DNA of 64,000 bases, taken from Nitrososphaerales archaeon (lineage in GTDB: Archaea > Thermoproteota > Nitrososphaeria > Nitrososphaerales > UBA213). The notes under the pieces were generated by a model that saw only the letters and a list, made by a program, of their open reading frames with translations, had not been told where the DNA came from and made no database searches. The position numbers and the translations under genes are program-made. Below are positions 1 through 64,000 of the stretch, one piece after another. The stretch is taken from positions 96,001-160,000 of the forward strand of contig CBDAOC010000020.1 of assembly GCA_965197925.1 (NCBI GenBank), in the 5' to 3' direction. The first letter of the stretch is position 1. Each line of letters opens with the position of its first letter.

Positions 1-483
1 CCCCTAAGGCTTGAAGGCAAGCTTTTTCTTCTTGATTTTGTTAGAGAGGTTTTCGAACAAGCTTCTATAGTGTACAATTCCGAAAAGTCTGGAGCTCTTG
101 AAATAGGTGGAGGTGTACCCAAAAACACAGTCCAACAGACTGGGCCTGCACTTGATCAGATCCTACAGGTCAATCATGGAGGTTTAAATTATATCATCCA
201 GTTGACTGATGCCAGACCTGATACCGGTGGATTATCAGGTGCTACATTACAAGAAGGAAAGAGCTGGGGTAAGGTGAAAACCTCTCATACAAATCTTGTA
301 ACTGTATATGGTGATGCGTCCATTTCATTCCCTCTGCTATGTGCATATGCAATTTCGAAACACGAACGCAGGCACCCGAAACGACTGTATACTAAATTAG
401 CTGATTACGCTGACAAGTTAAAAACAGTTTATGAAAGGGGGAAGAAACCAGAGAGTAAGATAAAAGGTTCAATAGGCAAATAA
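1..483 (+). CDS. Deoxyhypusine synthase family protein, C-terminal part (5' end lies outside the window)
   Basis: Motifs GGGVPKN, QLTDARPDTGGLSGATLQEGKSWGK and VYGDASISFP are typical of the DHS/homospermidine-synthase-like family. The frame is open from base 1. Confidence 0.9.
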   Translation, partial: PLRLEGKLFLLDFVREVFEQASIVYNSEKSGALEIGGGVPKNTVQQTGPALDQILQVNHGGLNYIIQLTDARPDTGGLSGATLQEGKSWGKVKTSHTNLVTVYGDASISFPLLCAYAISKHERRHPKRLYTKLADYADKLKTVYERGKKPESKIKGSIGK

Positions 484-991
484 TCCCTTGCGTATAAGAA
501 ATTCTTGAACTATTATTGTCATTATTCTTCCTAGTGACCAGAAGTGATAAAATCACATTTATACCATTGTTGAGTGATCGCGCTTCCAGAGGGATGTTCT
601 TACAATACTGGTAGACAATAGTTTTCAAAATAGTTATATCGATTGTGTCAACCAAGTTCCTAATTTTCTTCTATTTTCTTGTCCACGTATCCACTCACAA
701 TGGTAGTAACATCTCTAGAGATCACACCCAAGCCGTCAGTAATTCACTTCGTGAGCGGTTGCTTCCAGAAGGGATTGTACTTCCTAAATGTATTCGCCAT
801 ACAGAAAAAATATTTTCTATTCCTGTAGGAGAGAAATGAACTTAATTATCAATAATTTTTCCTAACATTAGAATGATATTCTAAGAATAATATTTACAAG
901 AGCAATCTAGTACTAAATATTATGTCATCAAATAAGGTTTGAAAACTAGAAATAAGTCTACATTTTATCTTTAGAGCAAGGGGAAGAGTGC

Positions 992-1858
992 ATGAGTTAT
1001 ACTAATTTGTTTCTAGCAGCACCTACAGTTTCGCAGAAAGGGATCAATGAAGAGTCCGATGTATACATATTTGGTATACCTTTTGATGCAACGTGTTCAT
1101 TTAGACCGGGGACCAGATTTGGACCAGATGCCATTAGACAAGCATTTGTCAACATTGAGATAAACTCTACACGCTATAATCTTAAATTGGAAGATTTGAC
1201 CATTGAAGATCTTGGAAATGTGAAGTTTAGTGTTAATACATCCACCATGCTCGATATGGTGGGTAAAGTTATGGGTGAAGTTATTGCGAAGAACAAGCAA
1301 ACTGTGATTTTGGGTGGCGAACACCTACTTACATATGGAACATTCATGAGCTTGCCGCATGATGTGGGTCTAGTGGTATTCGATGCGCATTACGATCTTA
1401 GAGATGAACTTACTGACACAAAGTTAAGTCACGGTACATTTTTGCGTAGAGTAATAGAGGAGAGAGGGAATTCTAATATTGTCCATGTTGGTGCAAGAGG
1501 ATTTAACACTGAAGAAGTGGATTTCAGAAATAAAATGAATTTAAAATCGATTTCTGGAAAGGAGTTGGTGAGTGGAACTGGTTTGAAGATGTTCAGAGAT
1601 TCTCTTTCGAGCTTTGATAACGTGTATGTAAGTATAGATCTTGATGTTGTAGATCCAGCATTTGCTCCTGGCGTAGGTACGCCAGAAGCATTGGGAATAA
1701 CACCACAGCAGTTAATGGATCTTATTTATGCTATGGAAGACAAAAAAATAAAATATTTTGATATTGTAGAATTGTCACCTCCATACGACAATGGTGCAAC
1801 TGCGACATTAGCAGCAAAGCTAATGGCAGAGACAATTATCATGAATTCTCGACATTAG
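992..1858 (+). CDS. speB: Agmatinase (ureohydrolase family)
   Basis: GIPFD..GTRFGP, GGEH, DAHYD and SIDLDVVDPAFAPGVGTP ureohydrolase motifs. Confidence 0.92.
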   Translation: MSYTNLFLAAPTVSQKGINEESDVYIFGIPFDATCSFRPGTRFGPDAIRQAFVNIEINSTRYNLKLEDLTIEDLGNVKFSVNTSTMLDMVGKVMGEVIAKNKQTVILGGEHLLTYGTFMSLPHDVGLVVFDAHYDLRDELTDTKLSHGTFLRRVIEERGNSNIVHVGARGFNTEEVDFRNKMNLKSISGKELVSGTGLKMFRDSLSSFDNVYVSIDLDVVDPAFAPGVGTPEALGITPQQLMDLIYAMEDKKIKYFDIVELSPPYDNGATATLAAKLMAETIIMNSRH

Positions 1859-1881
1859 ACGATTTCTCGACATTAGACGAT
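1846..1881. repeat. Perfect 18-bp tandem duplication spanning the speB stop codon
   Basis: TTCTCGACATTAGACGAT occurs twice in tandem. Confidence 0.9.
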
Positions 1882-2610
1882 TATACGGTATAAAGTAACA
1901 CTTGCCTTGAATATAAATTTCAGCGGTAAGAAGTACAGAATAGTATTATAAAAAAATAAGAGTACGGTGAAAGTAATTATTTTAATTTCTGATATACATT
2001 CTGATATACACATTAATTGACCTTCGTCTATCTAACGGTATCTAGGGATATTTCATCCTAAAAAAGTCAAGATGAGTTATTTCTTGATTTGAATTCGATT
2101 CTCAGAAGGGGTAAGAAAAACTATTGATAATATTTGGACTAGGTAGGATAATTGCAGGTCTAGAAGTAACGAAGGCAATACATTTGTAATATGATGCCAA
2201 AAGGATGTGAGTCTAGATTGATACCTGCTCAAATAACTGATACCCAAACTACTATTGAAACACAAGCAATTGAACTGAGTTTTAGGAGCATTAAATCAAT
2301 TTGTGTTGTAGGGAAATCATATTTGAGAAAATAATATTTCTCTCCCAAATGACTTCGCAAATAGAGAAGAAAATCTAATTGCTACATGGATATTTACTTT
2401 ATCATTATGCCAAAAATGATTGTAAAATTCTCATCTTATATGATAACCTTCAAAGGGCTTTACTTTATGCTGAAATGATTGAGTCAGAAACAAGATAGAA
2501 CTAAACAGGCTCCATTTTTTGAAAAAAGAATATGTGGATATAACTTCGTGTATGTATTATACCCATACGCGCTCAACCAAATTAGATCGCCTAATACTAA
2601 TTAGAAAAGA

Positions 2611-3243
2611 ATGATATCTTTCAATAATTATGTAAGAGCAACAATAGCGGTTGCAATTGTGAGCTTATTAATCATGCCAAACGTTCTACTGGATAGTAAA
2701 GCTCAACCAATTACGAAGTACCTTGAGGTGGAAATAAGAGAGAATGACTATAACTCATTGGAAAAGAAGATTATACTTCGTAATAACATGCTTCAGCCAA
2801 TTAAGCAGATAAGACTATCGTTGTCTCCAGAGCTCGCAGGTGGTAATTACCTGTTGAGTGAATATGCCTTTAAACAGATCGAAGATTTTGAAATTATAAC
2901 AATAAAGAAGAATGAGGGATTCAATGGAGAACCTCTGACAGGCTATATGATACTTTCTGCTGCCAATACTGAAGAACCTGCTAAATTGATAGTAAATGAA
3001 GGAGATGATGACTTTACAATTGAACTTCCTATACAAAAGCCTCTGTATACATATAAGGAATTAAGGTTGATCTATATGAGCTGTTTTGATGAGTTGAAAT
3101 CCAAGATGAACAACGCAATACAAATAAATGAAGTCGATGAAATGCAAGCAGATTACTTCAACAAGAATCCATTTGGAAACAAGATTCGTGAATTCTTATT
3201 TGATCAGATTGTAAGTTGTAGTTCATTGAAACAGACTATGTAA
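2611..3243 (+). CDS. Hypothetical secreted protein
   Basis: 210-aa ORF with an N-terminal hydrophobic signal-like segment and no family motif that I recognise. Confidence 0.6.
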   Translation: MISFNNYVRATIAVAIVSLLIMPNVLLDSKAQPITKYLEVEIRENDYNSLEKKIILRNNMLQPIKQIRLSLSPELAGGNYLLSEYAFKQIEDFEIITIKKNEGFNGEPLTGYMILSAANTEEPAKLIVNEGDDDFTIELPIQKPLYTYKELRLIYMSCFDELKSKMNNAIQINEVDEMQADYFNKNPFGNKIREFLFDQIVSCSSLKQTM

Positions 3244-3435
3244 TGTTGTATGTGGTTGGTTCAATGATGAAGAAGGCTAAATGAACCGATAAATTGATTT
3301 GAAATAACATGTAAGGATTTTATGTATTGAGGGTGGACAACGAAATATGAGATTGACAATGACCAGGTTTTCATGAATCTCCACATTTTATCAGTTCAAT
3401 ATGATATGAAAATACTGTATTGAGTTACTTTTGTG

Positions 3436-3448
3436 CAAAGATTTAATA
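3436..3448 (+). promoter_or_regulatory. BRE/TATA-like promoter of the tRNA-iMet gene
   Basis: CAAAGATTTAATA ends about 29 bp upstream of tRNA position 1 (3477). Confidence 0.65.
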
Positions 3449-3476
3449 GCTATCTAACCTGCTCATCTAAACTTGT

Positions 3477-3669
3477 AGCGGGGACTCCGTAGCGAGGTTA
3501 ACTACCCTACAAGGGTGGGGAAGCCAGGTCAACCCAAATGGGGCCGAATCCCGGCGGGCTCATAATCAACTTAATGAGAGACCCGCAGAGCGGTGATCGA
3601 ATTTGGTTCGCAGATTCGACCGCAAGTTCAAGATGGGAGAAATCTCTCAGGAAAGTCCACCCCCCGCTA
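3477..3669 (+). tRNA. Initiator tRNA-Met(CAT) with five introns. Exons: 3477-3480, 3513-3531, 3549-3564, 3581-3595, 3626-3632, 3656-3669
   Basis: The joined exons give AGCGGGGTGGGGAAGCCAGGTCATCCCGGCGGGCTCATAACCCGCAGAGCGGTGGTTCAAGTCCACCCCCCGCTA (75 nt). This has an A1-U72 acceptor stem AGCGGGG/CCCCGCT, D-stem GGGA/TCCC, anticodon stem GCGGG/CCCGC with loop CTCATAA, and T-stem GGTGG/CCACC with loop TTCAAGT. Each junction is BHB-like. Confidence 0.93.
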
Positions 3670-3842
3670 CTGCTTTCCAAACGAATAGAATCTATCCATT
3701 TTTCTAAAGTAATGGAATTGCTTTTTCCATCAATGGTTTAATATTACCAAAGGAACCATAATAATCAAACGCGTTAATTCCTGAACTCCCTCACAATTAA
3801 CCTCTCCTGATTTTCAAAAAACGTATGGATGCGACTAAATCT

Positions 3843-5207
3843 TTAGGAAAGTTTCACTACAACATCCATTTGAATTGAATTATATGATCCGAATCTACAA
3901 TACCAATTTGGCTTTAAAACCCATTCCCATCCATATTTTTCTATTCCATATCTCTGTATTGGTTTTGTCAGATGCCTTTGTGCTTTAGGCAATGGAATGT
4001 ACAATCCTTCTTTGACATCCCTTGATATTTCTGTGCTTATTTTTTGTATTGTGCGTTCCCTTACACCACAACTTTCACATTTGTATCCCTTATTAAACCC
4101 GGCAGATTTGAGTCTCTTACCACATCTTTTGCATTGTGGATTTATGTAACTTAGCTTGTGGGCAAGTTGCAGAATTTTGATATATTCTAGATTAATCACT
4201 TTTGGATGCTTCATAGTAGCTTTTCGTACTCCACCACCAATTTCAATTAAATCACTAATGCTCAACCTTTGTGACAATTGACTTAATCCAGTAGGCTCAT
4301 AAACCGCACAAAAGGCTATACCGTTTTGTGTTTTCAGGTTAAAGAATGTGTGTCCCCCCTTGATCGTGTAAGGAAGATTTTCAACCGTCCCTTTCATAAA
4401 ACCAGATGTATGTGGTTTCAGCCTAGACAGATCAAGTTCATGTGTTAAATGCATGTTTGTACCTTGATTAGTTCTAAAGATAATATAACCTTCAAGCTCT
4501 TCTTGTATATCGAGCATAAGAAATGCCCGTAACAAAATGTTATCTGCTTCTCCTCTAATCCCGCAAAATATTGGGTCGGGTCCTCTAGGCGTGATCAGAA
4601 CTCGTTCGTTCTTGTAATCATAATTGTTGTATGTATTTGGGTAGGTTCGTTCGTTCATTGAAATGATTTGCATTTTTGATATCTCTCTAGGCTTTCCATG
4701 GTTTGCATATTTCCTATACGCTATTATCTCGAATGTATAATCATGGAGTTCAGCTCCTATAGCAGATAATGCACCTACAATACCTCGACCATTTCCGAGT
4801 TCGTATGTATAGATTCCATGAGTTTGCGCAACCTTCCTTGCGAACTTTCTACTTATGACATCGTGATATGCCTTCTTCGTCAATTCCTTTACATCAATCG
4901 GAATAGTTTTACCAGAATAAAATACAACGCAAGGGTTGGCGCCAGTGAATGTATGAGAATTTTTTTCTACTAAGTTTTTTACACCTTTCACTACTATATT
5001 CTCATTATTTACCTCTACGTGCAAGGCAATTGCACCATTACCTCTGGTTTTCCATGGAATGTTAGGGTTAAGCCTAACCAGTAATGGATAATCTAGAAAC
5101 TTCGCATTTAGCTTCAGTAAAAAATCAACTATCTTGTAAGCTAAATAAGTAGTACACATACCTTGTCGAGAGTCAGTATCATCCAGACCAATATGCAATA
5201 ATGGCAT
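3843..5207 (-). CDS. tiaS: tRNA(Ile2) 2-agmatinylcytidine synthetase
   Basis: IGLDDTDS..GMCTT, LVRLNPNIPWKTRGNGA, TNQGT, an OB-fold region and a C-terminal zinc ribbon. Confidence 0.95.
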   Translation of the reverse strand: MPLLHIGLDDTDSRQGMCTTYLAYKIVDFLLKLNAKFLDYPLLVRLNPNIPWKTRGNGAIALHVEVNNENIVVKGVKNLVEKNSHTFTGANPCVVFYSGKTIPIDVKELTKKAYHDVISRKFARKVAQTHGIYTYELGNGRGIVGALSAIGAELHDYTFEIIAYRKYANHGKPREISKMQIISMNERTYPNTYNNYDYKNERVLITPRGPDPIFCGIRGEADNILLRAFLMLDIQEELEGYIIFRTNQGTNMHLTHELDLSRLKPHTSGFMKGTVENLPYTIKGGHTFFNLKTQNGIAFCAVYEPTGLSQLSQRLSISDLIEIGGGVRKATMKHPKVINLEYIKILQLAHKLSYINPQCKRCGKRLKSAGFNKGYKCESCGVRERTIQKISTEISRDVKEGLYIPLPKAQRHLTKPIQRYGIEKYGWEWVLKPNWYCRFGSYNSIQMDVVVKLS

Positions 5208-5211
5208 TAAT

Positions 5212-5445
5212 CTATCCTTCTACAACTATCATAGTTAACGTAGATCTTACTTGCTCAAGTCTTCTTATCTTCCAAGTTATAGTTTCCTTTACCTTTTCCA
5301 TAGTATCACCCTCTATTTTTGCTACAATATCGTAAACCCCATAGACGACGAACACTTCAGTTACATCTTCAATGTTTTTTAATTCTTTTATGAGTGATTC
5401 TTCGGCCCCTAGTTCAGCATTGATAAGTACAAATGCTTTTGGCAT
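5212..5445 (-). CDS. Stand-alone Lrp/AsnC ligand-binding (RAM) domain protein
   Basis: AFVLIN...VYGVYDIVAKIE...STLTMIV. Confidence 0.9.
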   Translation of the reverse strand: MPKAFVLINAELGAEESLIKELKNIEDVTEVFVVYGVYDIVAKIEGDTMEKVKETITWKIRRLEQVRSTLTMIVVEG

Positions 5446-6155
5446 GCAACCTTTACCAACGTCAGAGTATTAAATATTATGTAATATTGAGTTATTTTTA
5501 GCTAATCGATTTGTATTGCTATCTTTTCGTTTGGAAGAACTCAATCGAAATTCAGAGCAGCAGATATAAAACATTAGGCTTGAGTATCTAAAGTTTTGAA
5601 AGTTTTTTAACTTTTTTTAAGAACTTTGGTAAGCTCCCTAATGTAGCAAATTGATGCTATTAGCATAATATTCCAAGGTCTTAATGACTTTTGTTTCATT
5701 AATCACCTGGTTACCAGCTCCAGTTTGATCCCGAACAATGACCAAGAAATCCAAAATTGGTCACTACTGTTTGCGCTCAAAGTGTAGTGAAGTTGACTGA
5801 GGAGATTTTTTGGTTGTTTCCTATGATGGTAATCATTATCGAGGTGATTTATGGATCTCACTCGAAGCTCGTCATCATTATAACTTTTCAGTATAGAAAC
5901 TCAAATCTGAGTAAATTTCATATGTACTTGAGTTCGTTCAATTTCTTGCTTCACTCTATCGGAGTAATCAATATCACGAATATACAATAATTGTAGCGGA
6001 TTTGGTAGGTGCTGTGTTCTTGTGAGAAAGTTTTTGAATAATACAAGGTAGATTTATCAGGCAGTTTATGGAAGTTTCATACGAATGAACCAAGGCACTC
6101 GGAAGGGTGGATACAATGATGATATTAAATTAGATAGGAAAGGTTCCAAGAACAG

Positions 6156-6959
6156 GTGGTAGCTGGAGAAAAAGGGTATTATGATACGGTTGAAAAGATC
6201 TTCCTTCCTGAAAAAATGTTTAGAGCCCTGATAGCAGAGCTACGTCCTGATCTCAATTCGATTCCAATCATGGAAAACATTCTCATAGAAATGAGTCGAG
6301 CCACGGTTGAACAAAACTTGCGGCGAGTTGGATCTTTGGAAAAAAATTCTTATGCGCAGATTAATCTAATGCACCTCTCTCACAATTATTTGACAGAGCG
6401 CAAGAATATCAAAGAACTAATGGCAATTTTATATATAGACCTAGTAGGTTCTACGGCAATATCGGCGACCTTGCAGCCTGCTGAGTTGGCTACTCTAGTA
6501 AGAGTATTTTGTCAGGAGATGTCAGTAATGAAATCAAAACATAAAGGATATATGTTGAAATATGCAGGAGATGCTGTTATTGGTTATTTTCCCAAAGCAC
6601 CTGATCTGTTGAGTGCATGCGAAAATGCTGTGAAATGTGCTCGCCTCATGAGATTAGTGATCAACGATTCAATAAATTCTATACTTTTCCAAATGAAGTA
6701 TCCGAAATTAAGACCTAGAATAGCTGTTGATGCGGGTGAAAATCAAATTGTTGTTCTTGGATATGAGCCTGATCTTCTAGGGCACGTGATCAGTGGAGCC
6801 GCAAAGATAATGGGAAAGGCCAAGCCGAATCAGATTGTGATAGGAGACAATGTTTTTAGCAACCTTAATGGGGATCTCAAAAATAAATTCTGCCATGGAG
6901 ATACATACATCCTGTTAGAGGCTGAAGAAGATTATCAAGTTTATCTTTCCATTGATTAA
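6156..6959 (+). CDS. Class III adenylate/guanylate cyclase domain protein
   Basis: LYIDLVGST, KYAGDAVIGYF, RIAVDAG and DLLG..I..AAKI motifs. Confidence 0.85.
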   Translation: MVAGEKGYYDTVEKIFLPEKMFRALIAELRPDLNSIPIMENILIEMSRATVEQNLRRVGSLEKNSYAQINLMHLSHNYLTERKNIKELMAILYIDLVGSTAISATLQPAELATLVRVFCQEMSVMKSKHKGYMLKYAGDAVIGYFPKAPDLLSACENAVKCARLMRLVINDSINSILFQMKYPKLRPRIAVDAGENQIVVLGYEPDLLGHVISGAAKIMGKAKPNQIVIGDNVFSNLNGDLKNKFCHGDTYILLEAEEDYQVYLSID

Positions 6960-7040
6960 TTAGCAAACGTGTAGAATATACCATAAAAATATATGAAAAA
7001 GTAAAGAACGCATAAATACTAAAATCAGATACTAAATCTT

Positions 7041-8456
7041 GTGGTTGATCATTCTAAAGTAGAATCGGGATTGGAAGATCTACATGAATTCATAGAAATT
7101 GGTAATCGTTCGTTGCTGCTTAAAGGTAGATCCGGTACTGGAAAGCTAACACTCGCTTTTGAACTTGCAAAAAATCATAAAGATAAATTTGATGTAATCT
7201 TTATATCGCGAGGAGCGACCGAGCAAACTCTCTACAGAAGGTTTCCGTGGATCAAAAATATTGTTAAACAGAAGAACATCATATCCGTCTCCAGCAGGGA
7301 CATCATGCTGGATGATCCATCCTTTATCATAACCAATGTAATAAATTCTCTAGCGAATCTCACTCCTACTGTGCAGGATCCTTTTATATCTCTAGAAGAA
7401 AACGTTCGCCCTTTTGTTATACTTGATATCTAGGATACGATAACGAAGGAAGTAGATGTTCCAACAAGAATAAGAGCTGAAAAGCTCTTGACTTCTATGA
7501 CAGAAAAGCATGTTGGCTTTCTCGTGTTTCTTACTGAAGAAACTGAAAATCCTACAATAGAGTATCTCGTAGATGGTGTTATCTATCTCACCCAAAATTT
7601 CTATAAATCTTATCGCTTAAGGGAGATTCATCTGGAAAAACTTAGAGGAGTTTCAATAACTAGGTCTAAAGTCCCATTTACTTTGGATAGCGGCAGGTTT
7701 AGAGCCTTTTCCAGGATTTCACACCATCTTCCAAGACCCCCCAAGAATTTTGTTGCTATCTCTCACAGTGAGAATTTTTATTCTACAGGTAATACCGACC
7801 TTGATGAAAGGTTGAATGGTGGATTCAAGAGGGGGAGTGTAATTTCATTAGAGATGGAAGAGGAGGTAGATAGATGGGTATTCGTACCAGTTTTGCTTCC
7901 TCTACTTCTAAACTTTATCGCCCAGGGGAATCCGGCTATGGTAGTATCCGCAGCCGATCAAGACGTATAATCTGTGATGAGACATGTTGTTCCTCACGTT
8001 GATAAGGAGTCAATAGATAAATTCTTTAGGATATTTGGAAGTGATGTTGTGGAATCCTCCTGTGTAGTATCGCTACCAGGCAAGAACTTTACAGAAGATT
8101 ATGATACATGGGTTGAAGCTTATAGCAGGATCAGAGAAGAATCCAAGGGCTGTGTTATGAGCATAGATTATAGCTTTCTAGAGTTGAAGTATCAAGGTGA
8201 TATACAATCTATACTCAGAAGTATTGTGGATATGTCCCGTATTATGAGAGCTTCACATGACCTACTTGTCATAGTATCACGGCCTAATTTTAAAACATTG
8301 GAGGTAATGAAGAGTGTGAGCGATGTGCACTTGAAAATATTTGAACATAATGGGGCAACGATGCTTGCGGCGATCAAACCGCAACTATTCTTGAGTAATA
8401 TACAAACGGATAGTAACCTGGGATTCCCAAGGGCGATGCTTCTGGATAGTAGATGA
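7041..8456 (+). pseudogene. GvpD/KaiC(RAD55)-like double P-loop ATPase with two in-frame stops
   Basis: ORFs 7041, 7488 and 7974 share one frame and are broken by TAG (7431-7433) and TAA (7968-7970). Motifs: G-x-x-GTGK, EYLVDGVI, LEKLRG, STGNTDLDERLNGGF. Confidence 0.85.
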
Positions 8457-9152
8457 AAGTTTGGTATTGATTGTGCTATCCACAGACCTGATCACTGAGA
8501 ATTGTTGGTGTAAAACCAATCTTATTCTACTTGTATAAATAGGATTAGTGATAAAAATTTCGATCTTCAAAAACTTCATTACCTTCTGAGCAAATTGCAT
8601 TATCTTGAAATTCGAATATAATCCTAGAGTATTCGTGATTCTTTGAGGTTTGAGGCCATAGTTATACATTTTTTGTATCCCGCATATAATGGAAAATCTT
8701 ACCCTTGGGGATCCAGAATGTTCTGGCCGTCATGATCTTTGGTAAATACGTTCCTATCTTCGGAACCTACCAATAATTCAACTTCTCATTTAGTGTTAAT
8801 TCGTTTTATAGATCTTAGGAATTGTCAACTTTCCTTTGAGTAGAAAAATTTCTTTACACCTTATTATTAGTATGAATTAATTCCCAATGATAGAGATCTT
8901 TACCATTTTTCTCTAGTTACGAAAAATAACATTATGCACAAAGATATCAAGATGAAAAAATAGTTAAGGAAGTTATTACTGTCGTTAAGCTTATCACGAC
9001 ATTTTTTTCAATATGCTAACCATCGCTAGATTAGAATATTTTAAGATTGATTAAATATTACCCTAGTGCTAACATTAGTTAATACTCCATTGATCGGAAT
9101 ACAAGTTATCGCAATTCATAACTCCTTCGCTCCATTTTTTTGAATATACTAA

Positions 9153-10207
9153 GAGCTTATCCGAAAATTAACATCATAGCCTAATTGTTTATACCGAAAC
9201 AGATCTAGATCTGTTCTCTCTAGCTAAATTTGTGAGAAAATCAAAGAAAAAGAGCATGCCGACGATATGGCATATACCAGACGATCTATGGGTAGAGTTC
9301 AAACTAGTGTTGCTACCAGAGAAACCAGCAAGAACAGTTGGAAGGCCAGCTGTGCCATTTAGAAAAGTATTGAATGGAATACTGTACGTATTAAGAACTG
9401 GATGCCAGTGGAAGAAAGTATCTAAAGAATTTGGTTCTGGCTCAACTTGCCACGCAAGATTTCAGGAATGGGTTGGGATAGGAGTATTCAAGAAGGTATG
9501 GAAGAGGCTGCTGGAAATATATGATGAATTAAAGAGCATGGGATGGGACTGGCAATCCATGGATAGCGTACCGAAGGCCCCATTAGGGGGAAAACGGCCG
9601 AGCAAACCCAACGGATAGAGGCAAGCTAGGTACCAAACGTCACATGCTGGTTGATAGAAGAGGTATTCCTCTCTCATCTGTAATTACTGGAGCAAATAAA
9701 CACGATATGAAATCAGCCTTTCCTACAATAGATAGCATTGTTGTTGATAGGCCCAAAGTTAAACAGAACATATGTATGAATAGGATATGATTTCCCTGAG
9801 ATAGAGTATAGAGTATGAAATATGGAGTTAGGAAGGGGATACGTGGATCACATTCGTCATAAGGGTGAAGTGTTGAAAAAGAATTTGTACAAAGCAAAGA
9901 GATGGGTTGTAGAAAGAACCGCATCTTGGCATAACAGGTTCAGAAAGTTATTGGTAAGGTTCGAGAAGAGAGAGGAAAATTATCAGGCGCTAGTAGAATT
10001 TGCTAACTGCCTAATAGTGTATAGAGCGATATATTGGTAGTGTCATAAACACGTTAATGCAACTGTTTCTAGTATCTATTATCTACAATACTAATAAAAT
10101 CAATAGTAAGAAAACTAAACCTGACAGTTTGAACTAATATTCTTGCATTCTAAATGTTATCATTTCTACCAATCATTAACTATCAGCTAGAATTTTAGGA
10201 TAGGCTC
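9153..10207 (+). mobile_element. IS5-family element (IS1031-like), copy A, with a frameshifted transposase
   Basis: Terminal IRs GAGCTTATCCGAAAATT / AATTTTAGGATAGGCTC and a TAA target duplication. Transposase pieces ILYVLRTGCQW and RWVVERT..W..RFRKL. Confidence 0.92.
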
Positions 10208-10290
10208 TAAGTGATACTCCAAAAAATATGTTCCCTTGGGAAATAGGTCGAGGATAACGCTTAATTATTGAAACAAAGAAAAAAAACATT

Positions 10291-12732
10291 GTGGTAAATC
10301 GATTTATTAGTCTACTCCTTGCTACACTGCTGACATGGAGTATAGTTACTGTACACGCTCAGGAAGAGGTGCAGACAGCAATTTTTCTGGAAAAAGTACC
10401 TGAAAGAGCATATGCTGGTGATAGTATAATATTCAGTGGAAGATTAGTAAGATCGGATAATGGAAAAGGAATAGCGAAAGCTCCTATAACTTTGAAGAAT
10501 GAGAATATAGCGGTTGGTGGAAATACGATTATAACGGGCCTCACTGATGATAGTGGAAGATTCAGCATAGAATGGGTTCCTAAATCCAAGGATGATGATA
10601 CCTTCATACTTTATGCAAATTACATGGGAAGTGCTCTTTATTCTAATTCCCAAAGTGAAAAGTATTCCATTAAGGTTGAAAGAATTCATCTAGTGGTTAA
10701 TACCAATAAGGAAAAATACAATTACGGCGATGATTTGATTATATTTGGAAAGGGTAGACCTAATGACGAGCTTTCTGTTTTTTTGACAAATAATATAAAA
10801 TCTGTTCTCTTAAGCACTATGATAACCGTCGATGAAATGGGGAACTTCAATTCTACTTTAATGAAGTGGGAGAGGGATGAATATGAAGAGTGGAATGATT
10901 CTTATTATTCAGATTGGGATAATCCATACTATTCAGGGGCATATCTTATTTATGTCAGGTCTACTATAGATCGTCATACTTACGAGAGAGTAATTATTCA
11001 ATTCGAGAAACAAATAATCCCACTCCCTATCAGTACCCAAACCATCCTAACCCTGGAACCTCTTCCTGCCAATGCCACCTATAATGATAATCAACTCTTC
11101 ACGGGCCAGCTTACAACAGCAACAGGTTTGCCGATCATGGATGCGACCATCTTGATAAAGCATAGAAACGAGACAAAAGATAAGGTAATAGCTAGGGGCA
11201 TAACTTCTGATGGTGGAATATTCATCATCTACTGGAAGGCTCTACAGGTTGACTCGGACATCTTATCACTTCACGGAGGCTTTGAAGGCGGTAATGGGTT
11301 TCTTCCATCAACAAGTGAGGAATTCAACATTACCTTCAAGCCTCGAACCCTAACAATGGAGCTCAATAAGGTCAAATTTGGACCCAATGATCCCCTGATT
11401 GTATCTGGAATAGGCCCGAAGGAAAGGTTGAATATCAAGTTGATCGATCCCGAGGGCAATCCTGCTGTTACCGATAGCATACTCGTTCCTCCCAACGAAG
11501 GTTATGAAAAAACACTTATGCACTGGACCAGGTCCTCTTACTTATTCCCCGAGGGTCAGTATTCTGTGACGGTTGAGACAGAAAACTCTCCCGTACTTAC
11601 TGCTTCCATGCCTCTTTATTTCGAAGAACCAAAACCATTATCCCAATACAAGATAGCAGGCACTATCTTCTATAAGGATCAAGATGGTACTAGACATGCT
11701 CTTGAGGGAGCAAAGGTAACTATGACCAGTCCGTATGGAGAGATAGAGTCCTACACTGATCGCTTTGGATACTACACCTTCAAGGATCTGCATTCAATAG
11801 TTGAAAATTTGGGCAAGACATATTCACTTGAAGTTGAGCTTGATGGCAAGTATTTCAAATTGATAGATGCTACAATCTCACAAGTAGTATCAAAGAGAAG
11901 CGGTCCTATCAAGTTTGATGGCAGCCTGCAGGATATATCCCTGGAGCCTATATTTTTTTCAGATAAATCAGAAGCAGCAGCCGCAAGAATATTTGCTTTA
12001 CAGAATGATGTTGTAAGGTTCTATACTGATGTTCTAGGTCTACAACCAAAGAAGATAGACATCGAGATATTCAGTGAGAAGACACCTAAGGGTAAGTATG
12101 GATACGAAACTGATAGAAAGATCCCAAAGATCTGGATAGGCAAGGGAACAAGCTCTCCTAGAAATCCATACACATGGGACACCCTAACACATGAATATAC
12201 CCATTATATGCAGGGCCAGTATGCCAGCGTGGATCATTACTATGATATGAATCATGGCGGCTTCAGCAATCCAACAACTGCAGATTCAATGGTTGAAGGA
12301 TTTGCAAATTTCATGTCAGCGATCATCTCCCAACACTACGCGAAGGAGCAGGCAGGGAAGTTCTTAAAATACGATCTAGAGCACAACTTCAAAGTAGATT
12401 CTGTAAAATTTCTCTCAGAGGAGTTGGCGGCAGCTGGCATCTTTTGGGATATTTATGATGAAGGTATGAATGGCGAAGATGGTGATAAAATTTCTCTACC
12501 AATTGAGGATATATGGAAAATAATGATTGCAGAATATCAGTTCCCTTCATATCATGAGGACTCTGGATTTGATGCCATGAAGCGCAATGTATACTATCTT
12601 AAGGATCTACATTACATCCTTACCAAAGGAGAATATACCATGAAATTGGATGAGGGGGTCGTAGAAGAGCTCTTCCGAAGCCATGGATTATTTGATGGCT
12701 TTACAGATCCAGAGAGACCGGGTAGAATTTGA
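10291..12732 (+). CDS. Large secreted protein: repeated Ig-like/beta-sandwich domains plus a C-terminal zinc metallopeptidase
   Basis: Signal peptide, repeated G-L---G--I--A-I...TD--G-F-I-W modules, and HEYTH followed by EGFANF (gluzincin-type). Confidence 0.8.
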   Translation: MVNRFISLLLATLLTWSIVTVHAQEEVQTAIFLEKVPERAYAGDSIIFSGRLVRSDNGKGIAKAPITLKNENIAVGGNTIITGLTDDSGRFSIEWVPKSKDDDTFILYANYMGSALYSNSQSEKYSIKVERIHLVVNTNKEKYNYGDDLIIFGKGRPNDELSVFLTNNIKSVLLSTMITVDEMGNFNSTLMKWERDEYEEWNDSYYSDWDNPYYSGAYLIYVRSTIDRHTYERVIIQFEKQIIPLPISTQTILTLEPLPANATYNDNQLFTGQLTTATGLPIMDATILIKHRNETKDKVIARGITSDGGIFIIYWKALQVDSDILSLHGGFEGGNGFLPSTSEEFNITFKPRTLTMELNKVKFGPNDPLIVSGIGPKERLNIKLIDPEGNPAVTDSILVPPNEGYEKTLMHWTRSSYLFPEGQYSVTVETENSPVLTASMPLYFEEPKPLSQYKIAGTIFYKDQDGTRHALEGAKVTMTSPYGEIESYTDRFGYYTFKDLHSIVENLGKTYSLEVELDGKYFKLIDATISQVVSKRSGPIKFDGSLQDISLEPIFFSDKSEAAAARIFALQNDVVRFYTDVLGLQPKKIDIEIFSEKTPKGKYGYETDRKIPKIWIGKGTSSPRNPYTWDTLTHEYTHYMQGQYASVDHYYDMNHGGFSNPTTADSMVEGFANFMSAIISQHYAKEQAGKFLKYDLEHNFKVDSVKFLSEELAAAGIFWDIYDEGMNGEDGDKISLPIEDIWKIMIAEYQFPSYHEDSGFDAMKRNVYYLKDLHYILTKGEYTMKLDEGVVEELFRSHGLFDGFTDPERPGRI

Positions 12733-13006
12733 TAGTAAACAAGAAATCGGGTGGCATTTTCACACTATAATATCATTGATATACTTTTTCTACTTATTTT
12801 CTTTAATCTGGTCTTTCGTGCTAGCCTGTAACCTAGTACGCTGGAATTATAATAAGACATGAAAATGAATCAATATTCCCTAATTCAATTGTCATGAATC
12901 AAATTGAACTAAGACATATTATATTAATTTATGGTACTTCATGGATAATTGTGTAAGCAACAAGTTATCAACATTTTTCCGCGCATTCTTGACCAATTTC
13001 GAACAA

Positions 13007-13807
13007 TTATTCTTCTTCCCATAATCGTTTTAATTTCATTGCTGATCTCTTAGCATCACTTTTGCTTGTAAACACTTCCAGCGTGATTGTACGTTCATAT
13101 CCAATTTTTTTGAGCGCTTTTACCACTTTTTCATGCTCTATCAAACCCTTTCCAACAGGCAAGTGTTCATCAAATTCTCCATTATTGTCATGCCAATGTA
13201 TGTGTGCGATCTTGTCATTGAAGGTACTAATATAATCAAGGATCGATTTCATACCTCCAGAAGTAAAAGCATGCGGGATATCCAAATGCACTTGAAGGTC
13301 GGGAACATTTCTTAATATATACTTGAATTCACCCAATAAATGTACAGAACTACTACTTTTGGGCATATTTTCTAACATGACTTGTAAATCCAAATCTTTG
13401 GCATAAGAAACAATCTCCTGTAAACTACTTATCCAATTATCCAGAATTATTTTCCGCTTTTTACCAAAAAACTTTCCATTTGCATTGGCATGAAAATTAA
13501 TCAAGGTTAAACCAAGCTTCTTTGCAACCAGTAGGGTTTTCTTTAACTCTACAACCCAACCATGACGAACGTATTCATAATCCGATCCAAGATCGACCCA
13601 TGGAGATGTATGTCCAGGTGGTTTTTCATTGGAATCATTCAACAATTTTACTATTTTGAGATGTTTTCTTTGCAGAATATCTGGAGCACCTTCAGGTGGC
13701 TCGATTCCTATCTCTGAATAATCAAAACCCATTCCTAGAATAGTTCTGATCTCTTCAAGAATTTCAATTGAGGGATGTGTGAGCAAACCAAATCTAGGTA
13801 AAGGCAT
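13007..13807 (-). CDS. Sugar phosphate isomerase/epimerase (xylose-isomerase-like TIM barrel)
   Basis: LENM, LDIPH, HIHWHDN, DEHLPVGKG and TLEV metal-binding motifs. Confidence 0.85.
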   Translation of the reverse strand: MPLPRFGLLTHPSIEILEEIRTILGMGFDYSEIGIEPPEGAPDILQRKHLKIVKLLNDSNEKPPGHTSPWVDLGSDYEYVRHGWVVELKKTLLVAKKLGLTLINFHANANGKFFGKKRKIILDNWISSLQEIVSYAKDLDLQVMLENMPKSSSSVHLLGEFKYILRNVPDLQVHLDIPHAFTSGGMKSILDYISTFNDKIAHIHWHDNNGEFDEHLPVGKGLIEHEKVVKALKKIGYERTITLEVFTSKSDAKRSAMKLKRLWEEE

Positions 13808-13911
13808 TCAATCAGTTTGAAAATTAATGGCTCTTATAGTTATCTGAAACCTAGGGGTTAATTAGATATGACTTATTACATTGTAATTGACGGTTTATCG
13901 CATCTAGAAAT

Positions 13912-14340
13912 TTAATTCAAATAAGATTTTATGGTATCCAGTGCTTTAACGATCGAGTCAATTCTAGGAAGCTGAATCATCAAGATATTCGCAGCAGCCT
14001 GACCAAGTGAGGCCGGAAGCAGTCCTATAATACCACACTTTGCCAGGTTTTCAAAAAAATCTAAATCCGTGTTTGCAAAGAGAAGCACCTTCTGCTCTAT
14101 ACCAGCAGCTGATGACTTTAGCAGTATTTCCACAAATACATGTTTCTTGTCGTCGTGTAGAATATTCAGGTTGGAATCTACTGCGAGGCTTTTTCCATAA
14201 AACGCCTTGACAATTTCATCATATCTGTCATTCTTCAGTAAAACACAAGGTATCTTCATCTTGTTGTAATCAAGCAAAGAAGTTCCTTCTTTATGCACTG
14301 AATTCAACAAGGCTTCAAATGAGTAAGATGTTGGATCCAT
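13912..14340 (-). CDS. Hypothetical protein
   Basis: 142-aa ORF with an ATG start and protein-like composition, co-oriented with its neighbours. Confidence 0.65.
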   Translation of the reverse strand: MDPTSYSFEALLNSVHKEGTSLLDYNKMKIPCVLLKNDRYDEIVKAFYGKSLAVDSNLNILHDDKKHVFVEILLKSSAAGIEQKVLLFANTDLDFFENLAKCGIIGLLPASLGQAAANILMIQLPRIDSIVKALDTIKSYLN

Positions 14341-14488
14341 AATCTTGTTTTACATACTTCAAATAAAAATCTGTTCTCTAACACATTAGAAAAGTATTTT
14401 TTAATTACCACCTTGTTTAATCCCCCTCCAAAGGTTTATCATCTTGAATTGATCGAGCCAAAAGTGGGAATTTGCTATAAGACCTAGA

Positions 14489-15301
14489 TTACTCATAAGA
14501 TCTTTTCATAATGCCAAGAAGGAGTCCTATATTGCTTGAATCTCCTCCAGTTACAACCACCATTTTCTTCTCCCTACCGATCTCTGTCCATGTCTGCAAT
14601 TCTCTCAAACGCATCGCCGCATTATTTCTTTTATAGAAATTTGCAGCCTGTGACATCTTCTCGGCTGCTTTTAGTTCACCTTCGGCTATTATTATTCTAC
14701 CCCTTTTCTCCCGCTCAGATTCTGCCTGTTTTGCAATGGCCCTATGCATATTTTCTGGTAACGATATATCCTTTATTGCAACCGATGTTACCTTTATCCC
14801 CCAGGGGCTTGTTGCCGTTTCTAGAATATTTTGCAATCTTTCGTTAAGCTCATCTCTCTTTGAAAGTATGTCATCAAAATTGACTTGGCCTAGTATGTCT
14901 CTAAGAGTAGTCTGTGCCAGCATGCTCGATGCCAGGAGGTAATTGTGTACCCTCACGACGGCATTTGTGGGTTCATGGACCCGTAGATACACTACGGCAT
15001 CTACATCAACGGTGACATTGTCAAGTGTTATTATCTTCTGCCTTACAACGTCAAGGGTGACTACCCTTAAATCGACCATCATCGCTTTGTCGAAGATAGG
15101 TATAAGGAGTATCAAACCAGGTCCTTTTGCACCAATCAACCTTCCGAGCCTAAAGACTACTGCTCTCTCATACTCCCTTACCACCCGTATAGAAGATGCG
15201 AGGATTATCAGTATGATGATCGCCATAATCACTATTCCGACAATTCCGGCTATTCCCAACTGCAACTGGAGAGCCGTTATTTCCAATAAGGTGTTATACA
15301 T
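14489..15301 (-). CDS. SPFH/stomatin (slipin) family membrane protein
   Basis: TM helix, then EYERAVVFRLGR, GPGL, AQTTLR, WGIKV, AESEREKR and LRELQT. Start placed at the ATG at 15301. Confidence 0.92.
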   Translation of the reverse strand: MYNTLLEITALQLQLGIAGIVGIVIMAIIILIILASSIRVVREYERAVVFRLGRLIGAKGPGLILLIPIFDKAMMVDLRVVTLDVVRQKIITLDNVTVDVDAVVYLRVHEPTNAVVRVHNYLLASSMLAQTTLRDILGQVNFDDILSKRDELNERLQNILETATSPWGIKVTSVAIKDISLPENMHRAIAKQAESEREKRGRIIIAEGELKAAEKMSQAANFYKRNNAAMRLRELQTWTEIGREKKMVVVTGGDSSNIGLLLGIMKRSYE

Positions 15302-15431
15302 CGTTCTTTCCTTTAAGGATATTCTGAGTGAGTGAACCAATCGCATCAAATTAAATTACTCCAATTTGAACCCAAATGGTTCGGAAGCAGTCCAGGTTGT
15401 TTCTCCAAATCCACCAAATGTTATTGTAAAT

Positions 15432-15491
15432 GTACAAATCTATGCGCCATAATGGGGAAAGGTACAAATCTATGCGCCATAATGGGGAAAG
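15432..15491. repeat. Perfect 30-bp tandem duplication
   Basis: GTACAAATCTATGCGCCATAATGGGGAAAG occurs twice in tandem. Confidence 0.9.
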
Positions 15492-15539
15492 CATATTTTG
15501 TTCAAACGGGATCTATCCTGGTACCTTTAACCTTAAAGA

Positions 15540-16445
15540 TCAATTATTGTTCACATCGGTTAGTTTGTTGGATTGAATCAATTCCTTCTGATTTTCAAAC
15601 TGAAGCGTACTATGACCTATACCGAACTTTGTCCTTAACATGTTATTTATTCTAAATAGTATCACTTGGGACTGGCTTAGCATCTGATCCATTACTACAA
15701 TATGTCCGCTCATTGCATTCATACCCGATGTTATAGTCCATACATGAAGATCGTGGACTTCCTCCACTCCTTCAATCCCCTCAATTTCGTTCTTGACCTT
15801 CATTACATCTATTCTTTTGGCGTGCCTTCAAGAAATATTCTTACACAGTCCTTGCAGAGCTTGATCGCATTTCTGAGGATAAGAGATCCAATGAAGACTC
15901 CCACAAGAGGATCAATTAAATTAATGGAAGTGAATGCAATTGCAACCCCTCTCCGCAATAACACCAACAGAAGCCAAGGTATCACCCACTATGTGAAGAA
16001 ATACACCTCTAACATTCAAGCTTTCATTACTGTGTTTCGCAAGAATCTTTATCATCACCAAATTGGCTACCAATCCAACACTCGCAAAGATTATCATCAT
16101 ATCAAAGGATACTTGCGGAGGTTCATAGAATCTCCTATATGCTTCATAAAAAATAAAGGCTGAAACACCTATCAAAGTTGCACCATTAACAAAAGCAGCA
16201 AGAATCTCCACTCTATGGTAACCGTAAGTAAGGGTTGGTGTGTGTTGTCTGCCCGCCATCTTTAGGGCAAACAATGCTATTCCCAACGAAAGTGCATCGA
16301 TGAAAACATGACCAGCATCACTTAATAAAGCCAAACTGTTACTCCAGACTCCTCCAACTAACTCCAATAGTGCAACTGTTAGTGCTATAGTAAATCCAAT
16401 CTTTAGCGTTTGTAATGCCTTTGGATGATGAGTGGATTCATTCAC
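15540..16445 (-). pseudogene. Cation diffusion facilitator (CzcD/ZitB-like), frameshifted
   Basis: The N-terminal part has SLALLSDAGH, TYGYHRVEILAA and LHIVGD. The C-terminal part (VHDLHVWTIT, HSTLQFE) lies in another frame, with breaks near 15950 and 15810. Confidence 0.88.
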
Positions 16446-16730
16446 TAATATGATCTCGGCTCTACTGTCTTATTTGTGTTATAATCTTATGTTGAACACT
16501 TCACTTTTCCCCAAATAAATCACTCTGAAATCTAATTACATTAGCTATGGAATTTTAACTAATCAACACACATTCTCAAAGATTTTATGAATGGTCTGCT
16601 AATACAGGGTTTAACGCTATTTAACAATTCAGGTATATTTTGTTAAATCGTATTATTACCTAAAATTTGGAAAACATCTCCGGTAACACAGTCATTTCCT
16701 TTAGGATATCATGACCATATTTCCATATTA

Positions 16731-18227
16731 TCAAGTATTCTGTATCATTTCGTTAGAATTCATTATGATTTTATTTAATCTCGGAATTAGTCTTGTAGCA
16801 AAAATAAGAGATACGGCGGTTGCAAAAATAGCTAGAGTAAGTATGGAAAACTCTGGCACAACTTGTGTCCCGATCATTGTAATATCATACACACCTTCTC
16901 CATAAATCAAATCAATACTAGTCTCACCATTTGTTTTATCTTCAACGAGCATAACATCATCCATAGGTTTCCCGTCTATTGTTACTGTATAGGGACCTTC
17001 CAACACTTTGCCAATGTATAAAGTTGTAAAACCTTCACTTCCTTCTTTTGCCTCTACTTTGAATGATATCTGTTTGTTTTCTTCACTAAAAGTAAAGTCA
17101 CTTGTGGTTGAATCGCTAACAATCTCTACATCATATTGTCTGTTGTCAACCATAACTTGCTCCTTGCTTAGTGTCATACCAAACAAATGAGCTAGACCAG
17201 GATTAGAAAGGTCGATCGTATTTTCAATTTTTAAGGTTTCGAGTGATTCTTCAAATTTTGCAATGTGGCTATCATAAACATTCTCAGAACTTGCACTATA
17301 TGTTACACAAATAACTTTTTCTTCAGTTGCCAAGGCCAGTCCCTTCATCTTCATAGACAACATCATTTCCGTTTCTTCGCATTCCATCAGAAATTCGCCA
17401 GCCTTCATATCATTTAGATTTATGATTGCAAAAGGTGTTGGCATAACACATCCAGTTTCATCAGTAGGTCTACTCCAACCTTCTAGAGAGCTCAATTCCG
17501 ACAAGTCTCCCACAAATATTTCCATATACACGACATCTACCTCACCGGTAAGCTTGTAGGTGATACCCGGACTCACCAGTAGAGTCTTGTTATCTCCATA
17601 AGTTTCAATACCACTCCATCAGTCAGGAAGATCAATCTGTAATCCCGCATCAGGAACTAAGTATTTACCGCTAATTATCTTCGTCGGTAGTATTTCAAAT
17701 GATTCTAACATGTTCTGCGCTGTTTCCAAGTAATTGTCGTATGTATGAGGTTCCGCGTAATATCCAACTAAATAAGCTATATCATTCTTTATCGTCCAGA
17801 CCTCCATCCCTTTTGAAGGTTCGTCAAATTCCTGGAGAATGCCAGTGTATACTATTTTATGGGCTGGGCTACCCGCTAGTGAAGTTAGGCCTGACTCTAA
17901 AATTGTAAAATCTGTGTGTAACAACTTTAACAGATCAATTTGACTTTGAGTATATTCATCTAGTGTTAAACCCTCTGGTACAGGTTCTAATACGACGTCG
18001 ATACCCTCAATGTAAGTATCTGAATTATTTTCTGGTGGAGAGTCAAACGAAACCACAAAGTCAAATTCAGTAGGCATTTCTATTACTTCCCAATTGTAAG
18101 GATACATGATTGTAATTCCGTTAACAAGATCTTCATATATAGAAAAATCCTGTTGTGCATTCACTACTCCTACATTGGTTGTTGCTAACAGACAAACTGA
18201 TATCAGTAGTACTATCAATCCTTTCAT
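16731..18227 (-). pseudogene. Secreted PsbP-like domain protein with a PEF-CTERM sorting signal, broken by one in-frame TGA
   Basis: ORFs 17619-18227 and 16731-17576 are in frame (LPD*WSG). The C-terminus is VPEFS followed by a TM helix and basic residues. Confidence 0.82.
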
Positions 18228-18548
18228 ATTAGTATTACTTACCGTAACCCCATATCCCTTAGCAATTAGACTGTTAAAGAAGTATTTAACTTGATCATAA
18301 GATTGAATGTTTGTTGTACCACATTAAAAATAGAAAAAGTGGGTTTTGTTTCTCAACTAATTGGAATCTTCACAGTATACCAATATCTCACCGTTCTGAC
18401 TTGTTTGTCAAGAAAATTCAGGTAAGAACCAGACCGACTTTTTGAAACCATAACTAAAGCTATCTCGGTGGTATCAGTGACAATAAAGGTTTGCAAGAAG
18501 GGTTTTTCTATACCATGGTGCAATTCAATCTTTGTTTACTTGTTCTTT

Positions 18549-19080
18549 TTAAACGGAGTTATTAATTTGAAACAAGTTGTTCCTTTTTGACTTATGTTTG
18601 ACTATAAGGATCGCAGGGATAATAGGAACCAGCCAAATAAGGTTAATAGGAACAAATGGAATAGTCCAATTTTTTGACATCGTAATGATGGTCCAGTAAA
18701 ATTCGTTGGTAAACGCTTCCACAAAGGCATTAAGACCACTACCAATGATTATAGTGTAACAACCTACCAACCACAACTTGTCCCCGAGTTTTAACTTCTT
18801 TCAACAATACCAGGCCTGTAATGCTGGCTAGTGCCCCACCAGAAAACCAAAATAAGTAAGGCGCAACAGGAAGAGAGTCTATAATTGGCAGTCGATCGCA
18901 AAGGATCAAATTCACCAAATTGCCACCAACTATTTGCCCACCTAAAGCAAAACAAGCTAAAGCATGTCCAGCTTCATGTATGAAGCTTCCAGATACTATC
19001 CACGCTAGTATGATGAATCCAGATGCGATACCCAGCGTTTGATATTCTCTATCCATGAGAGGAGTTCGGAGATGTTGCAA
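18549..19080 (-). pseudogene. Membrane HExxH protein (M50-like), frameshifted
   Basis: IHEAGH lies within hydrophobic segments, and the C-terminus continues in a different frame. Confidence 0.6.
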
Positions 19081-19280
19081 TAAATGTTAGAGTGTAGAAC
19101 CATGTTACAGACTCTGTAGTCCAAAGTCTCCGTAGTTGTTTGAATGCAATTTACTATAGGTTCAAATTTTGAAAGATTAGTACCTGTAGAACGTTTGCCC
19201 GGACAATTCTCTTTGTTTTTAACCTTAACACCACGTTCGTCAAAGCGAAAATGTCTAGTAAGAGATGAAAGATTTTCCTC

Positions 19281-20060
19281 TTAGGTAATTATTATGGAAC
19301 TGATGGATTGACAATGAAAGACCTTCCAGACATAGTGATACAACAAGGCATTGCCAGATGCCTGCAAAGCCCACCCATAGTCATCGTAAGGAAAATGCTT
19401 TCAAAAGCAAAGAATCAGTACTTCACATTCCTCACACCCAACGGAACAAAGAAACTTCTAGCCTATCTTAACGACAGGCTTGTAAGAGGAGAAATCCTGA
19501 TAGGAAATTCAGCAGTGATAGCAGTGGAATCAAAATGCAAATATGGTAGAGGAAGAAACGAAGGAAAAAAATTCCTGCCAACACGACAAATATCTAGAAT
19601 AATCAGAGAAACGTTCAGACCAAGATTTCAATGGAGATCATATGTATTAAGGGCATACTTCTACACAATTGTTAATCGCTGAATCCAGGGGAAAAATTAC
19701 ACATGACTTTCGAGCCTTCTTCATGGGTCACAGGGGAACAATTGAAGCAAAGTATACAACAAATAAGGGAGTTCTACCAGAGACATTAATCAGAGAAATG
19801 CGTGGAGCATTCAAACGCAGTGAAGAATTGCTGGACTTGGAAATAATAGAAAACCCATTGCTAAAGCAAAGGGAGAAAATACAAAAAGAAACAGAAAAAG
19901 CTCCTCCTGAAAAAGTGTAAGAGATATTCAAGATGTTGGGTATCTGCAATTCTTGACTCAGAGAGTAGCATCAAGTGAAGAAGCCGAAAAATTGATTCCA
20001 CAGGGTTGGAATTTTGTCGGTACTTTGCCAAATGGTAAGGTAGTCTTGCAAAGGATTTGA
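19281..20060 (+). pseudogene. Tyrosine recombinase/integrase, N-terminally truncated and frameshifted
   Basis: LGNYYGTDGL, LSKAKNQYFTFL, YVLRAYF, FFMGH..IEAKYT, and a C-terminal EAEKLI..GW.FVGTLPNGKVVL tail. Confidence 0.85.
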
Positions 20061-20074
20061 ACCCTCTGTGTATA

Positions 20075-20099
20075 TGGACTGGGAGGGATTTGAATCCAC
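20075..20099 (-). other. tRNA 3'-end fragment (probably tRNA-Ala); putative att site
   Basis: The minus strand reads ...TTCAAAT-CCCTC-CCAGTCC-A (T-loop, T-stem, acceptor 3' strand with U70 and A73), immediately after the integrase end. Confidence 0.7.
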
Positions 20100-20244
20100 A
20101 GTGGATCCGGACACCTTTAGATATAACATTGCGACAGAAGCTATCGGGGTGGCTACATAGCCCCTATCCAATTTTTTATTTTCTATTTCCTTCTCCTTTA
20201 GGTCTTCAACAAGTTCTAATTCCATTCTTTGGACATTTTTTGAT

Positions 20245-20690
20245 TTGAAGAAATATGCTGAAAAGCTAACTTGGCGGGTAGTTGATATTGGTCTCAGAGG
20301 TAACTCTCAGGGAATGAAAGAACTAATGGGCAAGAAGCCCAAGACAATCATAACTGATGAATTGCCAGCTTATCGTGATGCTTACAAAAAGGAATTCTGG
20401 ACACAACCTAAGGAAACAAGAACCAAACACATACGTCATATCTCTATCAAAGGAGACCACAACAATAACAAAATGGAAAGACTGAACGGTGAGGTTAGAG
20501 ATAGGGAAAAAATTGTCAGTGGATTAAAGAAGAAAGATACCACAATTCTGAAAGGATACCAAATATACCACAACTACATACGAGAGCATGAAGGGCTAAA
20601 TGGAAAGACGCCAGCCGAAGCATGTGGGATTGAGGTCAAGGGAGACAACAAGTAGATAACATTGATACAAAATGCTATACAGAGTTCGGG
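20245..20690 (+). pseudogene. IS6-family (IS240-like DDE) transposase C-terminal fragment
   Basis: PKTIITD.LPAY, NNKMERLNGEVR, IYHNYIR.HEGL.GKTPAEACGI. Confidence 0.85.
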
Positions 20691-20769
20691 TAATCAGTCG
20701 GAGAAGTTATAGAATATAGGTCATCAAGATCCATACAGATTTTAATTTGTTGGATGGTTACTTTGCTCA

Positions 20770-21198
20770 ATGAGGAAGCTAGTGCTATCTGCAATAGTAG
20801 GATTAGCGTTACTGACAGGTACTATATTAGGTTCAACAGACTTGGCAGATGCCGCCAAAGGTGGATTGAAGACATTGGTTGATAGAGTAGCAGCTTTGGA
20901 AGATAGAACACAAGCTAGCATAAAGTATGTAGTTATAGAGGATGATGTCGAGGGGCACGCTCTAGGATGGAATCCTGATGGTGACACTGGTGCATTTACC
21001 ATTATTGATTTAAACGTGAGCCCAGATTCATACATTCTGTTCAAGTTTATCGCTCCAGACGGGCAGCAACAAAGAGTTCCACTTGATTCGTGTCGCTTCC
21101 ATAGTTCCGAAGGTTCATTCATAATTACCTGTGATGACTTTCAGGCAGATCCGGCTGATGGTTCTACACTTGACTATGCTGTAATCAACCCTTCATAG
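20770..21198 (+). CDS. Hypothetical secreted protein
   Basis: Signal peptide, short coiled coil (LVDRVAALE) and a beta-rich C-terminus with GWNPDG. Confidence 0.7.
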   Translation: MRKLVLSAIVGLALLTGTILGSTDLADAAKGGLKTLVDRVAALEDRTQASIKYVVIEDDVEGHALGWNPDGDTGAFTIIDLNVSPDSYILFKFIAPDGQQQRVPLDSCRFHSSEGSFIITCDDFQADPADGSTLDYAVINPS

Positions 21199-21468
21199 GC
21201 ACACCCAAATCCCACCTTTTTCTAACCAAGTTCAACAGTTAACATGAATAACCAATGAGCCGACGGTTTTTTACAGAGTTAAAATCTGACGAGGATGTTA
21301 CAACACTATCAAACGAATTTTTACACCCTAATGAAATAGACATATCAAACATAGAGTTTACAGCACCTTCAAATACGCTAACTTTGACTCCTCCGCTTCT
21401 TAGACTCACTAAAATCAAGCGTCAAACCCAAGACCCATTCGTTAAAGCCTTCCTAGATTCACTATAAC

Positions 21469-21883
21469 ACGTTATTTTTGATGTTATTACGTTATTTGCC
21501 GTTCAACTACGTTATTTCCGTTATTTCCGTTAATTTTTGCTCGCTGAATTCGTGCCTATATACGGCTTGTAAAACTAGTAAAATATCGTAAATAACGTGA
21601 TTTAACGTAAATAACGTGTATAAACCCAAAAATAACGTTTTGATAGAGAAAATAACGTAAATTGGCCCTAATTAACGTGAACTACCAAATAAATAACGTA
21701 AAAATCCCCGTTAATAACGTCACATGGTACTCTAATAACGTATCACTCGATAAAATAACGTAACTTATGACACAAATAATGAATCACTCGATAAAATAAC
21801 GTCAGTTTATCTGCTAATAATGGAATATGTGACACTAATAGCGGAGCACAATAAAATAGCGTACATTGGTCCGTTAATAACGT
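21469..21883. repeat. Phased array of the 8-bp motif AATAACGT in two divergent blocks
   Basis: ACGTTATT at 21469, 21489 and 21509. AATAACGT or 1-2-mismatch variants at 21591, 21610, 21631, 21651, 21671, 21692, 21713, 21734, 21754, 21775, 21795, 21816, 21837, 21855 and 21876. Confidence 0.88.
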
Positions 21884-21991
21884 CATATATGTCACTAAGT
21901 GTTACTAGTGGATTAATAGTGCGCTAATAGTGTCATTAGTAGATTTATAGTGTCATTTGAGCATGAATAGTGCATAATTAGTGCGCGCATG

Positions 21992-22320
21992 AATAGTGCA
22001 TAATTAACGCGATGGTGAACACTAATAGTGCATAATTAACGCGATGGTGAACACTAATAGTGCATAATTAACGCGATGGTGAACACTAATAGTGCATAAT
22101 TAACGCGATGGTGAACACTAATAGTGCATAATTAACGCGATGGTGAACACTAATAGTGCATAATTAACGCGATGGTGAACACTAATAGTGCATAATTAAC
22201 GCGATGGTGAACACTAATAGTGCATAATTAACGCGATGGTGAACACTAATAGTGCATAATTAACGCGATGGTGAACACTAATAGTGCATAATTAACGCGA
22301 TGGTGAACACTAATAGTGCA
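21992..22320. repeat. Perfect 32-bp tandem repeat, 10 full copies plus 9 bp
   Basis: Unit AATAGTGCATAATTAACGCGATGGTGAACACT, with no spacers. Confidence 0.95.
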
Positions 22321-22404
22321 GCACATTACACTAATAACGTCACTAGCTACACTATTTTTCCGCTATTTCAACAAAAACGTTGATTTGAATAATTAAAATC
22401 CATA

Positions 22405-22585
22405 CCTAATTCCTTCTGGCAATATGCTGTTATACTCTGATAGATATTATCATTACGAATATTGGCGTAGTGAGTTCAGCAGATAATGGTACAATCAATG
22501 AACCTGTGCTAGATGTCACATGAAGCTTGTATCCAAATACCAATCCGTTGGTTTTGCCGTAGCCCAATCTTGTATCTGCATCTTC
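22405..22585 (-). pseudogene. Fragment of a DDE transposase related to the element at 30263-31349
   Basis: The minus strand encodes ..GYGKTNGLVFGYKLHVTSSTGSLIVPLSA.. Confidence 0.75.
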
Positions 22586-23207
22586 CATAGTGTGGAATTA
22601 TATCCTCCATTATGTTTATCAAGAATAATCTTACAAAATTCGAACCGCCCTAACAGCAACATAATCTTAAAGACCACATAGTGACTCTTGTTCGAGATGA
22701 ATTAATTCAAATCACATTAAAGTTGTTTGGTGTGACTGGTTCAATGAGAATTATTAGATCTGCCCTCGAATTTCTCCACCAGGATTCTCTACTGTGTGAA
22801 TGTTAACATAAGTATTTCCTGAGGTCATCTCAGCAATGAGTGCAGATAAAGTCACCCATGGTCGTTGGGTATCGAGAATATTTTTACATTATTGGAAACG
22901 CCAAAAATAATAATCTTAACTCATTTGTGACTCTGTGTGGGAACATCATACTCGATACAAGTATATGGAACCCATAAACACGCAGGCCCATCGGGCATTG
23001 ATTACTACTGATTGTCGGGTTCATCCTTTAGGTTGTTATCAACAGTTATACTTCTTGTACGACACCTACACTCACAATAATACTCCTTGCATAAATGATG
23101 AAGCTTTAGAGTAGCACATTCTAAGCCTTCCCAAGGTCAGGTTAGGTGTTACGGACATAATGCCTTTGGATGGTATACAAGATGTATTGGTTGCTAAAGC
23201 TTCCAGT

Positions 23208-25828
23208 TTAATCCTTGGGTCTTGCATCTCCTTTTGTGATCATATTGCCAGCAGTATCTAATACTATCCACTCAAAAGATGAAGCTTTGTTTTCAACTAC
23301 CATCAGGATTATCAATGATTTACCAGGTTTGATCGTTTTGTCACTCGCGTACACTACTACAGTGCTCTGGTCTATCTTATCCCTGTCCCATCCTCTAGCC
23401 TTCACATACCTGATCTTTCCATCATTTATCTTCATCTGAAAGCCGAATATCTCTTCATCTCCATTGTTCTTAACAGCAACCAAGGTTACTTTCTTCTTGT
23501 GCTTCGTAGCTACGCTCACATCTGCCTGTTTGTTCTCCCCGAGCAGAACTGGTTCTGGTGTTTCCACAGATGACTCTTTGAAGTATACATGGAAGTGAGG
23601 AGACGTTTTCTTGAAGGTCTTTTTCATGTTGCTTCCGTCGCTTACGAACTCATTAAAATTTGGATCCTTAGTAATAATATCTCTTAGTAAAAGTATTCGA
23701 TCTATGTCATATTCTTTGCATTTCGCTATTACGAGATCTTCACTATAATTATCACATAATGGTCGGGGTGGCGGATCCTTCCTTCCCAAATTTGAATCCT
23801 CAAACCAGGCAAAACCAAGATCTACTATCCTGCCATTGCCATGGGTGTGGTGATTAGGCTTCCAGTTGCCCTTTATATCGTGCAACCCGCCCCAAGGCAA
23901 GCTCATAGCAGTGATCTTCATGCCTACCATGTGCTTTTTACCTATGCTAACAATAATACCTCCTTCAATTTTGCATGCATTACCGCCAGGATTAAATGCA
24001 GATTAAATGCACAGTCTATCTGTCTCTGCATAAATTCATTTGCTATCCGTACCAATACGTCATTTGTAGCCTCCATACCGTAAAAGATGCAGTCATGCCT
24101 CGTTTGCTTCTCAAAAAACCATGGACTGTCGAGAGGAACATGCTCTCCACCACATAGCCGTTCCAATTCAGAACCTGGCATCGGTTGCAGATTAGGTACT
24201 TTTGTTACTATCCAGTTCTCACCCTCAACTGAAGGATCACCCTGCTCTGTTGCAATTATCCAGTCCTTGCCAGCTATAATGTGATCATGGTTTCCATCAT
24301 GGATTTTTGGAGGTGTATATGTGAGGATTATCTTGCCGTTCTCGTTAGTCTTCTCAACTAGGTCATTGCCTTTCTCACCATCATTATTGTCAAGTTCTCC
24401 CGTTGGTCTGGAGTCCCGGTCGCATCTTTTTCGCCCTTTATCATGAATATGCCCATCTGTACCTTCTCCTCCACGTTCCGTGCAGACCTTAATGTTTATT
24501 TCCATCTCCTTGGCAGGCTTGCCTCCTTTCTTTGCTATCACTGTTATCTTGGCTTGCGGATTTGGTTCGTTTAATATCGATTTATCTCCATAATCTAGAT
24601 ACAGCTCTTGAGGCTCTACCAGAACTTCAATTGATTCGGCTTCTTGAACTACCGAGGTCACCGTTATGGATCTAAGTACTCCAGAATACACCGCCTTGGC
24701 TGTGATCAGAATAGCATATTCCTCAACTTCATGGACTAAGCTTTTAATCGGACTGGGTTTCGTCTGAATTGTTAGATCAGCTGTGCCTTCCTTCACTGCT
24801 TGTATCTCCCTTGGCTGCAAAGTAATTTTATGCCAGGGCATCAGTAAGGGATCCGTCTTGACATCCAGATAAACACGTTCAGGACTTGTAGTATGCCAAT
24901 TGATCTTAATAGTCCAAGATGCGGATTCACCCTCCATAACCTCTACGAGAGATGTGGGAGATACGGAAAGGCTATAGTCAGCTTCCTGTGTAGGTTGAGG
25001 AGAAGGAGCGGGATATGGGCTAGGTTTATCTTCTACAATAACTAGCGTAAGCGTTGTGGAGCGGGTTAGACCCCCTCCTTCTGCCAAAACAGTAATGGTG
25101 AAGGTTCCTTTAGGCGTATCCTGCGAAGTTATGATAGTCAACTCAGATGAAAAAGTTGGACTGTCTGTAATTTTGGTTAAACTAACCTTAACCGCCTTCA
25201 GCAATTCAGACTGTTTGATGCCGACCGTCAGGGTAATGGGCTCAGCATTACCACTCTCCAAGGTTAGCGTAACCCTCGTCTCTGTTGAACGACCGGGTGC
25301 CACCGTCAGGTAGGCGTCACTGGTTCGAATGCTAAAGTCGAAGGATTCCTCGTGTGGTGTCGGACTCGGAGTGGTATCAGAAGATTCATTAACAGATACC
25401 GTGGCTGTGTAAGAGTCTACCGTTTCTCCTGAAGAAGGCTCACAGCGAAATTTAATTTTGTATTGCCCAGGTTCCGTTAATGTCATCGATTTGTCTGGGG
25501 CTACAGCAATGGGTCCATCTATAGTAGCGGTGTAGTACTCCGTCCATTCATCATTGAACGACAACCAAAATTTAACTGTACCAGTATCATAATGCTCACC
25601 TCCAGCAGTTATGTGGACGTTACTAAATGTGATAGTAAGCGGAGCATCACCAGAAAATGTGTCAAGGTTGAAAGTACACACTCCAAAGTTAGCATAAACA
25701 GGTGTTAAGATCGTGCTTGCAAAAATCGAAGTTAATAAAATAACCATCGTTAATGAAGAAGAAATTACTCTTCCTTTTCTTTCTAATTTATGCGTAAATT
25801 TGTAGGCTGTCAAGGTAATTTTCTTCAC
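23208..25828 (-). pseudogene. Secreted multi-domain protein (PKD/Ig-like domains plus a MepA-like LAS metallopeptidase domain), frameshifted by an 11-bp duplication
   Basis: GATTAAATGCA is duplicated at 23990-24011, and removing one copy fuses both ORFs into 869 aa. Motifs MSLPWGG..HHTHGNGRIVD..HFH. Confidence 0.8.
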
Positions 25829-25927
25829 ACATAGCCATCATCATCCGTTATAGCGGATCTTTTTGCTATGTTAGTATATTTGAATAACAGTAAAAAGAGA
25901 GCAGTCTGTAACATAATATTACATTAA

Positions 25928-26985
25928 GAGCTTATCCGAAAATTAACATCATAGCCTAATTGTTTATACCGAAACAGATCTAGATCTGTTCTCTCTAGCT
26001 AAATTTGTGAGAAAATCAAAGAAAAAGAGCATGCCGACGATATGGCATATACCAGACGATCTATGGGTAGAGTTCAAACTAGTGTTGCTACCAGAGAAAC
26101 CAGCAAGAACAGTTGGAAGGCCAGCTGTGCCATTTAGAAAAGTATTGAATGGAATACTGTACGTATTAAGAACTGGATGCCAGTGGAAGAAAGTATCTAA
26201 AGAATTTGGTTCTGGCTCAACTTGCCACGCAAGATTTCAGGAATGGATTGGGATAGGAGTATTCAAGAAGGTATGGAAGAGGCTGCTGGAAATATATGAT
26301 GAATTGAAGGGTATAGGATGGGACTGGCAATCCATGGATAGCGTTACTGAAGGCCCCATTAGGGGGAAAACGACCGGGAGCAAACCCAACGGATAGAGGT
26401 AAGCTAGGTACCAAACGTCACATGCTGGTTGATAGAAGAGGTATTCCTCTCTCATCTGTAATTACTGGAGCAAATAAACACGATATGAAATCAGCCTTTC
26501 CTACAATAGATAGCATTGTTGTTGATAGGCCCAAAGTTAAACAGAACATATGCATGAATAGGATATGATTTCCCTGAGATAGAGTATGGAGTATGAAATA
26601 TGGAGTTAGGAAGGGGATATGTGGATCACATTCGTCATAAGGGTGAAGTGTTGAAAAAGAATTTGTACAAAGCAAAGAGATGGGTTGTAGAAAGAACCGC
26701 ATCTTGGCATAACAGGTTCAGAAAGTTATTGGTAAGGTTCGAGAAGAGAGAGGAAAATTATCAGGCGCTAGTAGAATTTGCTAACTGCCTAATAGTGTAT
26801 AGAGCGATATATTGGTAGTGTCATAAACACGTTAATGCAACTGTTTCTAGTATCTACTATCTACAATACTAATTATATCAATAGTAAGAAAACTAAACCT
26901 GACAGTTTGAACTAATATTCTTGCATTCTAAATGTTATCATTTCTACCAATCATTAACTATCAGCTAGAATTTTAGGATAGGCTC
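25928..26985 (+). mobile_element. IS5-family element copy B, nearly identical to copy A
   Basis: Same IRs, TAA target duplication and transposase fragments as copy A. Confidence 0.92.
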
Positions 26986-27240
26986 TAAGTGTAATAATCT
27001 ATTGTTCTAGATTGAATTATGGCGTACTCGAAGTGTGTTACACACCTGCCTGAAATACCTTCATTTAGAAAGTATGGGTGAAATAATAGGAAGGTATCAT
27101 ATACAATATATCTATATTTTGGGATGAAACCCCTTCTTATACTTAAGTTAATGACCTCAAGCCAAAGACAGCCATCTAAAATGAAGGTATATGCCTATTT
27201 TACAAAAGCTATTTTTAGATATGAGATTTAATACATTGGG

Positions 27241-27594
27241 TTGGAATTCAAGCAAGTAATTGTGATCAGAAGAGAACTGAAAATGGGCACGGGAAAAATT
27301 GCAGTACAGGCATCGCACGCATCTGTACTAGCAGTTGAGAGGGTTAAGGAAGAAAAAAGAGGATGGTTTGATGAATGGTACGAGAGTGGACAAGCAAAGA
27401 TAGCAGTCAAGGTAAAGAGCTTGGATGAATTGATGAGAGTGAAAAAGCATGCGGAAGGATTGGATCTACCAGTAATACAGGTCAATGATCACGGTTTAAC
27501 ACAATTAGCACCTGGAACTACTACGTGTATTGCAATTGGTCCTGCTCCGACTGAATTAATTGACAAAGTCACAAAGGATCTGAAATTGCTCTAA
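27241..27594 (+). CDS. pth2: Peptidyl-tRNA hydrolase Pth2
   Basis: KQVIV.R..LKM..GK.AVQ..HA, GQAKIAVK, D.GLTQ..PGT.T.IAIGP. Confidence 0.95.
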   Translation: MEFKQVIVIRRELKMGTGKIAVQASHASVLAVERVKEEKRGWFDEWYESGQAKIAVKVKSLDELMRVKKHAEGLDLPVIQVNDHGLTQLAPGTTTCIAIGPAPTELIDKVTKDLKLL

Positions 27595-28211
27595 GTTAAT
27601 TTAATCTATTGGAATAGATTTAGGGAAAGGATTCCCTTTCCTAAGATAGTCACCTGTCCAAGTGATTAAGGTTATGAAGAGATATTTATGAATAAAGAAT
27701 CAAATTCAGAACCATATTCGTTTTTGTCTAACTCAGAAAATATTTAAGCAAACAGAATAGCCTACACTCAAAAATCTTGTTACCGCCCACGGAACTGACA
27801 ACTGATTGATAATTCAATTTGTCCATAGAACTATATATTTAAACAGACTTTTAAACAGTCTCTATATGAAAATTTTATCACATTGATTGTGGATTTGAGA
27901 TATTATACGACTGCAAATATTTCATTGAAAAACTTCTTTTACATTCTAATAATTTGGAAATAAATGATCTTGAATACTAAGCTATGATTTAGAATGGTAC
28001 TGTATATTTGTTAAAGGATTAATGACTCGAAGAAATCTTCTTTCTTACGAACTTTTAGCTACACGAACGAATAAGCCCGCATGTATCACATCAAGATAAA
28101 AAATTATACAATTAGCAGCTTAAGCATTTTCAAACCAGAGGACACATAACTATTCAGATTGATGCGTTGCACATATTCTTGAATTTTGTTCTATGTTCAA
28201 TACTGGTCATA

Positions 28212-29099
28212 TTATGATCCACCAAACACGATCCATATCATGGATATGCCGATCAAGGCAAAAAGAATCACTATTACTTTCTCCATTTTTTCAGAAGGTA
28301 TTCTCCCTTGGAGCTTCGTTCCTATCTGGCCCCCAACTACAACTCCAGGCACTGTATACATCACAAGATGCCAAGGAACTGCCTTAAATCCTCCTTCCAT
28401 AATTAGTGATAAAACATGGGTGAACGATGCTAACATAATGGTTACAGTTACTATCAATATTGAGGTGGCAGCAGCCACCGGAATCGGAACCCTACATATT
28501 TTTACCAATTGAGACATGACAACCTCGCCTATCCCAACGGACATTAATCCAGTAAAAAAGCCACCAATACCCGTAGCGTAGACATCTTTACTTATATGGC
28601 GAACCCTGTAGCTATACTCACTTCCATCTTTCGCGATAATTTTTCTTTCATGTACCCTCTGCAGGTCTCCAGATAGTTCTCTAATACTTTTTTTATGCAA
28701 TTCTTTTGGTTTAGGTTTTCGCAGCAGAAAGTAAGTGAGGAACAGCATAAGTATCCCATATCCCAGTTTCAACATTGTAGGATCTATTGAATGGGACAGC
28801 AGAGCGCCTACGATGGCAGTAGGTACACCTATAATTGTAAAAGATTTTGCTGTCTGAAAATCAATTAATCCTCTTCGTAAATATCCTATCAGCGCTGATG
28901 AAAACCCAAAACTTTGCGTCAACAAAGCGATACCAATAGCTGCCACTGGACCAGCTAGAGAATATTCTGGTCCTAAAAGTGGGAAGAGAATTAAGAATAT
29001 GGGTATGAACATAGCCGCACCACCAATACCCCCAAGTGTTGCTGTAGTTGCTATTATGACTGAAAATGGTAACATGAACCAGTAAAGAAAATAATCCAT
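28212..29099 (-). CDS. Sulfite exporter TauE/SafE family membrane protein
   Basis: GIGGA, G..SVGIGE, AAATS and GGQIG motifs within multiple TM helices. Confidence 0.88.
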   Translation of the reverse strand: MDYFLYWFMLPFSVIIATTATLGGIGGAAMFIPIFLILFPLLGPEYSLAGPVAAIGIALLTQSFGFSSALIGYLRRGLIDFQTAKSFTIIGVPTAIVGALLSHSIDPTMLKLGYGILMLFLTYFLLRKPKPKELHKKSIRELSGDLQRVHERKIIAKDGSEYSYRVRHISKDVYATGIGGFFTGLMSVGIGEVVMSQLVKICRVPIPVAAATSILIVTVTIMLASFTHVLSLIMEGGFKAVPWHLVMYTVPGVVVGGQIGTKLQGRIPSEKMEKVIVILFALIGISMIWIVFGGS

Positions 29100-29407
29100 G
29101 ACTTTTAGATATAGACCTTTAAGAAAATTGTATCTATTCTGGTAATTGAAGATATATTGTAATTTTTACTATAGAATTTTATCCCAAGTTTGGTTTGAAT
29201 TTATCGATTCGTAACTGTATTACTCTTATTCAGACATTTGTACGGTCTTTCGCTTTCTGTTCAAGTGTTTACCTTGTTGAAGTATTCACATATATCTTCC
29301 CTATTGCTAATATGTGATAATTCCTAACAGTTATATGGTATGTGAACGTATGCTAGATATGCAGCCATGGTTTTCATTTTTAATAAACAGTATTCTGGAG
29401 ATCAGCT

Positions 29408-30061
29408 TTGAAGACTCATGCTGAAGGCGTGATGAAAGTGCCAGTGGACAAAGCAAACTTGGTATCAGAATTGTCAAATTATAATCTTCCATATTTTGTG
29501 CTAGCTAAGGTTGCTAAGGAATGTAATTCAGAGTTAATAAAGAAGGGCAAGATTGCAACTGTACTTAATACCATGAATGAATCTGCTATTACACTATTGC
29601 ATAAAATATTTGTTCAATGTGAAGATGATAAAGAGGGGGAGTTCTCTGATTATAGATTTGCAGTTTTTATGTCTAGCAAGTTTGGGGCAGGAATTACTTT
29701 TGATCAGACTTTAAAAGGTAAAAGTGGAGTTGACTATATGGTTAAGATAGCATGTTATAGCAGCCAGGGGTTAATTGCGATTGGTGAAAATAAACGAAAG
29801 GGGCAGAAGGCTTCTCTAAGTGAATTAGCGCAATTCAATGAGATGGTCATTGATTTATCAGCGTCTAGTAATGGACAACAATTACTACACGCATTTTATG
29901 GCTCATCTGTCGGCTATGAAAAGGATTTCGAGAAGGTATTTCAAGGTAATAAGAAGACGAAAGCATTTGTGAATAAATATGGTTATAGCATACAAAAAAC
30001 AATAACTTTATTGGAGTTCAAGAATGGGAATACCAATAAGGTCCTAACAGCTCCTTTCTAA
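29408..30061 (+). CDS. Hypothetical protein
   Basis: 217-aa open ORF. The LKGKSG segment is reminiscent of PD-(D/E)xK-like folds but is not diagnostic. Confidence 0.6.
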   Translation: MKTHAEGVMKVPVDKANLVSELSNYNLPYFVLAKVAKECNSELIKKGKIATVLNTMNESAITLLHKIFVQCEDDKEGEFSDYRFAVFMSSKFGAGITFDQTLKGKSGVDYMVKIACYSSQGLIAIGENKRKGQKASLSELAQFNEMVIDLSASSNGQQLLHAFYGSSVGYEKDFEKVFQGNKKTKAFVNKYGYSIQKTITLLEFKNGNTNKVLTAPF

Positions 30062-30262
30062 CAATAAACAAAAAATTATCACTGTAGGCTTGATCTTAAA
30101 AAGGTGTTATTTTGATACCGAAGAAATTAGTCTAAGGTCTAATTTTGTTCGTATGTAATATTACACCAGTTTAATATAATATTCCATTATCAAACCAAGT
30201 TTGTCATTATTTATTCTCTGTAGGGCAACTTAATCAATAAAAGCAGATAACTAATATCTAAT

Positions 30263-31349
30263 TGAGGCTTGGGCGTAATTTAGTTCGAAACGATAAGATC
30301 AGGTTCCAGTTCATATTGGTAATGTGTTTAGCTCAGACTCGATACTTCTTCGCATATTATTTTTGATTGGTGTGATTCGGTCAAAACCTAATAGGAAAAG
30401 GGGTAGACCATTCTACTATTCTCCTACAGTAATGGTGAGATGCTTCATCGTTAGAGTATGGGTAAGAATACCAAGCAACAATGCTTTGCATGAATACTTT
30501 TCGATAGACATGCCATACAACAGGAAGGTAATGGGGTATGTGGTTTGGATAGGTTGCCAGACAGAAGAACATTCGACAGAAGGTTCAAGGCCATCAATTG
30601 ACATAAGATCAAGGATAGATGTTATGGGTATGCTCTTCATAAAAGATGGGTTGGTAGACCCAGCCATAGTATCCGTTGACAGTTCATTGTTGAAAGCAAA
30701 GGGACATGTATGGCATAGATCAAACATGAAGAAGAATGAAGTGCCACGCTCCGGTATAGATACAGATGCTCGATGGGGCTACAGCAGAACCAAGGGATGG
30801 ATATTAGGATACAAACTGCATCTAGCATGTAGCACAGGTTCGTTGATAGTTCCATTATCAGCTGATTTCACAACAGCTAACATTACTGATAACAAGATGT
30901 ATGAAAGCATAACATCTTCATTGCCTACAGGAATGGTAAGGTATGTTGTAGGAGATGAAGGATATGATGATCACAAGTTATGTGATTTCAGCAGGTATAG
31001 AGGGTATCCAGTATTCCCATTGGAAAGGTACAAGCATACTACAGATAATAATAGACTGGCATTGCTGCAGTTCTATAACTCTGAATTTGGACAGCATGTA
31101 TATTCTCGGAGGAGTATAAGCGTTGAGCCATTGGTAGAGCATATGAAGGATGTATTTACCATAGATCCATTGCCAGTTAGAGGATTTGATAAAGCTAGGA
31201 ACATCGTTCTGATTTCTATATTGCTATACCAGCTGATGGTATATTACAACTACTTGACAGGAAGGCCTCTGAAGACATTGAAGCACATGCTGGGAAGTTA
31301 AAGAACCAATTTCAAAATAATATTATAATTGAATTATGCCCAAGCCTCA
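30263..31349 (+). mobile_element. DDE insertion sequence (IS4/IS5-like); transposase ORF 30324-31301
   Basis: IRs TGAGGCTTGGGCGTAATT / AATTATGCCCAAGCCTCA. Motifs VDSS, GYKLHL, GDEGYD and RSISVEP. Confidence 0.9.
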
Positions 31350-31559
31350 TATAATTATAATAAACCATCATAGTTTTTCACTTATTCCACAGTTCCAGAA
31401 CTTACCCCAGACTTCCCCTTTACTCTTGATATCTACTGTTTTTTCATCTAAATGCACATGTCAACTAGTCTGGACCAATACTAGTATAATTCTATTAGTC
31501 ATTCCAATTGTTCTTTTCTCCCATGATTGAAGTTTTTGCATTGGATAATATTGCTTTGA

Positions 31560-32012
31560 TCAGTAGTTCGCCCTTACGTACTCCTGTTTAGTATGTTTCA
31601 GTATAACCACTTCGCCCACACTATGAATTTCTTGTTGGGGTATCCTTAATGTTTTACCACGTAAGCTGGTTTTGATTTCAATAAGTTCGATCATGTTTCC
31701 AGTATCAGTAAATACTTCCTGCACCTTGCCGAGCCTCACACCTTCTATGTCAATAACCTCCATCGACTTGACGACTGGAGGAATTTTAAGCATGACACAA
31801 TCCATACCTATTCTCTCTACGTACTCCTTGTGGATCAACACATTCTTGTTGAATCCTATATGCACCAACATACCTTTAATCTCCATATTGAAAGGATCTA
31901 TCATTAAATCCTGCACAGTACCAAAGTTCATTCCATCTGTATCTATGACCTTCATACCTTTGATATCTTCGTATCTCACTGCTTTTTTATGCTCTTCATA
32001 ATTTTCCTGCAT
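31560..32012 (-). CDS. PRC-barrel domain protein (two barrels)
   Basis: The pattern V.D.DG..(F/L)G.V occurs twice. Confidence 0.85.
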   Translation of the reverse strand: MQENYEEHKKAVRYEDIKGMKVIDTDGMNFGTVQDLMIDPFNMEIKGMLVHIGFNKNVLIHKEYVERIGMDCVMLKIPPVVKSMEVIDIEGVRLGKVQEVFTDTGNMIELIEIKTSLRGKTLRIPQQEIHSVGEVVILKHTKQEYVRANY

Positions 32013-32419
32013 AGAGATAATTTACTGAATAAATATAACTACATTGGAATCACATCTATGTGACTAAATGATGAATATCTTTTATTCAATAAACCTGCCT
32101 TGACAAATCGCGGTATTAATAAAGTGCCCTATTGACTTCTCACATAGATTCACCTTCCATTTTAGCTTAAATTGTGATGTCTCATTCCCACTAACCATTT
32201 CAGAAGCTAGTATATGAGGTATCTGCTGTGATCAAAATTGATGTAGCTAAGATCAGAAAGATATTGGTCACGTGGACCCTATTCCATTGATCTTAAATAA
32301 TATGTGGATTTCCATCGATCTTAGGATGCTTCAATTACTGAATTAAATACGACTACAGAAAAAATATTTTACTATTTTTTGTAAGGCTTACTAATTAGCC
32401 CTCAAAAAATGGGTGTTAA

Positions 32420-33307
32420 TTAGGGGCGTCCTACTATTCCTGAAGTTTGCTGTTTTATAGGAAGCTGAACATCCCTAGTCCCTCCGGATAGAATTCTACC
32501 ATCTTCCATCATGAAATTAAGAAACGCAAATCCTGTTGTCTTGCCAGTTGGTGATTCCTTAATCTTATCCATAGCCACAGTAAAAACATATGATGCCTTT
32601 CCTCCTAACGGAACGCCAAGATATAAAATGTCTTCATCTATACCAATGAAATCCGACTTTTCGACTTTGAACATTGATTCATAAAGAATAACACCTATGG
32701 AATCGGTAATTTGAAATTCTGCAGTTCCACTTGCAGGAAGAGTGTCTATCTGGTCGTTACCAAGTGCAAATCCAACCTCATAATAACTTTCTCCAGCATG
32801 CACAATTAGTCCCTTCATCTTTGTAACTGTGGTATCAAATCCTTGCCATATGATATAAGGTTCAGACCATTTCTCCTCACAATCAGGACAATACAATCGC
32901 ATCTCCAGGGGTATTATCTTCCAATCAAACGGAAAATATTCAGTGAATAGGTCGAACTCCTTGGAACTTGATAGCACTTCAAATCCATGATTGCCGTACT
33001 CTCCCACTTTCACCCACTGCTCGGGATCTGCAACCTGATCCCACACATTGCGCTGGGGGGAGAGTAAGAGGTAAAAAGGCCTTGGAGCCCCTTCCTCAGG
33101 ATACAATAATCTAATATGCATGATGTATCCACCCGTACCCTCGAAATTATTTGTAAAATTCTTATACTGAATTATTCTTGCAAAGTCAACCTTGATCGGA
33201 AATTTGGATATTGGTTTGTCTTTTGCTTCAGGAATTGATGTTAATGCTAACACAATGGCTATAACTACGGCAATTGCTACTACACTAAAAATTGAAACTT
33301 TATTCAT
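32420..33307 (-). CDS. Hypothetical membrane-anchored/secreted protein
   Basis: 295-aa ORF with an N-terminal TM helix. Confidence 0.7.
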   Translation of the reverse strand: MNKVSIFSVVAIAVVIAIVLALTSIPEAKDKPISKFPIKVDFARIIQYKNFTNNFEGTGGYIMHIRLLYPEEGAPRPFYLLLSPQRNVWDQVADPEQWVKVGEYGNHGFEVLSSSKEFDLFTEYFPFDWKIIPLEMRLYCPDCEEKWSEPYIIWQGFDTTVTKMKGLIVHAGESYYEVGFALGNDQIDTLPASGTAEFQITDSIGVILYESMFKVEKSDFIGIDEDILYLGVPLGGKASYVFTVAMDKIKESPTGKTTGFAFLNFMMEDGRILSGGTRDVQLPIKQQTSGIVGRP

Positions 33308-34421
33308 ATAATTGTTGTAATTTTCAAATCAAATTTAAGTGTAATCACTATTAGAAAGTAATGCGACAGAAAAGAAGGAATATACTTTGGTTAGTCGTAA
33401 ATTAACAATTCGCAATATGGGATCCTGATAATCAATTGGGACTGAAAATTTAAATTGCAACGATTCTTGACTCTATATACACACTGATTGGATTAGTAAT
33501 GAAAGATCTTTACACGTAATACAACTGAATGTGATAAGAATTCATAGTGTATATTCAAGCATTATTAGATTATTTTAATAGATAGAGGAGGGAGCCACCA
33601 AAATAATAATTCCTTTTACACTTATCCGGATGTATAAGAACCATGCCAAATGACATCTCAAATTTAGCTTTTATCCTTGAATTACTTGTAAAAAAAAATA
33701 AAGTGTAAACATCTTTTTATCCTTCCTATTGGACAATTAAATTGCTTTGACTAGTACAATTTTCAGAAGACCACTCGACAAACTTGTTGGAGAGATTGTA
33801 ACACCCTTTAGTACAAAAACAAGTTAGCCAAAGTATGTGAGAAATTTACAAAGTTTGTTTATGTTTTCCACGGCAACAAGCATTATTTCCCTTGAATCCA
33901 ATGCTATTACCTAGATGCTTTCATGTGTACTGTGCTAACTTTTTGAAGTTTAGGAGTCTTGTCCCAAGCCTTGATGTTCTTGGCATGGGAATGTGTTAAT
34001 GTTTTTTAATTGAATTTCACTGATAAATGTTCACATGCATTACTTATATTTCATCAGGATTGTATCATTGAAAGGTGTCTTCCTCAGAATTTTCTCCCAT
34101 ATGAATAAACTAAATTAAGACTGGATTTTTTAGAATCGGTTCTATCAATTACTTAGTATGATTGTGAACTTTTCGGAGAGAAGCGTTTAATTTCTATTCA
34201 ACCTAAGCAGATTAAACTTTCTTAATCTAGTTTAGGAGAATATGGTATTTCAGTTTGTTTGTAATATAAATATCTTCACGGTATCTGTTTTGGAATGATC
34301 CATTCCAAATTGCAAGATATACAAACGCTAATCTAAAATAAGTAAACCTACTATTTACACCTCTTATAAAAACAGTTTACTGTTATTTTTTTTTAAATGT
34401 ATATCAAGTAATTTTACCAAA

Positions 34422-35018
34422 TTATTTCTCTGACTTTACCAAATTTGCTTCAAGCAACTGGTTAAGTAGTTCAACTACTTCCTTCTCAACATCGGAACGC
34501 TGCAAGTTCAGTTTTACTGCAAATGTATCAACCAGCTGTGTTACTGTTTTCGTCCCATCACACATTTTCCAAAATTCAATCAATTGATCGTTTACCATAA
34601 ATCCTTGATTTTGTTCGTTTAGAAGTGCGAGTGAACCGTCTTGTTGCTGCACTGTCTTTCCCTGCTTAGTTGGTTTTGACTTTTCTAGGTCTATTGAGAA
34701 CCTTAAGCTCTTCTTTCCGTATATCTTCTCCTTGGCCTCTGGAGACATTCGATCTTGACTCCATGGCGGATCCCATACAATTTCTACGTTGATGTTACCA
34801 ATTTCATCAACTTTACCCAAATACCTCTTTACATCGCTTACCAGGGTATCGTGTAATGGACAACCACGTGTAGTCATCGTCATTTTAATATTAACATCAT
34901 TATTGTCCTTAATATCTACACCATAAATCAGACCAAGATCAACCACACTCAATGGAACCTCCGGATCCATACAATGCTTTAGTGCCTCCATGACTATTTG
35001 TTCATTGACTTGGATCAT
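34422..35018 (-). CDS. DUF59 (SufT/PaaD-like Fe-S maturation) domain fused to a PqqD-like domain
   Basis: N-terminal DPE..SVVDLGLIY..TT.GCP..VWDPPW and C-terminal FW.MCDG.KTV.QLV......L..L....LV. Confidence 0.88.
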   Translation of the reverse strand: MIQVNEQIVMEALKHCMDPEVPLSVVDLGLIYGVDIKDNNDVNIKMTMTTRGCPLHDTLVSDVKRYLGKVDEIGNINVEIVWDPPWSQDRMSPEAKEKIYGKKSLRFSIDLEKSKPTKQGKTVQQQDGSLALLNEQNQGFMVNDQLIEFWKMCDGTKTVTQLVDTFAVKLNLQRSDVEKEVVELLNQLLEANLVKSEK

Positions 35019-35144
35019 CTTACTACGTAAATAGAAACGAACTGATGTGATAAATATCTTTGTGCTTTCTTAGGTTCAATATTATTTATTCTTGAATGCA
35101 AAATTCATGCTATCCTTCAGGTAGGTAGGGTAAAATTGAGGGGT

Positions 35145-35261
35145 TTAAGCACAACCGCTAGCAAACAAGCATTGTCCAGCTAATAAAGTATAGAGCACGA
35201 ACGCTAGCACTATTCCATATATGCCGATATAAAGAAATTTACGGCTAACCAACTTTAGCAT
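35145..35261 (-). CDS. Small 38-aa single-TM protein with a C-terminal Cys pair (below the ORF-track cutoff)
   Basis: MLKLVSRKFLYIGIYGIVLAFVLYTLLAGQCLFASGCA*, with a TTTAATAA TATA-like box about 30 bp upstream. Confidence 0.5.
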   Translation of the reverse strand: MLKLVSRKFLYIGIYGIVLAFVLYTLLAGQCLFASGCA

Positions 35262-35331
35262 ATCTCTACGCGTTTTTTACAATTTCTACTTATTAAACAT
35301 GATGAATGTATCAAAGGTAGGAGAATAAAAT

Positions 35332-36369
35332 CTACTCGAGGAGAGTCTTTATAGACATATCATATGGAGATGTCAAAACTCCTTTTTCGGTAATTATACC
35401 ACTAATCAATCCTGGTGGTGTCAAATCAAAAGCTGGATTGAACACCCTAACTCCACTTGGCACAATTCTTTTGCCTCCAATATTAATAACCTCATCAAAC
35501 GGTCTTTCCTCTATAGTAACGTTATCTGGATCGCTATTGAAATCAAAACTGGATATCGGCGCTGCCACATAGAATGGTATATTGTGATTGTATGCCATTA
35601 ATGCTACTTGGTAGGTGCCTATTTTGTTGAAAACATGTCCAGTTCTCAGCACACGATCTGCACCAACTATAACTTTCTTTATCATACCTCTAGACATTAG
35701 TGACCCTATTGCGGTATCAGGAGCGACGCTAACATCTATACCAACATGTTTGAGTTCAAATGCAGTAAGTCTTGAACCCTGTAAGACAGGTCTTGTTTCA
35801 GTTGCAATGACATTGATATGCTTTCCCTGCTCCTTTGCCGCACGCAGTACACCAAGTGCTGTTCCATATGCCACAGTTGCAAGTGCACCAGCATTACAGT
35901 GAGTTAATACAGCATCACCATCTTCTATCAATACCGCGCCAAAAGCACCTATCTGCTTGTTTGCATTAACATCCTCTTCTGCCATTTTTAGTGCTTCTTT
36001 TAGTACAAAATCTTTGATTGCTTTTACAGAAGATTGGGATCGTGCCTTCTCCATTACACGCTCCAAAGCCCAGAAAAGATTTACAGCAGTCGGTCGAGTG
36101 CTTCTAAAAACCTTACACACACTATCAAGTTCATGCATAAGTTGATTAGGTGTTTTTGCCTTGCTTTTTTTTGCTGCAAGTGCAATGCCCATAGCTGCTG
36201 CAACGCCTATGGCAGGAGCACCCCTAATTACCAAATTCTTGATACAGTCAGAAATTTTTTCATATGTTGTGCATTTAACAAACTCTAATTTAATTGGTAG
36301 TTTTGTCTGGTCAATCATGACAACTGAATTATCTTTCCACGTAATTGTCAGAAGCTCGTCGGAACGCAT
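35332..36369 (-). CDS. mtnA: S-methyl-5-thioribose-1-phosphate isomerase
   Basis: IDQTKLP, IRGAPAIG, TRPTAVNL, THCNAGALAT, ETRP.LQGSRLT, NKIGTY and NPAFD.TP. Confidence 0.93.
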   Translation of the reverse strand: MRSDELLTITWKDNSVVMIDQTKLPIKLEFVKCTTYEKISDCIKNLVIRGAPAIGVAAAMGIALAAKKSKAKTPNQLMHELDSVCKVFRSTRPTAVNLFWALERVMEKARSQSSVKAIKDFVLKEALKMAEEDVNANKQIGAFGAVLIEDGDAVLTHCNAGALATVAYGTALGVLRAAKEQGKHINVIATETRPVLQGSRLTAFELKHVGIDVSVAPDTAIGSLMSRGMIKKVIVGADRVLRTGHVFNKIGTYQVALMAYNHNIPFYVAAPISSFDFNSDPDNVTIEERPFDEVINIGGKRIVPSGVRVFNPAFDLTPPGLISGIITEKGVLTSPYDMSIKTLLE

Positions 36370-36399
36370 TCTGAGAGGCAGTGACGTATGTACATATAA

Positions 36400-37440
36400 T
36401 TAGTTTACTCGTTCCAACACTTCTATGATCTTCTTCTTTGGATCCTCCATCTGAGCAAGTAATTTTCTAGCCTTTTTAGCAACTGATATGTGGACGTTTG
36501 TATTACTAAGCATCTTTCTTGCAAGCTTTATAGTATCATTAATATCGTAAGATCCAAAGCTTACACCTTTTCCTATGAGAAATTTATTTACTGCAATATC
36601 TTGCATACTGTAAGAAATATTCGGCACCCCAAGTAATGAAGCTTCGCAGTTCATGGTCCCTCCTGAACCTATGAAGACGTCAGTTTCCATTAAGAGCGAT
36701 CTACCATCAGTAACACTGTCAAGTATTATAGCATGTTTATTATACTCTTCCAACTTCTTGATCTGATCATAATATCTACTTAATACAACTATATTGCAAT
36801 TCTTGAAGTTCTTTATTAATGAAGAGAGCAGTTTGTATGATATGGTATTGGTACTTACATATGCTGCTTTTGACTCCTCTAACCTGAGTGTAATAGTTTT
36901 CTTCTCGGGAACAAGTTCTATACCAAGATGAGTTTTTTTGAAGGGATGATTTAGCCACATTAGAGGGTCCAGGGCTTTGTAACTAATGATGGAATTTATA
37001 TCTATACCATATCTTGTAAATTCTTTCTTCCGAATTATCCACGGACACATTAGTTTGCTCATTAACGGTATTGAGAGTCTACATACAGCCTCTGCGTGCG
37101 GAGAGTCATTAAATCCTACATGTCTTGTCTTTAGACCGAAAGCGACTCTAGCAGCTTCTGGAGACGAGAAACTTGTTAGGGTATCCGGATTGAATTTTTC
37201 TATGAAATCAACAAGTTTGCCGGCCCTATTAGCACTTGCCACCACTTTACCTCTAAGAGAATTACCTCCATGCTCCCCGACTAATGTAATATTTAAACCT
37301 CTGAGTTTAGCTAGTTGTATGACTTCTCTATACCTTCTTGAAGTGCATAAGATCCTATGGTTTCTTTTATGAAGTTCATCTATAATGGGCTTGAAGAAGT
37401 TAACCTGCTTGGGTGTAAGCACGTCAATCCAGAATTTCAA
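36400..37440 (-). CDS. DUF354 family protein (GT-B-like)
   Basis: WID..TPKQ..F, G.HGG, DSPHA and GGTM..EA.LLG.P.IS. Confidence 0.85.
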   Translation of the reverse strand: MKFWIDVLTPKQVNFFKPIIDELHKRNHRILCTSRRYREVIQLAKLRGLNITLVGEHGGNSLRGKVVASANRAGKLVDFIEKFNPDTLTSFSSPEAARVAFGLKTRHVGFNDSPHAEAVCRLSIPLMSKLMCPWIIRKKEFTRYGIDINSIISYKALDPLMWLNHPFKKTHLGIELVPEKKTITLRLEESKAAYVSTNTISYKLLSSLIKNFKNCNIVVLSRYYDQIKKLEEYNKHAIILDSVTDGRSLLMETDVFIGSGGTMNCEASLLGVPNISYSMQDIAVNKFLIGKGVSFGSYDINDTIKLARKMLSNTNVHISVAKKARKLLAQMEDPKKKIIEVLERVN

Positions 37441-37637
37441 ACCAATCCTTTCCCTCTAATAGTAACCAAAGTAAGTGTAGATATTTTTTCCCATGGTATG
37501 GATGGTTTTCTGGCATAGAATATTAATCATGATAAAGATTCACAAAATGGGTCGTACAAACAGAGAAAATATGGCTACTTCCGATGCCTTTTAGATCATT
37601 CCGACTTGTATGTGCATGAAGCTCAAAGCAATGAGCG

Positions 37638-38993
37638 CTAGCATCCTACAACTCTCCCTATGCCAGAAAACATTATGTTGTTATATTTGTAAGGGTCAAG
37701 AATTCCCCTGCCATCATATATTGCTATCACGTCTCCTAACTTCTTAGGATTTATCTTCGCGTACTGAGGATGATCCGTAGCCAATATTATTAAATCAGCA
37801 TCGCTTAATGCTACTTCCAATTTGTTTGTAAAAACTACAGACTCTGGGAGTGATTGATCATCTTCAGCGTATGGGTCGTGTACCGTAACTTTGCAGCCAG
37901 TGTTTAACAGTTCCTGGACAACTTCATATGAAGGCGAAAGCCGTGTATCTGATACACCTCCTCTAAAAGCAAGTCCCAGAACCAAAACTCTACTATCGGT
38001 AGTTGATTTTCCGCATTTTCTGAGAAGTGATAATGCTTCCTGAACACAATACTTGGGCATTATAGAATTGACTTGTCTTGCCAAGCCTGTAATGTCGGTA
38101 CCCGCCTTTAGTTTAGCTGCTACCTCCATTACAAAATATGGATATACAGGTATACAAGCACCTCCTACGCCTATTCCAGGCTTGTGTAAATGAGAATAAG
38201 GCTGAGAATTCGCTGCTTTTCTAATTTCCCAATAGTCTACACCCAATTTTTCACAAACTTTTGCAAACTCATTTGCCAGCGCTATATTAACATCTCTGTA
38301 AATACCTTCAAACAATTTTTCTGTCTCCGCGGCCCGTATACTACTTAACTTGATTACGCTTTTCTTAGAAATTAAAGAGTAAAGTGCGCTACCTGCAGCC
38401 AGACTTTTAGAACCCATACCAGCTACTATTGCTGCATAATTTTGTTCTATATCTTGAATTGCCTGACCTTCTGATATTCTTTCTGGACTATATACTAAAC
38501 CAAATTGCTTTTCAACCATTAAACCACTTTCTTTTTCGAGGATCGGTAAAACGCAATCTTTTGTGGTACCAGGAGGTACGGTAGGATTTACAGATACAAC
38601 ATCACCTTTCTTGAGTCCCTTGGCTATGTGCATCGCAGCGTCATAAATCCTGGAAATGTCTGCTAAGCCATTATGCAATCCAACCGGCACTGCAATAATT
38701 TTGAAATCAGACATTCTGGAAGCATGGATTCCATCCATAGTAGCAATAAAACGCCCTTTTCTTATTCCGGCTCCAAATGCTTGGGAGACACCTGGTTCAT
38801 TCACAGATGAAATACCCTTTGATACCATTTTAATCACATCTTCGGATATGTCCACACCGATTGACCTGGCACCGGCTCTGAGCCATACCGCACTCAGAGC
38901 TGAACCCACATGACCAAGACCATACACAGCAACAGTAAGTTTGTGTTTTTTTAAAGACGTAGCTAATATTCTAGGATTTTGTAATATATTCAT
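37638..38993 (-). CDS. Nucleotide-sugar dehydrogenase (UDP-ManNAc/GlcNAc dehydrogenase, WecC-like)
   Basis: GLGHVG, TVPPGTT, SPER, KLFE..YRDVNIALANE, PG.GVGG.CIP and D.R.SP. Confidence 0.92.
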   Translation of the reverse strand: MNILQNPRILATSLKKHKLTVAVYGLGHVGSALSAVWLRAGARSIGVDISEDVIKMVSKGISSVNEPGVSQAFGAGIRKGRFIATMDGIHASRMSDFKIIAVPVGLHNGLADISRIYDAAMHIAKGLKKGDVVSVNPTVPPGTTKDCVLPILEKESGLMVEKQFGLVYSPERISEGQAIQDIEQNYAAIVAGMGSKSLAAGSALYSLISKKSVIKLSSIRAAETEKLFEGIYRDVNIALANEFAKVCEKLGVDYWEIRKAANSQPYSHLHKPGIGVGGACIPVYPYFVMEVAAKLKAGTDITGLARQVNSIMPKYCVQEALSLLRKCGKSTTDSRVLVLGLAFRGGVSDTRLSPSYEVVQELLNTGCKVTVHDPYAEDDQSLPESVVFTNKLEVALSDADLIILATDHPQYAKINPKKLGDVIAIYDGRGILDPYKYNNIMFSGIGRVVGC

Positions 38994-39036
38994 TTTTATC
39001 TACACTTCGAAAACGCGATATAAAGCCATTACTTCA

Positions 39037-39602
39037 AGGCAAGCCAGGTACCAAGCGTCACATGCTTGTTGATGGAAGAGGGGTGCCTCTCCCATTAGTT
39101 ACTGAAGCAAGTAAACACGGCATGAAATCGGTCCCTTTCCACACTAGAGCGTTGTTGTTGATGGACCTAAAGTTAAACAGAATATATGTTGTATAGGGGA
39201 CATGATTTCCCTGGGATAGAGTACGGATAAGGAGGAAGGAGAAAGGGATATGTGGATCACATTCGCCATAACGGTGAAGTGCTGAAAAAGTTGTACGAAG
39301 CAAAGAGGTGGGTTGTTGAGAGGACAGCATCTTGGCATAACAGGTTCAGAAAGTTATTGGCAAGATTCGAGGGAGAGGAAAATTATCAGGCATCAGTAGA
39401 ATTGGCTAACTGTCTAATAGTGTATCGAGCTATATATTGGTAGTGTCATAAACATGTTAATGCAACTTCTAATATCCACCATCTACGATACTAAATCAAT
39501 AGCAAGAAAACTAAACCTAACGGTATGAACTAATATTCTTGCATTCTAAACGTTATCATTTCTACTAAACACAACCACCAGATAGAATTTTGGGACAAGC
39601 TC
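39037..39602 (+). mobile_element. IS5-family element, 5'-truncated and diverged copy C
   Basis: 3' half of the transposase and a right IR (AATTTTGGGACAAGCTC) followed by TAA. Confidence 0.85.
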
Positions 39603-39992
39603 TAAGTTATTCATGCAAGGATTTCATGTCGTAATTAACAATAATGATATCTTTAGTGGGAAACTTTCCGCGTCAAATGTGACCAGGATAGTATTCATTT
39701 GTGATGACATCTCCAGTTGATTTCAACAGGTGAATCATAAATATCATTGATACCATTAATACTGACGAATCAGAGAACAGATCTACAGTAAACTTCACTC
39801 CACAATCACTTACCTTGTTGTATAACGAACCAATTGATCTAGATTGTTCTACCAATCAAGCTTTAGTTCATCATTTTCTGTCATTTCATGAATTGGAGAA
39901 CATGCAAATCATTCACTAGTAAGAAAAGGTGGGATTTGAACATTGGTTTTTAACTCCATGAATTTGCAAATTCGCTCTTGCTAAAGTTGTCC

Positions 39993-40301
39993 TTATTTCT
40001 CACAACCAATCCCATCCTTATCGCGGTCAAAGCCATGTGGATCAGGGGGCAAGACTCTGAAGTTACGGTGAGTAATTTCACCACAATCCAGGTCTGGGGG
40101 CGAAGGGGGTATGCATACATCTGGATAAGAAGGATCACATCTCCTTTCTTCAGGTGCAGGAGAAGGTTGCGCTCTCTCTTCCTGATGTTCGGTCGCGGCT
40201 TCATCGGGTTGCTACGTTTGAGCTTCATCGGGTTGCTGCGTTTGATTCCAGATCACGGCACTAACTATAATTATACCTAGGATACCCCACGCAATTTTCA
40301 T
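39993..40301 (-). pseudogene. Membrane-anchored Excalibur-like Ca-binding protein with an in-frame TAG
   Basis: MKIAWGILGII...QTQQPDEAQT*QPDEA...CDPSYPDVCIPPSPPDLDC...DPHGFDRDKDGIGCEK. The stop lies in one copy of a 24-bp duplication (40198-40245). Confidence 0.8.
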
Positions 40302-40577
40302 GCCTTTTTTCAAACATATATCACCTACTCTTTTTTCCTCTGATTTCCTCGATCTATTCCAAATTAAAGAATGAGGTTTTACTTTCCCATCTACTATATA
40401 TATGATTCTGCATCTACAGCATCCATAATGCATTGGAGGGTTTTGAGATGGCCTAATATCGCCTGTTTACTAATTTTTTGGAATGATTATGCCAATTTAG
40501 CATGACACGATTTGAGTTATGATGAATTAGTAAAAAGAAAAAGAGGGGAAGTTATGGAGCCCAATCCGGGTCTTTCT

Positions 40578-40967
40578 TTATGCGTGGATGCTTATCTTAT
40601 GCTTCTCTTCCCTGTTAGCCAGGAATGATGTCATCCATCCTAGGACGGCACCAAAGATTGCATACTGTAGCAATGGCACAAGTAATTCCGTGTATGGCAT
40701 TAATACTGGCCTTGCTATTACAGCGAAAGATACCAATCCAGTAATTACACCCAACGATACTGCATCCTTGGTTCTTACCGGCTTGACACTATCATTGGAC
40801 ATCAGCACACCGTATACTGCACCTATGATTAGAGTGGTAGGCAATAGCACTTGAAGGTCCAGGGTGTCTGTACCAAGCATGGTGACTGCTAACACCAGTC
40901 CTGCAAGGAGTCCCGCAATCGCTCCATTTCGAATACCCTTCTTTATTTCGTGCTTGTTGTTTGACAT
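40578..40967 (-). CDS. Small 4-TM membrane protein
   Basis: Glycine-rich TM helices (GAIAGLLAG, GAVYG, GAVLG). Confidence 0.75.
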   Translation of the reverse strand: MSNNKHEIKKGIRNGAIAGLLAGLVLAVTMLGTDTLDLQVLLPTTLIIGAVYGVLMSNDSVKPVRTKDAVSLGVITGLVSFAVIARPVLMPYTELLVPLLQYAIFGAVLGWMTSFLANREEKHKISIHA

Positions 40968-41880
40968 GTTTGTCTATAGTCATATATGCAATGCAGCATC
41001 CTTAAGCTTGGATAGTATAATGTTGATCTGGAAGTTGTCATATTATACACCATTGAAGGACAATGCGCGTGTCAACATTTGTTGCAAGGATGCGATGGTT
41101 TTGTTCTTCCAATCTCGTATGATGTCGCATCTCGTCATCAGGGATAATGAGAGGAATTGAAACCTTGATCTGGTGTATTTAAGGATGAGTTAATTCCGAG
41201 TTTGGGTTAGTACATTTGACCAACCCATATTTTTCATATATTATGCAGTTAACAAGAGGGTTCATCACCAAATCATGTAATTTTAGTATCCAAATCCGCC
41301 ACAGATTCTGGAATGCTAGAGGATAAATATCTGATTAGTGAGAATGTTCACTTATAATTATTCTCATACCAAGGAATAATCTTAGCTAGATTCAATCTCA
41401 TCCATGAAATCATCTCATGAACATAATCAAATCATGAAGGCTTGGCGCAAAATAGCCGTAGGATTTAGATTTCTTGATGAAGCATGCCGACAATGTAATC
41501 CCACAAACCATGCCATGTTGCAAGTATACAGGCTACCGATGGATAATCGAGTCAAGCAAGCCGCTGCTCATTGAGGCATAAAAATCCATTGTTGCAGTTG
41601 GATGGGATATTGAAGTTTGTAAGAGGATAAAAACAGGGCGTTATCATTAACCCCAATTGATTCCATGAAATGTTCATCGCGGGAATAACTGTCGTGTGAT
41701 AGGTCGTCTCAAAACCCTTTAACGGTTAATGAAATTTCTGCGATCGATATATTTGCCAGTACAGGGTTCCGCAGATCAACTATTCGTTATGAAGGATCAT
41801 GGGAAACGTATATGGGATTTCCGCATCTAGCAGCATCCATAATGCATTGAAGAGTTTTGAGATGACTTCAATGTCTGCAA

Positions 41881-42070
41881 TGATGTATATACCAACAGCG
41901 ATAGGGACAAGACATTGGTATAACAAGAGCCAATTGAGAACCGAAACAAGATCATTGCAGAACAAAATTCCTGCATTCAGATGATAATCAAGGAATTGAA
42001 GAATATCTCCTGAAGAAGATAAGGAATTGAATAAGAAACTAGAATTATTGGAAAGGACCTATACGGAATG
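41881..42070 (+). pseudogene. Degenerate inverted paralog of the 3' half of ORF 45190-45591
   Basis: YIPTAIG..HWYNKSQLR..KELNKKLELLE matches YVPTAIGIGHWHNKNQLR..KELNRKLEVLE, with frameshifts. Confidence 0.75.
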
Positions 42071-42106
42071 ATAGACTACGTTAAGGATAGTGAATATATA
42101 CCAAGA

Positions 42107-43003
42107 TCAATTCTGTTCTAGTATCTTCCAGTCGTAGAGAGTCTTTAATAATACATCCACAGTACGTCGTGGAGAATATAGATCTCGAATCTTCCACGAG
42201 TCAATACTTACATTAGTTGCATGTAGGATTCCCTTTGCAATTGATCTTGGATTTGGCTCACAATTAACAACAAAATCCCTCATCTGAGGATAATCAAAGT
42301 ATTCGTCATTAACATAACAGACAACTGGCGTTCCAACTGCCAGAGCTTCAATCGTAACTATACCATATATGCCAGTTGTAAACTGATCACAGAGGACATG
42401 AATCTGAGACAAATAATCTGGCATTTTGTTGTGAGAAACACGTTCTGATAAGAGATCACAATTATATCCCATCGAATGTAGAACTGTTAATGCTTCATTT
42501 ACCAGATCTGTGCCTTTGATTTTAGCATTTGTGGGAAAATGTCCTACGATCAACGGTTCTCCTTCTCTCCATTTCTTCCTATTTCTTGGTGTGAATCGTT
42601 CAGTATCAATACACCGTGGAAGAAAGACCGCATCAGAGTTGCCTACATACCTATAAAGGTCCTTGGTTGTTATGAAACATCTCGACTCTAGCCCTATCAA
42701 TCCGTCTCTTAGATCACTTCCATTGTAGATGATAATACTATGCTTACTTTTTACATAACGTTCTGTTGAAAGACGTATTTCAAGGTCACATTCTTTCACA
42801 GTTCTTAACCATGCTTTCCTTAGAGTCCTTTCAAAAGGTATTTTGTGCACTTTGCCAATATTAATTTGAAATTCACTGTCACTCATCGTGGTTAGTGAAT
42901 CATAACTAGAATAGTTATCAACATAAAAACCACAATTCCTAAGTTCTTTCCCTATAAGGTAACCCAGTGATGCGATATTACCTACAATAGCTATACTTTT
43001 CAC
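42107..43003 (-). CDS. GT-B glycosyltransferase (GT4-like)
   Basis: H.PT...KGT, DQF..G.YG...IEALAVGTPVV. Confidence 0.85.
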   Translation of the reverse strand: MKSIAIVGNIASLGYLIGKELRNCGFYVDNYSSYDSLTTMSDSEFQINIGKVHKIPFERTLRKAWLRTVKECDLEIRLSTERYVKSKHSIIIYNGSDLRDGLIGLESRCFITTKDLYRYVGNSDAVFLPRCIDTERFTPRNRKKWREGEPLIVGHFPTNAKIKGTDLVNEALTVLHSMGYNCDLLSERVSHNKMPDYLSQIHVLCDQFTTGIYGIVTIEALAVGTPVVCYVNDEYFDYPQMRDFVVNCEPNPRSIAKGILHATNVSIDSWKIRDLYSPRRTVDVLLKTLYDWKILEQN

Positions 43004-43479
43004 GTAAACTCAAGATTACTTACCTTATTTCATGTATTAGTTTTATGTTTCACATTATTTGGCGAATTAGTCGTGAATTACCTTGGGAATCTTATATCTT
43101 GATAATACCTTTGGCTGATAACCAATTGATCTTTCAAAGTAAGGTAATCATTAGAACTTTTGTTAGATGTTTAATTTCCCAAATAATTGATGTTCAATAA
43201 TTAGACCATTGTTGAATAAATAAGGTACTTGCTAACCTGTTTCGATTGATCCATAGATTTCAGCAGATTCTCAAGACTGAATTAATATGATGATAACACG
43301 TAATTGTTATACCTCCAGGCGCAGATTGTTCTATTAACATCTCCTAGAGTCTTTTATATTGCCATGAGCTAGCTTCAATTGTTGTTTCTCAACACTTTAA
43401 CCATCTCCAATTAAAGTGATTATAAATATAACTCTACTATCTACGATGCGGATCCTGAATAATTTTCGTCGTGTTAAGC

Positions 43480-43912
43480 AGCTTGTATCGAAAGGCAAGA
43501 TCGTTACCTCAGTTTATGGTTTTGGGCATGTTGGTGCTCCAACTGCGGCAGTATGGCTGAGAGCAGGAGCGAAAGTATAGCTGTAGATAAATTAGATTTC
43601 GTCGTTACTGCGGCTTCATCAGGGAACTTATCTATTTCTGAACCTGGAGTAGAATCAGTATTAAAGACTGCTCTTAGAAAGAAACGGTTCACAGCTACAG
43701 CTGACGCCGTCAAGGCGTCAAAACAATCTGACTTCAAAATATAGCTGTCCCAGTAGGCCTGTCAGACAACTCTGCAGATTTATCTGCCTTGGAAGATGTG
43801 GCAAGCAGCATAGCAAAAGGTCTTAAGAAAAGAGATTTAGTTTCTCTATCAACAACTGTTCCTCCATGTATTACCGAAGAGTTTCTTTTACCAATACTCA
43901 AAAAAAAGAGCC
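43480..43912 (+). pseudogene. N-terminal fragment of a second nucleotide-sugar dehydrogenase, truncated by an IS
   Basis: VYGFGHVGAP, EPGV, IAVPVG and TTVPP spread over several frames; paralog of 37638-38993. Confidence 0.8.
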
Positions 43913-44325
43913 GCGTTAGATACATTGTGAGAGATAAAGGATGTGATGATCATGAGTTACGTGATTTCAGCAGGTATAGGGAGCATCTACTAGTTTCCCA
44001 TTGGAAAGGTACAGGCATGTTGTAGATAATAATAGACCAGGCATTGTTGCAGTTCTATAACTCGGAGTATGGATGGTATGTATATTCTCGGAGGGGCATA
44101 GGCGTTGGGCCATTGATAGAGCAGATAAAGGATGTATTTGATGGATCTACTACCTGTTAGAGGATTTGATAAAGCTAGTATCTTCGCTCTGATTTCTATA
44201 TTGCTATAGCAGCTGATGGTATGCTACAACTAGACAGGAGACCTCTCAGGGCATTGAAGCATATGTTAGGAAGCTAAAGAACCAATATCAAAATAATATT
44301 ATAATTGAATTATGCCCGTGCCTCA
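43913..44325 (+). mobile_element. 3' remnant of the IS family seen at 30263
   Basis: Transposase C-terminal sequence and right IR AATTATGCCCGTGCCTCA. Confidence 0.85.
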
Positions 44326-44330
44326 CTTAT

Positions 44331-45162
44331 TTACATACGTAAAACCCATTTTATCATTTTTTTTAGAAAGTTATTGGCAGTTGTAGAAAGTGGTTCCTTA
44401 TAAGACTGCCATCTGTCATGATATTCTCTAAAATGTTCTTCCTTTGTAATGTGATATAGACGTTCTAGTAATTCTATATGTACATTGTGATATTGTAAGG
44501 CTAGTCCTTCCAAGATATCGTAATAGGAATAACCGTTTGCATCATAACGTGGTAAGTTTTTTTTCAAAGCAAACACACCTTGATCAAAAAGATATTTTGC
44601 ATCTTCATGTCCAGTAAATTCATAATATTCGTAAATTCCTAACATAGCATACATCATACCGTTCAAAACTCTTGATTCTTTAACCCTCCCATTACTGGCA
44701 TATTCTTCATACCACCATCCATCTCTTTCTGTTTTATAGGTAACACCTCCTCCTTAACTTCCACAAAAAATGAATTTAGAAGGGCATTAGCAGTATCCAA
44801 ATACTTTTGGTCTCGTGAGACATCGTAAGCCCTCTTCAATGCCTGTATAGCCTGACCTTGAGCCATAGCTGATCGCCACAGAGGTGTTAAGTTGTACTTC
44901 GGCCATGGAAATTTATATTCTAAAATTTTGTAGTTCCCATATGGTAAAGCATTATCTGCTAACCAATTGGAACAATTCAGAAATAGTTCTCTAGTTTTTT
45001 GTCTCTATTATTTCTAAAATTGTCATGATAGTTAATAGCGGTCTGACTTATCGTAACTGGGTTTCTCTGTTTTCCAATACAGATCCCATAAAGATATCCA
45101 TAATCTATGGGAATACCTAAGTTATCTAAAATTATCTTACTGTTTCCCATATCCTCATACAA
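44331..45162 (-). pseudogene. D-glucuronyl C5-epimerase family protein, in three frameshifted pieces
   Basis: NPVTISQ.A, SAMAQGQAI, WWYEEY, LNGMMYA.LG.Y, and Y H..HI..L..L..IT. Confidence 0.82.
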
Positions 45163-45189
45163 TCATGTCTAACAATATATTTGTAAGTT

Positions 45190-45591
45190 CTATCGTTCCG
45201 ACTCCGCCTTTTCCAATACTTCCAATTTTCTATTTAGCTCCTTAACTTCTTTTGAAATTCCCTTTAATTCTCGCAACATCATCTGAACATAAGGATTTTG
45301 CTCCGCCATAATAGTTGCCTCTATTCTTAACTGGTTCTTGTTATGCCAATGTCCTATCCCAATCGCTGTTGGCACATATATTACTGCAAATATTATCGCA
45401 AAAATCCATAAGTTGATAAGTATATCTTGAAAAGAAGACAGGCGTTCTATCAGTAACCTATATTGAATTACAATAAAGTTCGCGAATGTCATAGCAAATA
45501 TTAAGTACAAACTATGACCCATTCTAAAGTCGAACCATCTTCGTCTCATCCACTTCTTATCAAAGGACCTATTTCCCAATGTAACCAACAA
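45190..45591 (-). CDS. Hypothetical 2-TM membrane protein with a C-terminal coiled coil
   Basis: RRWFDFRMGHSLYL, two TM segments and a heptad-rich tail. Confidence 0.75.
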   Translation of the reverse strand: MLVTLGNRSFDKKWMRRRWFDFRMGHSLYLIFAMTFANFIVIQYRLLIERLSSFQDILINLWIFAIIFAVIYVPTAIGIGHWHNKNQLRIEATIMAEQNPYVQMMLRELKGISKEVKELNRKLEVLEKAESER

Positions 45592-45676
45592 AAGACTATC
45601 CTTATATTAATACTAGATATTCATTAACCTCAAGTTGAAATAGATGAATAGTATGCGTGAGCATTAACGAGATAAT

Positions 45677-46776
45677 TGAGGCATGGGCATAATTTCATAA
45701 CAAAAATAACCTGATGCATCTGATTGACTAACTTCCAGGCATATGCTTCAATGCCCTTAATGGCCTTCCTGCCAGATGTAGTACACCATTACCTGATACA
45801 ACAATACAGATAACTATGCAATGCTCCCTGCCTTATCGAACCCCCTAACTGGCAATGGATCTATGGCAAATACATCCTTCATGTGCTCTATCAATGGCCC
45901 AACGCCTATATGCCCCTCCGAGAATATACATACCATCCATACTCCGAGTTATAGAACTGCAACAATGCCTGGTCTATTATTATCTACAACATGCCTGTAC
46001 CTTTCCAATGGGAAACTAGTAGATGCTCCCTATACCTGCTGGAATCACGTAACTCATGATCATCATATCCTTCATCTCCTACAACATACCTTACCATTCC
46101 TGTAGGCAATGAAGATGTCATGCTTTCATACATCTTGTTATCAGTAATGTTAGCTGTTGTGAAATCAGCTGATAATGGAACCATCAATGAACCTGTGCTA
46201 CATGTAGATGCAGTTTGTATCCGAACATCCATCCCTTGGTTCTACTGAATCCCCATTTTGCATCTGAATCTATACCTGAACGCGGTACTTCATTCTTCCC
46301 CATGCCGGATTTGTGCCATGCATGTCCCTTTGCTTTCAACAAGGAACCGTCAACGGATATTATTGCCGGGTCTGCCAACCCATCTTTTACGAAGGGCATG
46401 CCCATGGCATCCATCCTTGATCTTATGTCAACTGATATTACCTTGAACCTTCTGTCGAATGTTCTTCTGTCTGGTAATCTATCAAGACCACATGCCTTCA
46501 TTACCTTCCTGTTGTATGGCATGTCTATCGAAAAGTATTCATGCAAGGCATATTGTTGCCTGGTATTCTTACCCATACCTTTACGATGAAGCATCCCATC
46601 ATTACCGTGGAAGAATAGTAGAATGGTCTCCCCTTTTCCCATCAGGTTTTGACCGAGGAATCACGCTAATCAAAAATAATATACGAAGAAGTATGGAGTC
46701 TGGGCTAAACACATCAACAATTGGAACTGGAACCTGATCTTATCGTTTCGAGCTACTTAATTATGCCCAAGCCTCA
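45677..46776 (-). mobile_element. Full-length degenerate copy of the IS at 30263
   Basis: IRs TGAGGCATGGGCATAATT / AATTATGCCCAAGCCTCA and a frameshifted transposase. Confidence 0.88.
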
Positions 46777-47115
46777 ATTAATTCCTGAAGATAAGAATCT
46801 ATTTTTTAGGTTAATCCTGAATTTCGGTTTGAATACTACAAATTTAAAGCCATGTTTTTCGAGCGTGCCTTTAATTTTGCTAGTTCTAGGATGCGGGTCA
46901 GGGCTCATATGAATGTAAGTTATACAGATCTGTTATACAGATCTGTCTGGAGGAATTTTCCACGCTCAAGTTTTGAGTTGCATTAGATCTTGGGTTGGTT
47001 TTACCTTCCATGATTCCTGCATCTCCCATCCTATGATTTAAGATATTTACAAGTATAGAATAGGCACGTAATATACCTAATTCAAGCTGTCTTATGGGTT
47101 TCCAGTATACTTCGT

Positions 47116-48336
47116 TCATACACTCTTCATTTTCATAAGCTCTTGATAAACTGAAAGTAACCTCTTGCCTACTCCTCGCAAAGAGTAATCCTTTTCAATC
47201 TTATCTCGTGCATTTTTAGCAATTTTCTTTGATAGTTCTTTATCGGATAGAACACTTGATATCTTTTGGGAGAAATCCACTGGGTTATTCGGTTCTGCCA
47301 TCAAAAAAGTGGCATTGGCATCCATCAGTTCTCTTACACCTGCTACATCTGTTGCAACCACGGGCAGTCCTGATGCCATCGCCTCTAAAAGCTTAACCGG
47401 TACTGCTATCTCAGTAGTTTTGATCTTCGGTCTAGGAATTATAAACACAGTTGCTTGTCTCATGATATTTGGTATTTCGGAATGAGGTAATTGATAAAAC
47501 TTCACTTTATGTCCAATAGCGAGCTCTCGTGCTATTCTCATGTATTTTTTATCTGGATCGGTAGTAACAACATGTAATGTCACATCGCTCATCTGCTGGC
47601 AAACCATAGCAAAGGACATCAACATAAAATCTATACCTTGCCACTTCTGTAAACCACCAACGTACAAAATTATCTTCTCCTCTCTCTTTTCTTGCGCTGT
47701 AGATAGGTCAGGTTTAAATTTTCCTTCATCGACTGCAAATGATACTATTCGAACCTTTTCTTCAGATACGTACTGCTTCACTATTTCTGCTACACCCAAA
47801 CTAGAGGCTATTATCATATTAGCCAGTTTGAATCCTACACTTTCCACGGTTCGCATTATCCTTACTTTGGAGCTGTGTGGAGAGAGACCCTTGTCAACCA
47901 TTTCGATAGACATAATTGCAGCCTCAAGTACCACGGGTTTTCTTTTAGAGATCTTATTTACTAATAGCATTGCTAGAGCAACATATGGATGGCGTACATG
48001 AAACAATTGCACAGGATATTTCTGTGCTACATTATGAGCCTTTGTAGCAAGTCTCAAAGGATTTAGAAGCATATCAGCCACAAAGTTAAGGTATGGAAGA
48101 CATATGTACCGAGTTCTGTGAATCTTGATGCCCTCTTCAATGTCTGGTTCCTCTCTATTGGAACCACTATATGTCACTAAATGAACTTCTGCGCCACACT
48201 TCCGTATAGCTTTGCATCTATTGATAATATTCACAGAATCCCCTCTACTACTTGGTATAGGTGCTGTAACAACCATGCAAATTTTCATATTTGAGTTGGG
48301 GGTCACAACCATGGAAATTTCACAGCCTTTTTTCAC
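47116..48336 (-). CDS. GT4 glycosyltransferase
   Basis: YVGGL..WQGID and P.KLLEAMASGLPVVATDV.G. Confidence 0.9.
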   Translation of the reverse strand: MKKGCEISMVVTPNSNMKICMVVTAPIPSSRGDSVNIINRCKAIRKCGAEVHLVTYSGSNREEPDIEEGIKIHRTRYICLPYLNFVADMLLNPLRLATKAHNVAQKYPVQLFHVRHPYVALAMLLVNKISKRKPVVLEAAIMSIEMVDKGLSPHSSKVRIMRTVESVGFKLANMIIASSLGVAEIVKQYVSEEKVRIVSFAVDEGKFKPDLSTAQEKREEKIILYVGGLQKWQGIDFMLMSFAMVCQQMSDVTLHVVTTDPDKKYMRIARELAIGHKVKFYQLPHSEIPNIMRQATVFIIPRPKIKTTEIAVPVKLLEAMASGLPVVATDVAGVRELMDANATFLMAEPNNPVDFSQKISSVLSDKELSKKIAKNARDKIEKDYSLRGVGKRLLSVYQELMKMKSV

Positions 48337-49124
48337 TATTTAAATATTAGACATAAGAATTAGTGTGATCGAATATCGTGTCTTCTATGTAATAAGAGAG
48401 ATTTCAACAAATACAGATAATATGATCAGGATTTGCTCTCAAGAGTATACTACGGCAATTCTTGATGCAAAAATGAAATGTCAAATTATTGTAACGGAAT
48501 GTTTTTAGTCTGATTAGTCTTCAGCTAGATTTGGTGCCTGCTAGATCAGCATTTTTGAGATTCATGAAGGATATATTGTGGGTCGCTTATATTGAATGTG
48601 ATTATATTGAATGTGATTACCAACGGTTTATCATTGAATTAAAATTCAGCCGATTGTTGAAACATATTAAAAAGTAACATATCTATTTATTTCAAATCTT
48701 CGAATTCAACAACCAACATTGTTGACTTGTGAATAAGTTACTAAATTTGAGTCTGATGCTATTAATAAGTAGTCTATCTAGTTTTGAATTGTACTGAAAG
48801 GTCTTAAAGTCTAGAATGCTAATCCCTAGATTTTGCAAAACATTTCAAAATCCTTGATAGACCAGTGATACAGATGTGTAAATGATTGCCTGGGAAAATA
48901 TCCTTTTAACAGCTGAATTCTCCATTTTATATAGGCGCTATTGGGTATAGCTACTATCACAGCTTTTCTTGCCTGATGAATTGCTTCTGAGAGTAGTCTA
49001 TCTATATTAATAATATGTTCTAGAACTTCCTAGCATCTTGATCTCTCAACAATATATATGGAAAACAAGTCCAAGGCAGGTCAGGCATGAATAATTGATA
49101 GTGGAGTCTAGATGCTTAGCCTAA

Positions 49125-50160
49125 GAGCCTATCCTAAAATTCTAGCTGATAGTTAACGATTGGTAGAAATGATAACGTTTAGAATGCAAGAATATTAGTT
49201 CATACTGTCAGGTTTAGTTTTCTTGCTATTGATTTTATTAGTATTGTAGATAGTAGATACTAGAAACAGTTGCATTAACGTGTTTATGACACTACCAATA
49301 TATCGCTCTATACACTATTAGACAGTTAGCAAATTGCAATGCTCGATAATTCTCTCTCTTCTCGAATCTTATCAATAACTTTCTGAACCTGTTATGCCAA
49401 GATGCGGTTCTTTCTACAATTCATCTCTTTGCTTTGTACAAATTCTTTTTCAACACTTCATCCTTATGACGCGTGTGATCTACATATACCCTTCCTAACT
49501 CCATACTCTATCTCAGGAAAATCATATCCTATTCATGCATATGTTCTGTTTAACTTTGGGCCTATCAACAACAATGCTATCTATTGTAGGAAAGGCTGAT
49601 TTCATATCGTGTTTATTTGCTCCAGTAATTACAGATGAGAGAGGAATACCTCTTCTATCAACCAGCATGTGACGTTTGGTACCTAGCTTGCCTCTATCCG
49701 TTGGGTTTGCTCCGGTCGTTTTCCCCCTAATGGGGCCTTCGATACGCTATCCATGTATTGCCAGTCCCATCCTATACTCTTCAATTCATCATATATTTCC
49801 AGTAGCCTCTTCCATACCTTCTCGAATACTCCTATGCTAACCCATTCCTGAAATCTTGCATGGCAGGTTGAGCCAGAACCAAATTCTTTCGGCACCTTCT
49901 TCCACTGGCATCCAGTTCTTAATACATACAGTATTCCATTCAATACTTTTCTAAATGACACAGCTGGTCTTCCAACTGTTCCTGCCGGTTTCCCTGGTGG
50001 CAGCACTAGTTCGAGCTCTTCCCATAGATCGTCTGGTATATGCCATATGGTTGACATGCTCTTTTTCTTAGCTTTTATCACAAATTTAGCTAGAGAGGAC
50101 AGATCTAGATCTGTTTCGGTATAAACAATTAGGCTATGATGTTAATTTTAGTACAGGCTC
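49125..50160 (-). mobile_element. IS5-family element copy D (inverted), degenerate
   Basis: IRs GAGCCTATCCTAAAATT / AATTTTAGTACAGGCTC, flanked by TAA on both sides. Confidence 0.9.
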
Positions 50161-50196
50161 TAAGACTTATTAAGAAACGCAATATACTCTTAGAAA

Positions 50197-51126
50197 TTGC
50201 ATAATGATAGAATTCTAGTAACTGGAGGTGCTGGTTTTATAGGAAGTCATACCGTTGATACTCTAGTAGAAAATGGATATGAAGTTATAGTTCTTGATAA
50301 TCTCAGTACCGGTAAACTTGATAACATAAAATCTTATGTTGATAATAGGGATATCAAATTCATAAAAGGTGATATAAGGAATCACAACATCGTCAAGAAA
50401 GCGATACAGGGATGTATTGCCGTAATTCATCTGGCTGCTATAGGAAGTGTCCCTCAATCTATCAAGGACCCCCTAATAGTAAATAGTGTTAATGTTAATG
50501 GAACACTAAATGTTTTGAATTCTGCCATCAGCTCAAAGATCAGCAAGTTCATATTTGCTTCTTCAGCAGCAGTGTATGGAGATGCAGAACCACCCCATCG
50601 TGAAGAATTGCGCCTGATGGCATTATCGCCTTATGCGGCAACAAAAATAGCTGGAGAATATCTCTGTGAATCTTTCCAGACATCCTATGAGCTACCTGTC
50701 TGGATACTTCGATACTTCAATGTCTATGGGCCAAGAATGAAAAGTGACACTTATGGTTCCGTTATCATAAGCTTTGGAAAGAAAATCGCAGCAAATAGGC
50801 AACCAATAATAAATGGTGATGGTAAACAAATTAGAGACTTTATACATGTTATGGATGTTGTGAAAGCCACTTTGCTGGCATTGAAAAGCCAAAACGTAAC
50901 TGGAGATGTATATAATGTAGGTACAGGAAAGCCTACCAGTATTATATCCCTATGTAGTATCCTTATGGAAATTCTAGGTCGAAAAATAAAACCCAAGTAT
51001 GTTAGTGCCAGGCCAGGAGAAGTAAAGGAGAGTTATCCAGATATATCGTTGATTAGAAAGAAATTAGGTTTCAATACTAGTATTTCTCTCAGGAAAGGAT
51101 TGAAGATGCTGCTAACTGAATCCTGA
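50197..51126 (+). CDS. NAD-dependent nucleotide-sugar epimerase/dehydratase (GalE/WbpP-like)
   Basis: TGGAGFIGSH, HLAA, SSAAVYG, YAATK, RYFNVYGP and RDFIHV.D. Confidence 0.93.
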   Translation: MHNDRILVTGGAGFIGSHTVDTLVENGYEVIVLDNLSTGKLDNIKSYVDNRDIKFIKGDIRNHNIVKKAIQGCIAVIHLAAIGSVPQSIKDPLIVNSVNVNGTLNVLNSAISSKISKFIFASSAAVYGDAEPPHREELRLMALSPYAATKIAGEYLCESFQTSYELPVWILRYFNVYGPRMKSDTYGSVIISFGKKIAANRQPIINGDGKQIRDFIHVMDVVKATLLALKSQNVTGDVYNVGTGKPTSIISLCSILMEILGRKIKPKYVSARPGEVKESYPDISLIRKKLGFNTSISLRKGLKMLLTES

Positions 51127-51197
51127 ATGATCTCCGTAGCAAATTTTGTGTAATGCAGCCTAGAAGAGATATATGTTGACTGGAGCGGACTTGAACT

Positions 51198-52079
51198 ATG
51201 ATCGGCGTAATAGGCGGAAATTTTTTTGCTAATGCTTTGGTCCAAGAATTGGAAAAAACTGTAGACATAAAATTGATTTCAACTGATTTAAGAGATCCCC
51301 AACTAGCAAAGAAAGCCGCAGATAGAGAAATCATCCATTACATATATTCTCCTATAGTCACTGTTGGTGGATTGCGCAGCGTGCAGAAACTAAAAAAAAT
51401 GAAGAAGAAAATCATCATCCATTGGATAGGAACTGATGTTTATAATGCCCTTAACAGCCATAAGTCAAAGTTCATTACAAAAAAGTACAAGGATCTGATC
51501 GATGTTCACCTTGCAGTGCATTCTAGATTAGTGAATGAACTTAATTCCGTGGGGATAAGTTGCCAAGAAGTTCCATTACCGACATTCAGACTTTATCCGG
51601 TCAACCCAATACCTGTAAAAAAGAAGATCCTGGTCTATCTTCCCGACTCGACAAGTGATTTTTTCGGGAAGTCAGTGATCAATAAATTATTCGATTCCTT
51701 CCCAGAGTTAGACTTTATAGTTCTGCCAAACTCTGGTAAAGATCACAGTAGAACAAATGTAACCTGCTTGTCATGGGTTGATAATATGGAAGAAATCTAT
51801 CGGGATATTGCTCTATTCATCAGATTACCGGTCCATGATGGCCTCCCAAATTCTGTTATAGAAGCTTTATCGATGGGTAGATATGTTATTTACTCTCAAG
51901 AGTTTCCCTATTGTGAGTATGCATCATCATTTGAGGAAGTTAAGACAAACCTAATGAATATACTACAAAAATCTTCACCTAACCAAGAAGGTTCAAATTA
52001 TGTTTATAGAAATTATAACAAGAACAGAATTATCGAGAAAATACTCGATATTTATAAACAACTCAGATTCGATCAGTGA
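51198..52079 (+). CDS. Glycosyltransferase-like protein
   Basis: HWIGTDV and R.P.HDG.P..V.EALSMGR.V. Confidence 0.78.
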   Translation: MIGVIGGNFFANALVQELEKTVDIKLISTDLRDPQLAKKAADREIIHYIYSPIVTVGGLRSVQKLKKMKKKIIIHWIGTDVYNALNSHKSKFITKKYKDLIDVHLAVHSRLVNELNSVGISCQEVPLPTFRLYPVNPIPVKKKILVYLPDSTSDFFGKSVINKLFDSFPELDFIVLPNSGKDHSRTNVTCLSWVDNMEEIYRDIALFIRLPVHDGLPNSVIEALSMGRYVIYSQEFPYCEYASSFEEVKTNLMNILQKSSPNQEGSNYVYRNYNKNRIIEKILDIYKQLRFDQ

Positions 52080-52209
52080 GAGGATTACTTATTGGTATAA
52101 ACCTACTTCTATCATTAAATATTTATTGATGATTTAGCCGTACTAATATGGAGTAATGCCAAAAGTGGTTTAGGCGAAGATGGTATGACTTCAGAAGTGG
52201 TCATACTCT

Positions 52210-53093
52210 CAACTCATCTCAAAACTAACCATTTAGACAATTTTTAGCGACCATTTAGATCCATGAATAGCGACATCTAAAATTATTTTATGAAATTCCA
52301 AGAATTATCAGACAAACAGTGGAGTATGATGGAATCACACATACCACCACATGCAAAAACTGGCAGGCCTAGGGATTATGATAGAAAAATCATTAACGGA
52401 ATAATCCATGTTCTAACTACTGGATGCCGATGGGACGATATGCCAAAAAGATATGGTGATGATTCTACTGCAAACAGAGGGTTAAACAAATGGCAACAAA
52501 AAGGAATCTGGAAAAAGATTCTATCACGTACTATTCACTCAGCACATAAATCTGGCAAAATTAATCTAAAAAAAATATCAGTTGACTCTTCATCCATTCC
52601 TGATAAAAAAGGGGCAATGTAACTGGATATAATGGATTCAAGAGAATAACAGGTACAAAAATACATGCCGCAGTAGAGGGTAACGGATTTCCAATATCCA
52701 TACTGTTGAGTCCAGCAAATGAACATGACAGTACAAAATGCATGGATGTTACAGGATCAATTTCAGACTATCTTGATGATGATTCAATACAACAGATAGA
52801 ACCAGTTTATGCAGACAAAGGGCATGATGCAAAATACATCAGAATGTATTTGTGGTTGTGGAATAGAAATATTGCATGTTGCATCCCATACAAAATAAAT
52901 TCCAAGTTCATCTTGCAAAATAATGATTGCAAACATTACAACAAGACAAGATTTGTAGTTGAGAGATTCCTTGCATGGCTCAAGAATGGATTTCACAGAA
53001 CAAGAACCAGGTATGAAAGAACGGCAGAAAACTATCTGGCATTTGTTAATCCCGCATCATTTTTGATGTATTGTAGGGTTTTGAGATGAGTTG
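52210..53093 (+). mobile_element. IS5-family (IS427-like) element with a two-ORF transposase
   Basis: Perfect 16-bp IRs CAACTCATCTCAAAAC / GTTTTGAGATGAGTTG, a CT duplication, TGCRW, an AAAAAAGGGG frameshift motif, ADKG.D and RFVVER..AWL. Confidence 0.9.
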
Positions 53094-53095
53094 CT

Positions 53096-53941
53096 GACAT
53101 AATTCACGCTCATAATTTATTTGCAGCAAAGTTAGCGTCAGAATTCGATGTTCCGTTAGTTTTCGATGATCATGAATATATGTCGATGCGTGTTAAGGCT
53201 CTAACTGAGACATTAAAAAATAAATCAGTGAGGAAAAAATCTTCGCTTTGGCTTGCAAACAGGAAATGGCCTAAATGGGAACGAGTTTTGATCGAGTCAG
53301 TTCCCACCATAGTTGCATCAGATGTCGTAGCACAGGAATACAAAAGCAAGGGAAGTAGGGTGTTTGTTGTGCCCAATTATCCCAACAAAGACGAAGTTAA
53401 AGAGTTTAGTTCGGTAAAGACAATAGATTCCAAACTTTCGTCCGTTTATGTAGGCTTCGACAGTGAAACAGAACCACTTCCGCACAGGAATATTGTAGGT
53501 TTCACCAACCTTTTTTTCCTGCATGATATTGGCAACTTGACAATGATAGGCGCAAAGGGCATTAGTAGACTTCCTGTCAATTATACAGGGCCGCTTATCA
53601 GGAGAGATATGTATCAAGAGATGAGCAAACATCACATTGGTATAATACCTTGGAGGAAACACTGGCTTCATAAGTATAGCAATCCCAATAAGGCATTTGA
53701 ATACGTGCATTCAGGCCTCTTTGTGTTAACAGTAGGTACCTTAGATTATGTTACAACAAATCTTAGGGAACACTGCATCGCTTTCGACGATTACGATGAA
53801 CTTATTAAACATCTTTCTTATATAAAAGAGCACATCGATGTGGTTAACAAGAAAAGAATTGCGAGTCTTCGATACGCTCGTGAATATTTGCTGTGGGAGA
53901 GGTATGAACAAAACATATTTGAATCCTACAAAATCGCCTAA
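53096..53941 (+). pseudogene. Glycosyltransferase, N-terminally interrupted by an IS
   Basis: The frame resumes right after the IS as DIIHAHN..VFDDHE and later contains PNKAFEY. Confidence 0.75.
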
Positions 53942-54013
53942 ATTACGCTTACCATGCGCTAAATCTATGCTTAATAATATCTTTAATCAAACAAAATCAG
54001 GAATTCGTAAGTT

Positions 54014-55132
54014 ATGAACGACGGCCTCAGATTTAATTCGATTCAAAGTATGGATTCGCGATATCGAGGTAGACAGATCTCTATAACGTATCTTCATACT
54101 AATCCTGACCTGCACCCTAGAACTCACAAAATTAAAGATAGTCTTGAAAAGCATGGATTTAGATTTGCGGTGTTCAAACCAAGGTACAGAATCAACCTTA
54201 GGAATAGAATATTATCTTCAGGGATTAATTACTTCTTGTTTTTCTGGCAAAGCCTTTTTGTTCCAGGGGACATTTTATGGATTGCCAATTGTCCCGATAC
54301 CGTTGGTGTAGGACCATGGTTGACTGGGAAAAAGTATGTTTATGATTATCGCTCTCCATGGTCCAAAGAAGTTGAAATTGAATTCGGGAAGGGGATCTTT
54401 TCTAAATTGGCAGGTTTGATCGAACGGAGAGTAAGAAAAGGTGCAAGTGCAATAGTTGTGGTATCATCTAAAATGCTAAATGATGTAAAACTTTTAGGGA
54501 AACCCGTCTTTGTGGTACCGAACTATCCTTCGAGATACTTTGTACCTTCCGAAAGTAAAGAATCTGTGCGGACTATTGTCGGTTCCAGTCAGGATACTAA
54601 GGTTGTCCTCTTTGTGGGAAAACTAAGTCGTGTAGAAGGAGCCGATATGCTTGGAAAGATTGCTGAAAAGATAAGTTCCAAGAACGGTTTTGAACTATGG
54701 ATAGTGGGTGATGGCCCGTTAAGACCGCACATCAAAGATTTAACAAATAGATTTTCGGGAGTTGTGAGATTCTTTGGATGGGTTGATCACAAAGATATAC
54801 CAAACTACATTGGAGCAGCAGACGTGTGTATTGTTCCTAGGCATGCCAATACCTTGGCCTACTATTATAGTGAACAGGGTGTACACAAGATAGCTGAATA
54901 CATAGCTTTAGGGAAACCAGTTGTAGCTTGCAATATTGCTGAATCTGACAATTACATTCTTGTGCCTGAGGATTCATTTATTGATGGCATAGAAAAAGCC
55001 ATTAACGGAGGTATTACTAACGCAAAAAGAGGGTTCTGGGAAACTGATAGCGAACCTAGACTGGTCGAAGTAATATCTTCAATTCTTACTTATAATGATG
55101 AAAAGAAACTACCACACCATGATATGAAATAA
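54014..55132 (+). CDS. GT4 glycosyltransferase
   Basis: FVGKL, IVGDGP, ADVCIVP and K..EY.A.GKPVVA. Confidence 0.88.
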   Translation: MNDGLRFNSIQSMDSRYRGRQISITYLHTNPDLHPRTHKIKDSLEKHGFRFAVFKPRYRINLRNRILSSGINYFLFFWQSLFVPGDILWIANCPDTVGVGPWLTGKKYVYDYRSPWSKEVEIEFGKGIFSKLAGLIERRVRKGASAIVVVSSKMLNDVKLLGKPVFVVPNYPSRYFVPSESKESVRTIVGSSQDTKVVLFVGKLSRVEGADMLGKIAEKISSKNGFELWIVGDGPLRPHIKDLTNRFSGVVRFFGWVDHKDIPNYIGAADVCIVPRHANTLAYYYSEQGVHKIAEYIALGKPVVACNIAESDNYILVPEDSFIDGIEKAINGGITNAKRGFWETDSEPRLVEVISSILTYNDEKKLPHHDMK

Positions 55133-55146
55133 GAGGATTTCTAGCG

Positions 55147-56124
55147 ATGAAGAAGGTTGTTTTGCTTGCAGGTGGCGGTGGACATACGGCTTATGCCTAT
55201 GCTCTTGCACAGCACCTCTATGACAGGTGTGAAATGGAGATAATAGTTCCGGAAGCCGATCAACTCAGTTTTAATCGGCTCAAGAGGTTTGGTACAGTAA
55301 AGACTCTATTAAAACCTAGAGGGCCTAAAACTCCCCTTATCCCCTTTATGGGTAGACTAGCAAGATCCTTTTTCCGTTCTTCACGTATGTTAAGAGATAG
55401 GACAGTTATGGTGAGTACTGGTAGTAACTTTTGCATACCTCCTTGCATACTTGCTTGGAAGAACGGGAATCCTATTATAAATTTAGAAAGTTCAATTAGG
55501 TTCACTAGGGCATCAAAAACAGCAAAAATACTTTCTAGAGTTGCCAAAGTAACAGCGTTACAATGGGAAGAGCAAAGGAAATTTCTGCCAAAAGGTGAGG
55601 TGTTTGGGCCTATGCTTGCAAAGCCTGAAATCCAGGCTAAGAAAGGTGAATATATACTAGTTACTGGAGGAACCTACGGCCATAAATTGTTATTTCAGGC
55701 AGTAGATTCATCAAAGATGGATAATGTGTTGCTTCAAGCTGGTGCTCTGTATACTCCGGAGTATTCAAAGAAACATCCTGGCTGGAAGGTCATAGATTAC
55801 AGTACCAACTTTCATGGGCTTATAGCAGAAGCAGAAGTTGTTGTCACGCACTTCGGTGAAACGGTAATAGATTCCGCACTTGTATATGGCAAACCTACTG
55901 TAATTTCTGTTAATCCAGAATGGACGAGAACTGTAGGATTGGATGATGCGGCTATACTTGCAATGAAAGTGAACGGAGTCTTACTCAATGAGTTCAACCC
56001 AGAGGCTTTACAAGAGGCTATAGACAAAGCTAAAAGACAGCGACCACCTAAATTAACAAGTGGAGCAGAATTACTAAGTAGCCATATACTTGACATTGCC
56101 GAAAATATGCAAGGAAAAGGCTAA
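55147..56124 (+). CDS. Alg14/Alg13-like (MurG-type) UDP-GlcNAc transferase
   Basis: N-terminal half GGGGH, STGS, LES..R, QW; C-terminal half LVTGGT.G, VVTH.G.T. Confidence 0.8.
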   Translation: MKKVVLLAGGGGHTAYAYALAQHLYDRCEMEIIVPEADQLSFNRLKRFGTVKTLLKPRGPKTPLIPFMGRLARSFFRSSRMLRDRTVMVSTGSNFCIPPCILAWKNGNPIINLESSIRFTRASKTAKILSRVAKVTALQWEEQRKFLPKGEVFGPMLAKPEIQAKKGEYILVTGGTYGHKLLFQAVDSSKMDNVLLQAGALYTPEYSKKHPGWKVIDYSTNFHGLIAEAEVVVTHFGETVIDSALVYGKPTVISVNPEWTRTVGLDDAAILAMKVNGVLLNEFNPEALQEAIDKAKRQRPPKLTSGAELLSSHILDIAENMQGKG

Positions 56125-56152
56125 AAATGAATAGTCATAATCCCTAGTCAGT

Positions 56153-57250
56153 TTGAAATTAACATTAGTATTTGGAACGCGCCCACAAATTATCAAATGT
56201 GTTCCAGTCATAAGAGAATGTACAAGGAAAAAATTGGATATTACAATAATTAATACAGGTCAACATTATGACTTTGAATTGAGTAGGATTTTTCTCGAAG
56301 AGTTCCATTTGCCTAAGCCAAGATATAATCTTGAGATTGGTTCAGGTTCACATGGCTGGCAGACAGGTAACATCTTGATACATGTCGAGGAGACACTTAA
56401 AAAAGTCAAATCATCTGTTTGTCTTATTCCAGGTGATACTAATTCTGCTATTGCAAGTGCCCTTGCTGCAGTAAAGCTCAAGATACCTGTTGTTCACTTG
56501 GAAGCGGGTTTGAGGAGTTTCGAAGAGTTTATGCCTGAAGAGATCAACAGAAGAGCAATAGATCATTTTGCTCAGTTACTGTTTGCACCTACTCATATTG
56601 CTCAACGAAACCTTATTGCTGAGGGAATCTCTCGTAAGAAAATTGTGTTAAGTGGTGATACTATGTTTGATCTATATTTGCAGGAAAAAGACAGAATTAA
56701 TGAAGCGAAGATGCCTGAGCAAGCAACTGATCTACGTGACTACATAGTGATAACATTGCATAGACAGGAGAATACTGAACAATATAACACCCTAAAAGAA
56801 ATCCTCTCTGCAATTAGGGATTTTGGTATAACAACTGTGTTTCCAATACATCCCAGAACCAAACATAGGCTACAGCAGTTCGGTCTTTTTGGTACTGCCA
56901 AGAGAATCAAGAATTTAATCTTAATTGATCCATTGGGTTACCATGCAATGATGAAATTAATGTCTAGTTCTCTGTTTGTAATGACAGATTCCGGGGGTAT
57001 GCAAAAAGAAGCTTTTATGGAAAATGTTCCTTGTATAACGCTAAGGAAAAATACGGAATGGATAGAAACTCTAAAAATCGGGGCGAATGTACTAGTTAAT
57101 AAACTAGAAAAGAACGAAATACTCAGAATGATGAGACGAGTAAGTAACGAACGTAAATCAATTGTTAAGAAAATAAGAATGAGTAAAAATTCATATGGTG
57201 ACGGTAAGGCGGGTAGCGCAATAGTTAGGCAATTAACACAAAGGTTTTAG
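56153..57250 (+). CDS. wecB: UDP-N-acetylglucosamine 2-epimerase (non-hydrolysing)
   Basis: GTRPQIIK, TGQHYD, GDTNS, HLEAGLRS, MPEEINR, TDSGG.QKEA and YGDG.A. Confidence 0.95.
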   Translation: MKLTLVFGTRPQIIKCVPVIRECTRKKLDITIINTGQHYDFELSRIFLEEFHLPKPRYNLEIGSGSHGWQTGNILIHVEETLKKVKSSVCLIPGDTNSAIASALAAVKLKIPVVHLEAGLRSFEEFMPEEINRRAIDHFAQLLFAPTHIAQRNLIAEGISRKKIVLSGDTMFDLYLQEKDRINEAKMPEQATDLRDYIVITLHRQENTEQYNTLKEILSAIRDFGITTVFPIHPRTKHRLQQFGLFGTAKRIKNLILIDPLGYHAMMKLMSSSLFVMTDSGGMQKEAFMENVPCITLRKNTEWIETLKIGANVLVNKLEKNEILRMMRRVSNERKSIVKKIRMSKNSYGDGKAGSAIVRQLTQRF

Positions 57251-57285
57251 ATATCTAAAAGTGGGAACCTAAGTTAACCCTACTC

Positions 57286-57987
57286 TCACTGTTTTTTAGC
57301 CTTCCTTTCTATTGTCAACAATGCTTGTCTGAACAAAGTAACCATCAGCATCGCTTCCTTGGATGTCAGTAGATTCCTTCCCAAGAACCTCTTGAGTGCA
57401 ATTGCAAGTAAATTCTTCTTATGCCTTCTGTAACCAGTTGTATCTGCTAATCTCAGTGTATAATTAATTAAAAGCTCCCTTTCATGAACTGTGGCCAAAT
57501 TCCTCTTCTTCTTCAAACTATTTCTCTTTGTTTCAAATAATAATATAGCAAGGGCATGCGAAATGTTTAGTGTCTTATATGATGTGCCCGTGTCTATGTT
57601 AACTACTATATCACATGCTGATAATTCTGCATTATTCAAACCCGTTGACTCTCTTCCCAATATCAAACAAATACTCTGCCTCGAATTTACAAGGTTTTGA
57701 GCAAGCTGACCAGGACTTATAGAATCCCTTGTTACGTTTGATCTATCACTTGAAAGTATAGCTGTTGTGCCAATTAACCAATCAAACTCAAGTAGGTCAT
57801 TGAAAGTAATGGTTTTTGCCTTGTAAAGCAAATCTTTGCCATGCACTGCAAACACTACTGCCTTCTTTACATCAAATTTTGGATTCACTAATAACAGATC
57901 ATGAATTCCAAAATTCTTCATAACTCTTGCAACTTGGCCAACATTAACCTCATGTTCCGGTTCTATCATTGCTACACTCAGCTTCAT
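57286..57987 (-). CDS. trmJ: SPOUT tRNA (C32/U32-2'-O) methyltransferase, TrmJ/LasT family
   Basis: NVGQVARVMKNFG, GRE..GL.N.EL and LNISHA. Confidence 0.85.
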   Translation of the reverse strand: MKLSVAMIEPEHEVNVGQVARVMKNFGIHDLLLVNPKFDVKKAVVFAVHGKDLLYKAKTITFNDLLEFDWLIGTTAILSSDRSNVTRDSISPGQLAQNLVNSRQSICLILGRESTGLNNAELSACDIVVNIDTGTSYKTLNISHALAILLFETKRNSLKKKRNLATVHERELLINYTLRLADTTGYRRHKKNLLAIALKRFLGRNLLTSKEAMLMVTLFRQALLTIERKAKKQ

Positions 57988-58068
57988 AACAGCTTTTACT
58001 TAGAGGATCAATTTTAAGTTGTAACTTGGTCACTAGACTTTTAAAATAGTCTTAATGTAATTCGTATT

Positions 58069-58869
58069 GTGCAGTTGAAATTTACGAGTGTGATGAACTA
58101 TAGAGTCAGATATGCTAGGACTGGACGTGGCACTAACGAAGTGTTACTCATACACGGATTAGGCGGATCCGCATTAAGTTGGACATATAACTTGCGTGAA
58201 CTTTCAAAACATTTTCAGGTATTTGCACCTGATTTGATCGGCTTTGGAAAAAGTGATAGACCGAAGATCAGATATGATATGAAAATGTTTTTAAAATTTG
58301 TTAAAAGGTTTATGGATCGTGTTGGGATCAAGAAAGCTAATATCGTAGGATCATCAATGGGAGGGCAGATTGCTGCGGAATTTGCTTTGTCATATCCATC
58401 AAGAGTACAAAAACTTGTACTTGTGAGTCCTGCTGGCATACCACCAAGAGAGTTCAAAGGTACCGGTGAATTAAAGAGATATGCTAAGATTCTTGATGCA
58501 AAGAGTTTTGATGAGACGAGGAAGGCTCTCACGCCTGTAGATTCAAGTGGTATTTCCATTACCGATGATTATGTTAGCAGTGTTTACGATTATGTCAGAA
58601 GTCCAGGAGTAAAACATGCATTCCTTTCTTCACTACAAGGAAGTGCTAAAGCACCAAGGCTTGCAAGTAGACTAAAATCAATCAAGGTAAAAACGCTTGT
58701 AGTTTGGGGTAAGAATGATAATCTGATTCCAGTGAAGTACTGCGAACCTTTCATTTCAAGAGCTGATAACTTTAGACTGTTGCTAATAGAAAGATGTGGA
58801 CACAGACCACATGCTGAAAGACCTGATATATTCAATAGTGCCGTAATAGACTTTCTAAAAGAGAATTAA
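58069..58869 (+). CDS. Alpha/beta fold hydrolase
   Basis: LIHGLGG, DLIGFGKS, GSSMGG, WG..D and GH.PH.E.P. Confidence 0.9.
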   Translation: MQLKFTSVMNYRVRYARTGRGTNEVLLIHGLGGSALSWTYNLRELSKHFQVFAPDLIGFGKSDRPKIRYDMKMFLKFVKRFMDRVGIKKANIVGSSMGGQIAAEFALSYPSRVQKLVLVSPAGIPPREFKGTGELKRYAKILDAKSFDETRKALTPVDSSGISITDDYVSSVYDYVRSPGVKHAFLSSLQGSAKAPRLASRLKSIKVKTLVVWGKNDNLIPVKYCEPFISRADNFRLLLIERCGHRPHAERPDIFNSAVIDFLKEN

Positions 58870-58879
58870 GGTGTTAAGT

Positions 58880-60553
58880 TTACACACCAGTAAGGCTTGT
58901 GCCTATTTCCATTGACTCATGCATCTCACTCATTGCACAACCAAATTCTGATTGTGTCTTCCCCCTTCTGAGCAAGCCCCTGTACAATCCTTCCTCTAAT
59001 TTTTCTCCATGCGCATTCTCCCATTCCTCTACTCCATAACCATATTTTTTCTGTATTCTATCCCTATACCATTCCGGTATGACGTTAAATGCACAGAACG
59101 GTATTATTCTCATATCTGGAGTCAAATAGTGAATATCGCACCTTTGTAACCTTTCGAGATCTTCATTGTATTTGTCTTGGAAATGCATCATACCAAGGAA
59201 TAGGCTCCTGCCATGCCATGAACCAACTGAATCAAAACTCCTCTTCATCAGTATACTAGCAAACATCTTCGCAAGATCCAACCCCCTTGGTTGCCTACTC
59301 CTGTCAACAAATGAATTTAGTTTTCTCACAACTTCCAACATCGTAAGGTATCTGTTCCTACCAGATTTAATTTCATCTGATTTTTCTTCAAAGTATTCCA
59401 GCAATCCCTTGATATCTACGAAGGATGTGAGTGGGACAAGTCTCCTTGTTTCAGCGTCCTCAAACACATACGTTCCTGCTCCACACGCAAAGTGTATGCT
59501 TAACTCATATTTCGGACTCTTGCTAAATTGCTCGACTACATTTGTGAGTGGCATACAGCTCGGGACAGGGAACCACGTATCCTCTGGAATTTCACCATTT
59601 GTTTGCTCCTCAATCCTCTTTATGCAATCTGGTATAGTAATTCTATACTTCTCTCGCTCCTTCTTTGTCATCCTTCCAGTCAATGACACTGGTTGGAAGT
59701 TAACGGCGTGAACAACATCAAGGTGTTTCTGCGCATATCTTATAATTCCACCCAGTTCATGGTCATTTATCGATTTAATTACTGTTGGAACGAAAACAAT
59801 ATTCATTCCATTCTTCCTTGAATTTTCTAATGTATAAGGTACTTCCCAATGATTCTTTGGGTTTGTTCTTGGTGTAACACCATCAAAACTCAAGTACAGA
59901 TTACTTACACCAGCTTCCCTGATCTGTCTCATAAGATCAGGATCAACTGCCAATCGTATTCCATTGGTATTCATCTGTATGTGATCTATTCCTTCCTCCT
60001 TCAAAATTTTTACAACATCAAATATATTTTCTCTTAGCATTGGCTCTCCGCCAGTGATCTGTAATGAATTACCTGGAATTGGCCTTTCAGCCTTTAATGT
60101 CTTGGCCATTGCTCTTACCTGCTCTAATGATGGCTCATAAAGGTAAGCACCTTCAAGACCCTTCTTTACATAGAAAAAGCAATACCAACAAGTCAGATCA
60201 CATCTGTTTGTAATTATAATGTTAGCCAAACCAGAGTGACTCAAGTGATTTGTACACAAGCCACAATTCATTGGGCATGAACATTTGTCAATCATAACAT
60301 TCGGCGCTTGTGCACCCTTGCCATCCATCCAGTAGGTGCTGAATTTCTGGTACATTTCATAAGAACCAAAGTAAAGTTCCTCACACTCACCATGGGTTGG
60401 GCATGTTTTTGTCATGTAAACTTTATCATCGCGCTCAAACACCTCAGCATCCAAAATCATGTTGCAATCTGGACAGATGCTTTGAGTATACCGTATTGTC
60501 TTGCGTTCTTCCTTCTTTTTAGAAATCGTAGACGTAATTTGAATTAGATCCAT
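58880..60553 (-). CDS. tes: Radical SAM tetraether (GDGT) lipid synthase
   Basis: N-terminal CxxC..CPxHG, CPxNCGLCxxH, CDLTCWYC radical-SAM motif, and C-terminal MHFQD.YN.D..R..RC.IHY...IPFC.FN. Confidence 0.88.
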   Translation of the reverse strand: MDLIQITSTISKKKEERKTIRYTQSICPDCNMILDAEVFERDDKVYMTKTCPTHGECEELYFGSYEMYQKFSTYWMDGKGAQAPNVMIDKCSCPMNCGLCTNHLSHSGLANIIITNRCDLTCWYCFFYVKKGLEGAYLYEPSLEQVRAMAKTLKAERPIPGNSLQITGGEPMLRENIFDVVKILKEEGIDHIQMNTNGIRLAVDPDLMRQIREAGVSNLYLSFDGVTPRTNPKNHWEVPYTLENSRKNGMNIVFVPTVIKSINDHELGGIIRYAQKHLDVVHAVNFQPVSLTGRMTKKEREKYRITIPDCIKRIEEQTNGEIPEDTWFPVPSCMPLTNVVEQFSKSPKYELSIHFACGAGTYVFEDAETRRLVPLTSFVDIKGLLEYFEEKSDEIKSGRNRYLTMLEVVRKLNSFVDRSRQPRGLDLAKMFASILMKRSFDSVGSWHGRSLFLGMMHFQDKYNEDLERLQRCDIHYLTPDMRIIPFCAFNVIPEWYRDRIQKKYGYGVEEWENAHGEKLEEGLYRGLLRRGKTQSEFGCAMSEMHESMEIGTSLTGV

Positions 60554-60838
60554 CCTAGCTCCACACAATTCAGAAAGCTTGATTTTTAGAATATAAGTTT
60601 ATTCGATGAAAACATACGGTGAATAGTAGGATTTTGCACATAGGAAAATGAAGGAAGTTACAACCCATATACATTCCAACAAAGAATGACAGCTGTATCG
60701 CTAGCAATTTACCAATATTGGATTTACCAAGTATCCTCATAGAAATTGAGAATGTTAGATCATAAGATTATTTGCTTTGATCATTAATGCAGAAAAGTTG
60801 ATTACACATATTAATACCAAAGAGAGGATTAACTAACT

Positions 60839-61600
60839 ATGCTTAGTGACAAGGCCCATAGGGCCATGGAGAGTCTAGGCTTAACAAACTACGAAATTAA
60901 GGTCTATATTTCTCTTATTAATGAAGGTATTATGACAGCGCAGGAATTGAGTAAAAAATCAGCAGTGCCCTATAGCAAGATTTATGAGGTTGTCAGAAGG
61001 TTGGGAGATAAAGGATGGATTGATTCAGATAGTTCTAGACCTACAAGATTCTACCCAAAATCACCAACTACAGCACTTGAAGCTATGCGAATGCGTATTG
61101 AACACCAAGTTAAAGAGCATGAAAGCATTTTGATCCAAGAACTGACATCGACATATGAAAGGAGTGGTGTTAAGGAAATGCCTGAGATTTGGGTTCTTAG
61201 GGGACTGTACAATATAGCTGCTAAGGTCAAGGAAATAATGCAGAATTGTGAAAAGGAGCTTTTGCTGGCATTACCAGCAGTAGCGGAAAGTGTTACAAAG
61301 CCATTACAGCCAACAATCAGAACGTTGTATGAAAAAGGCGTGAAGATAACGGTACTTGCATCGGAAAATGCTACCGCTGATTCTGTGAAAGCGCTATGTA
61401 GAATAGGAGAAGTGAGGGTCAAGAATAGTATGTTTGGGGGAGGAGTCATAAGTGATGGAAGTCAAGTTATTATGCTTTTGGGGTCAGAAAAGAGCGGTAG
61501 TACCCACGAACCTTTGGCCATATGGGCGGAGCACATAGGATTGGCGAACTTTGCAAAAGAATACTTTGAGTACTTGTGGAAAGATGCTAAATCTGTGTAA
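60839..61600 (+). CDS. TrmB family transcriptional regulator
   Basis: LGLT.YE.KVY..L, S.VP.SKIYEV...L..KGW, and a PLD-like C-terminus. Confidence 0.9.
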   Translation: MLSDKAHRAMESLGLTNYEIKVYISLINEGIMTAQELSKKSAVPYSKIYEVVRRLGDKGWIDSDSSRPTRFYPKSPTTALEAMRMRIEHQVKEHESILIQELTSTYERSGVKEMPEIWVLRGLYNIAAKVKEIMQNCEKELLLALPAVAESVTKPLQPTIRTLYEKGVKITVLASENATADSVKALCRIGEVRVKNSMFGGGVISDGSQVIMLLGSEKSGSTHEPLAIWAEHIGLANFAKEYFEYLWKDAKSV

Positions 61601-61647
61601 ATACAGGTATATTTAATTAAGTATATCCTCAATCTAAATCGAGAGAA

Positions 61648-62118
61648 ATGGGTAACGCCAACGGTGAAATACTTTTTGTTGGTACGGCCGAATCTGAGCA
61701 TGTTGAAATGTATCTCAAGGCCATATGGTGGATCAGGGAACGGACGGTAGGGATCAGGGTCAGTTCTATCGCAAGGATCTTAAATGTCACACAACCTAGT
61801 GTTGTTCAAATGCTCAAAAAACTTGATGAGATGAATTTGGTTACATACAATAAGACTGGTGTATATCTTACAACTGAAGGTGAAAGAATAGGTAAAGTGA
61901 TGATTAGAAATTGTAGGTTATTGGAAGTTATGATGTTGAACGCATTGAAGATTGAAATTGATGAAGAAATGGTGTGTGGAATAGAGCATCACATGAATAA
62001 GAAATTTACAGATGCTTTATGCACTTTGCTTAAACATCCAAGGATTTGTCCACATGATCATGAAATACCTGAGGGCAGTTGTTGCAGGAATAAAAAAGAA
62101 ATGGAATTCTTTTCATAA
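61648..62118 (+). CDS. DtxR/MntR metal-dependent regulator
   Basis: E.YLKAI, IA..LNV..PSV..ML..L, RLLE, IEH and P..CPH...IP. Confidence 0.92.
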   Translation: MGNANGEILFVGTAESEHVEMYLKAIWWIRERTVGIRVSSIARILNVTQPSVVQMLKKLDEMNLVTYNKTGVYLTTEGERIGKVMIRNCRLLEVMMLNALKIEIDEEMVCGIEHHMNKKFTDALCTLLKHPRICPHDHEIPEGSCCRNKKEMEFFS

Positions 62119-62147
62119 TTCCTTTCTTCAACCTATGCATCATCAAA

Positions 62148-62717
62148 CTATCTTATTTTACCCATTACATTTAGTCTAAAATCTACTATGTCATTAGGAT
62201 CCAGCAGAACTATGTTACCGTCATCCTCTATTATGATACTTCCCTTTTTCTTGTCACTTGGATAAGCCTTGATCGATGAACCATCACTTCGAGTAAAGTT
62301 ATAACTAACGCCTGCAGAAGCCCTGTCTATAGCCATTAGAAATTCTTTAGCATCATCGCTATTTGGTATTTTAATACCTTCTTCATCAGACTGTGCGATT
62401 TTACGAATTACATTCAACCTAAGATCTGCCGCATCGCCAGGACTCAATCGAACCCAGTTACCTGCAGCTCTCTCTATTACTATACTTCCCTTCTTCTTGT
62501 CACTTGGATAAGCCTTGATCGATGAACCATCACTTCGAGTAAAGTTATAACTAACGCCTGCAGAAGCCCTGTCTATAGCCATTAGAAAGTCCATGACATC
62601 ATTTCCGCCGTGCATTACAACACCAGCTCTACTTCCCCTCGTAAGACCACCTGTACTCCCAGCATCACTTGACTTGATAATCCAACCTCCTTTATCTTTT
62701 ACAAGATCAGCGGTCAT
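62148..62717 (-). CDS. Hypothetical protein with an internal two-domain repeat
   Basis: FLMAIDRASAGVSYNFTRSDGSSIKAYPSDKKKGSI occurs twice, 82 aa apart. Confidence 0.75.
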   Translation of the reverse strand: MTADLVKDKGGWIIKSSDAGSTGGLTRGSRAGVVMHGGNDVMDFLMAIDRASAGVSYNFTRSDGSSIKAYPSDKKKGSIVIERAAGNWVRLSPGDAADLRLNVIRKIAQSDEEGIKIPNSDDAKEFLMAIDRASAGVSYNFTRSDGSSIKAYPSDKKKGSIIIEDDGNIVLLDPNDIVDFRLNVMGKIR

Positions 62718-62763
62718 ACCATTGCTAAATTAGGACTCAAGTTATAAGGTTTTTGGGAACTAC

Positions 62764-63840
62764 GCTATGTCGAATAATTAACCAGAAGAACTTGAATATT
62801 TGATAGTTATTATAAATGAGATTATGATCAGTTATTATAAATGAGATTATGATCAGTTATTATAAATGAGATTATGATCAGTTATTATAAATGAGATTAT
62901 GATCAGTTATTATAAATGAGATTCATGCCTGATATGAACAGGAAAGGATACAATGTACTGATAAGAAGAGGAGAGATACTTCTTGATATGGATTTTATAG
63001 ATTCATGGCCTGTCGAATTAGCAAGAATTAATGAAGGTAAGGTAGGTAAGCCATTCGTGTATCCAGAATCATTTCTAGAGATGCTTTTCTGTTGTGCATG
63101 ATTACCTGCTGCTATAAAGCAGTTAGAAGGATTCACAAGGGTGAAATAAGTAAACATGTAAGGGGATTGAATACACTTGACTTCAGAAGCATAACGTGGA
63201 GGGTAGTGAAGATGGACATTAAGATAGACCCATCAATTATGAAGGAGGAAGTTATTGTAATAGCTGCAGATGCCTCTGGCATAAGGGTAGCAAACAGGGG
63301 AGAATTGTTAAGGAGGAAGTGGTATAAGGGGATTCATCAAGATGCATATAGCTGTGGATAAGGAAAGCAAAGAGTAGTTGTAATGAGGGAAACTAAGCAT
63401 GTACATAAGGGTAAGAAGATGATACCTATGATAAAAAAAAAAAGTGTTGAAGAAGATATTGTGACCAAAGTGATAGCAGATGTAGCTTATAATTCTATAA
63501 GGAACTTCAGCCTTCCCGATAACTGTATTGAACCAGTGATAAGGGGAAGGAGTAATGCATTGATAAAGGCAAAGGGAATGTATGTCAAGGAAGCTATCAG
63601 TAATAGAGCAGAAGGAGGGTCTAGATGCAAGAAGTAAAATTAAGAATATGGCCGCAGATGGAGGGCAGAATCGGTTTTCTCTGCTTTCAAGTGTATCTTT
63701 GGTGAAGATGTGAAAGTAGTCAAGGGAAAAATATGGTGAAGGAACTGTTGCTACAAGCATTCCATATACAACATGTTCATTGCAATAAATCCAAAAGGGG
63801 TTGGATAACTGTTATAATAACGTAATTTTTTGACATAGCA
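62764..63840 (+). mobile_element. IS5-family (IS903-like) element with a degenerate transposase
   Basis: IRs GCTATGTCGAATAATTA / TAATTTTTTGACATAGC and flanks GGGAACTAC / GGGATCTAC (8/9 TSD). Fragments RRGE..., DASGI...RGE and AD.AY. Confidence 0.8.
62805..62923. repeat. Perfect 25-bp tandem repeat, 4 copies plus 19 bp, inside the IS leader
   Basis: Unit AGTTATTATAAATGAGATTATGATC. Confidence 0.93.
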
Positions 63841-64000
63841 GGGATCTACAATACTTTTCACACACATTCATTTTATACCTCATATTATATCGCATGAACA
63901 AACACACCTTGCTTTGAAATAATTGAATTTAATATTAAGAAGATGTAAAACCCTTTCCTTGTTGAAGAATCAATATAATATTAATTATTCAAATCCTCCT

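Follow-up and report, generated by a model that had tools for sequence, protein, structure and literature searches.

A predicted five-intron initiator tRNA-Met gene in a Nitrososphaerales archaeon, with a conserved leader copy of its acceptor strand as a putative splicing aid

The analysed window, a 64,000-nucleotide stretch of a Nitrososphaerales genome, holds a tRNA-Met(CAT) gene within positions 3470-3675 that neither ARAGORN nor Rfam recognised when run on the window. Removal by coordinates of five stretches bounded by BHB motifs yielded a 75-nt sequence that ARAGORN called as tRNA-Met(CAT), with all stems paired and A1-U72 as the acceptor stem's terminal pair. The spliced tRNA carries the marks of an initiator: the CAU anticodon, A1-U72 and, at the base of the anticodon stem, three G-C pairs in a row. 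Archaeal initiator tRNA-Met has three consecutive G-C pairs in this place, and A1:U72 is an initiator mark in archaea too. For eukaryotes, the same mark is stated in the excerpted text of PMC8450103. The same five introns came out of an independent splice-aware parser, whichever 5' start was used, and no second locus of initiator type was found in the genome of the window's organism (the host genome, G000). The window gene is an initiator tRNA-Met with five predicted protein-cut introns, the first of them four bases from the tRNA start (Table 1). All six exons are collinear within 179 nt, so that neither the separate transcripts nor the reversed order required of a split or permuted tRNA was found. 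For intron 2, a 15-nt D-loop intron at 3533-3547 was also considered; it has 4/4 central pairs but leaves a 12-nt D-loop, and the intron-free locus L005 favours 17 nt.

Table 1. Features of the initiator tRNA-Met locus in window coordinates.
Feature	Coordinates	Strand	Basis
Predicted archaeal promoter, BRE and TATA-like TTTAATAG at 3442-3449	3435..3449	+	Conserved in family f1 loci
Leader copy of acceptor 5' strand (putative decoy), 9 bp with 3662-3670	3475..3483	+	Folding, shuffles, relatives
Leader spacer; C3487-C3488 with G3514-G3515 form outer BHB helix, G3489-T3490 half of central helix	3484..3490	+	BHB anatomy
Exon 1, tRNA positions 1-4, A1 of A1-U72	3491..3494	+	Invariant in 19/19 loci; cut after it in a relative's RNA
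Intron 1, 18 nt, position 4/5, hBHBh'	3495..3512	+	BHB anatomy, genome scan, relatives, modelled cost
Exon 2, positions 5-21	3513..3531	+	BHB anatomy
Intron 2, 17 nt, position 21/22, relaxed motif (3/4 central pairs)	3532..3548	+	Absent in L005, fully paired in L003
Exon 3, positions 22-37, anticodon CAT at 3561-3563	3549..3564	+	BHB anatomy
Intron 3, 16 nt, canonical position 37/38	3565..3580	+	Absent in L006
Exon 4, positions 38-52	3581..3595	+	BHB anatomy
Intron 4, 30 nt, position 52/53, strict motif	3596..3625	+	Absent in L006 and L007
Exon 5, positions 53-59	3626..3632	+	BHB anatomy
Intron 5, 23 nt, position 59/60 (3/4 central pairs)	3633..3655	+	BHB anatomy
Exon 6, positions 60-73; 3' acceptor strand 3662-3668, discriminator A3669, no encoded CCA	3656..3669	+	Sequence

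The gene is flanked by an ORF without an NCBIfam family on one side and by a convergent TiaS-like gene on the other. This adjoining TiaS-like agmatidine synthetase gene (window 3843-5207, minus strand) scores below the NCBIfam cut-off, and ORFs whose translations resemble agmatinase and deoxyhypusine synthase lie nearby (window 1-1858, plus strand). The host genome encodes two EndA paralogues, one of them with beta-subunit matches, together with RtcB and RNase P RNA; the presence of the paralogue pair suggests an EndA of the two-subunit type. The same tRNA gene was found in named records of Nitrososphaerales and Nitrosopumilales MAGs and of Ca. Nitrosocaldus, and intron-free orthologues exist among the relatives.

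The position of the 5' splice site of intron 1 depends on which of two repeats opens the gene. The hexamer GTAGCG is present at 3475-3480 and again at 3489-3494, and each copy can pair with CTAC at 3507-3510 to give the same mature tRNA. At the second copy the BHB consists of two outer G-C pairs (CC/GG), a fully paired central helix (GTAG/CTAC, 4/4), the bulges CG^A and AA^G and a 3-bp intron helix (GGT/ACC). At the first copy the central helix is likewise 4/4 with both bulges present, but the intron helix is limited to 2 bp and the outer helix to two G.U pairs. The modelled cost of forming the BHB in the host is 4.0 kcal/mol at the second copy versus 17.1 kcal/mol at the first. A strict genome scan for acceptor-stem introns, set at three or more intron-helix pairs, returned four hits. 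Two of them were implausible and a third was an off-register version of this locus, which leaves the 18-nt intron as the only credible one. Nested removal (18 nt, then the remaining 14 nt) was checked by hand and rejected, as two copies of the same 4-mer pair at no more than 2/4 positions and form no second BHB; the relatives oppose it too, the first copy being no valid exon in 11 of 19 loci.

An earlier sequence-only reading had placed the tRNA start at 3477 and the 5' splice site at 3480/3481. The letters it named are all present (GTAG 3475-3478, CTAC 3507-3510, the bulges CG^G and AA^G, CTTGTAG/CTACAAG, and AGCGGGG at 3477-3483), and its acceptor-stem intron at 4/5, with the 3' half-site CTAC, AA^G and a cut at 3512/3513, is upheld; registers shifted to junctions 5/6, 6/7 and 7/8 have 0-1 of 4 central pairs. 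Its 5' side had to be revised: position +1 is 3491, the intron spans 3495-3512 and AGCGGGG belongs to the leader. A leader GT does form part of the central helix, as had been proposed, but the bases are G3489-T3490 and not G3475-T3476. The suggested extension of the leader pairing through CTTGTAG/CTACAAG would abolish the cut site, since it takes in the 3' bulge. The idea that the intron must be excised before RNase P acts stands for an RNase P cut at 3490/3491, but not for one at 3476/3477, which leaves the BHB unharmed.

To place the boundary across relatives, genomes were searched with a pattern made of the 3' half-site and exon 2, which variant forms would escape. Matches were obtained in 18 of the 401 genomes of the order, namely the host, 5/8 genomes of family f1, 11/11 of family f8 and 1/97 of family f9. 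The genome_contigs scan gave 25 hits, of which 14 were this tRNA (13 duplicates of known loci and one new locus, L057) and 11 were non-tRNA chance matches that were dropped. The resulting 19 intron-bearing loci represent approximately four lineages only, and counts over them, which were made by script for the pairs, are not independent trials. At all 19 loci intron 1 starts after the second copy, with a length of 14-59 nt; exons are conserved among the relatives and introns variable. The central helix is paired in 76/76 cells, the leader pair being G-C in 10 loci, G.U in eight and a compensatory A-T in one. The first three intron-helix pairs are intact in 57/57 cells, with swaps between G-C and A-T and between C-G and T-A. 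Covariation in the relatives shows the pairing of a leader GT with CTAC, at the second GT. The second copy reads AGCG at every locus, and the first reads AGCG in eight, AGTG in eight and GGCG in three. In 11/19 loci the first copy would change A1 or C3, and it is therefore not an initiator 5' end there. Over 18 loci the modelled BHB cost was 0.0-7.0 kcal/mol at the second copy versus 12.3-20.8 kcal/mol at the first, and at L031 the first copy gives no pairing with the intron for a BHB.

The intron helix h' measures 2-8 bp across the 19 loci; the outer helix h has 2 bp in the host and is missing in most f8 loci. Several of the features that define archaeal BHB introns were found together: a 4-bp central helix, 3-nt bulges, a flanking helix, a restored cloverleaf and genes for EndA and a ligase. 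Apart from its unusual place, intron 1 is an ordinary BHB intron. The new locus L057 shows a compensatory central helix, a 28-nt spacing between copies, apparently extra T-stem introns and a gene length of 189 nt.

RNA from a relative bears on the same boundary. RNA run X1 (Logan contigs) was found via the relative L035 and held 0.06 of the L035 words, with exon 1 and the leader outside coverage. A 120-nt contig of this run (depth 19.9) matches L036 (G058, family f8) from 1568 to 1479 with 0 mismatches, and its last 29 bases recur at its start, which describes a 90-nt cycle. The joint connects A37 (L036 1479) to the first base after the second GTAGCG (L036 1568). Since the bases flanking both ends differ and there is no microhomology, the joint is exact, and each end of the circle falls on a 5' cut site predicted for EndA (4/5 and 37/38). 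We read the circle (L036:1479-1568, minus strand) as a mis-ligated or exon-skipping product of multi-intron splicing that contains intron 1 and exon 2. It supports an in vivo cut after the second copy in this relative, as a 5' cut in a side product seen in one contig of one run. The 3' cut and correct ligation are unseen in it, and a reverse transcription or assembly artefact is possible, though two predicted sites are hit exactly.

The upstream copy of GTAGCG is part of a longer leader element that copies the 5' strand of the acceptor stem. In the minimum-energy fold of the host precursor, positions 3475-3483 pair with the 3' acceptor strand over 9 bp, and none of 5000 leader shuffles paired equally well with this strand (0/5000). 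All 19 intron-bearing initiator loci have a leader copy, of 7-11 bp and -13.0 to -21.6 kcal/mol; the host is among the four in which the decoy is a perfect 7-mer. Leader pairing at 20 intron-free initiator loci reached only -0.9 to -7.4 kcal/mol. A further intron-free locus, L007, has a D-arm insertion that made the script discard it and was judged by eye to have a single copy, so that a leader copy is present in 0/21 intron-free initiator genes. Changes within the copy follow its partner: all 11 that fall on copy positions 1 and 3 still allow a G.U pair with the 3' strand, and at L031, whose acceptor stem has A5-U68, the leader copy likewise has A5 opposite U68. Over the 19 loci there are five mismatches between copy and 3' strand, at positions 6-7. 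Copy-to-copy distance varies from 10 to 28 nt, and the spacers and introns diverge.

The position of the copy is informative as well. In the host, the TATA-like box lies 49 nt upstream of 3491 and 35 nt upstream of 3477. It lies 41-49 nt before the true +1 in 18/19 intron-bearing loci, with no TATA-like box found at L057, and mostly 30-36 nt before the start in intron-free loci. These spacings place the copy at the point from which intron-free genes start, and it likely lies close to the beginning of the transcript. For comparison, the partial text of PMC3218864 gives TATA spacings of 30-49 nt in Thermofilum. At three genes, it is the first copy that lines up with the single copy in the intron-free relative G003 (L007, L082, L096). 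One possibility is that insertion of a duplicated, intron-bearing exon turned the old 5' end into leader; the other is that G003 has lost what lay between the repeats. G003 has neither intron nor copy at initiator Met (L007), Gln and elongator Met, and carries D-arm insertions at two of the three. The copy in the leader is real and conserved, a likely helper element that the literature apparently does not describe.

Other tRNA genes of the host genome were ranked by leader pairing. Forty were parsed, with contig C16 left out; from 28 unparsed ARAGORN candidates, 22 were inspected in addition to tRNA-Val(GAC), and two were dropped as false. Ranks 1, 3, 4 and 5 of 40 go to the four tRNA genes that carry an intron within their first 10 positions. 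Besides the initiator, three more host tRNAs with acceptor-proximal introns have a leader copy. The first is tRNA-Gln(UUG) (L077, G000:C20:187685-187792, plus strand), with a 21-nt intron at 10/11 and a 7-bp copy; intron and copy occur together in 7/8 family loci of this gene, and G003 has neither. At L078 (G000:C20:321461-321580, minus strand; isotype uncertain), an insertion right after position 7 accompanies an 8-bp copy; the pattern for this tRNA (C20:321461-321563) had no match in eight relative loci. The third is of tRNA-Ile2(CAU) type (L079, G000:C19:563255-563384, plus strand); its intron, at about 9/10, is 24 nt long, and its copy measures 6 bp. Rank 2 is held by elongator tRNA-Met (L076, G000:C20:487570-487680, minus strand), which has a strong copy and no acceptor-proximal intron. 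For elongator tRNA-Met, the copy occurs without an intron in G000 and G008 and together with an 8/9 intron in G006 and G002; G003, G001 and G004 have neither. Among the genes examined, no acceptor-proximal intron was seen without a copy, while a copy without an intron was seen.

Folding models indicate what the copy could do. The unspliced true strand (leader GT, AGCG and intron AGG) can pair at 8/9 bases with the 3' end; such pairing would use up the central helix and present RNase P with a site too early. At 19/19 loci the modelled pairing of decoy and 3' strand is stronger than that of the unspliced true strand, and over positions 1-7 the decoy is never stronger than the spliced strand; with flanking pairs included, the copy is the stronger in 9/19 until the trailer is trimmed. 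When the decoy was blocked in the model, trapping of the true strand rose from <0.001 to 0.32-1.0 in 18/19 loci. BHB formation then became costlier by at least 0.5 kcal/mol in 12/19 loci, cheaper by at least 1 kcal/mol in four and was unchanged in three. The minimum-energy fold of the host precursor is without the BHB, and a hairpin at about 3503-3517 competes with it. The sequence-only reading had expected an alternative acceptor fold to compete with the BHB; the pairing of copy and 3' strand is instead compatible with it and, according to the model, most likely promotes it. In the spliced host model the decoy stays in place (P 0.91-1.0); pairing between the spacer and the freed strand puts the true cloverleaf some 10 kcal/mol above the minimum. 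The putative final swap would thus need tertiary folding or enzyme action beyond the model.

Taken as a whole, the locus is probably best explained as an initiator tRNA-Met gene with five predicted introns, in which intron 1 occupies 3495-3512 at position 4/5 and the leader copy likely serves as decoy and tether in splicing. Transcription would start near 3470-3473, and both copies would in that case be in the precursor. The modelled 9-bp pairing of the copy would then keep the 3' acceptor strand occupied; otherwise the true first strand would be held there, unavailable. Leader GT and A1-G2 pair with intron CTAC to form the BHB, as covariation shows, and a two-subunit EndA would cut after G4 and before G5, the 5' cut being seen in the relative's RNA. 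The decoy helix may hold the 4-nt exon until RtcB ligation. In the last and weakest step, the continuous true strand would displace the decoy and RNase P would trim at 3490/3491, perhaps after a first cut at 3476/3477. As a tentative generalisation, to which we give somewhat less than even weight, archaeal pre-tRNAs may use a strand-swap switch: a duplicated acceptor 5' strand would turn the old 5' end into a decoy and license acceptor-adjacent introns, with binding in the order unspliced < decoy <= spliced, so that splicing itself would flip the stem and RNase P could make the true 5' end no sooner than that, perhaps by cutting twice.

Other readings of the locus were weighed against this one. 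A tRNA start at 3477 with a 32-nt intron 3481-3512 that uses leader G3475-T3476, as the sequence-only reading had it, would have both bulges and 4/4 central pairs in the host, the same mature tRNA and the 35-nt TATA spacing of intron-free genes. This version failed the strict acceptor-stem scan and, besides its modelled cost of 17.1 against 4.0 kcal/mol and a helix extension that swallows the 3' bulge, it would give G1 or U3 in 11/19 loci and no intron pairing in L031, and the relative's RNA is cut after the second copy; we regard it as very improbable. That the locus is a decayed or unspliced pseudogene might be suggested by the missing ARAGORN and Rfam matches, but five BHB removals lead to a fully paired 75-nt tRNA of initiator type at the sole such locus found in the genome, and its exons are conserved where introns vary, which leaves this reading with almost no probability.

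The function of the copy, rather than its presence, is the subject of two further readings. The copy could be a functionless relic of the short duplication that brought the intron-bearing exon, with splicing proceeding without it. Its placement matches that of the single copy in intron-free relatives (L007, L082, L096), in G000 and G008 elongator Met retains it with no intron present, and in 7/19 loci it has no modelled benefit for BHB formation. A relic is nevertheless unlikely: the copy is kept in 19/19 intron-bearing loci of about four lineages while spacers (10-28 nt copy to copy) and introns diverge, its changes preserve wobble or track the 3' strand, similar pairing occurs at three other host tRNAs, and no intron-bearing gene without a copy was among those seen. 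Alternatively, the copy could act only after cutting, tethering the 4-nt exon 1 for RtcB as split-tRNA leaders do, with no help to the BHB. Once both cuts are made, exon 1 is left with no more than 2 bp to exon 2, and in most f8 loci with none; the folding result is mixed, and the RNA circle is the type of mis-ligation that a tether would limit. Against an exclusive role of this kind, the decoy outcompetes the unspliced true strand in 19/19 loci, and copies also accompany introns at 8/9 to 10/11, whose first exons are longer. We hold a tether-only role to be improbable as the full account; it is not exclusive of the decoy-and-tether explanation, with which it is compatible.

Comparison with known systems places intron 1 close to the archaeal non-canonical BHB introns. 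In the partial text of PMC4090602 these include position 3/4 in some Thermoproteales, credited there to Sugahara et al. 2008, and relaxed motifs. The window introns share with them the 4-bp central helix, the two 3-nt bulges and the cut after the second bulge base, as well as relaxed HBh' forms, a two-subunit EndA and several introns per gene. They differ in that 4/5 is absent from the positions named in that text (an open list ending in 'etc.'), and in that the window motif needs two leader bases and has a conserved leader copy. An acceptor-arm 'intron' is mentioned only for permuted algal tRNAs in the excerpts of PMC3400036. Similar to the leaders and trailers of split and permuted tRNAs in Nanoarchaeum, Caldivirga and Thermofilum (excerpts of PMC4090602, PMC3218864 and PMC4033280), the flanking transcribed pairing would hold pieces for EndA and a ligase. 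In contrast to those tRNAs, the window gene is one transcript in normal order. Its helper pairs with an exon, the 3' acceptor strand, lies outside the BHB arms removed by EndA and must later be displaced, whereas split-tRNA leaders pair with each other (PMC4090602 and PMC3218864, in part).

Up to three introns per gene are given in the excerpted texts of PMC8450103 and PMC4033280, and up to five in one gene for Asgard archaea in that of bioRxiv 10.64898/2026.10.13.758758. The Asgard tRNAs are like the window gene in having up to five intervening sequences per gene that are missed by standard annotation; they belong to another phylum, and the excerpted text of that report does not use the word 'leader' and pools acceptor-stem insertions as 'other'. 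Integrating elements also leave a 5' tRNA piece repeated upstream of a gene. As described in part of PMC3293823, such direct repeats of tRNA fragments are 25-44 nt long and flank kilobase insertions with a recombinase, unlike the window-type copies, which measure 7-11 nt, show wobble drift and are situated within the predicted transcript, 10-28 nt upstream. An att direct repeat, which would flank an inserted element with an integrase, does not fit the window, as the copies are 14 nt apart with no ORF in between. The literature searches turned up no account of an acceptor-strand copy in a leader; leader pairing at 3/4 introns may be treated in Sugahara 2008 and Fujishima 2010.

Introns in or adjacent to the acceptor stem pose a folding problem, because the strand of the splice motif has a stronger partner at the 3' end of the tRNA, and with acceptor-proximal introns cutting leaves a first exon that is too short to remain bound. 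A leader copy would solve both problems and would provide a simple rule for the order in which EndA, RtcB, RNase P and RNase Z act. It also suggests a concrete route by which acceptor-proximal introns could be gained, through a short duplication, and lost, through deletion between the repeats. Leader copies further explain why annotation tools miss or mis-start these essential genes. The arrangement is present in the initiator tRNA of all 11 genomes of one family (f8) and in Ca. Nitrosocaldus, a genus with cultures.

Contig C16 of the host genome (150 kb) carries 28 intron-free tRNA genes at 24-97 kb, including Ile(UAU), beside an intron-rich host set; this contig is possibly a virus, a mobile element or a binning contaminant.
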